A stretch of DNA of 64,000 nucleotides from Phenylobacterium sp. (GTDB taxonomy: Bacteria > Pseudomonadota > Alphaproteobacteria > Caulobacterales > Caulobacteraceae), in contig NZ_SCVD01000011.1 of the NCBI RefSeq assembly GCF_004297125.1, positions 1,286 through 65,285 on the forward strand, written 5' to 3'. The notes under the pieces were generated by a model that did no database searches, had not been told where the DNA came from, and saw only the letters and a list, made by a program, of their open reading frames with translations. The translations under genes were made by a program, and so were the position numbers. Each line of letters begins with the position of its first letter. Position 1 is the stretch's first letter. Shown one piece after another: positions 1 through 64,000 of this stretch.

Positions 1-413
1 GTCATGAAGAGCAGGGCGCCGGGATAGAAGCCCGCTTCCGCGACGCCGAGGATAAAGCGGACGCCATAAAAATGGATCGGCGTCTGCACGAGGGCGGTCG
101 CCGCCGACAGGATCCCCCAGACGATCATGATCCGCGCCAGCCACAGCCGGGCGCCGACGCGATGCAGGATCATGTTGCTGGGGATCTCGACCAGACAATA
201 GCCGATGAAGAAGATGCCGGCGCCAAAGCCGTACATCGCCGCGGTCAGACCGATCGCCTCGCCCATCTGCAGCTTGGCGAAGGCCACGTTGACGCGATCG
301 AGGCTGGCCATCGTGTAGCCGACCAGCAGCAGTGGCAGGATCTTCCAGGCAATCAGATTGTAAGCCCGCCAACGCGCCTCGTCGGTCACGCTCGCCCTGC
401 CGATCAAGTTCAT
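1..413 (-). CDS. MFS transporter, anion:cation symporter (TtuB/NicT-like) family, N-terminal part, runs off the window
   Basis: Manual translation MNLIGRASVTDEARWRAYNLIAWKILPLLLVGYTMASLDRVNVAFAKLQM...GAGIFFIGYCLVEIPSNMILHRVGARLWLARIM...RFILGVAEAGFYPG; GGGGAG RBS upstream. Not in the ORF track because it is truncated. Confidence 0.88.
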   Translation of the reverse strand, partial: MNLIGRASVTDEARWRAYNLIAWKILPLLLVGYTMASLDRVNVAFAKLQMGEAIGLTAAMYGFGAGIFFIGYCLVEIPSNMILHRVGARLWLARIMIVWGILSAATALVQTPIHFYGVRFILGVAEAGFYPGALLFM

Positions 414-764
414 GACTCTCCCCCGAGACTGCCGCCGCCGATTGTCTTCGTGGCTTGCGCTGCGTCGGCGCCAGGATGCTGTTCCCCCCCGCGCATTCAA
501 GCATCCGCAGAGCATTATTCCGACTGGCGAAATCTCGCCGCCTACTCGAAGCGTAGGCTGATCGCGCCGGCGACGCCGAAGTGGCTGCGCAACGAGGGAA
601 GTTCAGCTTTCCGCGTCCCGAAACTTTCGCTCCCCGAAAAGCTGCAACTCGGCGCTTTCGCCGTGACGGCAGCGTCGATCAGGATGACGCCAGCCGCAAA
701 AGCACGGCGGGGGGAGCGAAATGGCCGCAACAGGGCCGGCGACTGCAGACGGGGGATACGCGGG

Positions 765-1068
765 ATGAGCGCCCCAGCACGCCAAGCATCCGGCGGATGG
801 CGCTACAAGGAGCCTCCGCTGACCGATCTCGACGCCGGGGCCGAGACCTGGATCGCGCGCGGCGCGAACTTCGTGGCGGGAGGACGAGCATCTCGAGATG
901 GCGAGCCCATCGGTGCTGGTGGTTCCGCCGACCGTCATCGACACCAGCCGCAATGTCGGCGAACAGCCTGGGCGACTGATCGACGTCTTCGCGCCGCCGC
1001 GGGTCGATTTCTCCCAGCGAGATGGCCTGGTCGCCAACGCGGCCGACTATCCGATGCCAGGACCATGA
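765..1068 (+). pseudogene. Internally deleted, frameshifted remnant of an uncharacterised (cupin-like) protein gene
   Basis: RBS+ATG at 765 reads ...ETWIARGANFV; at ~873-877 another frame resumes WREDEHLEMASPSVLVVPP...LIDVFAPPRVDFS...NAADYPMPGP* (stop 1066-1068). 304 nt, not a multiple of 3. Family recognised from memory only. Confidence 0.6.
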
Positions 1069-1188
1069 GACTCTAGATCGATCTCTCCGTCCGACGACGT
1101 AGGAGAAGAGTCGATATCTGCACTGAACAATAGACGGCGACGGCGTCACTCGCCCTGGCGCGGTGTCAATAAAAGGGGAGGGCTAGAC

Positions 1189-4143
1189 ATGGCAGCCAAC
1201 AGGCCAATACTTGTACTTTGTAGATCCAGCGCGCCACTCGCACTGGTCTGGATGATGCAGAGCGCGCCGGCGATGGCGCAGGACTCATCGCCGAGACCGG
1301 TGACGACAGGCTCCGCGGACGCTGGCGTCGCGTCCATCGAAGAGGTGATTGTCACGGGGTCCCGGCTTGGCCGTTCCGGGTACGACGCTCCGACGCCCGT
1401 GAACGTGGTTGGCCAGGATCGCATGGAGCGCCTCGCCGTCACCAATGTTGGCGATGCGCTCAACCAGATCCCTTCATTCCGCCCCATCACCTCGCCGGCC
1501 ACAAACAACTTCCGGGTCTCCGCCAATATCGGGGCCCGATCGCTGGATCTTCGCGGCCTTGGCGCCACCCGCACCCTGACCCTCATCGATGGGCGCCGCT
1601 TCGTGGCCGCCGGCGATAATGGAACCGTCGACCTCAACAGCATCCCCTCGATCATGGTGCAGCGGTCCGAAGTCGTCACCGGCGGCGCGTCGGCCGCCTA
1701 TGGCGCGAACGCAGTCGCCGGCGTGGTCAACCTGATCCTCAACAACAGGTTCGACGGCATCAAGGTCGAAGCCTCCACCGGGGTCACCCGGCAGGGCGAC
1801 GGCAGGAACTACTATGCGGCCGGGACCGCCGGGACCGACTTCGCGGGCGGTCGCGGCCATGTCGTCTTCGGCGGCGAGTATTCCAAGGAAGACGGTCTCG
1901 GCCAGTGCGAGACCCGAGACTGGTGCGCCAAGTACACAAACTACCTGGTCAACCCGGGCTACAGCGCGGCGACGCGGACCAGCACCAATGGCCTGCCGGC
2001 CACCCTCGTCCTCGACAACATCATGTTCGTCTACAACGAGAACGGGATCCTCACCGGCGCGACCAAGCCCAACGGTTCCGGCGGAACGATCACCCTGGGC
2101 CAGCAACTCCTCAACACCGGCGCCACCTCCCTGCCGGCCGTCCTGCGCGGCAAGCAGTTCGACGCGAACGGCGACCTCGTCCCCTACACCTTCGGAAATC
2201 TGCTGAGCGGCCTGTTCGCGCAGGGTCGCGACCCGACCCAGCCCTACCTGATCGGCCAGGCGCCGGCGCCTCTGGTGGTGCCGACCAAGCATTTCTCGAC
2301 CATGGCGCACGCCGACTACGACGTGAGCGACTCGATCACCGCCTCGGCGGAATTCATCTATTCCCGCGCCCAGGGATCGGTGCAGTCGACGGTCCCGCTG
2401 GACGGGCCGGCGACGATCGACATCAACAATCCCTACCTCTCGGCCGCGACCCGCGCCACGGTGCTGGCGGCGGACCCCGCGATCACCAAGCTGCTGGTCA
2501 ACCACGGCGCCTGGGCGCTCGGCGCCTCCACGATCGCGAACAGCACGCTCGACACCTACCGCGCCGCACTGGGCCTCAAGGGAGAGCTAGGCGCCGGTTG
2601 GAGCTGGGACGCGTCGTACACCTATGGCCGAGTCCACAGCGACGTGGTCGACAAGCGGGTCCGCCTGAAGGAATGGAACAACGCCATCGACGCCGTGCGG
2701 GCGCCGGCGGGCCTGCCCGGCATCGCCGCCGGCACGATCATCTGCCGCACGACGCTGACCAATCCGACCAATGGCTGTATCCCGATCAACCTGTTCGGGT
2801 TCGGACAGATCAGCCCGGCGGCGGACGCCCGCTACAATGTGACCGAGACCCAGACGCGCACCTACAAGCAGCAGGCGCTGGCGGCCAACCTGCGCGGTTC
2901 GCCGTTCAGCACCTGGGCGGGCGAAGTCAAGGTGGCCATTGGCGCGGAATGGCGACGGGACACGGCCGTGGGCGGCGTCGACGCCAACACGCTGGCCGGC
3001 GCCTATATCGCGCCCGCGACCACGCCGCTCCCGTTCACCAAGACCACGGTGACCGAGGGATACCTGGAGGTCGGCGTCCCCCTCCTGAAGGACTCGCCGC
3101 TCGGCGAGGCGCTGGACGTCGATGGCGCGGTCCGGCGGACGCACTACAATCCGTTCGGCAACGCCACGACCTGGAAGGTGGGCGGCGTCTACACCCCGGT
3201 CTCCGACATCGCCTTCCGGGTCACGCGCTCGCGCGACATCCGGGCGCCCACGGCCCAGGAATCGAGCCCGAACGCAACAACCACGAACCTGCCGCAGCCC
3301 GACCCGTTCATCGGGTCCACGACCCTTCAGCTGACGCTGACCGGCGGCAACCCGGACCTGGAGCTCGAGCGCGGCGACACCTTTACAGCCGGCGTCGTGC
3401 TGCGGCCGAGCTTCATTCCCCGGTTCAACCTCTCGGTCGACTACTACGACATCAAGGTAAAGGGCGCGATCGACACCTTGAGCAGCACCGCGATCGCCAA
3501 CGCCTGCAAACAGCAGCAACTGCTCTGCAACCTGATCCTGTTCAACCCAAACGGGTCGATCAACACGGTCTTCTCCACCTTCCAGAACCTGAGCCGGCTG
3601 CACGCCGAGGGTTATGAGCTCGTTGCGGACTATCGCTTGCCGGCCTTCGGCGGCGATTTCGACATCCAGGTGAATGGCAACTATGTCGTCGATCTGTCGA
3701 CGATCGGCGGGACGGGGCTCGTCTCGCAGTTGGACGGCGTCACCGGCAACACCGGCACGATCCAGAACATCCAAGGTGTCCCGCGCTGGCGAGGCGACGT
3801 CGTGGTGACCTATTCGCAGCCGCGGTGGTCCGTCACCGCCCACGGTCGCTACATCCCCAGATCGATCCTCGATCCGACCAAGATCGGCCCCAGCCAGGCC
3901 GGCTACAATATCAACGACCCCAACAGCGTGAACATCAACCACGTCGATGCGCGGCTCTATATCGACCTATCGGCCCGGATCAGGTTCCCCGACGCCACTG
4001 GCGCAGACCGGTATGAGATCTTCGGCAGCATCAACAATCTGTTCGACAAGGGAGAACCCAAGCAGCTCAGGCTGTTCGGCAACGGTCTCTACTACGATCC
4101 CTTCGGCCAAAGCTTCAAGGTGGGCGCGAGGGCGCGGTTCTAG
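1189..4143 (+). CDS. TonB-dependent receptor
   Basis: 984 aa; EEVIVTGSR TonB-box region, plug motif LDLRGLGATRTLTLIDGRR, C-terminal GARARF; good RBS. Confidence 0.95.
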   Translation: MAANRPILVLCRSSAPLALVWMMQSAPAMAQDSSPRPVTTGSADAGVASIEEVIVTGSRLGRSGYDAPTPVNVVGQDRMERLAVTNVGDALNQIPSFRPITSPATNNFRVSANIGARSLDLRGLGATRTLTLIDGRRFVAAGDNGTVDLNSIPSIMVQRSEVVTGGASAAYGANAVAGVVNLILNNRFDGIKVEASTGVTRQGDGRNYYAAGTAGTDFAGGRGHVVFGGEYSKEDGLGQCETRDWCAKYTNYLVNPGYSAATRTSTNGLPATLVLDNIMFVYNENGILTGATKPNGSGGTITLGQQLLNTGATSLPAVLRGKQFDANGDLVPYTFGNLLSGLFAQGRDPTQPYLIGQAPAPLVVPTKHFSTMAHADYDVSDSITASAEFIYSRAQGSVQSTVPLDGPATIDINNPYLSAATRATVLAADPAITKLLVNHGAWALGASTIANSTLDTYRAALGLKGELGAGWSWDASYTYGRVHSDVVDKRVRLKEWNNAIDAVRAPAGLPGIAAGTIICRTTLTNPTNGCIPINLFGFGQISPAADARYNVTETQTRTYKQQALAANLRGSPFSTWAGEVKVAIGAEWRRDTAVGGVDANTLAGAYIAPATTPLPFTKTTVTEGYLEVGVPLLKDSPLGEALDVDGAVRRTHYNPFGNATTWKVGGVYTPVSDIAFRVTRSRDIRAPTAQESSPNATTTNLPQPDPFIGSTTLQLTLTGGNPDLELERGDTFTAGVVLRPSFIPRFNLSVDYYDIKVKGAIDTLSSTAIANACKQQQLLCNLILFNPNGSINTVFSTFQNLSRLHAEGYELVADYRLPAFGGDFDIQVNGNYVVDLSTIGGTGLVSQLDGVTGNTGTIQNIQGVPRWRGDVVVTYSQPRWSVTAHGRYIPRSILDPTKIGPSQAGYNINDPNSVNINHVDARLYIDLSARIRFPDATGADRYEIFGSINNLFDKGEPKQLRLFGNGLYYDPFGQSFKVGARARF

Positions 4144-4234
4144 GAGCTGTAGACCCTTAGGATTGCGGCGGTTCCGAAGCGTGATTCGAGACTGCCTTTT
4201 TGGCGCAGCCGTGGGCGTGGCGGATCGCCTGGCG
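4144..4234 (+). mobile_element. Possible truncated left end of an IS5-family element
   Basis: Starts right after CTAG (4140-4143, the receptor stop codon) with GAGCTGTAGACCC..GTGATTCGAG, then GTG-GGC-GTG-GCG-GAT-CGC-CTG (MGVADRL), resembling IS5 transposase starts as I recall them. No transposase body follows. Confidence 0.35.
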
Positions 4235-4392
4235 CGATCGACGACCGGGCGGGCGCCGGGACCGCCAAGGGCCGCGCTCGGAACAGGCTCCGCGCGATCG
4301 TGTCGGCGGCGCCGCACCGCCCGGCGAAGCGCCAAGCTGAGCCGGAACGGAGCGTGGCGCGGGGGCCCGTGGGCGATTAGGTTCCGCGTCGC

Positions 4393-4704
4393 ATGGATTT
4401 CCTCGACGTTCCCGGCGCCTCGGGCGCCCAGTATCGCTTCCGGCGGGCCACCATGGCGGAGCTGCCCATGACGGCCGGCAACGTGATCGCCGTGGTCGGC
4501 GTCCCGGCGAAGCGGCGCTTCCTGCTCTGCGGCGCTGCGCGAAGCCTGAACCGCGCCGCGCCGCAGATCGAAGCGGCGCTGCGCGAGGCCCGCAAGGCCC
4601 AGGTCTACATCCGGCTGAACATAGCCCGCGCCGTCCGCGAGGCCGAACACGCCGACATCGTGGCGGCGGTCTGTCCCGAGGCCGAGCTGCCCGACCTCGG
4701 CTGA
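4393..4704 (+). CDS. Conserved hypothetical small protein
   Basis: 103 aa with GC3-biased codons; GASGAQYRF near the N terminus and R..E..DIV near the C terminus. Confidence 0.7.
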   Translation: MDFLDVPGASGAQYRFRRATMAELPMTAGNVIAVVGVPAKRRFLLCGAARSLNRAAPQIEAALREARKAQVYIRLNIARAVREAEHADIVAAVCPEAELPDLG

Positions 4705-5060
4705 TCCAATCGCGAGATGACGGCGACCGTCAACGCGAGTTGGCGGCGGGCGCCCGCCCGACGACAGCCGCACCTGGAGACCGGGCTCAGTTCTTCGGCG
4801 GGCCGGGCGGCGTCGGAGCCGGGGTGACCATCGCCCGGTCCGCGGGAACCGCCGAAGGCGACCCTCCGATCCTGGCGCGGAGAGCTTCGAAGGCGGGCTT
4901 TGAGCTTGCATTCCGACTCGTGAAGGCGTGGCCGTGGCGCCGCACCGACGACATATCGGCGTTGTCTCAGGCGCCTTTGCCTTGGAACGCGGGTTGTCCT
5001 CTCGTTGAGTTGTCGTGTGCGGACGCTCCCAAAGAAGCGTCGTTGGGAAGGAACAATCGA

Positions 5061-7499
5061 ATGAAGCGGACTCTATTGGCCGGCGCGAGCGCGTTCGCGG
5101 CGGGCGCAGGCCTTTTTGGGGCGCCAGGCGCGGCGCTGGCGCAGGCGACCCAAGGCGCCATGGTCGACGAGATCGTCGTGACCGCCCAGATGCGGGAGCA
5201 GAGCCTGCAGGATGTCCCCGTGGTGGTCACCTCGGTAAACGCCCAGCAGCTCCAGGACGCCGGCGTACGAGACATCAAGGACCTCACCATCGTCGCGCCG
5301 GGGCTCACCGTGACCTCCACCAGCAGCTCGGCGATCACCACCGCCCGCATCCGCGGCATCGGCACTGTTGGCGACAATCCCGGCCTGGAGTCGTCGGTGG
5401 GTGTCGTCATCGACGGGGTCTACCGTCCGCGCAACGGCGTCGCCTTCAGCGACCTGGGCGAGACCGAGCGCATCGAGGTGCTGAAGGGCCCGCAGGGCAC
5501 GCTGTTCGGCAAGAACACCACCGCGGGCGTGATCAACATCATGACCAAGCGGCCCTCGTTCAACGTCTCGGCGACGTCGGAGGTGCAGGTCACCAACTAC
5601 GACGGCTTCGGCGCCTCGGGCTCGCTCAACGGCCCACTGATCGACGACCTGCTGGCCGCTCGAGTCTATGTCGCCGCCCGCGAGCGTGACGGCTATTACA
5701 AGACCGCCGGCCCGGACAACAACGACCAGGACTTCTACACCGGCCGGGCGCAGTTCCTGCTGACGCCCACGCCCGACCTCGATCTGAACGTGTCGGTGGA
5801 CTATACCAAGCGCGACGAGCGCTGCTGCGGCGCGGTGCAGATCCGGAACGGAGCCACCCAGGCGATCATCCAGGCCCTGGCGCCCGGAGGCCTGGCGAAC
5901 CCGCCGGATCCGGACGAGTTCCGCGACTACAGCAACCGCAGTTTCCTGAAGACCGTGGTCGACACCGGGTGGGCGGCGGAAGCCAACTGGACGACCCCAT
6001 GGCTGGGCGGCGCCAAGCTGACCGCCATCACCGCCCTGCGCCACTGGAAGCAGACCGGTGGCGCCGACGTCGACTGGACCTCCGCCGACATCCTCTATTC
6101 CCCGACGCTGCGCGATAGCTCCAACCCCGGCTCCAGCAAATTCCAGACCTTCAGCCAGGAGGTCCGGCTGGCCGGCGCCACCGACAAGCTGAACTGGCTG
6201 GTGGGGGCGTTCTACACGCGCGAGGACCTGGACCTCCACGTGAGGACGGTGACGTACGGCCGGCAGTACGAGCAGTACGTGAACGCCTTGTTCTCCAACA
6301 CGCTCTCGACGGTGTTCACCGGCCGCCCGCTGGGGACCACATTTGTCGCCGGCCAGGGCCAGGACGACCTCTACAGCCAGCGTGAGGAAGGCTTCTCGAT
6401 CTTCACCAACAACAGCTACCAGGTCACCGATGCGCTCGAGTTGACCGTGGGTCTCCGCTACACCTGGGAAGACAAGGACCTCGACACTTTCTGGAGCAAC
6501 ACCGACGGCGGCTCCGGCTGCGCCTTGGCGCTGGCCCGGGCCTCCGTTCGGGGCGGCCAGGTGCCGACCTCGCTGATCCGCGCCGACGGCACTCTGGCCG
6601 CCGGCCCCTATCAAGTGCTCTGCGCCTCTTCCAACAGCCCCGCCTTCGGGCGCATCGGTACGAACGAGCAGCACCTCAGCGAGAAGAAGCTGACCGGCAC
6701 GGCGAAGATCGCCTACCGGTTCTCGCCCGAGCTGATGACCTATGCGTCCTACGCGCGGGGCTACAAGGCCGGCGGCTTCAACCTCGACCGGATCGCCACG
6801 ACCAATCAGACCGTCGCGGGCCAGCCGACCGCGCCCGTGCTGGACACCAGCTTCGCGCCGGAAAAGGTCGACTCCTATGAGGTGGGCGCGAAGAGCACGC
6901 TGCTGGACCGCAAGCTGCTGCTGAACGCCACGGTGTTCTACCAGAAGTACGGGGACTTCCAGCTCAACGCCTTCAATGGCCTAGTCTTCTCGGTGGCCTC
7001 GGTGCCGAAGGTGATCTCCAAGGGCGTCGACCTGGACTTCATCTGGTTGAGCCCCGTGGAAGGCCTGACCTTCAACGGCGGCGTCACCTACGCGGAGACC
7101 TACTATCCGAAGAGCAATCCGCTGTTCCTGGGCGGCAACCTGCCGGGCTCCCGGCTCTCTCTGGCTCCGCTCTGGTCCGGTTCGCTGGGGATCACCTACG
7201 AGCACAAGATCGGCGACGACCTGATCGGCCGCTTCGCGGTCAATTCGAAGAGCGTGTCGGGCTACAACACCGGCTCCGACCTGGATCCCGTGAAGAACCA
7301 GCCGGCCTTCACCCTGGTCAACGCCCGGGTGGGCCTCGCGTCGGCCGACAAGCGCTGGGCTGTGGAGGCGTTCGCCCAGAATCTGTTCGACGATGTCTAC
7401 TATCAGGTGGGCTTCAACGCGGTCCTGCAGTCGGGGTCGTACGACGCCTTCCTGGGCCAGCCGCGCACCTACGGCGTCGCCCTTCGCTACACCTACTGA
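5061..7499 (+). CDS. TonB-dependent receptor
   Basis: Start reassigned to MKRTLLAGA (signal peptide, AGGAAC RBS); DEIVVTAQMREQSLQDVP, RIEVLKGPQGTLFGKN, C-terminal PRTYGVALRYTY. Confidence 0.95.
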   Translation: MKRTLLAGASAFAAGAGLFGAPGAALAQATQGAMVDEIVVTAQMREQSLQDVPVVVTSVNAQQLQDAGVRDIKDLTIVAPGLTVTSTSSSAITTARIRGIGTVGDNPGLESSVGVVIDGVYRPRNGVAFSDLGETERIEVLKGPQGTLFGKNTTAGVINIMTKRPSFNVSATSEVQVTNYDGFGASGSLNGPLIDDLLAARVYVAARERDGYYKTAGPDNNDQDFYTGRAQFLLTPTPDLDLNVSVDYTKRDERCCGAVQIRNGATQAIIQALAPGGLANPPDPDEFRDYSNRSFLKTVVDTGWAAEANWTTPWLGGAKLTAITALRHWKQTGGADVDWTSADILYSPTLRDSSNPGSSKFQTFSQEVRLAGATDKLNWLVGAFYTREDLDLHVRTVTYGRQYEQYVNALFSNTLSTVFTGRPLGTTFVAGQGQDDLYSQREEGFSIFTNNSYQVTDALELTVGLRYTWEDKDLDTFWSNTDGGSGCALALARASVRGGQVPTSLIRADGTLAAGPYQVLCASSNSPAFGRIGTNEQHLSEKKLTGTAKIAYRFSPELMTYASYARGYKAGGFNLDRIATTNQTVAGQPTAPVLDTSFAPEKVDSYEVGAKSTLLDRKLLLNATVFYQKYGDFQLNAFNGLVFSVASVPKVISKGVDLDFIWLSPVEGLTFNGGVTYAETYYPKSNPLFLGGNLPGSRLSLAPLWSGSLGITYEHKIGDDLIGRFAVNSKSVSGYNTGSDLDPVKNQPAFTLVNARVGLASADKRWAVEAFAQNLFDDVYYQVGFNAVLQSGSYDAFLGQPRTYGVALRYTY

Positions 7500-7515
7500 C
7501 CGGCCCGACCAGCGA

Positions 7516-7546
7516 CCCGTTCCCGGCTTCACTTGCCGGGAGCGGG
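7516..7546 (+). terminator. Stem-loop between convergent TonB receptor and persulfide dioxygenase genes
   Basis: CCCGTTCCCGGC-ttcactt-GCCGGGAGCGGG; no U-tract. Confidence 0.45.
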
Positions 7547-7693
7547 CGCTGCACTCGGACATCGGCCCTGCTGCCTCGGCTCGCCATCAGCGCGGAGCGA
7601 CGCAAGGGAGGGGTAGAGCGTTGGCGCGGCCTGGACCGTGAAGCAGGATAGGCGGGGCCCGACGGCGATAGCGAGGATTGTTCGTGGCGCCCG

Positions 7694-8638
7694 TCAGACG
7701 GCGTTGATGGGAATCTTCAGGTAGCGGACGCCGTTGTCCTCCGGCTCCGGGAGGCGCCCGGCGCGCATGTTGACCTGCACGGAGGGTAGGATGAGCCGCG
7801 GCATATCGAGCGTACGGTCCCGGGCCTCGCGCAGGGCCACGAACTCGACCTCCCCGACTCCCGCATGCACATGGATGTTGGTCCGCCGTTCGTCGCCGAT
7901 GGTCGTTTCCCACGCGAAGGTGTCGCGACCAGGCGCCTTGTAGTCGTGACACAGGAAGACGCGCGTCGCGTCCGGCAGGGTCAGGAGGCGCTGGATCGAG
8001 CGAAAGAGGGTGGCCGCGTCGCCGCCAGGGAAATCGCATCGTGCGGTCCCATAGTCGGGCATGAACAGGGTGTCGCCGACGAAGGCGGCGTCGCCGATGA
8101 CATAGGCCATGCAGGCCGGCGTGTGGCCGGGGACGCGCAGGGCTATGGCCTGCAGCCCGCCGACCGCGAAACGCTCGCCGTCCTTGAACAGGTGGTCGAA
8201 CTGGCGCCCGTCGCGCGGGAAGTCGGCCCCGGCGTTGAACAGCGCCCCGAAGGTGTCCTGGACCCGTACGATCCTGTCGCCGATCGCGAGCCGACCGCCA
8301 AGGGCGGCCTGCAGGTAGGGCGCGGCCGAGAGGTGATCGGCATGGGCGTGGGTTTCCAGCTGCCAGGCCACTTCCAGCCCTTCCGCCCGGACGTAGGCGA
8401 TCAGGGCGTCGGCCGAGCCGTGTGACGTGCGGCCCGCGGCCGGATCGTAGTCGAGCACGCTGTCGATGATGGCGCAGGCCTTGGAGGCCGGGTCGCGCAC
8501 CACATAGCTGACGGTGAAGGTCGCTTCATCGAAGAAGGCCCGTACATCTGGCTGCTGGGATGGCGCGCTGCGCGCGCCCTCGACGAGGGTGCGCGCCACC
8601 TCTGCGGCCACATCGGCGGAGGCGGTCGGATCACGCAT
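7694..8638 (-). CDS. Persulfide (sulfur) dioxygenase, ETHE1/Blh-like metallo-beta-lactamase fold
   Basis: ETHAHADHLSAA, PGHTPAC, GDTLFMPDYGTARCDFPGG, FLCHDY and C-terminal YLKIPIN motifs. Confidence 0.9.
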   Translation of the reverse strand: MRDPTASADVAAEVARTLVEGARSAPSQQPDVRAFFDEATFTVSYVVRDPASKACAIIDSVLDYDPAAGRTSHGSADALIAYVRAEGLEVAWQLETHAHADHLSAAPYLQAALGGRLAIGDRIVRVQDTFGALFNAGADFPRDGRQFDHLFKDGERFAVGGLQAIALRVPGHTPACMAYVIGDAAFVGDTLFMPDYGTARCDFPGGDAATLFRSIQRLLTLPDATRVFLCHDYKAPGRDTFAWETTIGDERRTNIHVHAGVGEVEFVALREARDRTLDMPRLILPSVQVNMRAGRLPEPEDNGVRYLKIPINAV

Positions 8639-8678
8639 CGTGGAAACTCATCGGTTGCATCGCCTTGTGGAAATATAT

Positions 8679-8694
8679 ATGCGAATATATGCAG
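8679..8694. promoter_or_regulatory. Candidate ArsR (SqrR/BigR-type) operator 1
   Basis: ATGCGAATATATGCAG in the AT-rich gap between divergent dioxygenase and tauE genes; same pattern at 12722 and 21140. Confidence 0.55.
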
Positions 8695-8722
8695 ATACAA
8701 GCTCGATCGGTGATCGCCCACC

Positions 8723-9496
8723 ATGTCCGTGTTCATGATCGTCTCGGCCCTGGCGAGCGGCGCCCTGGTCGGCGCCCTCCTTGGGCTGTTCGGCGGTGGC
8801 GGATCGGTGCTCGCGACGCCCCTGCTGCTCTACGTCGTGGGGATCCGGGATCCGCACGTGGCGATCGGCACCTCGGCCGCCGCGGTGGCGGTCAATGCGG
8901 CGATCAGCCTGATGGGTCACGCGCGGGGCGGGCGGGTGAAGTGGCCCTGCGCGACCGTCTTCGCCGGTGCGGGCCTGATCGGCTCCTTCGCGGGCTCCGG
9001 CTTGGCGAAAGCCGTCGAGGGCCAGCGACTGCTGTTGTTCTTCGCGGTCGCCATGGCGGCCATCGCGCTCTCCATGCTTCGTCGCCCGAAGTCGGCTGGC
9101 GATCCCGATGTCCACATCACCCTGCCGCTGATGATGAAGCTCGCGCCGCTGGGCGTCCTGACCGGGCTGGCGGCGGGCTTCTTCGGGATCGGAGGCGGGT
9201 TCCTGATCGTCCCGGGCCTGATGGCGGCCACCGGCATGACCCTGGCCAACGCGGCGGCCTCCTCCCTGCTGTCGGTGTCGGTGTTTGGCGCCGCGACCTC
9301 GCTGAACTACGCCCTGACCGGCCAAGTGAACTGGCCGGTGGCGGCCCTCTTCATCCTGGGCGGCCTCGGCGGGGGAGCGCTCGGCGTGCGCGCGGCCGGC
9401 CTGCTGGCCGGGCGCGTCGTGCTGGCGCGACGCCTGTTCGCCGGGCTGGTCCTGCTGGTCGCCGCTTATGTCGCCTGGCGGGCCGTGGGCTCATAG
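8723..9496 (+). CDS. Sulfite exporter TauE/SafE family protein
   Basis: 257 aa hydrophobic; repeated GLFGGGGSVL / GFFGIGGGFLIVP motifs. Confidence 0.9.
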   Translation: MSVFMIVSALASGALVGALLGLFGGGGSVLATPLLLYVVGIRDPHVAIGTSAAAVAVNAAISLMGHARGGRVKWPCATVFAGAGLIGSFAGSGLAKAVEGQRLLLFFAVAMAAIALSMLRRPKSAGDPDVHITLPLMMKLAPLGVLTGLAAGFFGIGGGFLIVPGLMAATGMTLANAAASSLLSVSVFGAATSLNYALTGQVNWPVAALFILGGLGGGALGVRAAGLLAGRVVLARRLFAGLVLLVAAYVAWRAVGS

Positions 9497-11086
9497 CCGG
9501 CCGGAGACGTCCAGGATGGTCGTACACAGCGCCAGCGGCGCGGGGCGGTGGCTGACGATCACCACGCCCTGGCCGGTGCGGAGCAGACGCCGGTCCAGGG
9601 CCGCCACCAGCGCGGCCTCGGTGCGGGGGTCAAGGCCCTCGGTCGGCTCGTCCAGGAGGAGCCAGGGCGCATCCCGCAGATAGGTGCGGGCGAGCGACAG
9701 TCGCCGCCGCTCGCCGCCGGACAGCACCTCGCCCCCGTCGCCGATCCACGTCGCCAGGCCATGGGAAAGGCGCCGCACGCGGGCGTCCAGCTGCGCGTCG
9801 GCCAAGGCGTCCCAGAGGGCGGCGTCATCCGCCGCCGGCGCGGCCAGGCGAAGGTTTTCCGCCACCGTGCCGGTGACCAGGCGCGCGTCCTGCGGTGCAT
9901 AGGCGAACAGGGACCGCGCCCAGCCGAGCGGTGCGCTCTCGAGGGGGGTCGCTGCGATCGAGATCCGAACGGCGGGCGCAGCGCGAAGGCCGACCAGCGC
10001 TTCGAGCGTGCGGGTCTTCCCGCAGCCGGAAGGACCGGCGAGGCCAAGCCTGGCGCCGGGCTCGAGCCGCCGGCCGTCGATCTCCAGGGCGGCGTCCGAC
10101 GGCGGGTCCGTCTCGTCCGGGCCCGGGTCGACCAGCACCGCATCCAGCCGGGTCACCGCCTCGCGATAGGCCCCGCGCTGTTGCGCCGCCCGCAGCAGGC
10201 CGGCGACGCCCTCCGTCCCGGCGAGCGCGGCGAGCACCGCCAATGCGGCCAGCGGCAGGGGCGCCGCCGAGACCAGGAGCGCCACCGCGACGAGCGTCGC
10301 CGCGCCCAGGCCCGCCTGGAGGAGGTTGAGTACGGCTTCAGCGTCGCTGCGCTTCAGGGTCGCCCTGCCGAGCGCGGTGTCGTGGGCCATGAGCGCTTCG
10401 ATGGCCCGTGGGGTCAGGTCGAAGCTCCGCAGCTCCGGGGCGGCGGCGAGATAGGCGCCCAAGCCATCCTTCAGGCGGCCCGCGGCGCGAAGCTGGTCGC
10501 GGCCGGCGTCGGCGGTGAGGCGTGCGGCGAGCCGGCGGCCGGCCAGGATCTGCGCCGCCAGGCCCAGCAGGAACGCGAGCACGCCCCAGGGCGAGGCCAG
10601 GGCGATGACGGCGCCCGCCGCGCCCGCCCCGGCGGCTGCGGCCCAGGGCGCCGAGCGCCGCACGAACTCCGTCTCCAGGACATTGACGTCCTGCACCAGA
10701 CGGGCGGCCGCCTCGCCGGACGAAAGCGCCAGTGAGATCGTCGGAGGAGCCGCCGCAAGCCCCGCGAACAGGGCCGGGCGCAGGGCCGCCAGGGCCTGGA
10801 AGGCGGCCCGGTGGCTGAACAGCCGCTCGCCGTAGCGTCCGGCGGTGCGCACGATCGCCAGGCCGCGCAGTCCGGCGCTCGGCAGCAGGTAGTTGAATGC
10901 CCAGACGGCGGCTGGGCCGGCCGCGCCCGCCAGCGCGGCGCCGGCGAGGAACCAACCCGAGAGCCCCAGCAGCAGGGTCGTGGCCGCGGCGGTCGCCGCG
11001 CCGCAGGCGGCGGCGATCCAGAGGTCGCCGCGGCGCCGCCGGACCTGACCTGCCAGGAAATCGCCGATCGGGGAGGGGGCGCTCAT
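9491..11086 (-). CDS. cydC: Thiol reductant ABC exporter subunit CydC
   Basis: LLGLSGWF...RTAGRYGERLFSH; Walker A GPSGCGKT, LSGGERRR, LLLDEPT; next to cydD. Confidence 0.88.
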   Translation of the reverse strand: MSAPSPIGDFLAGQVRRRRGDLWIAAACGAATAAATTLLLGLSGWFLAGAALAGAAGPAAVWAFNYLLPSAGLRGLAIVRTAGRYGERLFSHRAAFQALAALRPALFAGLAAAPPTISLALSSGEAAARLVQDVNVLETEFVRRSAPWAAAAGAGAAGAVIALASPWGVLAFLLGLAAQILAGRRLAARLTADAGRDQLRAAGRLKDGLGAYLAAAPELRSFDLTPRAIEALMAHDTALGRATLKRSDAEAVLNLLQAGLGAATLVAVALLVSAAPLPLAALAVLAALAGTEGVAGLLRAAQQRGAYREAVTRLDAVLVDPGPDETDPPSDAALEIDGRRLEPGARLGLAGPSGCGKTRTLEALVGLRAAPAVRISIAATPLESAPLGWARSLFAYAPQDARLVTGTVAENLRLAAPAADDAALWDALADAQLDARVRRLSHGLATWIGDGGEVLSGGERRRLSLARTYLRDAPWLLLDEPTEGLDPRTEAALVAALDRRLLRTGQGVVIVSHRPAPLALCTTILDVSGRL

Positions 11087-12711
11087 GGCAGTCTCACCAC
11101 ATGGTCGGCGGCGGCGGCGAGGGCCTCGGAATGGGTGGCGACGATCACCGTGCGGCCGTGGGCGGCCTGGCGGATGATGGCGATGATTTCACCCTCGGCC
11201 ACAGGGTCGAGATCCGCGGTCGGCTCGTCGAGCAGGAGCAGCGGCGCGGGCTTGAGGAGGGCCCGCGCGAGGGCGAGGCGGCGGCGCTCGCCGCCCGAAA
11301 GCCCCGACCCGCGCTCGTCCAGGCGAAGGTCCGCGCCGGCCTCGCGCCGGGCCAGCGCCGGCCCGAGCCCCACCAGGTCGGCCATCGCCAGCGCCGCCTC
11401 GGGTGACACTCCGGGCGCGGCGGCCATGAGGTTGTCGATCAGCGAGCCCGGCAGGAAGGCTGGCGCCTGGCCCGCCCAGGCGGACAGGCTGGCGAACCCG
11501 CCGGTGTCGGCGAGGCGCAGGCCGCCGACCTCCACGGATCCGGTTTCCAGGGGGGTCAGGCCGAGGATTGCGGCCAGCACTGACGACTTTCCCGATCCGG
11601 TCGGCCCGACGATGGCGGTGACCCGTCCGGCGGGCGCTGTGGCGTCCAGCGGGCCGACGACGAGATCGCCGAAGCGCAGGCTGAGGTTGCGAAGCCGGAC
11701 GTCCGGCGCGGCGTCCGCGGGCAGCGCCAAGGCCAGCGCGGCTGGGGGTGGTGGGATGGCGAGCATGGGTCGCAGGCGCTCGGCGGCGGCTTCGCCGAGC
11801 TGCTTCTCGTGATAGGCGCCGGCCAGCCTCCGCATCGGCGCGTAGAACTCCGGCGCCAGGGCCAGGGCGAAGAAGGCGTGCCGGAAGTCCAGGGTCTCCG
11901 GGACCTTGAACGGCAGCAGCCCCAGCAGCGAGAAGCCGCAGTAGACGGCGACCAGCGCGACCGCCAGAGCGGCGAAGAACTCCAGCCCGGCCGTCGAGAT
12001 GAAGGCGATCCGCAGCACGCCCAGCGTCCGCCGGCTGACCTCTTCCGCCGCTTGGGCGACGCGGGCTGTCTCCTGCCCCTGCGCCTGGAACGCCAGAACG
12101 ACAGGCAGCGCCCGGACCCGGTCGACGAAATGGCCGGAGAGCTGCGCCAGGGCCTCGAACTGGCGGGTGGCCGCCGCCGCGGCCGCGCCGCCGGCTAGCG
12201 CCATGATCGCCGCGAACGGGACCAGGGTGGCCAGCAGGATGGCGGCGCTCACCGGACTGGCCAGGGCCACGGCGCCGGCGATCAGCAGCGGGCCGAGCCG
12301 GGCCTCCAGCGCGGCGGGCTGGAACTGGGTGAAGTAGCCGTCAACCGCGTCGATCTCGTCGACGACGGTCGCGGTCGCCTCGCCCAGGGACGCCCCATCG
12401 CCGCGGCGGCGGCCAAGGACCGCACCCAGGGCCTCGCGCCTCAGCCCCGCCTTGACCCTCAACGCATGGCGCGCGGCCAGGCGGGCGATCGCCCAGGACG
12501 CCGTCGCGCGCACGGCCAGGGCCGCGCCGAGGCCCACGAGTCCGGGCAGGGCGGCGCGCCCGGTCAGCACCCAGGTCAGGCAGAAGGCGAAGGCCGCTGC
12601 GCCGGCGGCGTTGATCGAGGTCAAGGCGAGAAGGGGACCAGTGGGCGCATGAGCCGCCCGTCCACGGAGCGCAAGGAACCTCCTGTTGGCGGCGGTGTCG
12701 GCGGCGCTCAT
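11083..12711 (-). CDS. cydD: Thiol reductant ABC exporter subunit CydD
   Basis: EFFAALAVALVAVYCG...LAPEFYAPMRRLAGAYH; GPTGSGKS, LSGGERRR; divergent from cydA. Confidence 0.88.
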   Translation of the reverse strand: MSAADTAANRRFLALRGRAAHAPTGPLLALTSINAAGAAAFAFCLTWVLTGRAALPGLVGLGAALAVRATASWAIARLAARHALRVKAGLRREALGAVLGRRRGDGASLGEATATVVDEIDAVDGYFTQFQPAALEARLGPLLIAGAVALASPVSAAILLATLVPFAAIMALAGGAAAAAATRQFEALAQLSGHFVDRVRALPVVLAFQAQGQETARVAQAAEEVSRRTLGVLRIAFISTAGLEFFAALAVALVAVYCGFSLLGLLPFKVPETLDFRHAFFALALAPEFYAPMRRLAGAYHEKQLGEAAAERLRPMLAIPPPPAALALALPADAAPDVRLRNLSLRFGDLVVGPLDATAPAGRVTAIVGPTGSGKSSVLAAILGLTPLETGSVEVGGLRLADTGGFASLSAWAGQAPAFLPGSLIDNLMAAAPGVSPEAALAMADLVGLGPALARREAGADLRLDERGSGLSGGERRRLALARALLKPAPLLLLDEPTADLDPVAEGEIIAIIRQAAHGRTVIVATHSEALAAAADHVVRLP

Positions 12712-12721
12712 CGGATCATAA

Positions 12722-12737
12722 ATGCATAATTGCGCAT
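12722..12737. promoter_or_regulatory. Candidate ArsR operator 2
   Basis: ATGCATAATTGCGCAT, perfect ATGC-N8-GCAT arms, in the ~96-bp cydD/cydA divergent gap. Confidence 0.55.
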
Positions 12738-12807
12738 CTTAGAAGATACAGATATTGCGGCGCCGTCGTCGCGGGTGTTCACTGCGGTGAAACTAGGAAC
12801 CTCGGTC

Positions 12808-14376
12808 ATGACCATGGATGTCGTCGAACTCTCCAGGCTGCAGTTCGCCCTGACGGCCATGTACCACTTTCTCTTCGTGCCGCTGACGTTGGGCCTGTCG
12901 TTCCTGCTGGTCATCATGGAGAGCATCTATGTGATGACCGGCCGCCCGATCTGGCGGACCATCACCCGCTTCTGGGCGACCATCTTCGGCATCAACTTCG
13001 TCCTGGGGGTCGCGACCGGCCTTACCATGGAGTTCGAATTCGGGACCAACTGGTCCTACTACTCGCACTACGTGGGCGACATCTTCGGCGCGCCTCTGGC
13101 CATCGAGGGCCTGATGGCCTTCTTCCTGGAAGCCACCTTCGTTGGCCTGATGTTCTTCGGCTGGGAAAAGCTCTCCCGACAGGCGCACCTCTTCGTCACT
13201 TTCATGGTCGCGCTCGGGTCGAACCTGTCGGCTCTGTGGATACTGATCGCGAACGGCTGGATGCAGAATCCGGTCGGCGCGGCGTTCAATCCCGACACCA
13301 TGCGCATGGAGGTGACCAGCTTCCGCGACGTGCTGTTCAACCCGGTGGCCCAGGCGAAGTTCGTTCATACGGTGAGCGCGGGGTACGTCACGGCCTCCGT
13401 CTTCGTGCTGGGGATCTCGGCGATCATGCTGCTTGGCGGCAAGTGGCCACGGGTGGCCAAGCGGTCCTTCGCCGTGGCCGCGTCCTTCGGCCTGGCCGCA
13501 TCCCTCTCGGTCGTCGTGCTGGGCGACGAGAGCGGCTACGCCCTCACCGACAACCAGAAAATGAAGCTCGCGGCGCTGGAAGCCATGTGGGAGACCGAGC
13601 CCGCCCCCGCCGGACTGGCGGCCTTCGGCATCCCTAGCCTGGCCGACCGCAAGACCTACGCCGAGGTGAAGATCCCCTATGTGCTCGGGCTGATCGCCAC
13701 CCGCAGCATCGACAAGCCGGTCTCCGGCATCTTCGAACTGGTGGCCGTCGCCGAGACCCGGGTCGAGAACGGGATCAAGGCCTATGACGCGCTGGAGCGC
13801 CTCAAGGCCTCGCCCCAGGACCTGGTGGCGCGCGCCGACTTCGAGCTCAGCCGCAAGGACCTGGGCTACGGCCTGCTGTTGAAGCGCTATGTCGCCGACC
13901 CGCGCACCGCCGACCGGGCGACCATCCAGAAGGCGGCCTGGGACACCGTGCCGAACGTGCCGGTGATGTTCTGGGTGTTCCGGATCATGGCCGGAATCGG
14001 TTTCCTGCAGATCGCAGTCTTCGCAGCGGCCTTCGTCCTGGTGACGCTCCGCCGGTGCGAGACCAAGTGGATCCTCTGGACCGCGGTCGCCATCATGCCG
14101 TTGCCGTGGATCGCGGCGGAAGCTGGCTGGGTCCTGGCCGAACTGGGGCGTCAGCCCTGGGCGGTGGAGGGCGTCCTGCCGACCTTCCTCGGAGTCTCCA
14201 GCCTGACCGTCGGCCAGCTCTGGACCACGATCATCGGCTTCACCTTGCTCTATGGGGCGCTGGCCGTCGTCGAGGTCGGCCTCATCGTTCGGACCGTCAA
14301 GCGCGGACCCTACGCTCATCACGACCAGCCCGACGGCGGCGCGGCGGCATCGATCCGTCTCGCCCCGGCCGAATAG
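12808..14376 (+). CDS. cydA: Cytochrome bd ubiquinol oxidase subunit I (long Q-loop type)
   Basis: AMYHFLFVPLTLG, AKFVHTV, GDESGY..QKMKLAALEAMW, FWVFRIM, ELGRQPW; start set at ATG after AGGAAC. Confidence 0.96.
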   Translation: MTMDVVELSRLQFALTAMYHFLFVPLTLGLSFLLVIMESIYVMTGRPIWRTITRFWATIFGINFVLGVATGLTMEFEFGTNWSYYSHYVGDIFGAPLAIEGLMAFFLEATFVGLMFFGWEKLSRQAHLFVTFMVALGSNLSALWILIANGWMQNPVGAAFNPDTMRMEVTSFRDVLFNPVAQAKFVHTVSAGYVTASVFVLGISAIMLLGGKWPRVAKRSFAVAASFGLAASLSVVVLGDESGYALTDNQKMKLAALEAMWETEPAPAGLAAFGIPSLADRKTYAEVKIPYVLGLIATRSIDKPVSGIFELVAVAETRVENGIKAYDALERLKASPQDLVARADFELSRKDLGYGLLLKRYVADPRTADRATIQKAAWDTVPNVPVMFWVFRIMAGIGFLQIAVFAAAFVLVTLRRCETKWILWTAVAIMPLPWIAAEAGWVLAELGRQPWAVEGVLPTFLGVSSLTVGQLWTTIIGFTLLYGALAVVEVGLIVRTVKRGPYAHHDQPDGGAAASIRLAPAE

Positions 14377-14388
14377 GGACTCAGGACG

Positions 14389-15537
14389 ATGCACATTCCC
14401 CTCGACTACGAGACACTGCGGGTCATCTGGTGGGGCCTGATGGGCGTGCTGCTGATCGGCTTCGCGCTCACCGACGGCTTCGACCTGGGGGTCGCCGCCC
14501 TGCTGCCCTTCGTCGCCCGCAACGACGGCGAGCGGCGGATGGTGATCAACACCATCGGCGCCACCTGGGAAGGCAACCAGGTGTGGTTCATCCTGGGCGG
14601 CGGGGCGATCTTTGCGGCCTGGCCGTTCGTCTACGCCGTCAGCTTCTCGGGCTTCTACCTGGCGATGTTCGCGGTGCTCGCGGCCCTCATCCTGCGGCCG
14701 GTCGGCTTCAAGTACCGCTCAAAGCGGCCCTCGAAGACGTGGCGGACGGCGTGGGACTGGGCCCTGTTCGTCGGCGGCTTCGTCCCGGCCCTGGTGTTCG
14801 GGGTGGCGGTGGGCAACGTCCTGCAGGGGATTCCCTTCCGGCTCGACGGCGATCTGCGCGCCACCTACACCGGAACCTTCCTCGGCCTGTTCACCCCCTT
14901 CACGCTGGTCTGCGGGCTGCTGTCGGTGGCCATGCTGGTGACCCATGGCGCGGCCTGGCTGACCATCAAGGCTGAACACGGGGCAGTGCGCGACCGGGCG
15001 CGGGCCATTGGCTCCGTCGCCGCGCTCGCGGCCATCGTCCTCTTCGCAGCCGGGTATGCGTTCGTGGCGTTCGGCGGTCTCGGCTTCCGCCTGGACGGCG
15101 CCGTCGATCCAGCCGGCCCGTCCAACCCGCTGCGCGCGGCCGCCGTGGCCGCCCCCGGGGGATGGCTCACCAACTTCGCCACCTATCCGTGGATGTGGAT
15201 CGCGCCCGTCCTCGGCTTCGCGGGCGCGGCCCTGGCCCTGGTGGGCATCCGCGCGGGCCGCGAAGTCCCGGCCTTCGCCGGCTCTTCCCTGTCGGCGCTA
15301 GGGATCATCTCCACCGTGGGGCTCGCGATGTTCCCCTTCATCCTGCCCAGCAGCATCGACCCGAGGTCGAGCCTGACGGTCTGGAACGCGTCGTCCAGCC
15401 ACATGACCCTGTTCGTCATGCTGGTGGTCACCGTGGTCTTCCTGCCGATCGTGCTGGCCTACACCGCCTGGGCTTACAAGGTGATGTTCGGCCGCTCCTC
15501 GGTCGGCGACCTGAACACCAACCCCGATCTCTACTGA
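14389..15537 (+). CDS. cydB: Cytochrome bd oxidase subunit II
   Basis: TDGFDLGV, WEGNQVWFILGGGAIFAAWP, SLTVWNASSS. Confidence 0.96.
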   Translation: MHIPLDYETLRVIWWGLMGVLLIGFALTDGFDLGVAALLPFVARNDGERRMVINTIGATWEGNQVWFILGGGAIFAAWPFVYAVSFSGFYLAMFAVLAALILRPVGFKYRSKRPSKTWRTAWDWALFVGGFVPALVFGVAVGNVLQGIPFRLDGDLRATYTGTFLGLFTPFTLVCGLLSVAMLVTHGAAWLTIKAEHGAVRDRARAIGSVAALAAIVLFAAGYAFVAFGGLGFRLDGAVDPAGPSNPLRAAAVAAPGGWLTNFATYPWMWIAPVLGFAGAALALVGIRAGREVPAFAGSSLSALGIISTVGLAMFPFILPSSIDPRSSLTVWNASSSHMTLFVMLVVTVVFLPIVLAYTAWAYKVMFGRSSVGDLNTNPDLY

Positions 15538-15549
15538 GGAGTCCCGAGC

Positions 15550-15669
15550 ATGTGGTATTTCACCTGGGTGCTTGGCCTGGGCCTGGCGGTCGCCTTCGGC
15601 ATCCTCAACGGCATGTGGCACGAATTCCACCTCGTCGATTCCGGCGACGACGGTGAGGACGACGCGTAA
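15550..15669 (+). CDS. cydX: Cytochrome bd oxidase small subunit
   Basis: Manual translation MWYFTWVLGLGLAVAFGILNGMWHEFHLVDSGDDGEDDA (39 aa) directly after cydB, GAGGAG RBS. Confidence 0.93.
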   Translation: MWYFTWVLGLGLAVAFGILNGMWHEFHLVDSGDDGEDDA

Positions 15670-15723
15670 GCCGAGCGCGCGGCTCTCCCTGCGTCTCGCG
15701 GCCTGAATGGCGACCGGCGAGGT

Positions 15724-16092
15724 TCAAGCCTGGCGGCGGCCGGCGCGGCCTTCGGTCCGGACCTCGCTGGCGCCATAGATGTCGCACAGGGTGTCGAGCA
15801 CCCGCATCGCCGCCGGGTCGTCCAGCCGATAGTAGATGGTCTGCGCCTCCCGCCGGGTGCCGACCAGGCCCTCGGCCCGCATCTTGGCCAGATGCTGCGA
15901 CGTGGTCGATTGGGCCATCTTGGCGTGGTCCGCGAGGGCCTTCACCGATGCCTCTCCCTCGACAAGCCGGCACAGCAGGAGCAGGCGCGGCTCGCTGGCC
16001 AACAGCTTCAACAGGCGCGCGGCGGCCTGAGCGCTGTCCCCCAGCTCGGAGAGTTCGCTGGGCGAGGGGCGGGCGACGAGTGCGGACGTCAT
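15724..16092 (-). CDS. ArsR/SmtB-family regulator, BigR/SqrR-like (copy 2)
   Basis: LKLLASEPRLLLLC...SQHLAKMRAEGLV..RREAQTIYY...LDTLC; Cys in helix 2 and near the C terminus. Start inferred. Confidence 0.88.
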   Translation of the reverse strand: MTSALVARPSPSELSELGDSAQAAARLLKLLASEPRLLLLCRLVEGEASVKALADHAKMAQSTTSQHLAKMRAEGLVGTRREAQTIYYRLDDPAAMRVLDTLCDIYGASEVRTEGRAGRRQA

Positions 16093-16166
16093 CTGCTTAA
16101 TGTAGAAGATGCGCATCAACGATCAAGGCGATGGTGGCCCGCTCGCTCGCCGACGATGCGATGGCG

Positions 16167-19100
16167 CTACGCCGGCTTGCCTCCGCGCTCAACGGCGGTT
16201 GTCGGCCCAGGTGGGCGGCTATCGTCCCTCAGGACGACATAGATCGCCGGGATCACCAGCACGGTCAGCAGGGTGGACGAGGCCAGACCGAACAGCAGCG
16301 AGATCGCCAGCCCCTGGAAGATCGGGTCGGTAAGGATCACCGCCGCGCCGATCATGGCGGCCGCGGCCGTCAGCACGATGGGCTTGAAGCGGATTGCGCC
16401 GGCCTCCAGCAGGACCTCGCGCAAGGGCCGCTCGCCGGTCTGGCTGTGGCGGATGAAGTCCACCAGCAGGATCGAGTTGCGCACGATGATCCCGGCCAGG
16501 GCGATGAAGCCGATCATCGAGGTGGCGGTGAAGGGCGCCCGGAACAGGATGTGGCCGACGACGATGCCCACAAGGGTCAGCGGGATCGGGGTCAGGATGA
16601 CCAGCGGCAGGCGGAAGCTTTTGAACTGGGCGACCACCAGGACGTAGATGCCGAGGATCGCCACGCCGAACGCCGCGCCCATGTCGCGGAAGGTCACCCA
16701 GGTGATCTCCCACTCGCCGTCCCAGAGCACGGTGGGCCGGCTCTCGTCCGTGGGCTGGCCGTGCAGGCGGATGTCGGGCTTGGGGACGCCTGTCCAATCG
16801 CCCTCCTTCAGCGCCTTGTCGACCGCGAGCATGCCGTAGATCGGCGCCTCGTAGGCGCCGGCGAGCTCGCCCATCACCATGTCCAGGTCGCGTCCGTCGC
16901 GGCGGAAGATGTGGGTCGAGCCGGCTTCGGTCGACGCCGTGGCGACTTCGCCAAGTGACACCAGCCGTCCCCCGGCGGGGCCCTGCGACACCGCCACCGG
17001 CATGGCGGCGAGGCCTTCGCCCCAGCTGCGCGCCGATTGCGGCAGGCGCACGGAGATCTCAAGGGGATCGCGACCCTCGCCGCGGTGGGCGTAGCCGACG
17101 ACCTGGCCGCCGAGGGCCGCGGCGATGGAGTCGTAGACGTCCCGGTCGCCGACCTTCAGCGCCTCAAGCCGGTCGCGGTCGGGGACCAGCCGCAGGCCTG
17201 GCCGGGGCTGGCCGTAGCTGTCGTCGATGTCGACGATGTAGGGCACGGAATGGAATGCGGCCTTCACGCGCGTGGCCACCGCGCGCCGCGTCGCCGCGTC
17301 GGGACCGTAGACCTCCGCCAGCAGGGTCGCCATCACCGGTGGTCCGGGCGGCGCCTCGACCACCTTGATCGCCGCGCCCGCGGGCAGGGCGACCTTGGCG
17401 AGCCTTCGGCGCAGGTCGAGGGCGATGGCGTGGCTGTTGCGGCGGCGCTCGCCCTTCTCGGCCAGGGTGACGGAGAGGTCGCCCATCTCCGGCTTGTTGC
17501 GAAGATAGTAGTGGCGCACGAGGCCGTTGAAATTGAACGGGGAGGCCGTCCCGGCATAGGCGTCCACGGCGACGACTTCCGGCAGGGCGCGGGCGATCGC
17601 CGCCGCGTCGCCGAGCGCGCGCTGGGTGGCCTCCAGGGACGTCCCTTCAGGCATGTCGACCACCACCTGCAACTCGGACTTGTTGTCGAAGGGCAGCAGT
17701 TTCACCGTCACCGTCTTGGTGGCGAACATGGCGCAGGCCAGAAGCGTCGCGACGCCGACGGCGATGAGGAAGGTCCAGGCCGACCGGCGGGTGGCGATCA
17801 CGCGGCCCGCGACCTTTCGGTAGATCGCCTCGAGCCGGCCTTCGACATGGGATCCGTGTCCGGCCGCCAGCGTCTTGCGCGCGAAGCGCACCATCAGCCA
17901 GGGCGCGATCACCACGGCGACAAAGAACGAGAAGACCATGGCCGCCGAGGCGTTGACCGGAATCGGCGCCATGTAGGGGCCCATCAGGCCCGAGACGAAC
18001 AGCATCGGCAGCAGGGCGGTGACGACAGTGAGCGTGGCCACCACGGTGGGGTTGCCGACCTCGGCCACGGCCTCGACGGCCGCGTCCACGCGGGTTCGCC
18101 CGTCCGCCATCGCCCAGTGGCGGGCGATGTTCTCGATCATGACGATGGCGTCGTCGACCAGGATGCCGATGGAGAAGATCAGGGCGAACAGGCTGACCCG
18201 ATTGATGGTGTAGCCCAGCAGGTTCGAGGCGAAGAGGGTGAGCAGGATGGTGGTCGGGATCACCACGGCGGTGACCGCCGCCTCGCGCCAGCCGATGGCG
18301 AAGCCGATCAGGACGACGATCGACAGGGTGGCGAGCCCGAGGTGGAAGAGCAGCTCGTTGGCCTTCTCGTTCGCTGTGGCGCCATAGTCGCGCGTCACAG
18401 AGACGCTCAGGCTGTCCGGCAGAAGCGAGCCCTTCAGCGCCTCGACCCGGGCCAGGACGGCCTGGGAGACGACGACGGCGTTGGCGCCCTTGCGCTTGGC
18501 GATCGCCAGGCTGACGGCAGGGGCTTCACTCCAGCCCTGGGCGGTTCGGGCATAGCGCCAGGCGCGGGCCTGATCCTCGCGCGGGCCTTCGACCACCTGG
18601 GCGACGTCGCGGACATAGACGCTCTCGCCCTTGGCGGAGGGCAGGGCGAGCAGGCCGATCTCCGTCGCGTTGGCGAGGGTCCGCCCGGCCGTGACGTCGA
18701 CGGCCTGGCCGCCGTTGCGCACCTGACCGGCCGGGAAGGCGCGGTTGGCCTGGCGGATGGTGTCCATGAGGGCTCCCAGCGACACCCCATGCTGGGCGAG
18801 CCTCGCCGGATCGGGCTCGACGCGGATCTCCTGCGGCCGGCCGCCGACGATGAAGGTCAGGCCCACGTCGTCGACCTTGGTCACTTCGTTGCGCAGCTTG
18901 CCGGCCAGTTCGTGGAGCGCCTGGTCGGTCCATTGCCCGGCGGCGCCGGGCTTTGGCGAGAGGGTCAGCACCAGGCTGGGCACGTCGTTGATGCCACGGG
19001 TCTGGATCAGCGGCTCGGGGATGCCCGCCGGAATCCGGTCGTAGTTCGCGCGGACCTTCTCGTGGATGCGCACCGCCGCGGCGTCCGGATCGGTCCCGAC

Positions 19101-19403
19101 GTCGAAACGCGCGGTGACCATAACCTGGTTGTCGTCGGCGAAGGTGTAGACGTGCTCGACGCCCGAGACGCTCTTCACGATCGTCTCCAGGGGTTTGCCG
19201 ACCAGCTCCACGGCGTCCGGCGCCCGCAAGCCGGGTGCGGAGACCATGATGTCGACCATGGGCACGCTGATCTGAGGTTCCTCCTCGCGGGGGATCGACA
19301 TCAGGGCCAGCAGGCCCACGGCGATCGCCGCCAGCAGGAAGAGCGGCGTCAGCGGCGAGCGGATGGTCGCGCGCGTCAGGCGTCCGGAGAGGCCGAGGTT
19401 CAT
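16167..19403 (-). CDS. RND efflux transporter permease subunit
   Basis: 1078 aa; PREEEPQI.VPMVD, GILVDDAIVMIENI, GIIVRNSILLVDF, RFKPIVLT. Confidence 0.95.
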   Translation of the reverse strand: MNLGLSGRLTRATIRSPLTPLFLLAAIAVGLLALMSIPREEEPQISVPMVDIMVSAPGLRAPDAVELVGKPLETIVKSVSGVEHVYTFADDNQVMVTARFDVGTDPDAAAVRIHEKVRANYDRIPAGIPEPLIQTRGINDVPSLVLTLSPKPGAAGQWTDQALHELAGKLRNEVTKVDDVGLTFIVGGRPQEIRVEPDPARLAQHGVSLGALMDTIRQANRAFPAGQVRNGGQAVDVTAGRTLANATEIGLLALPSAKGESVYVRDVAQVVEGPREDQARAWRYARTAQGWSEAPAVSLAIAKRKGANAVVVSQAVLARVEALKGSLLPDSLSVSVTRDYGATANEKANELLFHLGLATLSIVVLIGFAIGWREAAVTAVVIPTTILLTLFASNLLGYTINRVSLFALIFSIGILVDDAIVMIENIARHWAMADGRTRVDAAVEAVAEVGNPTVVATLTVVTALLPMLFVSGLMGPYMAPIPVNASAAMVFSFFVAVVIAPWLMVRFARKTLAAGHGSHVEGRLEAIYRKVAGRVIATRRSAWTFLIAVGVATLLACAMFATKTVTVKLLPFDNKSELQVVVDMPEGTSLEATQRALGDAAAIARALPEVVAVDAYAGTASPFNFNGLVRHYYLRNKPEMGDLSVTLAEKGERRRNSHAIALDLRRRLAKVALPAGAAIKVVEAPPGPPVMATLLAEVYGPDAATRRAVATRVKAAFHSVPYIVDIDDSYGQPRPGLRLVPDRDRLEALKVGDRDVYDSIAAALGGQVVGYAHRGEGRDPLEISVRLPQSARSWGEGLAAMPVAVSQGPAGGRLVSLGEVATASTEAGSTHIFRRDGRDLDMVMGELAGAYEAPIYGMLAVDKALKEGDWTGVPKPDIRLHGQPTDESRPTVLWDGEWEITWVTFRDMGAAFGVAILGIYVLVVAQFKSFRLPLVILTPIPLTLVGIVVGHILFRAPFTATSMIGFIALAGIIVRNSILLVDFIRHSQTGERPLREVLLEAGAIRFKPIVLTAAAAMIGAAVILTDPIFQGLAISLLFGLASSTLLTVLVIPAIYVVLRDDSRPPGPTTAVERGGKPA

Positions 19404-20431
19404 TTGCTCGGCCCGGCCGGGGTGAGGACATCGCCGGCCCGAAGCCCGGACAGTACCTCGATCGTGTCCGGCGTCGGGCCGGCCGTGGTCTGGATCGGGG
19501 TCTCGGACACAGTCCCGCCTTCGCGGACCAGGCGGGCGTAGTCGACGCCGAACCGCGTCACGGCATAGCGGCGTGGGATCACCAGCGCCCGCCGCTCGCC
19601 GACCTTGATCCTCGCACGCACCCGCTGGCCGATCAGGTCCTGCGGCAGATTGGGGGCGGTGACGTCGGCGGTGACCTGGCCGCCGGTCACCGACGGATAG
19701 ACCTGGCTGATCGTTCCCTGGGTCGCGGCGCCCCGAAGGTCGTCGGCGGCGAGGGGGACGACATCGCCGACCCTGAGCGCGCGCGCCTGGCCTTCCGGCA
19801 GCTCGATACGCACCACCATCGGGCCGGCCGTGATCGTGGCGACGGTCTGGCCGGGCATGACCACGGAGCCCACCGGCACGTCGGCCACCAGCACGCGGCC
19901 GGCGGCCGGCGCCAGGATCGCCCCTTGGGCGCCGAGTTCGGCGCTGGCGCCGCGCTGGGCCCGCGCCGCATTGAGATTGGCGTTGGCCGCCTTGGCCTGG
20001 GCCTCGACCTGGTCCAGGCGCGCCTGGGCGTAGACGCCGTGGGAGAACAGGTCGCGCGTACGGGCGAGATCCGCCTGGGCCCGCGCGGCTTCCGCCGCGG
20101 CGGCGGCCACCTGGGCGTCGAAGGCGCCGGTCTGCAGGGTGAGGCGGTCGTCCTTCACCCGGGCGATCACCTGTCCCTGGCGCACCAGATCGCCTTCCTT
20201 GACGGAGAGAGCGACCAGCACGCCGGAGATGCGGGCGCGGGCCTCGGCCATGTCGCGGGTGGTCAGCGTCCCGGGCACAGGTTTCTCGTCGGCGACGGTT
20301 CGCGCTTGCACCGTCAGGCGCCCGGCCATCGGCGCCGTCTGGGCGACCGGGACGCTCGGTTTGGTGTCTCCGCAGGCGGCGACCAGCAAGGCTACGCCCA
20401 GCGCCGCGATGGTATGGAGCCTCAACGCCAT
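19400..20431 (-). CDS. RND periplasmic adaptor (membrane fusion protein)
   Basis: Lipoprotein-like signal LLVAAC; ARISGVLVALSVKEGDLV lipoyl motif, coiled coil, APAAGRV; overlaps RND start. Confidence 0.92.
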   Translation of the reverse strand: MALRLHTIAALGVALLVAACGDTKPSVPVAQTAPMAGRLTVQARTVADEKPVPGTLTTRDMAEARARISGVLVALSVKEGDLVRQGQVIARVKDDRLTLQTGAFDAQVAAAAAEAARAQADLARTRDLFSHGVYAQARLDQVEAQAKAANANLNAARAQRGASAELGAQGAILAPAAGRVLVADVPVGSVVMPGQTVATITAGPMVVRIELPEGQARALRVGDVVPLAADDLRGAATQGTISQVYPSVTGGQVTADVTAPNLPQDLIGQRVRARIKVGERRALVIPRRYAVTRFGVDYARLVREGGTVSETPIQTTAGPTPDTIEVLSGLRAGDVLTPAGPSK

Positions 20432-20466
20432 GGCCTGCCCTCCCGTGCTTGTGATCCCGACCGAGG

Positions 20467-20796
20467 CTAGCCGGTGACCGTCGGCAGGCCGGCGGCCTTC
20501 CAGGCGGCGAGGCCGCCGGCGAGATGCGTCTCGATGGCCTGGTCGGCCCGGCGGCACTGGTCCACCGCCATGGCCGAGCGCTTGCCGCCGGCGCACTGCA
20601 GCACGATCGTCTTGCCGCCCGCCGCGGGGAGCGCGGCGGGGTCGAAGCTCGACAGCGGCACGTTCAGGGCGCCGGCGATCCGGTCGGCGGCGAACTCGGC
20701 GGGCTCGCGCACGTCGATCAGCAGGATTTCCTGGGCGTCGAGCGCGGCCTTCACCTGCTGCGGGGTGAGGTCCTTGGTCTTGGGGGCGCCGGTCAT
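20467..20796 (-). CDS. Single-domain rhodanese (sulfurtransferase)
   Basis: LIDVREPAEF, active loop CAGGKRS, LAGGLAAWK. Confidence 0.92.
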   Translation of the reverse strand: MTGAPKTKDLTPQQVKAALDAQEILLIDVREPAEFAADRIAGALNVPLSSFDPAALPAAGGKTIVLQCAGGKRSAMAVDQCRRADQAIETHLAGGLAAWKAAGLPTVTG

Positions 20797-20808
20797 GTGG
20801 AGGCTCCT

Positions 20809-21129
20809 TTAGGGCTGCGCGCGGTCGGGGACCGCGCAGAAGAGGCGGGACAGGGTCTCGACCAGAGCGCGGGCCTGGCCGCTCTGCAGGCCGTAGTAGA
20901 TGGTCTGGCCGTCACGACGGGCGGCGACCACGCCGTCCCGGCGCAGCAGGCCGAGGTGTTGCGACGCCAGGGTCTCACGCACGCCCAGCATCTGGGCGAG
21001 CGCACCTACCGACTGCTCGCCCTCGATCAGGCTGCAGACGATCATCAGCCGATGCGGGTTCGCCAGCGCCTTGAGCAGGGCGCACGCGTCGTCGGCCGAG
21101 GCTTTCATGGCGCGGACGTCTAATTTCAT
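20809..21129 (-). CDS. ArsR/SmtB-family persulfide-sensing regulator, BigR/SqrR-like (copy 1)
   Basis: LKALANPHRLMIVC...SQHLGLLRRDGVVAARRDGQTIYY...LSRLFC; the MIVC/LFC Cys pair matches SqrR/BigR. Confidence 0.9.
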   Translation of the reverse strand: MKLDVRAMKASADDACALLKALANPHRLMIVCSLIEGEQSVGALAQMLGVRETLASQHLGLLRRDGVVAARRDGQTIYYGLQSGQARALVETLSRLFCAVPDRAQP

Positions 21130-21139
21130 AGTTGCGTAT

Positions 21140-21155
21140 ATGCGTCTATATGAAT
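21140..21155. promoter_or_regulatory. Candidate ArsR operator 3
   Basis: ATGCGTCTATATGAAT, 11-26 bp upstream of the regulator's start, between it and sqr. Confidence 0.6.
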
Positions 21156-21286
21156 ATTTAGTCAATCATCGTGAGGTTCACCGTAGCCGCGCCGATGGCC
21201 CGGGGACCTGATCTGCATCAAGGCCAGCGGGCGAACACGGGCGGATGCTCGCGGTGAGCCGTCCTGGGCCATCGAGGAGACCGACT

Positions 21287-22567
21287 ATGGCCAAGCCGCG
21301 CATTGTGATTCTGGGCGCAGGATTGGGCGGCGCGATCGCCGCCTTCGAGGTCAAGGACGCCGTCGGCGAGAAGGCCGAGGTGAGGGTCGTGTCGCAGGGC
21401 GACACCTTCCACTTCGTCCCGTCAAACCCCTGGGTCGCGGTCCATTGGCGCAAGCGCGGCGCCATCGAAGTCAAGCTGCCGCCGGTGTTCAAGAAGCGCG
21501 GCATCGGCTTCACCGGGGTCGGCGCCAAACACGTCTCGCCGGCTCAGAACCAGCTGGAGCTGAACGACGGGACAGTCGTCGACTACGACTACCTGATCAT
21601 CGCCACCGGCCCGGACCTGGCCTTCGACGAGATCGCAGGGCTGGGGCCGCACGGGGGGTTCACCCAGTCGGTCTGCCACGTAGACCATGCCGAGGCCGCC
21701 GCCGCCGCCTTCGACCGATTTGTCGAGAACCCGGGCCCGATCGTCGTCGGCGCGGTCCAGGGCGCCTCGTGTTTCGGCCCGGCCTACGAGTTCGCGATGA
21801 TCCTCGACACCGAACTGAAGCGCCGCAAGATCCGCGACAAGGTCCCGATGACCTTCGTCACCTCGGAACCCTACGTGGGCCACCTGGGCCTCGACGGGGT
21901 CGGCGACACCAAGGGACTGCTCGAAAGCGAGATGCGCGAGCGCCACATCAAGTGGATCACCAACGCCAAGGTGACCGCCGTCGAGGCGGGCCTGATGCAT
22001 GTCGACGAGATCTCCGACGACGGCTCGGTCAAGCAGACCCACGACCTGCCCTTCGCCTATTCGATGATGCTGCCGGCTTTCCGCGGCGTCGCCGCGGTGC
22101 GCGGCGTCGAAGGGCTGACCAACCCGCGCGGCTTCGTCGTCATCGACAAGCACCAGCGCAATCCGACCTTCCCCAATGTCTTCGGCCTCGGCGTCTGCGT
22201 GGCCATCGCGCCGACCGGCAAGACCCCGGTGCCGGTGGGCGTGCCGAAGACCGGCTTCATGATCGAGAGCATGGTCACCGCCATCGCCCACAATATCGCC
22301 CAGCTCGTCGACGGCCAGCCCACAACCCACGAAGCCACCTGGAACGCCTTCTGCCTGGCCGACTTCGGCGACGGCGGCGTGGCCTTCGTCGCCCAGCCGC
22401 AGATCCCGCCGCGCAACGTCAACTGGTCGGCCAGCGGCAAGTGGGTCCACCTCGCGAAGGTGGCCTTCGAGAAATACTTCCTGGCCAAGATCCGGCGGGG
22501 CGAGAGCGAGCCCTTCTACGAGAAGCTGGCCCTGGAGGTGATGGGGCTGCGGAAGATCAAGGGCTGA
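21287..22567 (+). CDS. sqr: Sulfide:quinone oxidoreductase, type I (SqrA-like)
   Basis: GAGLGG FAD fold; TQSVCHVDHA, ASCFGPAYE, PKTGFMIESM, CLADFGDGG (three conserved Cys). Confidence 0.92.
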   Translation: MAKPRIVILGAGLGGAIAAFEVKDAVGEKAEVRVVSQGDTFHFVPSNPWVAVHWRKRGAIEVKLPPVFKKRGIGFTGVGAKHVSPAQNQLELNDGTVVDYDYLIIATGPDLAFDEIAGLGPHGGFTQSVCHVDHAEAAAAAFDRFVENPGPIVVGAVQGASCFGPAYEFAMILDTELKRRKIRDKVPMTFVTSEPYVGHLGLDGVGDTKGLLESEMRERHIKWITNAKVTAVEAGLMHVDEISDDGSVKQTHDLPFAYSMMLPAFRGVAAVRGVEGLTNPRGFVVIDKHQRNPTFPNVFGLGVCVAIAPTGKTPVPVGVPKTGFMIESMVTAIAHNIAQLVDGQPTTHEATWNAFCLADFGDGGVAFVAQPQIPPRNVNWSASGKWVHLAKVAFEKYFLAKIRRGESEPFYEKLALEVMGLRKIKG

Positions 22568-22570
22568 GCC

Positions 22571-22765
22571 ATGCGCCAGTTCGCCTGCCCCGCCTGTGGC
22601 GCGGCCAATCGCACGCCGGCCGGCAAGGACCCGCTGTCGGCGAAATGGAACGGCCGGCTCGTGGCTCGAACGGCGGGCCTGACGAACACCGCTCAGATCG
22701 TCGCCTGGACGCGCCAGGCCCTCGCCCAGGCGTCGTCCGGGGCGGCTTCAGGAGATCAATCATGA
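22571..22765 (+). pseudogene. Thioredoxin-2 (TrxC)-like gene with in-frame internal deletion
   Basis: 64 aa: CPACGAANRTP..DPLSAK joined directly to NGRLVARTAG...QIVAW; second CxxC and the WCxPC site are absent. Confidence 0.7.
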
Positions 22766-22965
22766 CCCTCGACCGTATGGTCTTCGTCTTCGCCGGCTTC
22801 GTGGTCCTGCTCAGCGTCGCCCTCGCGCAGCTCGTGAATCCCTGGTGGATCGCGTTGGCGGTCTTCGCCGGCCTCAATATGATCCAGGCGGCGTTCACCG
22901 GTTTCTGTCCGGCTGCGATGATCTTCAAGAAGCTGGGATTCAAACCCGGGGCCGCCTTCCGGTGA
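22762..22965 (+). CDS. DUF2892 (YgaP-like) membrane protein
   Basis: 67 aa, MTLDRMVFVFAG...QAAFTGFCPAA; AGGAGA RBS. Confidence 0.9.
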   Translation: MTLDRMVFVFAGFVVLLSVALAQLVNPWWIALAVFAGLNMIQAAFTGFCPAAMIFKKLGFKPGAAFR

Positions 22966-24227
22966 TTCGGGTGCGGGCCATCGTCGCCCTCAGCCTGGCG
23001 GCCTGCCTCGTCGCACCGCAGGTCGCGGCGGCGCTGTCGCTGCCGGAAGCGATCGTACTCGCTCAGCGCGGCAACCCCGGCCTCGCACAGGTCAGGGCGC
23101 TGGCGGACGCCGCCGAGGCGCGACTGGTCCAGGCGAGGTCCGGACGCCTCCCCAGTGTCACCCTCTCCGCCGACGCCGGACAGGGAACCACCGACCTGGG
23201 CGGCTTCTTCGGCTTCGGTAGAGTTGATGTTTCGCCGCGAGGCGCCGCCCTGGAGCTGCGCCAACCGATCTTCACCGGCGGCGCCGTCAGCGCCGCGGTT
23301 GTCCGCGCCAGGGAGGCGCGGGACGCGGCCATGGCCCAGGCGGGCGGCGTCCGCTCGCTGCTGACGGCCCAGGCCGCCGAGGTCTACGCAGCGGTCCTCG
23401 GCGCCGATGAGATCCTGCGGCTCCACGAGGCGCAGGTGCGCCAGACCAGCGAGATCGAGCGCCAGGCCGGCCTTCGCTTCAAGGGTGGCGAGGTCGCCAG
23501 GACCGATGTGGCCCAGGCCCAGGCGCGCCTGGCGCAGGCCCAGGCGGACCTGGCGCGGGCGCGCGGCGACGCGGCCAGGGCGAGGGCGCGGTTCCAGTCC
23601 GTCGTGGGCGCAGCGGCGGAGGGGCTTGAGCCCCTGCCGCTCCCGCCGCCCACGCCCACCTCGCTCAACGAGGCTCTGGCCAGCGCGGAGCGAGCCAGCC
23701 CGACCTTGCTGGCCGCGCAGGCTGCGGCGCGCGCGGCCGAGGCCGGCGTCCGTTACGCCCGGGCGGAGCGGCTGCCGAACCTGGCGCTCGCCGCGACGGC
23801 CAGCACCACGCGAGACAAGTTCTTCCCGGGCTACAGGGCCGATGACGTCACGGTGGGCGTGAAGGGGCGCTGGACCCTGTTCGCCGGCGGCGCGATCGAG
23901 GCCCGGGTCGGTGAGGCGCGCGCCGGCGCGCGCGAAGCGCAGGCCGCCCTGGCGGCCGCCCGCGCCCAGGTCCGCGAGACCGTCATCGGCGCCTGGGAAG
24001 ATGTCCAGACGTCGCGCGCCCTGGTCGCGGCCGCCGACGACCAGGCGACGGCGGCGGCCAGCGCGCTCGACAGCGTGCGCAACGAAGTCCGCGTCGGCCA
24101 GAAGCCCACGCTCGACCTCCTCGACGCCGAGCGCGAGGCGCTGGCGGCGCAGAGCGCCGTGGTTTCGACCCGGGGCGGCGCCGTCGCGGCCGCCTATCGC
24201 CTGAACGCGCTCCTCCACGTCGAATAG
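22962..24227 (+). CDS. TolC-family outer membrane protein
   Basis: GTG start overlapping the previous stop; signal peptide, LSLPEAIVLAQRGNP, LRQPIFTGG, GQKPTLDLLDAERE. Confidence 0.9.
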   Translation: MIRVRAIVALSLAACLVAPQVAAALSLPEAIVLAQRGNPGLAQVRALADAAEARLVQARSGRLPSVTLSADAGQGTTDLGGFFGFGRVDVSPRGAALELRQPIFTGGAVSAAVVRAREARDAAMAQAGGVRSLLTAQAAEVYAAVLGADEILRLHEAQVRQTSEIERQAGLRFKGGEVARTDVAQAQARLAQAQADLARARGDAARARARFQSVVGAAAEGLEPLPLPPPTPTSLNEALASAERASPTLLAAQAAARAAEAGVRYARAERLPNLALAATASTTRDKFFPGYRADDVTVGVKGRWTLFAGGAIEARVGEARAGAREAQAALAAARAQVRETVIGAWEDVQTSRALVAAADDQATAAASALDSVRNEVRVGQKPTLDLLDAEREALAAQSAVVSTRGGAVAAAYRLNALLHVE

Positions 24228-24314
24228 CCCGGCCGACCCGCTGCGGACCCTCGCGAACCCGCATCGGCTGCGGATCACGGGCGCGCTCAGCTTCTAAGGG
24301 GGCTTCGAATTCCC

Positions 24315-24731
24315 TCAGGCCACCGCGTCGGCGACACGCCGGCGGATTGTTCCTTCCAGGACAACCGCGGCGGCGACGGTGTTCGAGATCGTCCCGTACT
24401 TGCGGACGTTGCGGTGCAGGAGTTCCAAGCGCCCATCGCTCTCGTCGGTGTCGACGATCAACTCGTAGTCCACGCGCAGGATGAGCGGTGGCGAATCCTG
24501 GCGCGCCGCCCTGAGCCGGACCTCCACACCGCGAAGCTCGAACTTCAGGAGCGGCGTGACCCGCTCGATGCCCTTGATCATGCAGGCGGCGATCGCGGCG
24601 AGGAACAGTTCGACCGGGTTGAACGCATCCCGACGGCCAGTGACGTCCGTGTCCATGACAAGAGCCGCATCCTTCGATCGCGCGAGGCTTCCATGCGCAT
24701 CGACGCGTTCCGCTGTGACCCGATATTCCAT
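24315..24731 (-). CDS. OsmC-like protein
   Basis: FNPVELFLAAIAAC motif; second Cys position reads KYGTISNT. Confidence 0.82.
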   Translation of the reverse strand: MEYRVTAERVDAHGSLARSKDAALVMDTDVTGRRDAFNPVELFLAAIAACMIKGIERVTPLLKFELRGVEVRLRAARQDSPPLILRVDYELIVDTDESDGRLELLHRNVRKYGTISNTVAAAVVLEGTIRRRVADAVA

Positions 24732-24793
24732 GATCGGCCTCCGGGACGGGAACCGTCCGCCCGCCAGGATGATCGCCCGGAGCAGCGGGGGCC

Positions 24794-24807
24794 TTGATCA
24801 TGGACAA
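24794..24807. promoter_or_regulatory. FNR/FixK-like box upstream of the OsmC-like gene
   Basis: TTGAT-CATG-GACAA versus TTGAY-N4-RTCAA (one mismatch). Confidence 0.35.
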
Positions 24808-24872
24808 ACGGCCCGGGTCCGACCCATCCGAACCAAAGCTGGTCCTCACCTAGCCGGGCGTCGGCTGTCGAT

Positions 24873-25706
24873 CTATCGCCGACGAGCCGGAGGTGTGAGG
24901 CTGGCGACCAGGTAGGCGCCCACCAGCTCGACGTAGCGCCCCGGATTGTCGGGCCTGGCGTCGCGGCGATCGAGACCGCCAACGCCGATCACCACCTCCG
25001 GCGCACCGTCGCGGCAGATCGGCCAGAAATCGAACGTGGACGTGTCGAACGGATAGGCGTCGCCGTGGAGCGGCTTGCGGTTCTCCGCCGCCCATTGCGC
25101 GGCCTCCAGGTCGACAGGCGACGGGGCGGCCCGGCCTCCGAGGCCCGCGACCTCCAGGCGGCCTTCCTGGCGGACCAACACCGCCGCCGGCGCCTGAAAG
25201 ATGCGTGAGAGCGCCGTCGCGGCCGCGAGGCTCACGTCGGCGGCCGGCGCGGATTGAACCACCAGATGCGCCAGGCCGTGGAGCGCGTCCGCGCGCTCCG
25301 CCGCCGTCTTCGCGTCGATTGCGCGGCGGCGAGACTGCGCCGCCACGGTGCTGACGATTCCGGCGATCACAAGGAGGAGGGTGGCCGCCCAAACATCGGA
25401 CGAACCTGCGATCCGCAGCGAATAGTAGGGGACGGTGAAGAAGAAGTCGAAGGCCAGGACGCCCAACACCGCCGCCGCCAGGGCAGGTCCCCACCCGAAC
25501 GCCGCCGCCGCGACTACCACGGGAAGCACGAAGATCAGCGTGACATTGGGGGCCGATATCAGGTTGTCGGCCAGAAAGGCCAGCAGCGTCGCCGCTCCAA
25601 CCAGGGCAAGCGCGATGGCATAGCCGGCCCAATGCCTAGGTCGCGCGGCCGCGGGCGCTCCCGGACCGGAGACGATCGGATCGACCTCGGCAAGGCGTCC
25701 AGACAT
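24873..25706 (-). CDS. DUF4118 (KdpD-like membrane sensor domain) protein without kinase domain
   Basis: NVTLIFVLPVVVAA..FGWGPALAAAVLGVLAFDFFFTVPYYS followed by a GAF-like segment; start inferred. Confidence 0.8.
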   Translation of the reverse strand: MSGRLAEVDPIVSGPGAPAAARPRHWAGYAIALALVGAATLLAFLADNLISAPNVTLIFVLPVVVAAAAFGWGPALAAAVLGVLAFDFFFTVPYYSLRIAGSSDVWAATLLLVIAGIVSTVAAQSRRRAIDAKTAAERADALHGLAHLVVQSAPAADVSLAAATALSRIFQAPAAVLVRQEGRLEVAGLGGRAAPSPVDLEAAQWAAENRKPLHGDAYPFDTSTFDFWPICRDGAPEVVIGVGGLDRRDARPDNPGRYVELVGAYLVASLTPPARRR

Positions 25707-25941
25707 GACTTGCTCCCAAGCTTGCGGGCGGCGGCGGCCAACACGCCGCGTCAGGATACCGCCTGAGAGCATAAGGGATCGATGTGGAAGTCGAGAGCCT
25801 CGCCGGGCTGAAACGCTTGGTGTGATCGTTGCGCAGGCCCGGGGCCGCCGTCGCGAGATGGGCTGCCGGGCGCGCTGCAGATCGCAGGGCAGGTCCGGGT
25901 CGACCTGCGACGCCATGTCGCCGACGCGCTGGCCCAACGCA

Positions 25942-25969
25942 AAACGCCCGGCGGTGAGGCCGGGCGTTT
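25942..25969 (-). terminator. Intrinsic terminator of carD
   Basis: AAACGCCCGGC-ggtgag-GCCGGGCGTTT with a U-run on the minus strand. Confidence 0.8.
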
Positions 25970-25996
25970 CGCGATTCGGCGTCCGGTGGACGCGAC

Positions 25997-26512
25997 CTAG
26001 GCCGCGGCGGCCTGGACCTTCACCAGCGACTTGTTCAGCATGGCGATGGCCGCGTCGCGGTCGATGCGCTCGATGGCGGCGACTTCGCGGGCCATGCGGT
26101 CCAGGGCGCTCTCGTAGAGCTGGCGCTCGGAGTACGACTGTTCCGGCTGGTTCTCGGCGCGGTGCAGGTCGCGCACGACCTCGGCGATCGAGATCAGGTC
26201 GCCGGAGTTGATCTTGGCTTCGTATTCCTGCGCGCGTCGCGACCACATGGTGCGCTTCACGCGGGCGCGGCCCTTCAGGGTCGTGAGCGCCTTCGACACC
26301 ACGCCGGTCTCGGCCAGCGAGCGCAGGCCGGCGGTCTTCGCCTTGGCCGTGGGAACGCGCAGCGTCATCTTCTCGTGGTCGAAGGTGATGACATAGACCT
26401 CAAGCTTCAGACCGGCGACTTCCTGGGTTTCGATCCCTTGCACCTGGCCGACCCCGTGGGCCGGGTAGACGACGTGATCGCCAACCGAGAATTCGTGACC
26501 GCTCTTGCTCAT
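25997..26512 (-). CDS. carD: CarD/CdnL family RNA polymerase-binding regulator
   Basis: GDHVVYPAHGVG, WSRRAQEYEAKINSGD, VVRDL, YSERQLYE. Confidence 0.95.
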   Translation of the reverse strand: MSKSGHEFSVGDHVVYPAHGVGQVQGIETQEVAGLKLEVYVITFDHEKMTLRVPTAKAKTAGLRSLAETGVVSKALTTLKGRARVKRTMWSRRAQEYEAKINSGDLISIAEVVRDLHRAENQPEQSYSERQLYESALDRMAREVAAIERIDRDAAIAMLNKSLVKVQAAAA

Positions 26513-26802
26513 CGAGATACCTCTCTATCCGCCCGCGTCGCCGCGGCGCTCTCGTCACGCCTCTGAAAAAGCGAAATAGCCACCTCTTCCGCGGGAAGGA
26601 TCGCGGCGGCTCATCACCCTGGAATCGGAAGCGGACCTCTTAAGACAACCCTTCGCCCGTACCGACGAATATGCCGGCCGGCTGTTCTTGCTAAAGACCG
26701 ACGCGGGCGAAGCCATCGTGTCGTGTCGCAAGGACATTAACACAAAAACCAGCCGAATGAAAGGGTTGCGCCGGCCCCGCGCGAGGGGCGCCTAGGCCGT
26801 GT

Positions 26803-27144
26803 TCAGGACCCGCGGCCGGGCTTCTCGGAGAAGTATTTCTCCAACTTGCCCGTTTCGCGCTCGAAAGCTTCCGCATCGGCCGGCGGTTCGCCCTTGACCG
26901 TGATGTTTGGCCACACCCGCGAGTATTCGGAGTTGATCCGCAGCCACTTGCCGTCCGGATCGTCTTCGGTGTCGGGCTTGATGGCGTCCACCGGGCACTC
27001 CGGCTCGCAGACGCCGCAGTCGATGCACTCGTCCGGATTGATCGCCAGGAAGTTCTCGCCCTCGTAGAAGCAGTCCACCGGGCACACCTCCACGCAGTCC
27101 ATAAACTTACATTTGATGCAGGGATCCATCACGATGTAGGTCAT
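26803..27144 (-). CDS. fdxA: Ferredoxin FdxA (7Fe type)
   Basis: [33 protein letters not shown]. Confidence 0.95.
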
Positions 27145-27261
27145 GGCGGGCGCTTGAGACTCCGGCGGCGTTCCCGAGTTCGGGGCGCGCGGTTTTTCAC
27201 GGCCGGACGGCCTCTTGTCAATGCAAGCGCCGCTCAGGATTTCTGCAAGGCCGGATAGGGG

Positions 27262-27684
27262 CTAGCCGAAGACCTCCTTGAGGTCGCGTGCGCCGGGCGC
27301 CGGACCGAAGCGGTTCTCGTGCGGATCGCCGGGGATCGAGCCCAGCCAGATCGTCCAAACCAGGCTGATCAGGACGATGAACGGCGCCGTCTGTTCCGGC
27401 GAGGCGACCGGCGTCAGGGCGAGCATCAGCGCCAGCGGGCCGAGGACGATCGCCAGAGACCACCAGCCGCTACGGTCGAAGTCGTGCAGGCGACGCACCA
27501 TCAGGAAGATCATCGGCCCCACCGTCGCCGAGCCGAGCTTGTAGCCCAGGAGCGAGACGACCAACCCCACCAGGAACAGGCCGCCCAGGACACTCCAATA
27601 GGTCTTGCGGTCATAGCGTCCGCGGAGCGCCGCCCCCAAATCCATCCGCCGGGGCCGAGGAGCCTCAAGCGATTGATCCGTCAT
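27262..27684 (-). CDS. DUF805 membrane protein
   Basis: VRRLHDFDRSGWW and PGDPHENRFGP. Confidence 0.85.
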   Translation of the reverse strand: MTDQSLEAPRPRRMDLGAALRGRYDRKTYWSVLGGLFLVGLVVSLLGYKLGSATVGPMIFLMVRRLHDFDRSGWWSLAIVLGPLALMLALTPVASPEQTAPFIVLISLVWTIWLGSIPGDPHENRFGPAPGARDLKEVFG

Positions 27685-27789
27685 GGGAAACTCCGACGCT
27701 CCGACAGGCCCCCATGACGCCCGTCAGTCCTTAACATCGGGTGGCTGGACTTGGTGAATGCAACCACCGGATGATTTTTGGTCTGCCGC

Positions 27790-28092
27790 TCAGGTCCCCG
27801 CCAGGGGGGAGTAGAGGCTTCGCGCCTCGTCGGCCGGCCCGCGCCGGTCACCCATGGCCTCGACAGTCACCGCGACCAGCCGCCCGCCCAGGGCGAAGAC
27901 CAGCCGATCGCCGACCTTGATGGGCCGGGCGGGCTTGTCCAGGCGGTGCTCCTCCTGGCCGGCGCGGGTGAGGCGAACTCGACCTTCCTCCACGAATTTC
28001 GCGGCCATCGACCGGGTCTTGAAGAAGCGCGCCCGCCAGAGCCAGACGTCGGCGCGGCAGGCCGCCACCTCGTTAGGACGACCCTCGATCAC
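27790..28092 (-). CDS. S4-domain RNA-binding protein (Hsp15-like)
   Basis: RADVWLWRARFFKTRSMA, KPARPIKVGD; GTG start overlapping the helicase stop. Confidence 0.9.
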   Translation of the reverse strand: MIEGRPNEVAACRADVWLWRARFFKTRSMAAKFVEEGRVRLTRAGQEEHRLDKPARPIKVGDRLVFALGGRLVAVTVEAMGDRRGPADEARSLYSPLAGT

Positions 28093-30629
28093 GCGCCCGA
28101 GGCCTTCTTCCTCCGGCGGCGGGGGCGGCGGGCCGGGGCGGGCTTGTCCTTCAGGGCGGCCAGGGCGGCGAAGGGCGAGTGCGGGCGCGGCGGGGCGGCG
28201 CGCTCCGGCTTGCGCTCGGCGCGGCGGCGCCAGGCGATGGGCTCGCCGGCCTTCGGGCGGTTCACGGGGGCGAAGCCCACAGCGCGCAGGATCGTCTGGC
28301 TGTCGTGGGCGCTCCAGCCCAGCGCCTCGCGCGCCGCGTCGGACAGGACCACCCCGCCGTTCTGGATCGGCGCCGCGCGCAGCAACTCGTCCAACCGCTC
28401 CAACTGCTCGACGGGCACGCCCAGGCCGTGGACCGCCCGCAGGCCATTGGCCGCGAGCGCGCGCGGCGAGGGCGGCGGGTCGGGCAGGGCAGCGACGCCG
28501 GCCACGGGCCTCCAACCGCTCGCCTCGCGCTGCACCATGGCCTGGGCGAGCGCCCGGGCCTCAGGCCGCAGGAGCGCGGGCATGTAGAGCGAGAAAGCCC
28601 CGATGCGGACGCCCAGGCCGCGCAGCATCCGCCGCTCCACCTGGCTGAGCGCGCGGGCGTCGGCCTGGACCTCGGCGCGGTCCAGCACCCCGCCGGCTTC
28701 GATGAGCCGGTAGGCCAGGCCACGCGCCAGGCCGCGGATCTTGCCGTCCGCCACCGCGGCCTCGAGCCTGCGCAGGGCGGCCAGCCGGCGACCGGCCTCG
28801 GCCGCCACGAAAGCCTCCAGCCGCTGCGCCGCCCGCTGGCGCGCCGCGTCGTGGCCCAGCTCGCCCAGCAGCCGCACCCGCGGCTGGAACGGCTGGCCGC
28901 CGGTGATCACGCCGACCAGGACGCCGTCCCAGAGCAGGGCGCCGTCCTCGCCAAGTGCGAAGGCCTCGTCGGGGGCGGCGGCGAGCTGCCCCAGACGCCG
29001 GCCGATCTCCGGGCCCACCGCATGCTGGGCGGCGGCCCGCAACGCCTTCTCCTCCAGCACCGTCCCGCCCTGCGCGGGCTCGAACGCCACGCCGGACAGC
29101 CGGCCGACGTAGTGGCCCTCGACAGTGACGCTGCCGTCCGCCGCCACGCCCGCCAGCATCTCCTCGCGGACCCTGAGGCCGCGCATCAGGGCGCTGGTCC
29201 GCCGGTCCACGAACCGGGCCATCAGCTTCTCGTGCAGGGTGTCGGAGAGGCGATCCTCCAGCGCGCGGGTCTGCTGGCGCCACGCCCCGGGATCGGCCAG
29301 CCAGTCGGGCCGGTTGGCCACGTAGGCCAGGGTGCGGACGCTGGCCAGCCGCGCCGCCAGGGTGTCGATCTCGCCGTCGGTGAGGTTGAGCTGTTCGTAC
29401 TGCCGCGCGATCCAGTCGTCGCCGATCCGCCGCCGCCGCTCGGTCAGCGCCAGGAAGAAGGCCTTCACCAGGCCCACGTGCTCCTCGCGGGGGGCCTTGC
29501 GGAAGTCGGGGGTCTGGCAGACGTCCCACAGGCGCTGCAGGTTGGTCTTGTCCCGGGTTCGGGTCTGCACGACCTCGTCCTCGGCCAGCGACTTCAGCGT
29601 GGTCTCGTCCAGCGCCTCGGTGGCCAGCTTCAGTCCTTCGCGCTCGGGAAGCTTCGCCAAGCTCTTCAGCAACGCGGGCAGCGAGCCGAAGTCCAGCTTG
29701 GCGTTCCGCCACTCCGCCCCGGCCACCGGCTCGAAGCTGTGGTGCTCCACGGCCTCGACCAGGTCGGGGTCCATGTCCTCGGCCTCGCCGGTGACGCCGA
29801 AGGTCCCGTTCGTCTGGTAGCGGCCGGCCCGCCCGGCGATCTGGCCGATCTCCTGCGGGTGCAGGAACCGCGTCCGCTTGCCGTCGAACTTGCGCAAGCC
29901 GGCGAAGGCCACGTGGTCGACGTCCATGTTCAGGCCCATGCCTATGGCGTCGGTGGCCACCAGGAAGTCCACCTCGCCCGACTGGTAGAGCGCCACCTGG
30001 GCGTTGCGGGTGCGGGGGCTGAGGCTGCCCATCACCACGGCCGCGCCGCCGCGCTGGCGGCGGATCAGCTCGGCGATGGCGTAGACCTGCTCGGCGCTGA
30101 AGGCCACGACCGCCGAGCGACGGGGCAGGCGGGTCAGCTTCTTCGGGCCGGCGTAGGTCAGGTCCGAAAACCGCTCCCGCGTCACGATCTCGGCGTGCGG
30201 CAGCAGGCGGCGCACCAGCGGCGCCATGGTCCCGGCGCCCAGCAGCATGGTCTCGGCCTTGCCCCGCGCATGCAGCAGGCGGTGGGTGAAGACGTGGCCC
30301 CGCTCGGGGTCGGCGCAGAGCTGGATCTCGTCGACGGCCAGGAACTCCACCTCCACGGACAGCGGCATCGCCTCGACGGTGCAGACGTAATACTGCGGCC
30401 GGGGCGGGACGATCTTCTCCTCGCCGGTGATCAGCGCCACGCAGCGTGGGCCTCGCGCCTTGACGATCCGGTCATAGATCTCGCGGGCCAGCAGCCGCAG
30501 CGGCAGGCCGATCATGCCGGAGGCGTGCCCCAGCATGCGCTCCACCGCCAGGTGGGTCTTGCCGGTGTTCGTGGGACCCAGCACCGCCACCAACCGGGAC
30601 GGGGCCGCGCCCGAAGGGCGGTCGCTCAT
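28089..30629 (-). CDS. Suv3/MgpS-like SF2 helicase
   Basis: GPTNTGKT, DEIQ, VATDAIGMGLN, QIAGRAGR. Confidence 0.92.
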   Translation of the reverse strand: MSDRPSGAAPSRLVAVLGPTNTGKTHLAVERMLGHASGMIGLPLRLLAREIYDRIVKARGPRCVALITGEEKIVPPRPQYYVCTVEAMPLSVEVEFLAVDEIQLCADPERGHVFTHRLLHARGKAETMLLGAGTMAPLVRRLLPHAEIVTRERFSDLTYAGPKKLTRLPRRSAVVAFSAEQVYAIAELIRRQRGGAAVVMGSLSPRTRNAQVALYQSGEVDFLVATDAIGMGLNMDVDHVAFAGLRKFDGKRTRFLHPQEIGQIAGRAGRYQTNGTFGVTGEAEDMDPDLVEAVEHHSFEPVAGAEWRNAKLDFGSLPALLKSLAKLPEREGLKLATEALDETTLKSLAEDEVVQTRTRDKTNLQRLWDVCQTPDFRKAPREEHVGLVKAFFLALTERRRRIGDDWIARQYEQLNLTDGEIDTLAARLASVRTLAYVANRPDWLADPGAWRQQTRALEDRLSDTLHEKLMARFVDRRTSALMRGLRVREEMLAGVAADGSVTVEGHYVGRLSGVAFEPAQGGTVLEEKALRAAAQHAVGPEIGRRLGQLAAAPDEAFALGEDGALLWDGVLVGVITGGQPFQPRVRLLGELGHDAARQRAAQRLEAFVAAEAGRRLAALRRLEAAVADGKIRGLARGLAYRLIEAGGVLDRAEVQADARALSQVERRMLRGLGVRIGAFSLYMPALLRPEARALAQAMVQREASGWRPVAGVAALPDPPPSPRALAANGLRAVHGLGVPVEQLERLDELLRAAPIQNGGVVLSDAAREALGWSAHDSQTILRAVGFAPVNRPKAGEPIAWRRRAERKPERAAPPRPHSPFAALAALKDKPAPARRPRRRRKKASGA

Positions 30630-30776
30630 GAAACCAAGGTGGGATGGCGAAGGGAGTCGGGCAAGCGTCGCGGTCCAGGGGTTTCGGGACAAACGCCGTT
30701 CGACGCTTAAAGTTTGCGCAGTTGCGGACCGTCGCTAGGGTCGCGCCCAATTGCAGTCCTTCGGGGATTCCCAAAC

Positions 30777-32603
30777 ATGACCACCCGCCGCCATCTGCTC
30801 CTCACCGGGGCCGCCCTCGGCCTGGCCGCCTCGCCGCTCGCCGCGCTCGCGGCCGAGGGTGAGGGCGTCACCGACACCCGCCTGGCCAAGCTGCTGGACG
30901 CGTTCGTCGAGGAGATCCTGGCCGACAGCCCGCAGACGGCCAGCAGCATCGGCAAGGACAAGGGCCCGCGCGCCGCGTTGAAGCGCCGCCTCGACGACGT
31001 TTCCGCGGCCGGCCGCACGAAGCAGATCGTCGGCTATGCCGACCGGGCCAAGCGCCTGCGCGCCATCCCGCGCGCCAGCCTGTCGGGCCGCGACCTCACC
31101 ACCTACGACACCGTGCTCTACGCCATGGACGTGGGCGCCGAGGGCGGCAAGTTCGCCTACGGCAAGGACTATGCGAACCCCTACGTCGTCAGCCAGCAGG
31201 ACGGCACGGTGGTCAACACCGGCGAGTTCCTGAACGCCCAGCACCTGATCGAGACCAAGGACGACGCCGAGGCCTACCTGGCCCGCCTCGAACAGTATGG
31301 CCCGGCCCTCGACCAGGAGAGCGACCGGGTGAAGGAGGCGGCCGGCAAGGGCGTGATCCTGCCCGACTTCCTGCTGGCCACCGCCCTGCAGCAGGGCCAG
31401 GAGGCGCGCGCCATGGACGCCGGCGCCACGCGGCTGGTGGGTTCGCTGGTCGAGCGGACCAAGGCCAAGGGGATCGACGGCGACTGGCAGGCCCGCGCCA
31501 CGGCCATCGTCGCCCAGAAGGTGTTCCCGGCCCTGGAGCGGCAGATCGCGCTCCTGAAATCCCAGCAGACCCGCGCCACCCACGACGCCGGCGTCTGGAA
31601 GTTCTCCGACGGCGCCGACTATTACCGCTGGGGCCTGAAGTACAACACCACCACCGACCGCACCCCGGCCGAGATCCACAAGACCGGCCTGGACCAGGGC
31701 GCCGAGATCGACGCCCAGATGGACGCCATCCTGAAGGGCCAGGGCTACACGCAAGGGACGGTCGGCGAGCGGATGGGCGCGCTGACCAAGGATCCCAAGT
31801 TCCTGTTCCCCAACACCGAGGCCGGCAAGCGTGAGGTGCTGGCCTATATCGAGGGCCGCATTGCCGCGATCCGGCCGTTCATCCCGAAGTTCTCCAAGCT
31901 GGGCCTGAAGGCGCCGGTGGAGGTCCGCGCCGTGCCCAAGGAGATCGAATCCGGCGCCGGGCTCGGCTACATGAACTTCGCCGCCCTCGATGGGTCGCGG
32001 CCGGCGATCTACTACGTGAACCTCAAGGACACGGGGAACTGGCCGAAATACACCCTGGCCAGTCTCTCGATGCACGAGGCGCTGCCCGGCCATGCCTGGC
32101 AGGGCGCCTACCTCGCCGAACGCCCGGCCGAGATCCACACCATCGCCTCGCTGATGAACTTCGGCGCGTTCACCGAGGGCTGGGCGCTCTACGCCGAGCA
32201 GCTCGCGGACGAGGTTGGCCTCTACGCCGACGATCCGATGGGCCGGCTGGGCTACTTCCAGGCCCTGCGGTTCCGCGCCGCCCGCCTGGTGGTCGACACC
32301 GGGCTGCATGACAAGCGCTGGACCCGCGAGCACGCCATCGAATGGATGGTGGGCGCCACCGGCCGCTCGGTGGGCGCGATCACCAGCGAGGTCGACCGCT
32401 ACTGCGCCAGCCCCGGCCAGGCCTGCGCCTACAAGACCGGGCACAACGAGATCGTCCGGCTGCGCGCCAAGGCCAAGGCGGCGCTCGGCGACCGCTTCGA
32501 CCTGCGCGACTACGACGACGCCGTCGTCACCACCGGCGGCTGCCCGCTCGCCGTGCTGGAGGGGGTGATCGACCGCTACATCGCGGGAACCAGGAAGGCC
32601 TAG
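30777..32603 (+). CDS. DUF885 family protein, probable Tat substrate
   Basis: TRRHLL signal; HEALPGH, FTEGWALYAE, GQACAYKTG. Confidence 0.9.
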   Translation: MTTRRHLLLTGAALGLAASPLAALAAEGEGVTDTRLAKLLDAFVEEILADSPQTASSIGKDKGPRAALKRRLDDVSAAGRTKQIVGYADRAKRLRAIPRASLSGRDLTTYDTVLYAMDVGAEGGKFAYGKDYANPYVVSQQDGTVVNTGEFLNAQHLIETKDDAEAYLARLEQYGPALDQESDRVKEAAGKGVILPDFLLATALQQGQEARAMDAGATRLVGSLVERTKAKGIDGDWQARATAIVAQKVFPALERQIALLKSQQTRATHDAGVWKFSDGADYYRWGLKYNTTTDRTPAEIHKTGLDQGAEIDAQMDAILKGQGYTQGTVGERMGALTKDPKFLFPNTEAGKREVLAYIEGRIAAIRPFIPKFSKLGLKAPVEVRAVPKEIESGAGLGYMNFAALDGSRPAIYYVNLKDTGNWPKYTLASLSMHEALPGHAWQGAYLAERPAEIHTIASLMNFGAFTEGWALYAEQLADEVGLYADDPMGRLGYFQALRFRAARLVVDTGLHDKRWTREHAIEWMVGATGRSVGAITSEVDRYCASPGQACAYKTGHNEIVRLRAKAKAALGDRFDLRDYDDAVVTTGGCPLAVLEGVIDRYIAGTRKA

Positions 32604-33361
32604 CCGTAGGCTCGCCAGAAGAAGATCGCCGTGGCGCCCACGGCGATCACGACGACCAGGGTGCGCAGGACGACCGCGGGCAGCCGCCGGCCGACCTGCG
32701 CGCCCAGGTAGCCGCCCGCCACCGCGCCGGCCATGACCGCCAGGGCCGCGGGCCAGCTGACGTTGCCGCTCACGATGAACACCAGCACGGCCACCGCATT
32801 GGCCGCGGCCAGCATCAGGGTGCGCAGGGGCGTCAGCGCCGCGATGTCGGCCTCGGTGAGCAGGCTCCAGGCGGCCAGCATCATCAGCCCGACGGCCCCG
32901 CCGAAGTAGCCGCCGTAGATCCCTAAGAAGAACTGCGCGCCCAGCACGACCGGCGGACCGGCCTTGAGGCCCACCCGCGCCAGCGCCCGGGCCAGCCTGG
33001 GCCCCGCCGCCAGGGTCACCGTGGCGATCAGCAGCAGCCAGGGGATGATCAGGTCGAACGCCGCCTCGGTGGTCGCGAGCAGCAGGACTGCGCCCACCGC
33101 GCCGCCGGCCAGGCTCAGCAGGCCCATGGCGCGGATCGACACTCCCTCGACCGGCTGCATGTCGCGCCGGTAGGCCCAGGCGCTGGCCATGGCCCCGGGC
33201 AGCAGCGCCACGGAACTCGAGGCATTGGCCACCGTCCCCGGCAGCCCGATCGCCGTCAGCGCCGGCAACGACACGAACGTTCCGCCGCCGACCACGGCGT
33301 TCATCGCGCCGGCCAGTAGCCCCGCGCCCAGGAGGAGGATCAGGTCGTGTGCGGCGATCAC
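32600..33361 (-). CDS. TauE/SafE family membrane protein
   Basis: NAVVGGGTFVSLP, YGGYFGGAVG. Confidence 0.88.
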   Translation of the reverse strand: MIAAHDLILLLGAGLLAGAMNAVVGGGTFVSLPALTAIGLPGTVANASSSVALLPGAMASAWAYRRDMQPVEGVSIRAMGLLSLAGGAVGAVLLLATTEAAFDLIIPWLLLIATVTLAAGPRLARALARVGLKAGPPVVLGAQFFLGIYGGYFGGAVGLMMLAAWSLLTEADIAALTPLRTLMLAAANAVAVLVFIVSGNVSWPAALAVMAGAVAGGYLGAQVGRRLPAVVLRTLVVVIAVGATAIFFWRAYG

Positions 33362-33411
33362 GGCCCATCCTTACCGGCCCGCCCGCCGACCACGCTACGG
33401 CCGCGGCCGAA

Positions 33412-33819
33412 CTATCGCCGTGTGGGCTCCAGCCGGAAGCCCAGCGGCAGCAGGGCCTCGATGGTGTGGCGCTCGGTCCTGCCGTCCGCGCCGACGCTGA
33501 CCACCTCGCAGCCGGCCTCGGCGAATTCCCAGATCTTCTGCCGACAGCCGCCGCAGGGCCAGATGAGGCCCGGCAGGGACGAGGCCACCCAGACCCGCCT
33601 TAGGGCCTTTTGGCCGTGCGTCACCGCCGCGGAGATGGCGCTGGCCTCGGCGCAGACCCCCTGCGGATAGGCGGCGTTCTCGACGTTGACGCCATAGTGG
33701 ATCGCCCCGTCCGCGGATTCCACGGCCGCCGCGACATGCACGCCGGAGTAGGGGGCGTGGCTGTTGGCGAGCAGGCGCGCGAGTTCTGCGGCTATGGCCG
33801 GAGGGGCGGGGGCGTTCAT
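33412..33819 (-). CDS. cdd: Cytidine deaminase
   Basis: APYS, GVNVENAAY, CAE and PCGGCRQ zinc motifs. Confidence 0.92.
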   Translation of the reverse strand: MNAPAPPAIAAELARLLANSHAPYSGVHVAAAVESADGAIHYGVNVENAAYPQGVCAEASAISAAVTHGQKALRRVWVASSLPGLIWPCGGCRQKIWEFAEAGCEVVSVGADGRTERHTIEALLPLGFRLEPTRR

Positions 33820-34030
33820 GTGCGGCGGAAGTGTCCCGAGGCGCTGAAGGGACGGAAAAGTCTAGGGCCGCGGACCGGCGGCGTCCATCGCGCCAGGTGG
33901 TCGCGATCGGGCGCGGCCTGCGCAACGACCAGACACTGCTGGCCGGCATGATCTGCGCCGGCGCCCAAAGGCCGCCGTGTTCGCCGGGGATTGGGTAGCT
34001 TTCCACCCTCGTCCCGAATCGGAGGCCGGC

Positions 34031-34918
34031 ATGCGCGCCCTGCTGATATCCGCCTTGTTGGCCGCCACGCCCTGCCTCGCCGTCGCCGCGCCGCTGCCGG
34101 CCGAGGTCGCCCGGATGATCGAGGCGGCGGCAGAGACGCCGGGCGCCCTTGGCACGGTGGCGGAGGTGGCGCGTCGCACCCATCCGGAGTCGCTGGCCGA
34201 GATCGACGCCCAGGTGGACGCCCTGACCTCGCGCGCCGAGGAGGAGCGGATCGCCCGGATCACGTCCCTGCGCTTCCGCGACGGCTGGAAGGGCGAGGGC
34301 CAGGCGGGCGGCTTCATCAGCACCGGCAACAGCGACGACGTCGGCGGCTCGGCCAGCCTGACCTTCGCCAAGGAGACGCTGCGCTGGCGTCACGAGATCA
34401 GGATGGCGGGCGACTACCAGCGCTCGAACGGCGCGGTCTCCAAGGAGCGGTACTTCGCGGGCTACGCCGGCCAGTGGAAACTGAGCGCGCGGACCTACGT
34501 CGCCACGTCCCTGACCGGCGAGCGCGACCGGTTCGCCGGCTTCCGCAGCCGGTTCACCGAGAGCGTCGGGGTCGGCTATCGCCTCATCGATCGTCCGGAC
34601 CTGCGGTTCGACGTCCAGGCCGGCCCGGCGCTGCGCCAGACGAACTACTACGACCTCGACGACGAGATCGCCTTCTCAGCCCGCCTGGGCGGCGACCTCT
34701 CGTGGACCATTCGGCCGGACCTGGTCTTCACCCAGAACACCACCCTGTTCCTGGACTCGGTGAGCTCGTCCCTGACCTCCAGCACGGCGCTGACCACCAA
34801 GCTGCGCGGCGACCTCTCGGCCCGGGCCTCGTTCGACATCCGGGTCGAGGCCGAGCCGCCCGTGGACCGGGAGCATACCGACACCACCACGCGGGCGACC
34901 CTGGTCTACAGCTTCTAG
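34031..34918 (+). CDS. DUF481 outer-membrane beta-barrel protein
   Basis: Signal peptide, GWKGEGQAG...TGNSD, C-terminal TLVYSF. Confidence 0.88.
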   Translation: MRALLISALLAATPCLAVAAPLPAEVARMIEAAAETPGALGTVAEVARRTHPESLAEIDAQVDALTSRAEEERIARITSLRFRDGWKGEGQAGGFISTGNSDDVGGSASLTFAKETLRWRHEIRMAGDYQRSNGAVSKERYFAGYAGQWKLSARTYVATSLTGERDRFAGFRSRFTESVGVGYRLIDRPDLRFDVQAGPALRQTNYYDLDDEIAFSARLGGDLSWTIRPDLVFTQNTTLFLDSVSSSLTSSTALTTKLRGDLSARASFDIRVEAEPPVDREHTDTTTRATLVYSF

Positions 34919-34930
34919 CCAGCGTCCGAT

Positions 34931-34945
34931 TGGCACAGCCTTTGC
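34931..34945 (+). promoter_or_regulatory. sigma54 (-24/-12) promoter
   Basis: TGGCAC-AGCCT-TTGC, exact consensus spacing, 27 bp upstream of the ATG at 34973. Confidence 0.8.
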
Positions 34946-34972
34946 GCAGCTTCCCGCAACAGGGAGTTGCGT

Positions 34973-35590
34973 ATGTCCATGGCCATCAGCGGGATCGGCA
35001 GTTCTTTCCCGGTCGATCGGGTAAAGCTTCACCATGAGGCAGATTCTACCCTGACCGACATTTCCGGCACGCTCACGTCCGCGCCGCCGGAGGCAGCTCA
35101 GCTGCAGATGGTCCCCCAGGGCGCCCTGGTGCGTATCGACGCGCAGCTCCTCGGCTCCCCGGAGATGTGGGGCGGCGAGGCCGCCGATCGGGCCAGCGCC
35201 ACCCGCGCCTATGGCCTCGCCAGCATGTCGGAGGTCGGCATGTTGACGCCGACGCCTCCGCCCGAGCCGATGCAGGAGGTCTCCGGGCTGGGCTTCATTT
35301 CCGGCGACGCGTTCACGAGCGGCGACGCCGATGCGCTGAAGGACTATGTCCGCGACCAGGTCGCCGACGCGCGCGACGCCGCACGCCGTGAGCGCGATCT
35401 GAGCGAGGAGCTGGGCGCCGAGGTGCGGCTGGCGTTCGACCCGAACCTTGGCCGGGAGGTGGCGCTGACCGCCGCCGATGAAGGTTTCGACGCCGTGCGG
35501 GGCGCCCGGGCGATGTTCGCCGGCATGCGTTCAGACCTGCAGAAGATGGGCCTGAACCCCGCCGACTTCCGCGACCTGCTGGCCGTCTAG
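34973..35590 (+). CDS. Hypothetical protein under sigma54 control
   Basis: AGGGAG RBS, GC3-biased codons; no recognised family. Confidence 0.75.
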   Translation: MSMAISGIGSSFPVDRVKLHHEADSTLTDISGTLTSAPPEAAQLQMVPQGALVRIDAQLLGSPEMWGGEAADRASATRAYGLASMSEVGMLTPTPPPEPMQEVSGLGFISGDAFTSGDADALKDYVRDQVADARDAARRERDLSEELGAEVRLAFDPNLGREVALTAADEGFDAVRGARAMFAGMRSDLQKMGLNPADFRDLLAV

Positions 35591-36721
35591 TTAGTCCAGC
35601 GTCCGCCGGTAGCGCGCCATGGCGAGCGCCGTCACCACCAGCACGAAGGCGGTGAGCGCCAGCAGTTCGCGCCACTGGTCGCCGAGGCCCTGGGATTTCA
35701 GCAGCGACCCGCGGACCACCCGCAGGAAGTGGGTCACGGGGATCACTTCCCCGATCCACTGCGCCCACGCCGGCATGCCGCGGAACGGGAACATGAACCC
35801 CGACAGCAGGATCGACGGCAGGATGTAGAAGAAGCTCATCTGCATCGCCGCGAGCTGCGAGCGGGCGACCGTCGAGATCAGGAAACCCAGCGCCAGCGAC
35901 CCGGTGATGAAGAGCGCGATGCCCAGCGACAGCCCTAGCCAGCCGCCGCCCATGGGCACGTGGAAGAGGACACGGGCCATCACCAGGATGATCGCCGTCT
36001 GCACCAGCCCCACCATGACGTAGGGCGCCAGCTTGCCGATCATCACCTCCAGCGGCTCGAGCGGCGTCGACAGCAAGGTCTCCATGGTCCCCCGCTCGGT
36101 TTCGCGGGTGACGCTGAGGGCGGTCATCATCACGAGCGTCAGGGACAGGATGATGCCCAGGAGGCCCGGCACGATGTTGTAGGCGGTGATGGCCTCGGGG
36201 TTGTAGCGGCGGTGGACCACGACCTCGAACGGCGCCGTCCCCATCCGCGGGGCCAGCGCCCCGGCCAGGTCGTGGGCCAGCGCCTGGTCGGGCAGGGCGG
36301 CGAGGGCCGCGACCGCGCCCCCGGTGGCGGAGGGGTCGGTGGCGTCCGCCTCCACCAGGATCTGCGCCTTGTCGCCCCGCGCCACGCGGCGGCTGAAGTC
36401 GCCGGGCACGGTCACCGCGAACTGCGCCTCGCCGTTCCTTATGAGCCGGTCCAGGTCGGCCGGGCTGCGCGCCTGGGCCACGAAGTCGAAATAGAGCGAG
36501 TTCTTCAGCGCCGCGGTGATCGAGCGCGCATAGCGGCTGTCCTCCTGCATCAGGACGGCGGTGGGCAGGTGGCGCGGCTCGGTGTTGATCGCGTAGCCGA
36601 ACAGGGTGAGCTGCACGATCGGGATCGCGAGCATCATGGCGTAGGTGATCCGGTCCCGCGTGAGCTGCTTGAACTCCTTCACCATCACGGCGAGCACGCG
36701 GAGGCCCGAGAGGCCGGTCAT
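35591..36721 (-). CDS. ABC-2 type transporter permease (YbhR/S-like)
   Basis: KEFKQLTRDR, YNPE, RETERGTMETLLSTP, LLSGFMFP. Confidence 0.92.
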   Translation of the reverse strand: MTGLSGLRVLAVMVKEFKQLTRDRITYAMMLAIPIVQLTLFGYAINTEPRHLPTAVLMQEDSRYARSITAALKNSLYFDFVAQARSPADLDRLIRNGEAQFAVTVPGDFSRRVARGDKAQILVEADATDPSATGGAVAALAALPDQALAHDLAGALAPRMGTAPFEVVVHRRYNPEAITAYNIVPGLLGIILSLTLVMMTALSVTRETERGTMETLLSTPLEPLEVMIGKLAPYVMVGLVQTAIILVMARVLFHVPMGGGWLGLSLGIALFITGSLALGFLISTVARSQLAAMQMSFFYILPSILLSGFMFPFRGMPAWAQWIGEVIPVTHFLRVVRGSLLKSQGLGDQWRELLALTAFVLVVTALAMARYRRTLD

Positions 36722-37635
36722 TGCACGTTGTCCTGGCTCTGGCCCATCAGCTGGATGAACACGTCCTCCAGGGTGGGCGCGACCTCGCTCCAACGGTACG
36801 GCGCGCGGCGATAGGGCTTCACCGCCGCCTCCAGCGCCCTCCGGTCCGTGCCGCTGACGTGGATCGCCGCGCCGAACGCCGCGGCCGTCTCCACGCCGGG
36901 CGCCGTCGACAGCTCGCGCGCCAGCTTGTCGGCGTCTGGTCCCTCGCCGTGGAAGGTGATCAGGCCCGACTGGTCGATCACCTCGGCCGCCGTGCCGCGG
37001 GCGATCAGGCGCCCGTAGCTGATGTACGCGATCTCATGGCACCGCTCGGCTTCGTCCATGTAGTGGGTGGAGACCAGCACGGTCAGGCCCTCGGCGGCGA
37101 GGGCGTGGATCTCGTCCCAGAAGGTGCGTCGCGCCTTGGGGTCGACGCCGGCGGTGGGCTCGTCCAGCAACAGCAGCTTCGGCTCGTGCAGGGTCGCCGC
37201 CGCCAGCGCTAGCCGCTGCTTCCAGCCGCCCGACAGCGTGCCGGCCAGCTGGCCCCGCCGCGTCGCCAGGCCCAGCCGCTCCAGCGCGTTGTCCACGCGC
37301 GCCTTGCGCCGGTCCAGGCCATAGACCCGGGCGGTGAACTGCAGGTTCTCGGCGATGGTCAGGTCCTCGTAGAGAGAGAACTTCTGGGTCATGTAGCCGG
37401 TGCGCCGCTTCACCTCGTCCGCTTGCGCGATGATGTCGAACCCAAGCGCCTCGCCCGATCCGGAATCCGGCGTCAGCAGGCCGCAGAGCATCCTAAGCGT
37501 GGTGGTCTTGCCCGACCCGTTCGGCCCTAGGAAGCCGCAGATGCGGCCCTGCTCCACCTGGATCGTCACGTCGTTGACCACGTGTTTGTCGCCGAAGCTC
37601 TTGTTCAGCCCGCGGACGTCGATGGCGAGCGTCAT
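36718..37635 (-). CDS. ABC transporter ATP-binding protein (YbhF-like)
   Basis: GPNGSGKT, LSGGWKQR, LLLDEPT. Confidence 0.93.
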   Translation of the reverse strand: MTLAIDVRGLNKSFGDKHVVNDVTIQVEQGRICGFLGPNGSGKTTTLRMLCGLLTPDSGSGEALGFDIIAQADEVKRRTGYMTQKFSLYEDLTIAENLQFTARVYGLDRRKARVDNALERLGLATRRGQLAGTLSGGWKQRLALAAATLHEPKLLLLDEPTAGVDPKARRTFWDEIHALAAEGLTVLVSTHYMDEAERCHEIAYISYGRLIARGTAAEVIDQSGLITFHGEGPDADKLARELSTAPGVETAAAFGAAIHVSGTDRRALEAAVKPYRRAPYRWSEVAPTLEDVFIQLMGQSQDNVQ

Positions 37636-38603
37636 GACCCACCCAGCGGCTCGACGTCCACCGGCTGGCCGGGGTTCAGGCGCGTGCTAGGCCGGGCTTC
37701 CACCAGGTAGACCAGCCGGTCGCGGGCCTCGCGGCTGTAGATCACCGGCGGGGTGAATTCCGGCCGCGGGGCCACGAACTCGATCCGTGCCGTGAGGCCC
37801 TTGGCGCAGCCGTCGCAGGCGAAGCGCACGACGCGGCCGACGCGATAGGCCGACAGGTCCTTCTCCGGCACGAAGAAGCGCACCTTGATCCGCTCGTCCG
37901 GCAACAGGCTGAGGATCGGCTGGTTGGCCGGCGCCCATTCGCCGGCGTGGAAGAACACGTCCTCCACCCGCGCCTTGGCGGGGCTGCGCGGCGACACCTC
38001 GGCCAGGCGGGCGTTGGCGCCGATGACGGCGGCCTGGGTCTGGGTCACCCGGGCGTCGGCGGCGCGGATCTGGTCCTCGCGCGAGCCCAGCATGGCGGCG
38101 TCCCGCTGCTTCCTGGCCGCCCGGACCTGGGCGTCGGCCGCGTCGGCGGCGGACTTGGCGTCGTCCAGCCGGGCCGGGGCGTACCAGCCCTGGCGCACCA
38201 GCGGCTCGACCCGGCGCAGGGTGGCCCGGGCGTCGCGGGCCGTGGCCTCGGCGGCGGCGATATTGGCCTCGAAGACCGCCAGTTCCGTGGGCCGCTGGCC
38301 CTTCCGGGCGTCGAGCGCCTGGGCCTCCGCGGCGGCGGCCTCGGCCGAGGCCTGGTCGGCCTGGGCCCGGACCTGGGTCGGATCCACCACGAACAGCGCC
38401 TGGCCTGCCGCCACCTCCTGGCCCCTGACCACGCTGACGCTGCGCACGGTCCCGGCGACGGGGGCCGCCAGGTACAGCGGCTCGCCCTCGATGTAGCCCG
38501 ACAGGGCATGGGACGCGCCCATGCGCGGCATCCAGATGACCAGGCCGGCGATCACGGCCGCCGCGGCGATCAGGCCCACGACCAGGAGACGCTGGCGGTT
38601 CAT
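37632..38603 (-). CDS. HlyD-family secretion protein (YbhG-like)
   Basis: N-terminal TM anchor, GYIEGE, PEFTPPVIYS; start reassigned to MNRQRLL. Confidence 0.9.
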   Translation of the reverse strand: MNRQRLLVVGLIAAAAVIAGLVIWMPRMGASHALSGYIEGEPLYLAAPVAGTVRSVSVVRGQEVAAGQALFVVDPTQVRAQADQASAEAAAAEAQALDARKGQRPTELAVFEANIAAAEATARDARATLRRVEPLVRQGWYAPARLDDAKSAADAADAQVRAARKQRDAAMLGSREDQIRAADARVTQTQAAVIGANARLAEVSPRSPAKARVEDVFFHAGEWAPANQPILSLLPDERIKVRFFVPEKDLSAYRVGRVVRFACDGCAKGLTARIEFVAPRPEFTPPVIYSREARDRLVYLVEARPSTRLNPGQPVDVEPLGGS

Positions 38604-39244
38604 TCGCGGGCTCCTTCGGTGAGTAAGCCGCAGAGCAGGGTGTCGATGTGCTGGGCCATGACCGCGGGCAGGTCGAAGGGCCGGGCGCCCACCGGCACGA
38701 AGGTCTCGCGCCAGAGCACCGCCACCAGGAGGGGCGAGATCAGCTGCAGCGCATAGGTGCGCGGGTCGCCGGCCTTCACCTCGCCGCGCGCCTGGGCCGC
38801 CTCGATGGCCTCCGCCATGGCGCCCAGGGCCTGGGAGACCAGCTCGTCGTGCCAGACCCGCGCGATCTCCGGGAAGTTCCGCGCCTCGCCCACCACCATT
38901 TTCAGCACCCCGCCCAGGGGCGTATGGCTGACCACATCGGCGATATGGGCGGTCACGCCGCGCAACAGGCCGGCGAGGGGGCCGGGATGGGCGGCCGCCA
39001 TGGCCTTCACGGCGCCGATGTTGGGCGCGATGGCTTGGCCGACCACGGCGCGGAAGATGTCTTCCTTGGTCTCGAAGTAGAGATAGATCGCGCCTTTGGA
39101 GACGCCCGCCCGCCTGGCGATATCCTCCAGCTTGGCCGCCGCGAACCCCTTCTCCGCGAACACGGACAGCGCCGCCTGCACGATCTCGGCGGGCCGGTCG
39201 GCCTTGCGTCTGCGGAACTTGGGCGCGCCGGTGTCCATGGTCAT
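38600..39244 (-). CDS. TetR/AcrR-family regulator
   Basis: FAEKGFAAAKLEDIARRAGVSKGAIYLYFETKE. Confidence 0.93.
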   Translation of the reverse strand: MTMDTGAPKFRRRKADRPAEIVQAALSVFAEKGFAAAKLEDIARRAGVSKGAIYLYFETKEDIFRAVVGQAIAPNIGAVKAMAAAHPGPLAGLLRGVTAHIADVVSHTPLGGVLKMVVGEARNFPEIARVWHDELVSQALGAMAEAIEAAQARGEVKAGDPRTYALQLISPLLVAVLWRETFVPVGARPFDLPAVMAQHIDTLLCGLLTEGARE

Positions 39245-39253
39245 CTTTTTTAA

Positions 39254-39271
39254 TAACTGACCAGTCATTTA
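39254..39271. promoter_or_regulatory. Candidate TetR autoregulatory operator
   Basis: TAACTGAC-CA-GTCATTTA near-palindrome 10 bp upstream of the tetR start. Confidence 0.6.
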
Positions 39272-39485
39272 GTAACAGATGTAGCGGACCCAGGCAAGCC
39301 GACCCGCGTTCTCCGAGGCGGCGACGGGTCGCATGGTTAAATTTGGCGACGTCGCCTATTTTTCGCCCCGGTCCCAAGTCAGGACCCATCGCGTCGTCGC
39401 GGCTGACGCGTCGTCCCAGTCAAATCGCCATCAAGCTTGGCACGAGTTCGAGCTAGGCATGCATTTGTTGAGTGAAGGGTCCTGG

Positions 39486-40187
39486 ATGAAGTTGGGCGTT
39501 CCTGCGCGTTTGCTTGAGCTGGTCGAGAAGAAGCCTGCACTGTTGGTTTCTATAGTCGCGCTTGTCGGGACGACGGCTGCCGCAGCGGCGCCGTTGAGCC
39601 AGGCCGAGCACCGCGCCAGCCTCGTGACCGCCGTGGAACGCGCCGTGGACCAGGTGGCTCCGACGGCAGAGGCTGCGCCGCTGAAACTCGTCTGGGACGG
39701 CGCGGATGTCGACGGCGACGGCCGCGCCGACTTCGCCAACCCCACGGGCCGCGAGCCGCGCCTGCATGACGCCTATGGCGACGGTGAGTTCGGGGCCCGC
39801 CGCGACGGCGGCAGCCGCCGGCACGAAGGCGTCGACTACACGGCCAGGGCCGGCCAGGACGTGGCCGCGCCGATCTCAGGCTATGTCACCAAGATCGGCT
39901 ACGCCTATGCGGGCGACCAGACCCTGAAGTTCGTCGAGATCACCAACCCGGCCCTGAACTATGCCGCACGGGTCTTCTACGTGAACCCCAGGGTCGAGGT
40001 GGGCGAGACCGTGGCCATCGGCCAGCCGATCGCCACGGCCCGTTCGCTGCAGCGCAAGTATCCCGGCGGCATGACCGACCACGTGCATCTGGAGATCCTC
40101 GACCGCAGGGGCGACCGCATCGACGCCACACGCATGATCACCGCCGAATACCGCCCGGGCAACCTCACCGTCGCCGCCGCCGATTAG
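39486..40187 (+). CDS. M23-family metallopeptidase
   Basis: RRHEGVD (HxxxD) and DHVHLE (HxH) motifs, N-terminal hydrophobic segment; start inferred. Confidence 0.88.
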   Translation: MKLGVPARLLELVEKKPALLVSIVALVGTTAAAAAPLSQAEHRASLVTAVERAVDQVAPTAEAAPLKLVWDGADVDGDGRADFANPTGREPRLHDAYGDGEFGARRDGGSRRHEGVDYTARAGQDVAAPISGYVTKIGYAYAGDQTLKFVEITNPALNYAARVFYVNPRVEVGETVAIGQPIATARSLQRKYPGGMTDHVHLEILDRRGDRIDATRMITAEYRPGNLTVAAAD

Positions 40188-40227
40188 TCGTGGCTTGACC
40201 GCGCCACCGAGCTCGGGGCAATCATCG

Positions 40228-40405
40228 GCGGTGGCGCCCGCAAGGGCTCAAAAGGGAATGCGGTGCGTGCGCTTGCGCACAATGCCGCGGCTGCCCCCGC
40301 AACTGTAAGCGGCGAGCCGACGACCATCCAACGCCACTGGGGCCGCGAGGCCCTGGGAAGGCCGGTCCGAGGTTGTGACCCGCGAGCCAGGAAACCTGCC
40401 ACCAG
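40228..40405 (+). ncRNA. Cobalamin (B12) riboswitch
   Basis: AAAAGGGAA, GCCCCCGCAACTGTAA, GCCACTG, GGGAAG and B12-box GAGCCAGGAAACCTGCC in the expected order. Confidence 0.93.
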
Positions 40406-40537
40406 CCGTGGTCACGCGCGAGCGCATTGGGCGGGGTGCACCGATGTGAATGGACCGCCCACGCGCGCCTCCAGGCGCCGGCGGCGGCGCCATTTCCTTC
40501 GCGGTGACGTGTCACGTCCGCCGCGAGGTTTCGACCC

Positions 40538-41077
40538 ATGTCTGCTATCTCTTCCACCCACCGCACCGGCCTCTGGTCCGCCGGTCTCGTCGCCCTGGTC
40601 CTGGGCGGCTGCCTGCTGATCGGCTGCCTCGAGCCCCTGGTCGCCGTCGCGGTCATCGCCGCAGGCGCCCTGCCGTTCGGCCGCGCGTTGTTGCTGACCG
40701 GCGCGGTCTGGCTCGCGGGCCAGGCCATCGGCTTCGGCCTGCACGACTACCCGCGCGACGCCCAGACGATTTCCTGGGGCGTCGGCCTGGGCGTCGCGGC
40801 CCTCGTTTCCGTGGCCACCGCCGCGGCGGCGCTGCGGGTCTTCACAGACAAGCCTGTCTGGCTCCGTGCGGGGGCCGCGTTCGTCGCCGCCTTCGTGGCG
40901 AACCAGATCGTGATACTCGGCGTCGAACAGGTGGTCACCGGCGCCTGCACGATCCGTCCCGGCGTCATCAGCCTGGTGGGCGCGGTGAACGCGGCCTGGC
41001 TCGCGGGCCTGCTGGCCCTCGACGCCGTCCTCCGCCGCACGTCGCTGTCGGTTCCGCCCTTCGGACAGCGCGCATGA
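40538..41077 (+). CDS. Riboswitch-controlled small multi-TM protein, putative cobalt/cobalamin uptake
   Basis: 179 aa, ~5 hydrophobic segments, WLAGQAIGFGLHDYP motif; first gene after the riboswitch. Confidence 0.75.
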   Translation: MSAISSTHRTGLWSAGLVALVLGGCLLIGCLEPLVAVAVIAAGALPFGRALLLTGAVWLAGQAIGFGLHDYPRDAQTISWGVGLGVAALVSVATAAAALRVFTDKPVWLRAGAAFVAAFVANQIVILGVEQVVTGACTIRPGVISLVGAVNAAWLAGLLALDAVLRRTSLSVPPFGQRA

Positions 41078-41994
41078 GCGGCCTGCGCATCGTCTCCCTG
41101 CTGCCCAGCGCCACCGAGATCGTCGCCGCCGTGGGCATGGCCGACCGGCTCGTGGGCCGCTCTCACCAGTGCGACTTCCCGGTCCAGGTGCGCCATCTGC
41201 CGGCCCTCAGCGAGACCAAGGTCAACCTCGAGGGCACGTCGGGTGACATCGACCGGCGGGTGAACGAGATCATCGCCCAGGGCGTCTCGGTCTACCGCGT
41301 CGACGCAGACCTCCTGCGGGCGCTGAAGCCCGACGTGATCCTCACCCAGACCCAGTGCGCCATCTGCGCCGTCACCCCTGGCGACCTGGAGGACGCGCTC
41401 TGCGAATGGACCGGCACGGCCCCGACCCTGGTCTCGCTGGAACCCAACGACCTCTCCGACGTCTGGGGCGACATGCGCAAGGTCGGCCGGGCGCTGGGGA
41501 CGGAGGGCGCGGCGGAGCGCGCCATCGCCGGCCTTCAAGGCCGCCTCGCCGCGATCCGCGGGACTGCCGGCCGCGCCGCCTATCGTCCCACCGTGGCCGC
41601 CATCGAATGGATCGACCCGCTGATGGCCGGCGGCAACTGGATGCCCGAGCTGATAGAGGCGGCGGGCGGCGAGAGCCTGTTCGCCACCGCCGGCCAGCAT
41701 TCGCCCTGGCTGGACTGGAGCGCGTTGGCGGCGGCCGATCCCGACGTGATCCTGCTGCTGCCCTGCGGCTTCACCATCGACCAGAGCCTGGCCGACCTGC
41801 CGCTGCTCCGCGGGCGGCGGGAGTGGGCGCGCCTTTCGGCCGCTCGCCGCGGTCAGGTCTATGTCATCGACGGCCACCACTACTTCAACCGCCCTGGCCC
41901 ACGCCTGGTGGAGTCCGCCGAGATGATCGCCGAGATCCTGCATCCGGACCTGTTCGACTTCGGGCACGAGGGGGCGGGATGGGTCCGCCTCTAG
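41074..41994 (+). CDS. Cobalamin-binding (BtuF-like) protein
   Basis: RIVSLLPSATEIV, VGRSHQCDFP, NRPGPRLVES; ATGA overlap with the upstream gene. Confidence 0.85.
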   Translation: MSGLRIVSLLPSATEIVAAVGMADRLVGRSHQCDFPVQVRHLPALSETKVNLEGTSGDIDRRVNEIIAQGVSVYRVDADLLRALKPDVILTQTQCAICAVTPGDLEDALCEWTGTAPTLVSLEPNDLSDVWGDMRKVGRALGTEGAAERAIAGLQGRLAAIRGTAGRAAYRPTVAAIEWIDPLMAGGNWMPELIEAAGGESLFATAGQHSPWLDWSALAAADPDVILLLPCGFTIDQSLADLPLLRGRREWARLSAARRGQVYVIDGHHYFNRPGPRLVESAEMIAEILHPDLFDFGHEGAGWVRL

Positions 41995-42806
41995 GGCGCA
42001 AGCAGCGCCTTCAACTCGGCTCCCGTCGCCGCCTCGCCCAGGCGGTCGAACCGGCCCTCGGTGGCGATCTCGCGCGCCGCGCCCAGGAACCCGGCCCAGG
42101 CCGCGCGGGCCAGCGCCCCGCCGACGCTGATCCGGCGCACCCCCAGGTCGGCGAGCTCGGCCACGGTCAGGCCCTTGGTCCACATCAGGACGTTGAGGGG
42201 CAGGGGCGCCACGGCCTTCACGGCCGCCCCGATCTCTTCCCGCGTCTTCAGTCCCGGCGCGTAGAGGCAGTCCGCCCCCGCTTCGGCCAGGGCGGTCAGC
42301 CGGTTCAGGGTCTGGCCCAGGTCCATCTGCCCGATCAGCAGCCCTTCCGCGCGGGCCACCAGCACCGCCCCGGTCCCGTCGGCGTCGATCGCCGCCCGGG
42401 CCGCGCGCACGCGCTCCACCGCCAGCGCGGTCTCGTACAGCGGCTTGCCGGGGTCGTGGCTCATGTCCTCGATGGAAAGGCCGGCCACGCCCGTCGCCAG
42501 CGCCCGGCGCACGTTGGCCGCCACGTCCTCGGGCGCGTCGGCATAGCCGTTCTCGAAATCGGCGTTCAGCGGCAGGTCCGTGGCCGCCGACAGGACCGCG
42601 AGGTGATCCAGCATGTCGTTCAGCGGGACCTCGTTGTCCAACCGCCCGGTGGACCAGGCGAATCCCGAGCTGGTGCTGGCCAGGGCCTGGAATCCCAAGG
42701 CCTGCAGTATCCTGCCGCTGCCCGCGTCCCACGGATTGGGGATCACGAAGCAGCCGCTCTCATGCAGTTCGCGGAATCGGGCGCGCTTCTCGGCCGGAGT
42801 CGTCAT
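41991..42806 (-). CDS. Isocitrate lyase/PEP mutase family protein
   Basis: PNPWDAGS, ADFENGYAD, GLSIED, AGADCLYAP. Confidence 0.9.
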   Translation of the reverse strand: MTTPAEKRARFRELHESGCFVIPNPWDAGSGRILQALGFQALASTSSGFAWSTGRLDNEVPLNDMLDHLAVLSAATDLPLNADFENGYADAPEDVAANVRRALATGVAGLSIEDMSHDPGKPLYETALAVERVRAARAAIDADGTGAVLVARAEGLLIGQMDLGQTLNRLTALAEAGADCLYAPGLKTREEIGAAVKAVAPLPLNVLMWTKGLTVAELADLGVRRISVGGALARAAWAGFLGAAREIATEGRFDRLGEAATGAELKALLAP

Positions 42807-43000
42807 GGGACAACCTCGCAAGGTGGAGCTTAACGGCAAAAGCTTGGGTGCAGGAACAGGGGCGAAACGAATCGCGACCGAATCACTGACACCCAGCGAT
42901 TCAGCTTTCGTTCCCTACGACATATTGTATCTGAATCGCTTCGGCCCACAACGAAGCGTCATCTTTGGGCGCGACCGTTTCGCTATCTGTGCGGCTCGCC

Positions 43001-43030
43001 TTGACGCGCAAGGGACCCTTCCTCTATATC
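43001..43030 (+). promoter_or_regulatory. Housekeeping sigma70 promoter of rpmB
   Basis: TTGACG ... CTCTATATC, resembling the Caulobacter TTGACG/GCTANAWC consensus. Confidence 0.6.
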
Positions 43031-43090
43031 GCCCGCTCCTTGCGCGGACCCAGTCCGTTGCAACTCCATTCCCACGCGAAGGTATTCGCT

Positions 43091-43387
43091 ATGTCGCGCC
43101 GCTGCGAAATCACGGGTGTCGGACCGATGGTCGGCCACAACGTGAGCCACTCGAACATCAAGACCAAGCGCCGGTTCATGCCGAATCTGGCGTCGGTCAG
43201 CCTCCAGTCGGACGCGCTGGGCCAGAGCTTCTCGCTCCGGATCACCAACGCCGCGCTCCGCACCCTGGACTCCAAGGGCGGCCTCGACCCGGTCCTGCTC
43301 AAGGCCAAGGATGAACTGCTGTCGGCCAAGGCGCTGAAGATCAAGCGCCAGCTGAAGGCCAAGATGGCCGAGACCGCCGCGGCCTGA
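43091..43387 (+). CDS. rpmB: 50S ribosomal protein L28
   Basis: MSRRCEITG..GHNVSHSNIKTKRRFMPN. Confidence 0.97.
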   Translation: MSRRCEITGVGPMVGHNVSHSNIKTKRRFMPNLASVSLQSDALGQSFSLRITNAALRTLDSKGGLDPVLLKAKDELLSAKALKIKRQLKAKMAETAAA

Positions 43388-43415
43388 GCCGCGCCATCCC
43401 GGACGATTACGGAAG

Positions 43416-43439
43416 GGCCGCCCCACCGGGCGGCCTTTT
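43416..43439 (+). terminator. Intrinsic terminator of rpmB
   Basis: GGCCGCCC-cacc-GGGCGGCC-TTTT. Confidence 0.85.
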
Positions 43440-44431
43440 CATTTGGCCGGTGTCCAGTCGAACGCCAGCAGCAGGGTTCGCTGGTCGGTGGGCAAACCGT
43501 TGTAGGTCCCGAAATTGTCGTCCGAGATCAGGTAGAACCGCACCCGGCCACCGGGCTGTGGGACGGCGGCCAGGCCCTCGAGGTTGTCCACTGTCAGGGG
43601 CCGGGCGATCTCCAGGCTATCGACGAGGCGGCCAGTGCGGTCCAGCACCTTTAGCCTCACGACGTTGCCCCGGAGCGGCGAATAGGTCCGCAGCAGATAG
43701 GCCAGCCCGCCCCCCGGCATATTGTCCATCGCCACCAGCGCCAGGCCCTCCAGGTCGAGGTCCCGGTCGCGGACGCAGCGCGTCGACACCCGGCAGAGGA
43801 AGGTCCAGCCGCTGTCCTCCAGCCCGACCCGGTAGGCGTCCGGCCCGACATCCGGCGCGGTGGTCAGGGCCTCCATCCCCTTGTTGTCGGTGTAGGTCAC
43901 CTCCGGCTGGGGCGCCGGGCGGGGCAGGCCGCCGTTCCGTGGGAAGAGCAGGATGCGGTCGTGCTGCTCGAAGCTGGCCAGCAGGTCCCCGTTCGCCAGC
44001 CGCGCCACGCCCTCCGAGTCGTATTCGCGCTGGCCGCCCGCATAGAGGTCGACGCCCGTGGTTTCCTTCAGGGCGATCATCGTCGCGTCCGCGACACCCA
44101 CGAGGCGCCCCGTCGGGTCCAGCACGAGCCGGGCCTCCAGCAGGTCGGACTGGTCGCCCAGGGCCAGCATCCGGCCGTCGGGCGTTACCTTCAGGTCCGA
44201 CAGCCCATGCAGGCGACTGGTCTGGCGCGAGGTGAGGGCCAAGCCCCCGGCGTAGACGAAGTTTCCGAGACGGTTTCGGCCGGGATCCGCCGGATCCAGC
44301 GGCACGGGCTGGCCGTCCACCTGCACCCGGGCGCCCACCGCCACCGGCTGCAACGGCAGCGGCGCGGTCGGCATGGCGCAGGAGCCGAGCGCTAGCGCCA
44401 GCGCCGCCGCCAAGCCGGCCCACGGCCTCAA
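43439..44431 (-). CDS. Esterase-like activity of phytase family lipoprotein
   Basis: Lipobox LGSC; LHGLSDL, DSEG, DNLEGL, ISDDNF; TTG start overlapping the cobT stop (inferred). Confidence 0.82.
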
Positions 44432-46380
44432 GCGGTGGCCCTCCGGACTTCCTTGAAGGTCGAGCGGCGCGCGCCGCCGCTCGGTGGTCCCTGGGTGTTC
44501 GGCGGCGGGGCCAGCAGGTTGGCGTTCCGGCGCGTCACCCGGCGGACCTCCTCGTCGAACAGGTCGGCCAGCTGCTCGACCATGGCGCCGGCCAGTTGCT
44601 CCACGTCCACGATGGTCACCGCGTTCTTGTAGTAGCGGGTCACGTCGTGGCCGATGCCGATGGCGATCAGCTGCACCGGGCTCTTGGTTTCGATCTCGGT
44701 GATCACCTCGCGCAGGTGGCGCTCCAGGTAATGGCCGGAGTTCACCGACAGGGTCGAATCGTCCACCGGCGCCCCATCCGAGATCACCAGCAGGATGCGC
44801 CGCGCCTCCGGGCGGCCGATCAGCCGCTGGTGCGCCCACATCAGCGCCTCGCCGTCGATGTTCTCCTTCAGGAGGCCCTCGCGCATCATCAGGCCGAGGT
44901 TGCGGCGCGCCCGTCTCCAGGGGGCGTCGGCGGCCTTGTAGATGATGTGGCGCAGGTCGTTCAGGCGGCCCGGCTGGGCGGGCTTGCCGGCTTTCAGCCA
45001 GTCTTCCCGCGACGAGCCGCCCTTCCAGGCCCGGGTCGTGAAGCCCAGGATCTCGGTCTTTACGCCGCAGCGTTCCAGGGTGCGCGCCAGGATGTCGGCG
45101 CAGACCGCCGCCACCATGATCGGCCGCCCGCGCATGGAGCCGGAATTGTCGATCAGGATGCTGACCACCGTGTCGCGGAACTCGGTGTCCTCCTCCTCCT
45201 TGAAGGCGAGGGAGGCGGTCGGGTCGGTGATCACCCGGGTCAGGCGCGAGGTGTCGAGGATCCCTTCCTCCAGGTCGAAGGTCCAGGCGCGGTTCTGCTG
45301 GGCCAGCAGCTTGCGCTGCAGCTTGTTGGCCAGGCGCGAGACCACGTTCGACACCGAGGCGAGCTGCTGGTCGAGATAGGCGCGCAGGCGCGTCAGCTCC
45401 TCGGGATCGCACAGCTCCTCGGCCGCCACGATCTCGTCGTGGCCGGTGGTGAAGACCTTGTAGGTGACGGCCCGGTTGTCGCCGGACGGATCGGGGCGAG
45501 CGGGCTGCTCGCCGTCGCCCATGTCCGGCGGCTCGTCGGTGTCCTCGGCGTCGGGATCCTGTTCCGACTGCATCATCTGGCTGTCGGCGTCCTCGGACTC
45601 CCGCGCCGTGGTCTCGTCGTCGTCCATCGCCGACTGCTGCGGCGACTGGCTCTCGCCCTCGCCGTCGTCGTCGTTGTCGGAGGCCTCGGGGTCGCCGTCG
45701 TCCTTGCCCTCGGTATCGTCATCCGACTGCTCGGGCGCGTCCGACAGGTCGTCGCCCATCTCCAGGTCGCGGATGATGGCGCGCGAAATCCGGGCGAAGG
45801 CCTTCTGGTCGTGCAGCGTGCCTTCCAGCTTGGCGATGTCGTCGCCGGCCTTGGCGTCGATGCCGGCGCGGAACATGTCGACCAGGGCCCGCGCCATCGG
45901 CGGCGGGGGCTCGCCGGTCAGGCGTTCGCGCACCATCAGGCTCAGCACCTCCGCCATCGGCGGATTGGCCATGGCCTCGACCTCGTTGTAGACGCGCCGC
46001 TGCCAGGCGTGGTCCATCACCGCCTTGAGGTTGCCCTTCACCCCGCCCATGGCGTTGGCGCCGATGGCCTCGATCCGAGCCTGCTCCAGGGCGTCGTAGA
46101 TCGGCTGGCCGGCGCCGGAGTGCGGTCGGGTCTTGGCGTGGGCGGCCGGGTCGTGGTGGGCGATGCGCAGCGCCATCTGGTCGGCCAGGCCGCGGATGCG
46201 CGCCGCGTCCTCGGGCGTCAGGTCGCGGGGCGGGTGCGGCAGCACCGCCCGGTTGCCGCTGAGCTGCGGGCCCTCGCCCGAGTAGACGATCTCCAGGTCG
46301 GGCGTTTCGGCAAGCGAGCGCGCCGCGTGCGCCAGGGCGCGCTTGAAGGGCTCCAGGGGGCTTTCCGGGTTCTTCGCCAT
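44428..46380 (-). CDS. cobT: Cobaltochelatase subunit CobT (vWA domain)
   Basis: EPFKRAL, acidic linker, [33 protein letters not shown]. Confidence 0.95.
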
Positions 46381-46436
46381 GTCAGTGGGTCTTAGATCAG
46401 CCTTCACGCCGCGTGAAACAAGGAATCGTGTGCGAA

Positions 46437-46461
46437 GGAACGGTGAAGCTTCCAGCGCGTT
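46437..46461 (+). promoter_or_regulatory. EcfG/sigmaT general stress response promoter
   Basis: GGAAC-N16-CGTT, 35 bp upstream of the DUF1328 start. Confidence 0.8.
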
Positions 46462-46496
46462 TCCAAGGCCGAGTTTCGGACCGAGGAGAAACCTTC

Positions 46497-46676
46497 ATGC
46501 TCAAGTGGGCCCTGATCTTCGCGATCGTCGCCATCGTGGCCGGCGCGCTCGGCTTCGGCGGCATCGCCGGCGCCGCGGCCGGTATCGCCAAGCTGCTGTT
46601 CTTCATCGCCGTGGTGGCGTTCCTGCTGTTCCTGGCGCTCGGCGTCTTCGCCGGCCGCAAGCTGACCGGGCGATAG
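46497..46676 (+). CDS. DUF1328 small membrane protein
   Basis: [36 protein letters not shown]; GAGGAG RBS. Confidence 0.92.
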
Positions 46677-46682
46677 GGGATC

Positions 46683-46708
46683 GGGGCGCTTCCCGAGGGA
46701 GGCGCCCC
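46683..46708. terminator. Hairpin between convergent genes
   Basis: GGGGCGCTTCCC-ga-GGGAGGCGCCCC. Confidence 0.55.
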
Positions 46709-46716
46709 CTCCGCCT

Positions 46717-47895
46717 CTACCTTTTGCCCACGTAGGTCTTGGCCTGCTGGCCCACGACCTCGACCAGGTCGCCCATGGCGATGTTGGCGTCGATCAGGTG
46801 CAGGCCCCAGTCCTTGGCCACCACGCCGCCGGGGCCCGTGACGTCGCCGTTGATGACGTCCGTCCGCGCGTCAGCCGGGTCGGCGTTCAAGTGCGCCTCC
46901 AGATAGTTGAAGCCGTCCTTTGACACGCATTGGCCGCTGATCAGGCCGGGCAGGGACACGAACGGCGTCTTGGGGTTGGGCTTGCCCTTCACCCATTCCG
47001 GCGTCGGCGCCGCGGAGCTGGCGATGTTCGCCTGGTTCGACAGATAGGCGTGCAGCTCGGTCCGGCCGTTCAGCGCCGCCGGGTTGACGCAGGCGGCTTC
47101 CATGTCCGGGTTGGCCACCTTGCCGAACCGGGTGTTGGCCGGGGGCGGGATGGTGTCGCGGAAGGTCACGTAGCTGATCGCGCAGCCGGTTTGGCTGGCC
47201 GTCTTGCACAGCGGGATCGACTTGAACTGCCCGGTGTCCTGGCCCCTGGTCACCGGCAGGTTCGAGCCCAGGATCAGGGCCGACACCAGTTGCTTCTGGA
47301 CGGGCTTGCCGTCGATCTCGGCCGCGATCATCCGCTGCAGCACGCCCGAGCCCTGGGAGTGGCCGATCAGCACCACGCCGCGGCCCCTGTTCTCGCTGCC
47401 AAGGTAGTGGTTCCAGGCGTCCAGCACGTCGTTGTAGCCGACCTGGCGCACGGCCGGATCGGTGGCGCCGGGCATGGGCTTGCCCTCGACCATTCCCCGC
47501 AGCGCCGTCAGGGTGAACTGGCGGTAGAGCGGCGCATAGATCCGGCACTTGGAGCCGAAGCGGGCGAGCTGCTGCTTCACCACGTTCAGTTCCTCGGCGT
47601 TGGCCGTCATGTCCGACACGACGCCCGGGTCGTTCGACACCGTGGGATAGACGTAGAAGCAATCGATCGGCGCCTTCGGATCGGCCTTGAACGTCTCGAC
47701 CGTCGAGGAGCCGTCGGCCTTGATCACCGTGGTGGTCATGTCGATGGCGCAGGCGTCGCCGGCCTTGCCGGGCCAGCACAGCCACGCCGCGGGCTTCGCG
47801 TAGTCGTTCTTCGGATAGGTGGTCTGGGCGGCGGCCGGCGCGGCCATCAGGCCCGCGGCGGCGAGCGCCAGGATGGCGATCTGTCGTGTGGTCAT
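46717..47895 (-). CDS. DUF3089 secreted alpha/beta-hydrolase
   Basis: Signal peptide; DCFYVYPT, YAPLYRQ, GHSQG. Confidence 0.88.
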   Translation of the reverse strand: MTTRQIAILALAAAGLMAAPAAAQTTYPKNDYAKPAAWLCWPGKAGDACAIDMTTTVIKADGSSTVETFKADPKAPIDCFYVYPTVSNDPGVVSDMTANAEELNVVKQQLARFGSKCRIYAPLYRQFTLTALRGMVEGKPMPGATDPAVRQVGYNDVLDAWNHYLGSENRGRGVVLIGHSQGSGVLQRMIAAEIDGKPVQKQLVSALILGSNLPVTRGQDTGQFKSIPLCKTASQTGCAISYVTFRDTIPPPANTRFGKVANPDMEAACVNPAALNGRTELHAYLSNQANIASSAAPTPEWVKGKPNPKTPFVSLPGLISGQCVSKDGFNYLEAHLNADPADARTDVINGDVTGPGGVVAKDWGLHLIDANIAMGDLVEVVGQQAKTYVGKR

Positions 47896-48032
47896 GGTCT
47901 CCCCCGGGAAGCTTATTGTTTTCGAAGAATGCGTACGATCATCGCGCGCGGGCGGTCACAGGTCCAGCACCCTTCATGAGCGCCGCGATTCGGGCCTAAG
48001 GTCGCCGGCTAGACGTTCGGGGGAAGACGCGC

Positions 48033-50507
48033 ATGGCGGCGGCGGAGAAGACGGCGGGCTGGCCGGCCAGGATCTGGGCCGCGATCGGCGGCGGGCTGGT
48101 CGCGCTGGTCGGCGTACTGCTGCTGGCCGGCGGCGGCTGGCTGATCTTCCTGCAGGGCTCGCCCTACTACATGCTGGCCGGCGCGGCGGTCCTCGCCACG
48201 GGCGTGCTGCTGGCGCGCCGTCACCCCGCCGCGGGCTTGGTCTATGGCGTGGTCCTGGCCGTGACCCTGGCCTGGGGCCTGTGGGAGGGCGGGTTCGAGT
48301 TCTGGCCGCTTCTGCCGCGCCTGTTCGCGCCGGCCGTGCTGGGCCTTTTCATCCTGCTGGTGATCCCGGCCGCGCCCAAGGGCCGGCTGCGCGACTACGC
48401 TGGCCTGGCCGTAGCCGCGCTCTCGGTCGCCTGCGTGGGCGTGCTGGGGGCCGCAGTCCCGGCGACCTTCTCCTGGGGCCAGGCCGAGGTCCCCGCCCAG
48501 ATCACCGGCGCGGCGCCCCCGGCCGAGTCCGCCTCCGACTGGCGCTACTACGGCCGTGACCCCGGCGGCTCGCGCTATGCGCCCGTGGATCAGATCAACC
48601 GCGAGAACGTCGGCGATTTGAAGGTCGCCTGGACCTTCCGCACCGGCGAGAAGCCCAACCGCGGCAGTCAGGACCAGAACACCCCGCTGCAGGTCGGCGA
48701 CACCGTCTACGTCTGCACGCCCACCAACGTGGTGATCGCCGTCGACGCCGACACCGGCAAGGAGAAGTGGCGCCACGACCCGAAGGTGAAGCCCGGGTTC
48801 TGGAACCGCTGCCGCGGCGTCGGCTACTGGGACGGAAGCCAGCCCAAGGTCGCCCTGTCGGGGACCCCGGCCGCCGCCACGCCCGCCGCCAAGGGGGCGC
48901 CCCCGCCCGCCAAGGCCGCGCCGGCGAAGAAGCCCGCCGCGCCCGCCGTCCAGACGACCGCCGCACCCACACCGGGTGGCCCGCTCTGCCGGCGCCGCAT
49001 CATCTCCTCGACCATCAACGCCCAGCTCTTCGCTCTCGACGCCGAGACCGGCCAGCGCTGCCCCGGCTTCGGCCAGAACGGCATGGTCAATCTCTCCACG
49101 GGTATCGGCGAGATGAAGCCCGGCTTCTACTTCCAGACCTCCACCCCCACGGTGATCGGCAACAACGTCATCATCGGCGGATGGGTGGTCGACAACCAGG
49201 AACTGGCCGAGCCCTCCGGCGTGGTCCGCGCCTTCAACGTGGTGACCGGCGAGCTCTCCTGGGCCTGGGACCTGGGCAATCCGGACATCGACAAGCTGCC
49301 GCCCGAAGGCCAGACCTACACGCGGGGCACGCCCAACGTCTGGTCGACGGCGGCCTTCGACCCCGATCTCGGCCTGATCTACCTGCCGGTCGGCAACGCG
49401 ACCCCCGACTACTGGGGCTCGCACCGCTCCATGGCGTCAGAGGCCTATTCCTCCTCGGTCGTCGCCGTCGATGCGGCCACCGGCAAGATGAAGTGGGCCT
49501 TCCAGACCGTGCATCACGACGTCTGGGACTACGACGTCCCGGCCCAGCCGATGCTGATCGACTTCCCGGTCAAGGGCGGCACGGCCCCGGCCCTGGTCCA
49601 GCTCACCAAGCGCGGCCAGATTTTCGTGCTGGACCGCCGCACCGGCGAACCTCTGACCCGCGTGGTCGAGGTGCGCGTTCCCGGCGGCGCCCAGCCCGGC
49701 GAGTGGGTGTTCCCCACCCAGCCCTATTCGGTCGAGATGCCGACCATCGGCGTCGAGCGGCTGACCGAGGAGAAGATGTGGGGTGCGACCCCGCTGGACC
49801 AGCTCGCCTGCCGCATCAAGTTCCTGTCCGTGCGTTACGAGGGCGACTTCACCCCGCCGGGCAGCCCCGAACGGCCGTCGCTGCAGTACCCCGGCAACGC
49901 CGGCGGCATGAACTGGGGCTCCGGCGCCTACGACGCCCGCCGCGGCCTCCTGATCGTCAGCGACGTGCGCATGCCCCAGACCGTCAGTCTGGCCAAGTCC
50001 GACAAGCCGGAGGTCGCGCTCAGCCGCGCCGACAAGGACCGCCCGCCGCCCAGCCTCAAGGCCATCGCTTACAAGGCCAGGAACGACTGGTTCCTCAGCC
50101 CGGTCTTCGCCCCCTGCGTCCAGCCCCCGCACGGCATGCTGACCGCCATCGACGTCCGCACCCGGCAGGTCGTCTGGCAGGCGCCGGCCGGCACGGCCGA
50201 GTCCCAGGCCCCGTTCGGCCTGCAGTCGCACCTGCCGATCCCCATCGGCACCATCGGCATCGGCGGCCCGATCACCACCGCCGGCGGCGTCACCTTCCGC
50301 GCCGCCACCACCGACCCCTACCTGCGCGCCTACGACAACGCGACGGGCAAGGTGCTGTGGAAGGCCCGGCTGCCGATCCAGTCCTCGGCCACCCCCATGA
50401 CCTACGTCTCGCCCAAGACCGGCAAGCAGTATGTGGTGGTCGCCGCCGGCGGCGCCTCGATGAGCCCGGCCAAGGGCGACTACGTGGTCGCATACGCCCT
50501 GCCGTAG
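48033..50507 (+). CDS. Membrane-bound PQQ-dependent dehydrogenase, glucose/quinate/shikimate family
   Basis: Five N-terminal TM segments; DWRYYGRD, CRGVGYW, WAFQTVHHDVWDYD, GNAGGMNWG. Confidence 0.93.
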   Translation: MAAAEKTAGWPARIWAAIGGGLVALVGVLLLAGGGWLIFLQGSPYYMLAGAAVLATGVLLARRHPAAGLVYGVVLAVTLAWGLWEGGFEFWPLLPRLFAPAVLGLFILLVIPAAPKGRLRDYAGLAVAALSVACVGVLGAAVPATFSWGQAEVPAQITGAAPPAESASDWRYYGRDPGGSRYAPVDQINRENVGDLKVAWTFRTGEKPNRGSQDQNTPLQVGDTVYVCTPTNVVIAVDADTGKEKWRHDPKVKPGFWNRCRGVGYWDGSQPKVALSGTPAAATPAAKGAPPPAKAAPAKKPAAPAVQTTAAPTPGGPLCRRRIISSTINAQLFALDAETGQRCPGFGQNGMVNLSTGIGEMKPGFYFQTSTPTVIGNNVIIGGWVVDNQELAEPSGVVRAFNVVTGELSWAWDLGNPDIDKLPPEGQTYTRGTPNVWSTAAFDPDLGLIYLPVGNATPDYWGSHRSMASEAYSSSVVAVDAATGKMKWAFQTVHHDVWDYDVPAQPMLIDFPVKGGTAPALVQLTKRGQIFVLDRRTGEPLTRVVEVRVPGGAQPGEWVFPTQPYSVEMPTIGVERLTEEKMWGATPLDQLACRIKFLSVRYEGDFTPPGSPERPSLQYPGNAGGMNWGSGAYDARRGLLIVSDVRMPQTVSLAKSDKPEVALSRADKDRPPPSLKAIAYKARNDWFLSPVFAPCVQPPHGMLTAIDVRTRQVVWQAPAGTAESQAPFGLQSHLPIPIGTIGIGGPITTAGGVTFRAATTDPYLRAYDNATGKVLWKARLPIQSSATPMTYVSPKTGKQYVVVAAGGASMSPAKGDYVVAYALP

Positions 50508-50622
50508 GCGCCTCGGCGCTTCCGGCGCGGCGGCGTGAGCCATCCGCGCCCCACGCGCGTTGTGTAAGGTGTCGGGGCCGACGAACGCCATGAAGGCGGG
50601 GGCGCTCGCGTGGAGTTCTGCG

Positions 50623-51123
50623 ATGAAGGTCGAACGAATATTTCTGTCCGTGGTCGGCGCCTTGCTGATCGGCGCGCCGGCCATGGCCCAACCCACGAAC
50701 CCGCCGCCACGACCCAGCGAGCGGGACCGCGCGCAGGAAATCGTGAGCCAGCCGGCCCGGGACCTCGGCATGTCGCGCTCGGACATCCCGCCCGTGCTCG
50801 TGGCGGCCACCGAGGATCCCTACAGCGTCAGGGGCGTGGGAACCTGCCGGCAACTGGCTGCCGCCATCACCGAGCTCAACGGCGCTCTCGGCCCCGATTT
50901 TGTGGTCGGCCGCGACGCCAACGAGAACCGAACGGAGAAGATCGTCGAGGCCGGGGGGCGGACGATCGTGAACTCCGTCATCCCGTTCCGCTCGCTGGTC
51001 CGCGAGATCACCGGCGCGGCGCCCGCCAAGCGCGCGCTCGACGCGGCGGTCGACGCGGGTCTCGCCCGCCGCGGCTTCCTGCGCGGCCTGCACCGCAAAC
51101 AGGGTTGCCGCACGACCTTCTGA
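50623..51123 (+). CDS. Secreted hypothetical protein
   Basis: Signal peptide; Cys near both ends; GC3-biased codons. Confidence 0.75.
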   Translation: MKVERIFLSVVGALLIGAPAMAQPTNPPPRPSERDRAQEIVSQPARDLGMSRSDIPPVLVAATEDPYSVRGVGTCRQLAAAITELNGALGPDFVVGRDANENRTEKIVEAGGRTIVNSVIPFRSLVREITGAAPAKRALDAAVDAGLARRGFLRGLHRKQGCRTTF

Positions 51124-51273
51124 GATCTGGCCGGCGGCGGCCCGAACCTCGCGATCGCGTCTCCGAGCCGGGCTGCGACCTCGTCAGCGGCATAGCGCCG
51201 CTGCGCCTCGTCAGCTCCACGGCGATACCCTAGTTTGCGGCCCAGGCGGCGAGAGGGAGTTGAAGTGCAGGTG

Positions 51274-52311
51274 ATGACGGCGGCGATCGAAGGCCGGATG
51301 GCGCGCCTCGTTCGCGAGTTCGATTGGGCCGCGACGGCGCTTGGTCCCGCCGCCGATTGGCCCGCCGAACTGAAGACAGCCGTCAGCATGATCCTTGAAT
51401 CCCGGTTCCCGGCGGCGATCGTCTGGGGGCCGGGCCTGGTCACGATCTACAACGACGCCTTCCTGCCGATCCTGGGCGACAAGCCCGAAGCCCTGGGGCG
51501 CTCCTTCGCGGACGTGTGGGCCGAAGTCTGGGACGAGATCGGTCCGATCGCCGCGCGCGCCTACGCCGGCGAGGCCACCTTCATCGAAGACTTCCCGCTC
51601 CGTATCGACCGCTCGGGCCACCGCGAGCCGGCCTGGTTCACGTTCTGCTACAGTCCGCTGCGGCTGTCCGACGGATCGGTGGCCGGGTTGATCGACACCG
51701 TCATGGAGACCACCGCCACCGTCCGGGCCCGCGAGGATCTCGTGGTGCTCAATGACGAGCTTCGCCACCGCCTGAAGAACACCCTGGCCACCTTCCAGGC
51801 CCTGGCCCGCGGCAGTCTCAGGACGGTGGCCGACCGCGCCGCGGTGAATGGGCTGATGGATCGCATCGTGGCGATGGGCGCCGCCCACGACGTGCTGTTC
51901 CGCGAAGGCTGGACCTCGGCCGCCGTGGAACAGGTCGCCCGCGCGACGCTCGCCGCCAATCTGGACCGGGTCCGGATGCAAGGTCCTCAGGTGCCAATCG
52001 GAGCCCGCGCCGCGGTGGCTTTGTCGCTCGTCCTGCACGAGCTCGCGACGAACGCCGCCAAGTACGGGGCGCTCTCGGCCACGGAAGGCCGCGTCGACCT
52101 TTGGTGGGCGCCGGACGAGACGGCCGGGGTCTTTCGCTTGCATTGGCGCGAAACGGGTGGCCCCGCGGTCCGTCGCCCCGAACGCACCGGGCTGGGGTCG
52201 CGGCTCATCGACATGGGGCTGAGCCGGCGCGGAACCGTGAGCCGCCGCTATCCGCCCGCCGGCTTTGAAGCCGATCTCGAGGCACCGTTGGCCGAGCTCA
52301 CGGCGGTCTGA
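51274..52311 (+). CDS. PAS-domain HWE-family histidine kinase
   Basis: ELRHRLKN H-box, ELATNAAKYGAL, WRETGGP. Confidence 0.92.
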   Translation: MTAAIEGRMARLVREFDWAATALGPAADWPAELKTAVSMILESRFPAAIVWGPGLVTIYNDAFLPILGDKPEALGRSFADVWAEVWDEIGPIAARAYAGEATFIEDFPLRIDRSGHREPAWFTFCYSPLRLSDGSVAGLIDTVMETTATVRAREDLVVLNDELRHRLKNTLATFQALARGSLRTVADRAAVNGLMDRIVAMGAAHDVLFREGWTSAAVEQVARATLAANLDRVRMQGPQVPIGARAAVALSLVLHELATNAAKYGALSATEGRVDLWWAPDETAGVFRLHWRETGGPAVRRPERTGLGSRLIDMGLSRRGTVSRRYPPAGFEADLEAPLAELTAV

Positions 52312-52471
52312 GGCCCCGGCGCTTCCTGTTTGCGCAGGGTTGGTACGGTGATGTCGAAGCTGTGCGGCGCCCCGGCGTCGTGCCGGGGCGGGGGGTTCGC
52401 GACTGTTCTTGCCGGAACGTCAACTCCGGCGCGTACTAGGATCCTCCGACTTGCATTTGGGAGGCTGCCTC

Positions 52472-53578
52472 ATGCGTCGCACGCTCGTTCTGGCCCTTGG
52501 AGCCGTCCTCGCCACGGGGGGCGTCGGCCTGCCCGTCCAGGCCGCGCCGCCGGGCGCGCCGGCCGCCTCGCTGGACTCCTCGGCGCCCCCGGGCTGGAAG
52601 CGGCCGAGGAATCCCATGGGCCAGCCCGACCTCTCCGGCTACTGGTCCAACGCCACCCTCACGCCCCTGACCCGCAACCGGCGCATCTCCGACAAGGCGG
52701 CCCTGACGGCTGCGGAGGCCAAGGCGCTCGAGAAGCTCTGGGCCGACGCCCTGGCCGAATCCGACACCCCGACCGACCCCAACGAGTCCGAGGCCGCTGG
52801 CCAGGCCAAGTTGAGCGGCTCGAAGCTCGTCGAGATCCGCCCCGACTTCATCGCCGCCGGCGGCGACACGGGCGGCTACAACACCTTCTGGATCGATCCG
52901 GGCACGCATCTGGTGGAGATCGACGGCAAGTACCGCACCTCGATCCTCACCACCGACAACGGCCTGCCGCCGGCCCGCAAGGCCGGGGCGCCGGCGCCGC
53001 GGGGCGGCGGGTTCCGCGACAGCTACGAGAGCTACGAGACCCGCCCGGAGGGCGAGCGCTGCATCTCGGGCTTCGGCCGTAACACCGGCCCGCCGATGCT
53101 GCCCAACGGCTACTACAACAACAACTATCAGATCGTGCAGACGCCCGACGCGGTAGTGATCGAGGTGGAAATGATCCACGACGCGCGGATCGTTCGACTC
53201 AACGGGACGCACCGCACGGACGGTCTGCGGCCGACGATGGGCGATTCCATCGGCCGCTACGAAGGCGACACCCTGGTGGTCGAGACGACCAACATCCCCG
53301 CGTCGCAGCAGTTCATGGGCGCTTGGAAGACCCTGAAGGTGACCGAGTGGTTCACCCGCCTCTCACCCACCAAGATCCTCTACCGGTTCCAGCTCGAGGA
53401 CCCGGAGATGTGGGAGAAGCCGTGGGGCGGCGAGTACACCTTCAACACCCTGAACGGCCGCACCTACGAGTACGCCTGCCACGAAGGCAACTACGCCCTG
53501 CCGGGCATCCTGGCCGGAGCGCGCCAGAAGGAAAAGGAAGAGGCTGAGGCGGCGAAGGGCAAACCGGGCGCCGAGTGA
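52472..53578 (+). CDS. Uncharacterised secreted protein (paralogue A)
   Basis: Signal peptide; PDLSGYWSNAT, YYNNNYQIVQ, GDSIGRYEGDTLVVETTN, YEYACHEGN. Confidence 0.85.
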   Translation: MRRTLVLALGAVLATGGVGLPVQAAPPGAPAASLDSSAPPGWKRPRNPMGQPDLSGYWSNATLTPLTRNRRISDKAALTAAEAKALEKLWADALAESDTPTDPNESEAAGQAKLSGSKLVEIRPDFIAAGGDTGGYNTFWIDPGTHLVEIDGKYRTSILTTDNGLPPARKAGAPAPRGGGFRDSYESYETRPEGERCISGFGRNTGPPMLPNGYYNNNYQIVQTPDAVVIEVEMIHDARIVRLNGTHRTDGLRPTMGDSIGRYEGDTLVVETTNIPASQQFMGAWKTLKVTEWFTRLSPTKILYRFQLEDPEMWEKPWGGEYTFNTLNGRTYEYACHEGNYALPGILAGARQKEKEEAEAAKGKPGAE

Positions 53579-53829
53579 ACCAAGCCTGCGGAATGAACGG
53601 CCGCGGCCCCTCTCATGGGCCTGCGGAAGCTTGCGCCGTACCCGCCCTTTGAGAGGCTCCGCGAATTCACCGCGTATTCTCAGGAATACATCTTGAATTG
53701 CAGACCTTGAACAAGTTCCCGCGCGACGCGAACGCTATAGAATAACATGTTCGCCTAACATAGGTTTGGACTGGGACCTGACGGGTTCGAGAGCGGCGGG
53801 AGTTGAGTTCCTGCCAAAATGGGGGGGAC

Positions 53830-54444
53830 ATGATGTCGAACTTTTCGAAATTGATCGCTGGCGCGAGCTTGTCGCTCGCGCTGTTGGCCGGTGGCGCGGC
53901 GCAGGCCGCTATCGTCAACATCAGTGCGACAAGCCCGGGAGCCACGTTCGACTTCGCGGCGGGCAGCTATCTGATCGAATGGATCGGGACTGCCGATGGC
54001 GGCGCCTATGACGGCTGGAATGGGGCGTGCCCGGCGGGCGACTGCACCAGCGGCTGGCGCGAGAACTTCACCGCGGTCAGCGATCCGGGGCCGAACCCGG
54101 ACCTCGAGTCGTTCGGCCTGGGCTCCTCGTTCAGCTCGGCGCTCTCCGCATTGGCCGCCTACAAGGCGGCGCCTTCGATCACCAACAACAGCTTCGTCTG
54201 GAACGGCTCGATGTATGTGCCGGACGGCTTCGAGGTGATCGCGCAGCCCTTCATCGTCAATATCGGCGCGCCGCTGACCGTGAAGTTCTTCGCCGGCGAC
54301 GGCACGCCCAACGACAATTTCGGCGGGGTGTCGCTGCGGATCTCCGCGGCGCCCGAGCCCGGAACCTGGGCCCTGATGCTCCTGGGCTTCGGCGGGGCCG
54401 GCATGGCGCTCCGCACGCGCCGCAGGACCCCTGCGGCGGCCTGA
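53830..54444 (+). CDS. PEP-CTERM (PEPxxWA-CTERM) sorting-domain protein
   Basis: Signal peptide; C-terminal APEPGTWALMLLGFGGAGMALRTRRR. Confidence 0.92.
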   Translation: MMSNFSKLIAGASLSLALLAGGAAQAAIVNISATSPGATFDFAAGSYLIEWIGTADGGAYDGWNGACPAGDCTSGWRENFTAVSDPGPNPDLESFGLGSSFSSALSALAAYKAAPSITNNSFVWNGSMYVPDGFEVIAQPFIVNIGAPLTVKFFAGDGTPNDNFGGVSLRISAAPEPGTWALMLLGFGGAGMALRTRRRTPAAA

Positions 54445-54460
54445 GCCGGGAGGATGCGGC

Positions 54461-54799
54461 CTATTCGCCGAAGCGCTCGATGTGGCCACGGCCCCAGGAG
54501 CGGACCGTTTCGACGACGGGCGTCAGCGAGCGGCCATAGGCGGTGAGGGAATAGACCACCGGGGAGGGGACCTCTCCGGTGGCTTCCCGGTGGACGATGT
54601 CGTCGGCGATCAGCTCGCGGAGCTGTTCGGTCAGCACCTTCTGCGAGATCGCGGGCATCAGCTGGCGCAGGCCGGCGAAGTGGCGCGGCTGTTCCGCCAG
54701 CCAGTAGACGATGATCAGCTTCCACTTGCCGCCCAGGGCCGCGAGCGCGGCGGTGAGCGGGCAGTCGCTGACGGGATTGCGGCGGCGGACGGAATCCAT
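54461..54799 (-). CDS. HxlR-family winged-helix regulator
   Basis: CPLTAAL..LGGKWKLII, ISQKVLTEQLREL, YSLT..GRSL. Confidence 0.92.
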   Translation of the reverse strand: MDSVRRRNPVSDCPLTAALAALGGKWKLIIVYWLAEQPRHFAGLRQLMPAISQKVLTEQLRELIADDIVHREATGEVPSPVVYSLTAYGRSLTPVVETVRSWGRGHIERFGE

Positions 54800-54875
54800 G
54801 GTTACCTTGAGGTGCCTTCTCGTGACGCGGCCGGGCCGCCGCTAGCGTCGCTGCGTCGTCTGACCCGAGGAGCCC

Positions 54876-55460
54876 ATGATAGCCCACGTCCCTTGCCGCA
54901 AGATCAAGCCCGTCCTGCTGGCGATCGCGCTCGTCGCCGCGCCGCTCGACACCCGCGCCCAGCCGGCGGCTCCGCCCGCCGCCGCCGCCGTCCGTGACGG
55001 CAGCCACGACTTCGACTTCGAGTTCGGCGACTGGACGATGCGGCTGAAGCGGCTGGTCAGGCCGCTCAGCGGCTCGAAGGAATGGGTCGAGTACGAGGGC
55101 TCCTCGGTCGTCCACAGGATCTGGGGCGGCGCGGCCAATGTGGGCGAGATCGACATCTCCGGCCCGGCGGGCCGCATCCAGGGCATGAGCGTGCGCGTCT
55201 ACAATCCCCAGTCGGGCCAATGGGGCGCGAGCTTCGCCAGCGCCCGCGGCGGGCAACTGGGCGAGCCTATGATCGGCGACTTCAAGGACGGGCGGGGCGA
55301 GTTCTATAACCAGGAGACGTTCAACGATCGCACCATCTTCGTGCGGTTCATCTTCTCCGACATCACGCCCACGACGTTCCGCATGGAGCAGGCGTTCTCG
55401 GACGACGGAGGCAAGACGTGGGAAGCCAACTGGCTCGCGACGTTCCGCAAGGCGGGCTGA
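54876..55460 (+). CDS. Secreted DUF1579-like beta-barrel protein
   Basis: Signal peptide; HDFDFEFGDW, FSDDGGKTWEANW. Confidence 0.75.
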   Translation: MIAHVPCRKIKPVLLAIALVAAPLDTRAQPAAPPAAAAVRDGSHDFDFEFGDWTMRLKRLVRPLSGSKEWVEYEGSSVVHRIWGGAANVGEIDISGPAGRIQGMSVRVYNPQSGQWGASFASARGGQLGEPMIGDFKDGRGEFYNQETFNDRTIFVRFIFSDITPTTFRMEQAFSDDGGKTWEANWLATFRKAG

Positions 55461-55741
55461 CGATCTTCGGGCGCTTCCACGCGCGCGAGGGCTGCGAGGC
55501 GCAGGTGGCGGCGGCCGTCGCCAAGGTCGTGCCGCCGACCCGCGCCGAGCCCGATTGCCTGGGCATCGAGGGCTACGGCGATACGCGCGACCCCCGGCTG
55601 TTCTTCATCCACTCGCGCTGGCCCGACGAGGCGGCGTTCGACCTCCACGCGGGTCTGCCGCACACCGTGCGGTTCCTCGAGACCGTCCAATCCCTGATCG
55701 ACCACCCGCTCGACGTCCGGCGAGCGCGGCGGACGGTTTAG
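55418..55741 (+). CDS. Putative quinol monooxygenase (ABM domain)
   Basis: TIFGRFHAREG, TRAEPDC, HSRWPDEAAFDLH..LPH; start uncertain (GTG 55418 or CTG 55457). Confidence 0.78.
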   Translation: MGSQLARDVPQGGLTIFGRFHAREGCEAQVAAAVAKVVPPTRAEPDCLGIEGYGDTRDPRLFFIHSRWPDEAAFDLHAGLPHTVRFLETVQSLIDHPLDVRRARRTV

Positions 55742-56778
55742 TTCGACCCGCCCGCCTTGGCCGGCGCCGCGGCCTGGGCCCGGTCGGCCTCGCGGCTGCC
55801 GCCCAGGATGCCCGGCATGGCGTAGTTGCCCTCGTGGCAGGCGTACTCGTAGACCTGACCCCCCAGCGCGGCAAACTCGTACTCGCCGCCCCACGGCTTG
55901 TCCCAGACGCTGGGCGCCTCGACGATGAACGCATAGCCCAGCCGGTCCTTGGCCACGCGGCGGAACCGCTCGGTCACCTTCAGGTCCTCCCAGGCGCCGA
56001 AGAACGCCTGCGTCTTCGGGAAGTTGGTGGTCTCGACCACCAGGGTGTCGCCCTCGTACCAGCCGACGGAATCTCCGAACCAAGGCCGCACCGACGCCGC
56101 CCGGTGCTCGCGCGAGCCCAGCCGCACCACGCGCGCGTCGTGGACCATCTCCACCACGATGACGACCGCGTCGGTCCCCTGAACGATGGAATAGTTGTTG
56201 TTGTAGAAGCCGTTGGACATCATCGGCGGCGGCCCGTTGCGCCCGAACGACGTCAGGCAGCGGTCGGCCAGGCTCATCTCTTCCGGATTGTCGTAGCGCC
56301 GCGCCGTCTGCTGGTCCTCGCCAAACAGGGCGGCCGCGCCGTACTGGTCGAGGTAGTAGGGCGAGCCTGAGAATGACCGCATCTCGGCGGCCGAGACCTT
56401 CGAGCTGGCGCGTGGGGCGGGGACTTGGCCGTCGGGCGTGGTGATCAGGCTGGTCCGCGGCTCGCCGCGCACCCGCATCACCCGCAGGCCGGGGTCCAGG
56501 AAGCCGCGGTTATAGCCGCCCACCGTGCCGTCGGAGACGGTCGGCGCGTTCGGATCGGTCCGCTGGTTGCCCTTGTCGATCTGGGCCTCGGCGTCGCGTT
56601 CGATCTTGGCGACCTCCTCGGCCGTCATCGCGAGGCGCGCGCCGTACTGCGCCGGCCGGGTCTGCGACGTCATGGTGGCGTTGGTCCAGTTGCCCTCAAG
56701 GTCGGGTCGCTTGCTCTGCGCGTGCGCCACCGAACCCAGCGCCAGCCCCAAGCCAAGCGCGATCAATGTCGTCTTCAT
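55738..56778 (-). CDS. Uncharacterised secreted protein (paralogue B)
   Basis: Signal peptide; PDLEGNWTNAT, FYNNNYSIVQ, GDSVGWYEGDTLVVETTN, YEYACHEGN. Confidence 0.85.
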   Translation of the reverse strand: MKTTLIALGLGLALGSVAHAQSKRPDLEGNWTNATMTSQTRPAQYGARLAMTAEEVAKIERDAEAQIDKGNQRTDPNAPTVSDGTVGGYNRGFLDPGLRVMRVRGEPRTSLITTPDGQVPAPRASSKVSAAEMRSFSGSPYYLDQYGAAALFGEDQQTARRYDNPEEMSLADRCLTSFGRNGPPPMMSNGFYNNNYSIVQGTDAVVIVVEMVHDARVVRLGSREHRAASVRPWFGDSVGWYEGDTLVVETTNFPKTQAFFGAWEDLKVTERFRRVAKDRLGYAFIVEAPSVWDKPWGGEYEFAALGGQVYEYACHEGNYAMPGILGGSREADRAQAAAPAKAGGSN

Positions 56779-56833
56779 GGCCTCGTCCTCCCGGCGACAG
56801 CATCGCGCCGGAAGGGGCGGGACGGCAAGCCTG

Positions 56834-57835
56834 CTAGGCCACCCGCACTCGGGCCGTGCTTTCCGGCAGATCGGTCCCGAAGGCGCGCTGGTAGAACTCG
56901 GCCACCGTGCCGCGCTCCAGCTCGTCGCACTTGTTCAAGAAGGTCATCCGGAATGCGAGGCCGATGTCGCCGCCGAAGATCTCGGCGTTCTGGGCCCAGG
57001 TGATCACCGTCCGCGGGCTCATGACAGTGGAGATGTCGCCGTTCATGAAGGCGTTCCGCGTCATGTCGGCCACGCGCACCATGGCGTTGATCGTCCGCTT
57101 GCCCTCGGCCGTCTGGTAGGACGGGCTCTTGGCCAGCACGATCTCGGCCTCAACGTCGTGGCTGAGGTAGTTCAACGTGGTGACGATCGACCAGCGGTCC
57201 ATCTGGCCTTGGTTGATCTGCTGGGTGCCGTGGTACAGCCCCGTCGTGTCGCCCAGGCCGATGGTGTTGGTGGTCGAGAACAGCCGGAACCAGGGGTTCG
57301 GGCGGATCACGCGGTTCTGGTCCAGCAGGGTCAGCTTGCCCTGCGCCTCCAGCACCCGCTGGATCACGAACATCACGTCCGGCCGGCCGGCGTCGTATTC
57401 GTCGAACACCAGGGCGATGGGCCGCTGGATCGCCCAGGGCAGCATGCCCTCGCGGAACTCGGTGACCTGCTTGCCGTCCTTCAGGACGATGGCGTCCTTG
57501 CCGACCAGGTCGATCCGGCTGACGTGGCTGTCCAGGTTCACCCGGATCAGCGGCCAGTTCAGGTGGGCGGCCACCTGCTCGATGTGGGTCGACTTGCCCG
57601 TGCCGTGATAGCCCTGGACCATCACCCGGCGGTCGAAGGCGAAGCCCGCGAGGATCGCCCGCGTGGTCTCCGGGTCGAACTTATAGGCCGGATCGATGTC
57701 CGGCACGTGGGGGTCGCGCTCGCTGAAGGCCGGGACCTTCATGTCGATGTCGATGCCGAAGGTCTCGCGCACGTCGACCTCCCGGTCCGGCGTGAGCGTG
57801 ATGAGCTTGTCTTCGTTGGTGTCGAAAGCGGCCAT
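56834..57835 (-). CDS. cobS: Cobaltochelatase subunit CobS (MoxR-type AAA+)
   Basis: [39 protein letters not shown]. Confidence 0.96.
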
Positions 57836-57909
57836 GGTTGGGTTCGATTACAGGCTTGCCGCCACGTACGCAAACAGGTGTTTTGTCCAAAGTTCGCGGA
57901 GGAACAGCG

Positions 57910-58782
57910 ATGCTGATGGAAGCGCAAAGCGCCTATCGCAGGATCAAGGTCCAGTCACAGGAAACTGGCTTCGGCGCCGAGGTCACCGGCGTGGACCTCT
58001 CGAGGCCTCTGGACGCGGCCGTGCTGGTCGAGGTGAAGGACGCCTGGGCGCGCCACGCGGTCCTGGCGTTCCCGGACCAGCCGCTGACCCTGGACCAGCT
58101 CGAGGCCTTCACCCTGCAGTTCGGCCCGTTCGGCGACGACCCCTACGTCGCCCCCATGCCGGGCCACCCCAATGTGTTGGAAGTCCGCCGCGAGCCGGAC
58201 GAGAAGGTCACGCCCTTCGGCGGCAATTGGCACTCCGACTGGAGCTTCCAGGCCCAGCCCCCGGCCGCCACCATCCTGCGCTCGGAGACTATCCCGCCGG
58301 TCGGCGGCGACACGCTCTACGCCGACGGGGCGCGGGCCTACGACGAGCTCTCCGACGAGATGAAGGCCCGGCTGGCGCCGCTGCGCGCCATCCATTCGGC
58401 CAGCCGCGCTTACGGGCCCAACAGCCTCTACGCCCGCGAGCTGCACCTGCGCGCCATGCCGATCATCGTCAGCCCGGACGCCGACAAGACCTTCATCCAC
58501 CCCCTGGTCCGCACCCATCCCGTGACGGGCCGGAAGGCGCTCTTCATCTCGCCGGTCTACACCGTGGGCATCGAAGGCATGGCGCCTGACGACGCCGATC
58601 CGCTGCTGGGCGAGCTCTACAAGCACATGACCCAGGACCGCTTCCTCTACCGCCACCACTGGCGCGAGGGCATGGTCGTGATCTGGGACAACCGCTGCAC
58701 CATGCACAATGCGCTGGGCGGCTACGACGGGCACCGCCGGGTGATGCATAGGACGACCGTGGCGGGCGAGACGCCGGTTTAG
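57910..58782 (+). CDS. TauD/TfdA-family Fe/2OG dioxygenase
   Basis: WHSDWS (HxD), GGDTLY, HPLVRTHP, WDNRCTMH. Confidence 0.93.
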   Translation: MLMEAQSAYRRIKVQSQETGFGAEVTGVDLSRPLDAAVLVEVKDAWARHAVLAFPDQPLTLDQLEAFTLQFGPFGDDPYVAPMPGHPNVLEVRREPDEKVTPFGGNWHSDWSFQAQPPAATILRSETIPPVGGDTLYADGARAYDELSDEMKARLAPLRAIHSASRAYGPNSLYARELHLRAMPIIVSPDADKTFIHPLVRTHPVTGRKALFISPVYTVGIEGMAPDDADPLLGELYKHMTQDRFLYRHHWREGMVVIWDNRCTMHNALGGYDGHRRVMHRTTVAGETPV

Positions 58783-60059
58783 TCCTCGTAGCGCGCCTTC
58801 AGCGTGAACAGGCCGATCAGGCTCAGGACGCCCGCCGCAACCAGGTAGAGGCCCACGGGCATCAGTCCGCCCCGGTCGGCCAGCGCCTGGGCCGCCACGG
58901 GCGCCAGACCGCCGCCGATGATGCCGCCCACGTTGAAGGCCATCGACGCTCCCGTGTAGCGGACGCGGGGCGGGAACAGGCTGGGCAGGAACGCGCCCAG
59001 CGGCCCGTAGACGAAGCCCATCATCAGCAGCGCCAGGGACAGCCAGGCCCAGATCAACAGCAATGTGCCCGCGCCCATCATCGCGCCCATGACCGCGCCC
59101 ACCGCCACCGTGCCCACGCAACCGGCCATCAGCACGCGGCGCGGGTTGCTGGCGTCCGAGGCGTAGCCGGCCAGCACGATGCCGAGCGCCAGGAACAGGA
59201 TGGCGCCGAGCTGCACCCCCAGGAACGCCTCGCGGCTGTAGCCGAGGGTCTTGGTCCCGTGGCCCAGGGCGAAGGCGGTAGAAATGTAGAAGAGCGCGAA
59301 GCAGGCCACGACGGCGAAGGTGCCGCCCAGCAGCGCCGGGAAGTGGCGCTTGGCGACCTCGGCCATCGGCACATGGCTGGGCTCGGCCTCCGCCAGCACC
59401 TTCTGGAACGCCGGGGTCTCGCCGATGCGCAGCCGGATCCATAGGCCCAGGCCCACCAGTATGGCGCTGGCCAGGAACGGCAGTCGCCAGCCCCACGCCA
59501 GGAAATCCTCCTGGGTCAGTAGCACGCCCAGCACCAGGAACAGGCCATTGGCGGCGATGAAGCCCACCGGCGCGCCCAACTGCGGGAACATCCCGAACCG
59601 CGCGCGCCAGCCCGGCGGGGCGTTCTCCACCGCCAGCAGGGCGGCCCCACCCCACTCGCCGCCCAGGCCGAAGCCCTGGCCAAACCGCAGCAGGCACAGG
59701 AGGAACGGCGCCACCCAGCCCACCAGGGCGTAGGTGGGCAGGAAGGCGATCAGCAACGTTGAGCCGCCCATCATCATCAGCGACGCCACCAGCGTGGACT
59801 TGCGCCCGATCCGGTCGCCGAAGTGGCCGAAGAACGCCGCCCCCACCGGCCGCGCGAAGAAGGCCACCGCGAAGGTCGCGTAGCTCTGCAGGAGCTGGGC
59901 CGAGTCCGACGACTTGGGGAAGAACAGGCTGGGGAACACCAGCGAGGCGGCGGTGGCGTAGATGTAGAAGTCGTAGAACTCGACCGCTGTCCCCACCAGG
60001 CTGGCCGCCAGGACGCGGCGGTTCGAGGCGCTGCCCGCGCCGGTGCTGATACCGTTCAT
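58779..60059 (-). CDS. MFS transporter, MHS (ShiA-like) family
   Basis: GTAVEFYDFYIY, GHFGDRIGRK, QGFGLGGEWGGA. Confidence 0.93.
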   Translation of the reverse strand: MNGISTGAGSASNRRVLAASLVGTAVEFYDFYIYATAASLVFPSLFFPKSSDSAQLLQSYATFAVAFFARPVGAAFFGHFGDRIGRKSTLVASLMMMGGSTLLIAFLPTYALVGWVAPFLLCLLRFGQGFGLGGEWGGAALLAVENAPPGWRARFGMFPQLGAPVGFIAANGLFLVLGVLLTQEDFLAWGWRLPFLASAILVGLGLWIRLRIGETPAFQKVLAEAEPSHVPMAEVAKRHFPALLGGTFAVVACFALFYISTAFALGHGTKTLGYSREAFLGVQLGAILFLALGIVLAGYASDASNPRRVLMAGCVGTVAVGAVMGAMMGAGTLLLIWAWLSLALLMMGFVYGPLGAFLPSLFPPRVRYTGASMAFNVGGIIGGGLAPVAAQALADRGGLMPVGLYLVAAGVLSLIGLFTLKARYED

Positions 60060-60136
60060 GCGGTCCCGCTTCGCGCCCGCAGCGCGCGCGGTCAAGCCGG
60101 ATGGCGTTTCTGGGCGTTTGCCACTACCTGCAGACC

Positions 60137-61279
60137 ATGACCGCGCAGATCGACCCCTTCTACGCCATCTCCGTCAGCGGCCTGGCCCACCGGCTGAAGG
60201 CCGAGGGTCGGTCGATTATCCACATGGAGTTCGGCCAGCCCTCGACGGGCGCGCCCAAGGCCGCCATCGCGGCGGCGCACAAGGTGCTGGACGCCGAGGC
60301 CATGGGCTACTGGGAGAGCGCGCCGCTCAAGGCCCGTATCTGCCGCCACTACGCCGAGACCTATGGCGCGACGGTGGAGCCGGCCCAGATCACGCTCACC
60401 TGCGGCGCCTCGCCGGCCCTGGTGCTGGCGCTGTCGGCCACCTTCAATCCGGGCGATGTGATCGCCATGGCGCGGCCGGGCTACGTCGCCTACCGCAACA
60501 ATGTGAAGGCGCTGCACATGGTCCCGCTGGAGATCCCGTGCGGGCCGGAGACGCGCTACCAGCTCACCGCCCAGACGCTGGCCGCCATCGAGCCGGCGCC
60601 GGCCGGCGTGATCCTGGCCAGCCCCGCCAACCCCACCGGCACGGTGATCCCCGGCGACGAACTCGCCGCCATCGCCGAGGTCTGCCGGGCCCGCGGCATC
60701 CGGATCGTCTCCGACGAGATCTACCACGGCCTCAGCTATGCCGAACCGACCCACTCGATGCTGGAGTACGAGCCGACCACCATCGTCGTGAACAGCTTCT
60801 CCAAGTACTTCAGCATGGCCGGTTGGCGGCTGGGCTGGCTGATCGTGCCCAGGGCCGAGGCCTCCCGCGCCGTGGCCTACATGGGCGCCCTGTTCCTGAC
60901 CGCGCCGTCGCTGGCCCAGCACGCGGCCCTGGTGGCCATGGATTGCCGCGACGAGCTGGAGGGCTACGTCGAAACCTACCGCCGCAACCGCGAACTGCTG
61001 CTTGAGGCGCTGCCTGCGCTCGGCCTGGAGAAGATCGCACCGCCCGACGGGGCCTTCTACATCTACGCCGACGTGGGCCGCCTGACCGACGATAGCCTGT
61101 CGTTCTGCAAGCAGCTCCTGCAGGACACCGGCGTCGCCACGGCCCCCGGCATCGACTTCGACCCCGTCGACGGGCGCCGCTTCATCCGCATGAGCTTCGC
61201 GGTCTCGACGCCCGAGATCGAGGAGGCGATCCGCCGCCTGATCCCCTGGTTCGAGCAGGCGCGGGCGAAGGCGGCCTAG
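60137..61279 (+). CDS. PLP-dependent aminotransferase class I/II
   Basis: [29 protein letters not shown]. Confidence 0.93.
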
Positions 61280-62544
61280 GGCCGGCGGTAGACCGTCCCG
61301 TCCTTCATCACGAAGCGGACGTCCTTCAGGGCCGTGATGTCCTTGGTCGGGTCGCCGGCCACCGCGACCAGATCCGCGAGCTGGCCCGCCGTCACCTTGC
61401 CCAGCCGGTCGTCCAGCCTCAGCAGCCTGGCGTTCACCGCCGTCGCCGCGGTCAGGGCCTCGGTGGGCGTCATGCCGGCCTTCACCATCCAATCCAGCTC
61501 GCGCCAGCTCTGGCCATGGGTGAAGACGCCGACGTCGCTGCCAGCGCCCACCGTGACACCCAGCTTGAGGGCGAGCCGCACGGTCTCCGCCGAGCGGACC
61601 ATCGCGGGGGAGGGCGGACGGCCCGGCGTGTAGCGACCGCCATATTGCGAGGTCGCCGCCACGGCCTCCAGGGTCGGGATCAGCGCCGTCCCCTTGGCCC
61701 TCATCAGCTTCAGCGTCGCCTCCGACGCCTCGTAGCCGTGCTCGATGGTGTCGACGCCGGCGGCCACGGAGCGGCGGATGCCCTCGTCGCCGGCCGCGTG
61801 GGCCGCGACCGGCCGCCCCAGGTCGTGGGCCGTCGACACCAGCACCTCCAGCTCGCGCTGGGTGAAGGCGGGCTTCACCGAATTGTCCGGCCCGATCCGG
61901 TAGTCGGCGTAGACCTTGATCCAGTCGGCCCCAAGCGCGGCCTGCTCCCGCACCGCCGCCACGATCTCGGCCTCGCCTGAGACCTCCTGCGCGCCCTGCG
62001 GCAGCTCCATGTCGGTGCGGAAGCCCTTGCGCGGGCCGTAGGCGCCCCTGGCGACGATCGCGCGGGTGGTCACCAGCAGGCGTGGGCCGGCGATGGTCCC
62101 GTCGGCGATGGCCTTCTTCAGCGAGACGTCGGCGTCGCCCGCGCCCTCGGTGCCCAGCTCGCGCTCGGTGGTGACCCCGGACATCAGGGTGCGCGTCGCG
62201 TCGCGGCCGGCCCGCAAGATCCGGTAGAACGGCGCCTCCTTCAGGACCTGATCGTCCCATGAGGCCTCGTTGTAGGGATGCAGCAACAGGTGGGAGTGCA
62301 TCTCGATGAGGCCGGGGATCAGGGTGGTTCCGGGCAGGGGGACGACCTGCGCGCCGCCGGCCGCCACCTGCGCCTTGGGTCCCACGGCGACGATCTTCTG
62401 GCCGTCGACCCGCACGACCCAGCCGGCCTGCGGCGTCGCTTGTCCCGCCGTCCACACCGCGTCGGGCTGAAGCAGATAGGTCTCGGCTTGCGCCTGAGGG
62501 GCGGCGACGACGGTCGCCAGGAGCGCCAGTATGGTCTTCTGCAA
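61276..62544 (-). CDS. Secreted amidohydrolase (Xaa-Pro dipeptidase-like)
   Basis: Signal peptide; EMHSH, WIK, AAHA, IEHG, GSD. Confidence 0.9.
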
Positions 62545-62579
62545 AGCGATCGACTCTCAAGCAGGGGAGGAGTGGGGTC

Positions 62580-62936
62580 ATGGTGATCGAATCTGTCGCG
62601 GGCGTCTCCGTCTGCGTTTGCGCCGCGGACGGGCCGAAGCTCGATGGCGATCGGGCCGCCAGCGACCTGATCGGCGACGCCTTCGGGACCGGCGCACGGG
62701 TCGTGGCGATCCCGGTCGAGCGTCTGGGGCCGGGCTTCCTGACGCTCAGCACCCGCATCGCCGGCGAAGTGATCCAGAAGTTCGTGAACTACGGCTTCCA
62801 GGTCGCCTTCGTGGGCGACGTTTCGCAGGCCGTGGCGGCCAGCGACGCCCTGCGCGACTTCGTCCGCGAGTCCAACCGTGGCCGCCACGTCTGGTTCGTC
62901 GCCGATCTGGGGGAGCTGGCCACGAAGCTGGCTTGA
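62580..62936 (+). CDS. DUF4180 protein
   Basis: FLTLSTRIAGEVIQKFVNY, LRDFVRESNRG. Confidence 0.88.
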   Translation: MVIESVAGVSVCVCAADGPKLDGDRAASDLIGDAFGTGARVVAIPVERLGPGFLTLSTRIAGEVIQKFVNYGFQVAFVGDVSQAVAASDALRDFVRESNRGRHVWFVADLGELATKLA

Positions 62937-62988
62937 CCTCCCCAAGGTCGCCGGGGTTTCTCGCGGGCTGGGTCAGACGGAGAACCTC

Positions 62989-63984
62989 ATGCAGACGCGC
63001 AAGCTCGGTCAGTTCGAAGTCTCGGCCATCGGCCTGGGGTGCATGAGCCTCAGCCACGCCTATGGCTCGCCGCCGCCCCGGGAACAGGCCGAGGCGGTGC
63101 TGCTGGGGGCGCTGGACGCCGGCTACACCTTCTTCGACACCGCCGCGGTCTATGGCGTCGGCCACAACGAACGGCTGGTGGGAGAGGTGCTGGGTCCGCA
63201 TCGGGACAAGTTCGTGCTGGCCTCCAAGTGCGGCCTGACCAATGGCGAGCTGCGTGAACTGAACGGCAGTCCCGAGCGCCTGAAGAAGACCTGCGAGGAG
63301 AGCCTGCAGCGGCTGAACGTCGACGTCATCGACCTCTACTACCTGCACCGCTGGGACAAGCGCGTGCCGATCGAGGACAGCGTCGGCGCCCTGGCCGACC
63401 TGGTGAACGAGGGCAAGATCCGCAGCATCGGCCTGTCGGAGGTCTCGGCCCCGACGCTGCGCCGGGCGCACGCCGTCCACCCGATCACCGCGCTCCAGAC
63501 CGAATATTCGCCGTGGACCCGCAATCCGGAGATCGCGGTGCTGGACGCCTGCCGCGAGCTGGGCGTCGCGTTCGTGGCCTTCTCGCCGGTGGGACGCGGT
63601 TTCCTGGCCGGCGGCGCGCTGGATCCGTCGCAGTTCGAGGACCACGACATCCGCAAGGCGATGCCCCGCTTCCAGGGCGAGGCCTACCAGGCCAACCTGA
63701 GGCTGCTCGACGCCTTCAAGGCGATCGCCCGGGAAGCCGGCTGCACGCCTGCCCAGCTCTGCATGGCCTGGCTGCTGCAGAAGGACGACATCATCATCCC
63801 GATCCCGGGGACGGCGAAGCCCGACCACATGCGCGAGGACGCGGCGGCGGCGGACGTGACCCTGTCGGCCGAGGTCATGGCCAAGGTCGACGCCACCCTG
63901 AACGGCGACACCGTCACCGGCTCGCGCTATTCGCCGGCGCTGCAAGCCGCGGTCGACACCGAGAAGATGCCGTCCGAGGCCTAG
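62989..63984 (+). CDS. Aldo/keto reductase
   Basis: IGLGCM, DTAAVYG, IDLYYLHR, IGLSE, IPIPGT. Confidence 0.95.
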   Translation: MQTRKLGQFEVSAIGLGCMSLSHAYGSPPPREQAEAVLLGALDAGYTFFDTAAVYGVGHNERLVGEVLGPHRDKFVLASKCGLTNGELRELNGSPERLKKTCEESLQRLNVDVIDLYYLHRWDKRVPIEDSVGALADLVNEGKIRSIGLSEVSAPTLRRAHAVHPITALQTEYSPWTRNPEIAVLDACRELGVAFVAFSPVGRGFLAGGALDPSQFEDHDIRKAMPRFQGEAYQANLRLLDAFKAIAREAGCTPAQLCMAWLLQKDDIIIPIPGTAKPDHMREDAAAADVTLSAEVMAKVDATLNGDTVTGSRYSPALQAAVDTEKMPSEA

Positions 63985-64000
63985 CCGCGGGCGTCCTCGC

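What the first reader, a model, noticed from the sequence alone, without database searches (positions are those of the whole stretch)
40228..41994. B12 riboswitch controlling a minimal two-gene unit without BtuB/BtuCD
Seen: a textbook cobalamin riboswitch; a hairpin (CTTCGCGG...CCGCGAGG, ~40497-40528) that overlaps the likely RBS; then a 179-aa multi-TM protein coupled to a BtuF-like gene. There is no TonB receptor, ABC permease or ATPase in the unit. Inference: a non-canonical corrinoid or cobalt uptake/salvage module, with the membrane protein acting like a solitary ECF S-component.
Basis: partly seen in the sequence, partly recalled or inferred. Interest (0 to 1): 0.6.

Follow-up and report, generated by a model that had tools for sequence, protein, structure and literature searches.

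The report
New BtuM-like B12 uptake gene pair
A vitamin-B12-sensing RNA switch controls a small membrane protein from an unnamed family, predicted to fold like the B12 permease BtuM, plus a cytoplasmic BtuF-like protein; together they look like an undescribed route for B12 across the inner membrane.

Summary
A cobalamin riboswitch (Rfam 106.8 bits, 40215-40417) is followed by a hairpin that buries the Shine-Dalgarno sequence (40497-40528). Then come a 179-aa six-helix membrane protein (40538-41077) and, overlapping it by ATGA, a 306-aa Peripla_BP_2 protein (41074-41994).

The membrane protein has no Pfam or NCBIfam family. Its AlphaFold model best matches BtuM bound to cobalamin (Z 13.1), and ECF S-components fill the next ranks. 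It shows no sequence relationship to BtuM (hhalign probability 0.1%). The genome has no EcfT.

Among 80 homologous loci, at least 56 have a same-strand B12 riboswitch upstream and 46 have a TonB-dependent receptor directly upstream. Fifteen have a binding-protein gene directly downstream, and 14 of those lack a signal peptide. Two complete genomes have the homolog but no BtuC.

The partner protein has no signal peptide and four invariant cysteines. Its orthologues elsewhere mostly stand alone without a riboswitch.

The host lacks CobN, CobS, CobU and CobA, uses B12 enzymes, and carries a canonical riboswitch-btuBFCD-cobQ operon elsewhere.

Best reading: a B12-repressed solitary S-component-type corrinoid permease plus a cytoplasmic binder or processor. 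All function is inferred, not shown.

The parts
40215..40417 (+). Cobalamin riboswitch aptamer (RF00174)
   Evidence: cmscan 106.8 bits, E 9.7e-26, full-length model match. It is one of only two such riboswitches in the genome.
40418..40496 (+). Linker and expression platform. It holds a block conserved among relatives (about 40433-40460) and a G+C hairpin with a weak T-run (40474-40499).
   Evidence: Alignment A2 of 7 leaders. A terminator-like site at 40474-40491 followed by ATTTCCTT, about what shuffles give. The hairpin sequence is not conserved among the relatives.
40497..40528 (+). Hairpin that sequesters the ribosome-binding site. The GAGG Shine-Dalgarno at 40525-40528 lies in its 3' arm.
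   Evidence: MFE -21 kcal/mol, z -2.7. Invariant in 7 related loci except one C/T. Sequence read.
40538..41077 (+). P0001: 179-aa six-helix inner-membrane protein of an unnamed family with a predicted S-component/BtuM-like fold. Candidate corrinoid permease.
   Evidence: GC3 0.906. No Pfam or NCBIfam hit. 479 clusters of homologues. AF2 pLDDT 87.9. VIA Z 13.1 to BtuM 8ovv_A. N-in/C-in topology by the positive-inside rule. Gene context.
41074..41994 (+). P0002: 306-aa cytoplasmic Peripla_BP_2 (BtuF/heme-binding-protein fold) protein with four invariant cysteines. Translationally coupled to P0001 through an ATGA overlap.
   Evidence: Pfam 87 bits. Aligns from residue 5 to mature BtuF. No signal peptide. 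Invariant C33, C95, C98, C231. AF2 pLDDT 91.5 and Foldseek hits to ShuT, RhuT and BtuF. Fused to cytoplasmic enzyme domains elsewhere.

Best explanation
This is a two-gene operon repressed by B12. When adenosylcobalamin binds the riboswitch, the conserved hairpin at 40497-40528 holds the Shine-Dalgarno sequence paired, so P0001 is not translated. P0002 is coupled to it through the ATGA overlap and falls with it.

P0001 is an inner-membrane protein with the fold of an ECF S-component. Its conserved residues, including an invariant Cys30, face the periplasm. The genome has no ECF module, so P0001 would work alone, as BtuM does. It would bind a corrinoid delivered to the periplasm by BtuB, which this genome encodes elsewhere, and carry it across the inner membrane by facilitated diffusion, probably by toppling.

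P0002 is a cytoplasmic protein with the BtuF/heme-binding fold and a four-cysteine site in its cleft. It would receive, trap or chemically process the incoming corrinoid, which would make uptake directional.

Shown here: the riboswitch, the hairpin, both genes, the predicted fold, the absence of EcfT, and the gene contexts. Inferred: the substrate, the direction of transport, the trapping role and the regulatory logic.
For: RNA:
- Rfam hit.
- Stable, conserved hairpin over the ribosome-binding site.

Fold of P0001:
- Confident model.
- BtuM-hydroxycobalamin is the top match at Z 13.1, rmsd 3.3 over 158 residues. The other matches down to Z 9 are ECF S-components (two of them cobalt/metal CbiM-type) apart from MreD; the next row, Z 8.5, is unrelated.
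- ESM Atlas gives weak leads to QueT and ECF-type families.

Topology: loop K+R counts are 9.1 inside against 0.7 outside, and most invariant residues lie in the periplasmic half.

Genome:
- No EcfT/CbiQ and no BtuM.

Context of homologues:
- Of 80 loci, 55 have a same-strand upstream riboswitch by my HMM, plus L110 by Rfam.
- 46 have a TonB-dependent receptor directly upstream.
- Only one is followed by BtuC and BtuD.
- The same pattern appears in a separate sample.
- Genomes G137 and G367, both 100% complete, have the homologue and no BtuC. G367's single B12 riboswitch heads receptor-homologue-TonB.

Partner:
- 14 of the 15 binding proteins directly downstream of a homologue lack a signal peptide. 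They come from Alphaproteobacteria, Verrucomicrobiota and Methylomirabilota.

Precedent: BtuM is proposed to act by facilitated diffusion with metabolic trapping by BtuR (PMC6072759).

Host: it has B12-binding-domain enzymes but no CobN, CobS, CobU or CobA was found, so it must import B12.
Against: - No experiment, and no residue-level superposition on BtuM, so a role for Cys30 at the cobalt is speculation.
- For helical bundles a Z near 13 can arise from common packing. The argument rests on the S-component folds that fill the ranks down to Z 9, not on the score. Foldseek found nothing significant.
- The host already has BtuFCD, so the pair is not needed for uptake as such.
- 24 genomes of the same genus lack the homologue.
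- P0002 orthologues in 44 of 400 Alphaproteobacteria mostly stand alone, and none of 20 scanned loci has a riboswitch. Its core function may therefore not be specific to B12.
- The four invariant cysteines suggest a metal or Fe-S site rather than a simple B12 pocket.
- No covariation supports the hairpin, because it is invariant.
Confidence: 0.55

Rival explanations
1. Cobalt or another metal is the substrate. P0001 would be a CbiM-like metal-binding membrane protein, and P0002 a cytoplasmic four-cysteine metallochaperone. B12 would regulate them because cobalt feeds B12 synthesis.
For: CbiM-type structures score nearly as well as vitamin S-components (4m5c Z 10.8, 5x3x_M Z 10.7). P0002 has four invariant cysteines plus a His and an Asp in the cleft. 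B12 riboswitches are known to control cobalt transporters (PMC2667541, listed).
Against: The host shows no CobN, CobS, CobU or CobA, so it has no B12 synthesis to feed. P0001 starts MSAISSTHR and lacks the N-terminal metal-binding motif of CbiM. No CbiQ was found. 46 of 80 homologues follow a riboswitch-controlled TonB-dependent receptor. BtuM-cobalamin is the best structural match.
Confidence: 0.1
2. P0001 is not a permease. It would be a membrane-bound corrinoid-handling protein: a receptor, a decyanase-type processor, or a docking site that hands B12 to BtuCD or to the TonB machinery. P0002 would have a separate housekeeping role and merely be co-transcribed.
For: The host keeps BtuFCD. One Methylobacterium locus has receptor-homologue-BtuF-BtuC-BtuD in a single operon (L131). 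TonB genes follow the homologue in three loci. P0002 orthologues are mostly unlinked to B12 loci. BtuM itself also has decyanase activity (PMC6072759).
Against: G137 and G367 have the homologue but no BtuC-like permease. In 45 of the 46 receptor-linked loci the homologue sits where btuFCD would normally be, with no BtuC or BtuD after it. The S-component fold is a transporter fold.
Confidence: 0.15
3. P0002 is exported by a non-classical route and acts in the periplasm as a BtuF-type shuttle that hands B12 to P0001.
For: P0002 has the fold and C-lobe motif of BtuF and of heme-binding proteins. The two genes are tightly coupled.
Against: Neither P0002 nor any of its 22 aligned relatives has a signal peptide or a twin-arginine motif, whereas the host's own BtuF has a classical one. 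The same domain is fused to diphthamide-synthase-like cytoplasmic enzymes in other bacteria. Four invariant free cysteines fit the cytoplasm better.
Confidence: 0.05
4. The link to B12 is only regulatory. The pair would serve a B12-independent backup process, as riboswitch-controlled metE or nrdAB do, and would not handle corrinoids.
For: B12 riboswitches do repress B12-independent isozymes. One relative has riboswitch-nrdAB beside the homologue's operon (L017).
Against: A membrane protein with a transporter fold that follows BtuB-type receptors in 46 of 80 loci, and sits beside cobS and cobU in others, fits corrinoid traffic and not an isozyme swap.
Confidence: 0.08

Closest known systems
BtuM (Thiobacillus denitrificans; PDB 6FFV, 8C7P, 8OVV; Rempel et al. 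2018, PMC6072759)
   Same: - About 180-200 aa with six helices and both termini in the cytoplasm.
- S-component fold (best structural match, Z 13.1).
- Host lacks an ECF module.
- The family sits next to btuB under B12 control.
- An invariant cysteine on the periplasmic side.
- A cytoplasmic partner gene that could make uptake directional (btuR there, P0002 here).
   Different: - No detectable sequence relationship: hhalign probability 0.1%; the BtuM HMM finds none of 229 family members; the family profile finds no PDB chain at E<=10.
- The BtuM motifs TRSHH, LPDAS, FCxSPAYW and SGR are absent.
- The invariant cysteine is in loop 1 (Cys30), not at the Cys80 position.
- The family is mainly alphaproteobacterial, while BtuM is mainly beta- and gammaproteobacterial.
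- The partner is a BtuF-fold protein, not an adenosyltransferase.
ECF-CbrT (Lactobacillus delbrueckii cobalamin ECF transporter; PDB 6FNP)
   Same: An S-component fold used for cobalamin.
   Different: CbrT needs EcfT and EcfAA', and none is found in this genome. The structural match is weaker (Z 6.4). There is no sequence similarity.
BtuCD-F (type II ABC importer for B12)
   Same: It serves the same step, periplasm to cytoplasm, and is also riboswitch-controlled. P0002 shares the BtuF fold and Pfam family.
   Different: The unit has no permease of the FecCD family and no ATPase. P0002 lacks a signal peptide, scores 26.5 bits against a cut-off of 234 for the BtuF equivalog, and has four invariant cysteines. 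The host's true btuFCD is on another contig.
CbiM of CbiMNQO (cobalt ECF transporter; PDB 5X3X)
   Same: S-component-like fold (Z 10.7). The system is often controlled by a B12 riboswitch.
   Different: P0001 has no N-terminal metal-binding motif, the genome has no CbiQ, and the host lacks the B12 biosynthesis genes searched for.
Solitary BioY (biotin S-component that works without an ECF module)
   Same: A precedent for an S-component fold that transports without an energising module.
   Different: Different substrate and family. BioY usually has an ECF module in other hosts.

Membership tests
Cobalamin riboswitch (Rfam RF00174) | Covariance-model score above the curated gathering score over the full aptamer | tested here: met
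   106.8 bits against 31.5, model positions 1-189
BtuM family | Sequence homology to BtuM of T. denitrificans or to the family profile | tested here: not met
   The A1 profile against PDB sequences finds nothing at E<=10. hhalign of A1 against three verified BtuM homologues gives probability 0.1%. The BtuM HMM against 229 family members finds nothing at E<=10.
BtuM family | Invariant cobalt-ligating cysteine in the FCxSPAYW motif (Cys80), with conserved His28, Asp67, Tyr85 and Arg153 | tested here: not met
   The motif is absent from alignment A1. The family's invariant cysteine is Cys30, between helices 1 and 2.
BtuM family | Six-helix S-component fold with cytoplasmic termini | tested here: met
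   Predicted model only: Z 13.1 to 8ovv_A; positive-inside count.
BtuM family | Host lacks an ECF module | tested here: met
   PF02361 not found in the 99.9%-complete genome.
BtuM family | Co-localisation with btuB or B12 regulation | tested here: met
   There is a riboswitch in the window. A receptor lies directly upstream in 46 of 80 homologous loci. In the window itself btuB is not adjacent.
BtuM family | Supports B12-dependent growth of E. coli lacking btuF, btuC and metE, and binds cobalamin base-off | not testable with these tools
   Needs wet-lab work.
ECF transporter S-component (generic) | Works with an EcfT/EcfA module encoded in the genome | tested here: not met
   No CbiQ/EcfT family match.
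CbiM (cobalt S-component) | Pfam CbiM match, N-terminal metal-binding motif, and CbiN/CbiQ/CbiO partners | tested here: not met
   No Pfam hit at E<=0.01. The N-terminus reads MSAISSTHR. No CbiQ.
CbtAB and HupE/UreJ cobalt transporters | Match to their Pfam families | tested here: not met
   P0001 and ten distant relatives have no Pfam family at E<=0.01.
BtuF (periplasmic B12-binding protein, NCBIfam NF002894) | Score above the equivalog cut-off | tested here: not met
   26.5 bits against a cut-off of 234. Only the general Peripla_BP_2 family is met, at 87 bits.
BtuF (periplasmic B12-binding protein, NCBIfam NF002894) | N-terminal signal peptide and a partner BtuCD | tested here: not met
   The protein starts at the mature domain. 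The host's real BtuF has a signal peptide. No BtuC or BtuD in the unit.
Class III (cluster A) substrate-binding-protein fold | Two Rossmann-like lobes joined by a long helix | tested here: met
   AF2 pLDDT 91.5. Foldseek E 1e-14 to 1e-15, TM 0.64-0.83 to ShuT, RhuT, PhuT and BtuF.

The most novel reading that the evidence does not exclude
P0001 founds a third, sequence-unrelated family of S-component-fold vitamin B12 permeases, after CbrT and BtuM, and it works without any ATPase. It would be the missing inner-membrane B12 transporter of many Alphaproteobacteria, and some Verrucomicrobiota and others, that have BtuB but no BtuCD. In a recurrent variant it is paired with a cytoplasmic BtuF-fold protein bearing four cysteines. 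That partner would capture or reductively process the corrinoid, giving a 'facilitator plus intracellular trap' mechanism.
Probability: 0.4. Interest if true: 0.75.

Novelty: new variant of a known kind. Interest (0 to 1): 0.62.

Why it matters
According to the BtuM paper, BtuCD-F is predicted in only about half of B12-auxotrophic bacteria, and many Gram-negatives have BtuB but no known inner-membrane transporter (PMC6072759).

This family has at least 479 clusters at 50% identity. Every name its sources give is 'hypothetical protein', and it has no Pfam or NCBIfam model. It offers a concrete, testable candidate for that gap in Alphaproteobacteria.

It would also show that the S-component fold was recruited for B12 at least three separate times at the sequence level.

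The conserved cytoplasmic, cysteine-rich BtuF-fold partner is annotated automatically as 'cobalamin-binding protein' and is very widespread. It is itself uncharacterised, and could reveal how imported corrinoids are trapped or processed.

Practically, genome-based predictions of B12 auxotrophy and cross-feeding in soil and water communities would need to count this family as an uptake marker.

Tried and rejected
- Longer P0002: its frame is open back to 40450, which might have supplied a signal peptide. Rejected. The extension is Arg/Pro/Gly-rich with GC3 of 0.58, typical of an off-frame reading.
- Natural fusions of the membrane protein with a binding protein: a search for longer relatives found none, which is weak evidence. 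The one 473-aa hit, P0204, has a junk-like C-terminus with no similarity to P0002.
- Foldseek against the PDB gave no significant match for P0001. Its best rows were S-components at TM about 0.45. Only the exhaustive VIA search showed the fold.
- An anti-sequestor idea: the 7-mer CCGCGAG of the hairpin's 3' arm also occurs twice in the aptamer (40343, 40380). The 7-mer occurs 46 times in the window, as chance predicts, so no claim is made.
- The terminator-like hairpin at 40474-40491 is about what shuffles give and is not conserved among relatives.
Contexts came from the genome search and the search for related loci instead.
- The literature library has nothing on DUF7676 or on a cytoplasmic BtuF-like protein. 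No paper found describes this family.
- Earlier findings of this scan: nothing relevant.
- My nhmmer riboswitch model missed one weak Rfam hit (L110, 36.5 bits), so the riboswitch counts are lower bounds.
I could not measure the distance from Cys30 to the cobalt site or the clustering of the four cysteines.
Full report
**What is in the sequence**

Rfam finds one family in the whole window: a full-length cobalamin riboswitch aptamer at 40215-40417 (+), scoring 106.8 bits against a gathering score of 31.5.

The first start codon of a 179-codon frame lies 120 nt downstream, at 40538. It is preceded by GAGG at 40525-40528. On its own the hairpin folds at -21 kcal/mol, z -2.7.

In seven related leaders the hairpin is invariant except for one C/T, although the encoded proteins are only 64-78% identical. 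This fits a regulatory element. Because nothing varies, there is no covariation evidence. A second G+C hairpin with a weak T-run (40474-40499) is about what shuffles give and is not conserved.

**Gene calls**

The frame at 40538-41077 (P0001) has GC3 of 0.906. The overlapping frame, which would extend the second gene upstream, has only 0.577 at its third position and translates to Arg/Pro/Gly-rich junk.

The second gene (P0002, 41074-41994) starts with an ATG that overlaps the TGA of P0001 as ATGA. This overlap recurs in close relatives.

Flanking genes are an M23 peptidase (39333-40187, +) and a convergent PEP-mutase/isocitrate-lyase-family gene (41991-42839, -). An ABC ATPase and a HlyD-like gene lie further upstream on the other strand. 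The unit therefore consists of the riboswitch and two genes, as reported.

**The membrane protein**

- P0001 matches no Pfam or NCBIfam model, and neither do ten distant relatives.
- Homologues are numerous: 82 close clusters, mostly from Phenylobacterium-type assemblies, and 479 clusters at 50% identity across the large library. Nearly all are about 180 aa. Every name given by a source is 'hypothetical protein'.
- An alignment of 22 members (A1) has invariant C30, P33, W58, Q62, G65, F66, P72, W80, G81 and G135.
- AlphaFold2 gives a confident six-helix model, pLDDT 87.9 and pTM 0.83.
- Foldseek finds nothing significant. An exhaustive alignment to 48,161 PDB representatives puts BtuM with hydroxycobalamin first (8ovv_A: Z 13.1, rmsd 3.3 Å, 158 residues). 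The other matches down to Z 9 are ECF S-components (two of them cobalt/metal CbiM-type), plus MreD at Z 10.7. The next row, at Z 8.5, is unrelated.
- Helical bundles can reach such Z values by common packing. The weight lies in one fold class filling the ranks down to Z 9.
- Across the family, the N-terminus, loops 2 and 4 and the C-terminus carry 9.1 Lys+Arg on average. Loops 1, 3 and 5 carry 0.7. Most invariant residues sit in the periplasmic half. This is the S-component topology, with a pocket facing outward.

**It is not BtuM by sequence**

- The family profile finds no PDB chain at E<=10, although BtuM is in the PDB.
- I recovered three genuine BtuM homologues from gammaproteobacterial btuR neighbourhoods. 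Their phmmer E-values to BtuM chains 8c7p/8ovv are 1e-39 to 1e-46. I aligned them as A4.
- hhalign of A1 against A4 gives probability 0.1%.
- A BtuM HMM finds none of 229 family members at E<=10, and BtuM queries find nothing significant in the host genome.
- The BtuM motifs, including FCxSPAYW with the cobalt-ligating Cys80 (PMC6072759), are absent.

The published list of BtuM hosts is mostly beta- and gammaproteobacterial. This family is mostly alphaproteobacterial.

**Gene context elsewhere**

In an even sample of 400 Alphaproteobacteria, 11 further genomes have a homologue. One of them, G240, is unpublished.

I examined ten of these loci at 18 kb or as much as the contig allowed:

| Architecture | Loci |
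|---|---|
| riboswitch-receptor-homologue with a TonB gene downstream | 3 |
| riboswitch-receptor-DUF7676-homologue | 1 |
| riboswitch-receptor-gap-homologue | 1 |
| riboswitch-homologue-signal-less Peripla_BP_2 | 2 |
| riboswitch-homologue-...-cobS-cobU | 1 |
| riboswitch-two unknown ORFs-homologue | 1 |
| no B12 link | 1 |

A scan of one genome per GTDB species gave 80 more loci. I annotated them with tblastn and with an nhmmer model of the riboswitch. That model recovered every Rfam hit in the validation loci and all nine of its hits that I rechecked with Rfam. It missed one weak hit, in L110. Results:

- At least 56 of 80 loci have a same-strand riboswitch upstream.
- 46 have a TonB-dependent receptor directly upstream.
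- 13 have DUF7676 between the receptor and the homologue.
- 15 have a Peripla_BP_2 gene directly downstream.
- Only one locus, L131 (Methylobacterium), continues with BtuF (with signal peptide), BtuC and BtuD.
- About half of the loci without a riboswitch are cut by contig ends.

The family also occurs in Verrucomicrobiota, Planctomycetota, Methylomirabilota and Steroidobacteraceae.

Two 100%-complete genomes, G137 and G367, have the homologue and no BtuC-like permease at E<=1e-10. G367's only cobalamin riboswitch heads receptor-homologue-TonB. In these operons the homologue occupies the place btuFCD normally holds.

**The host's B12 economy**

The genome is 5.77 Mb and 99.9% complete.

- It has two cobalamin riboswitches. 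The second heads btuB-btuF-btuC-btuD-cobQ on another contig.
- It has B12-binding domains in 887-aa and 722-aa frames.
- No CobS, CobA/BtuR, CobN or CobU was found, and no EcfT/CbiQ.

The host is therefore a B12 user that must import corrinoids. This argues against cobalt as the substrate and shows that P0001 has no ECF module to work with.

None of 24 other genomes of the same genus has the homologue, so the pair is an accessory trait.

**The partner protein**

- P0002 is a Peripla_BP_2 protein (87 bits). It falls far below the BtuF equivalog cut-off, 26.5 bits against 234.
- It aligns to mature Vibrio BtuF from its fifth residue and has no signal peptide. The host's own BtuF starts with a classical one.
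- Its model (pLDDT 91.5) matches the heme- and B12-binding class III proteins ShuT, RhuT, PhuT and BtuF, at E 1e-14 to 1e-15 and TM 0.64-0.83.
- The family is very large and well conserved: 66-69% identity to Chthoniobacterales proteins, against 50-58% to other Alphaproteobacteria.
- Twenty-three members share invariant H31, C33, D34, C95, C98 and C231, in the motifs SHxCD, TQxxCxxC and PCGF. By alignment to BtuF I judge that these positions line the cleft between the lobes, which hints at a metal or Fe-S site. This is inference.
- In other bacteria the same domain is fused to diphthamide-synthase-like and DUF5522 domains. That supports a cytoplasmic location.
- Its orthologues in 44 of 400 Alphaproteobacteria mostly stand alone, and none of 20 scanned loci has a riboswitch.
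- Even so, 12 of the 80 homologue loci, from three phyla, have a P0002-type gene directly downstream, and two more have another signal-less type. The pairing is recurrent but not obligatory.

**Mechanism proposed**

B12 bound to the aptamer favours the hairpin that buries the Shine-Dalgarno sequence. Translation of P0001 stops, and so does that of P0002 through the ATGA coupling.

When B12 is scarce, P0001 binds corrinoid in its periplasm-facing pocket after BtuB has brought it across the outer membrane. It then moves the corrinoid inward without ATP, as proposed for BtuM. P0002 binds or processes the corrinoid in the cytoplasm, which gives the direction that BtuR is thought to give for BtuM.

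The regulatory logic, the substrate, the direction and the trap are all inferred.

**Rivals**

- Cobalt uptake.
- A non-transport role as a corrinoid handler beside BtuCD.
- A periplasmic role for P0002.
- A B12-independent backup function.

Each is weighed in its own section. None fits the receptor linkage, the genomes without BtuC and the missing B12 synthesis genes as well as the proposed mechanism does.

**Novelty**

The papers I found name BtuCD-F, ECF-CbrT, BtuM and BacA as bacterial cobalamin transporters. Nothing in the library describes this family, DUF7676, or a cytoplasmic BtuF-like partner.

I rate it a new variant of a known kind. It has the same fold, the same context and probably the same job as BtuM. 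It differs in being an unrelated sequence family with different conserved residues and a different partner.

**Limits**

- All structures are predictions.
- No residue-level superposition was possible.
- Related genomes are not independent samples.
G480's locus was excluded from the scripts.

Noticed in passing
L021:8387-8977 (+), and 13 of the 80 loci L057-L136: A DUF7676 protein (about 190 aa, His-rich, no signal peptide) sits between the riboswitch-controlled TonB-dependent receptor and the P0001 homologue. It may be a second kind of cytoplasmic partner for this family. No paper in the library mentions DUF7676.
   Followed up: partly
G000 contig C38:160567-167070 (locus L004:1568-8070): The host's other B12 riboswitch heads btuB-btuF-btuC-btuD-cobQ. 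A CobQ (cobyric acid synthase) gene is present although no CobS, CobU, CobN or CobA was found anywhere in the genome. An isolated cobQ in an importer operon is unexplained.
   Followed up: partly
window 41074-41994, and alignment A3: The P0002 family is named 'cobalamin-binding protein' by automatic annotation. It has four invariant cysteines (C33, C95, C98, C231) plus H31 and D34, and no signal peptide. In other bacteria it occurs fused to diphthamide-synthase-like (PF01902) and DUF5522 domains. It looks like an uncharacterised cytoplasmic metal or Fe-S protein on a BtuF scaffold.
   Followed up: partly
window 41074-41994 compared with L070, L110 and hits: P0002 is 66-69% identical to proteins of Chthoniobacterales (Verrucomicrobiota) but only 50-58% identical to orthologues in other Alphaproteobacteria. 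Chthoniobacterales also has receptor-homologue-P0002 operons. This suggests transfer of the module between phyla.
   Followed up: no
genomes G401-G424: None of 24 other genomes of the host's GTDB genus has a P0001 homologue, while several Phenylobacterium-labelled assemblies (L057-L063, L125) do. The pair is patchily distributed.
   Followed up: no
L017:8727-10670 (-) and L017:5054-8358 (+): In a 2.1-Mb low-GC alphaproteobacterium (G137), one riboswitch precedes two ORFs of 169 and 176 aa with no Pfam family and then the P0001 homologue. A second riboswitch precedes class I ribonucleotide reductase nrdAB. No BtuC was found in that genome.
   Followed up: partly
L131:2-5632 (+): A Methylobacterium assembly has riboswitch-receptor-P0001 homologue-BtuF (with signal peptide)-BtuC-BtuD in a single operon. 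This is the only locus of the 80 where the homologue and the canonical ABC importer are co-transcribed.
   Followed up: no
window 41991-41994: The stop codon of P0002 (+) and the stop codon of the convergent PEP-mutase/isocitrate-lyase-family gene (-) overlap by 4 bases. This leaves no room for a terminator between the two genes.
   Followed up: no
window 40433-40460: A stretch between the aptamer and the ribosome-binding-site hairpin is nearly invariant in 7 related leaders. Its role in the expression platform is unknown.
   Followed up: no
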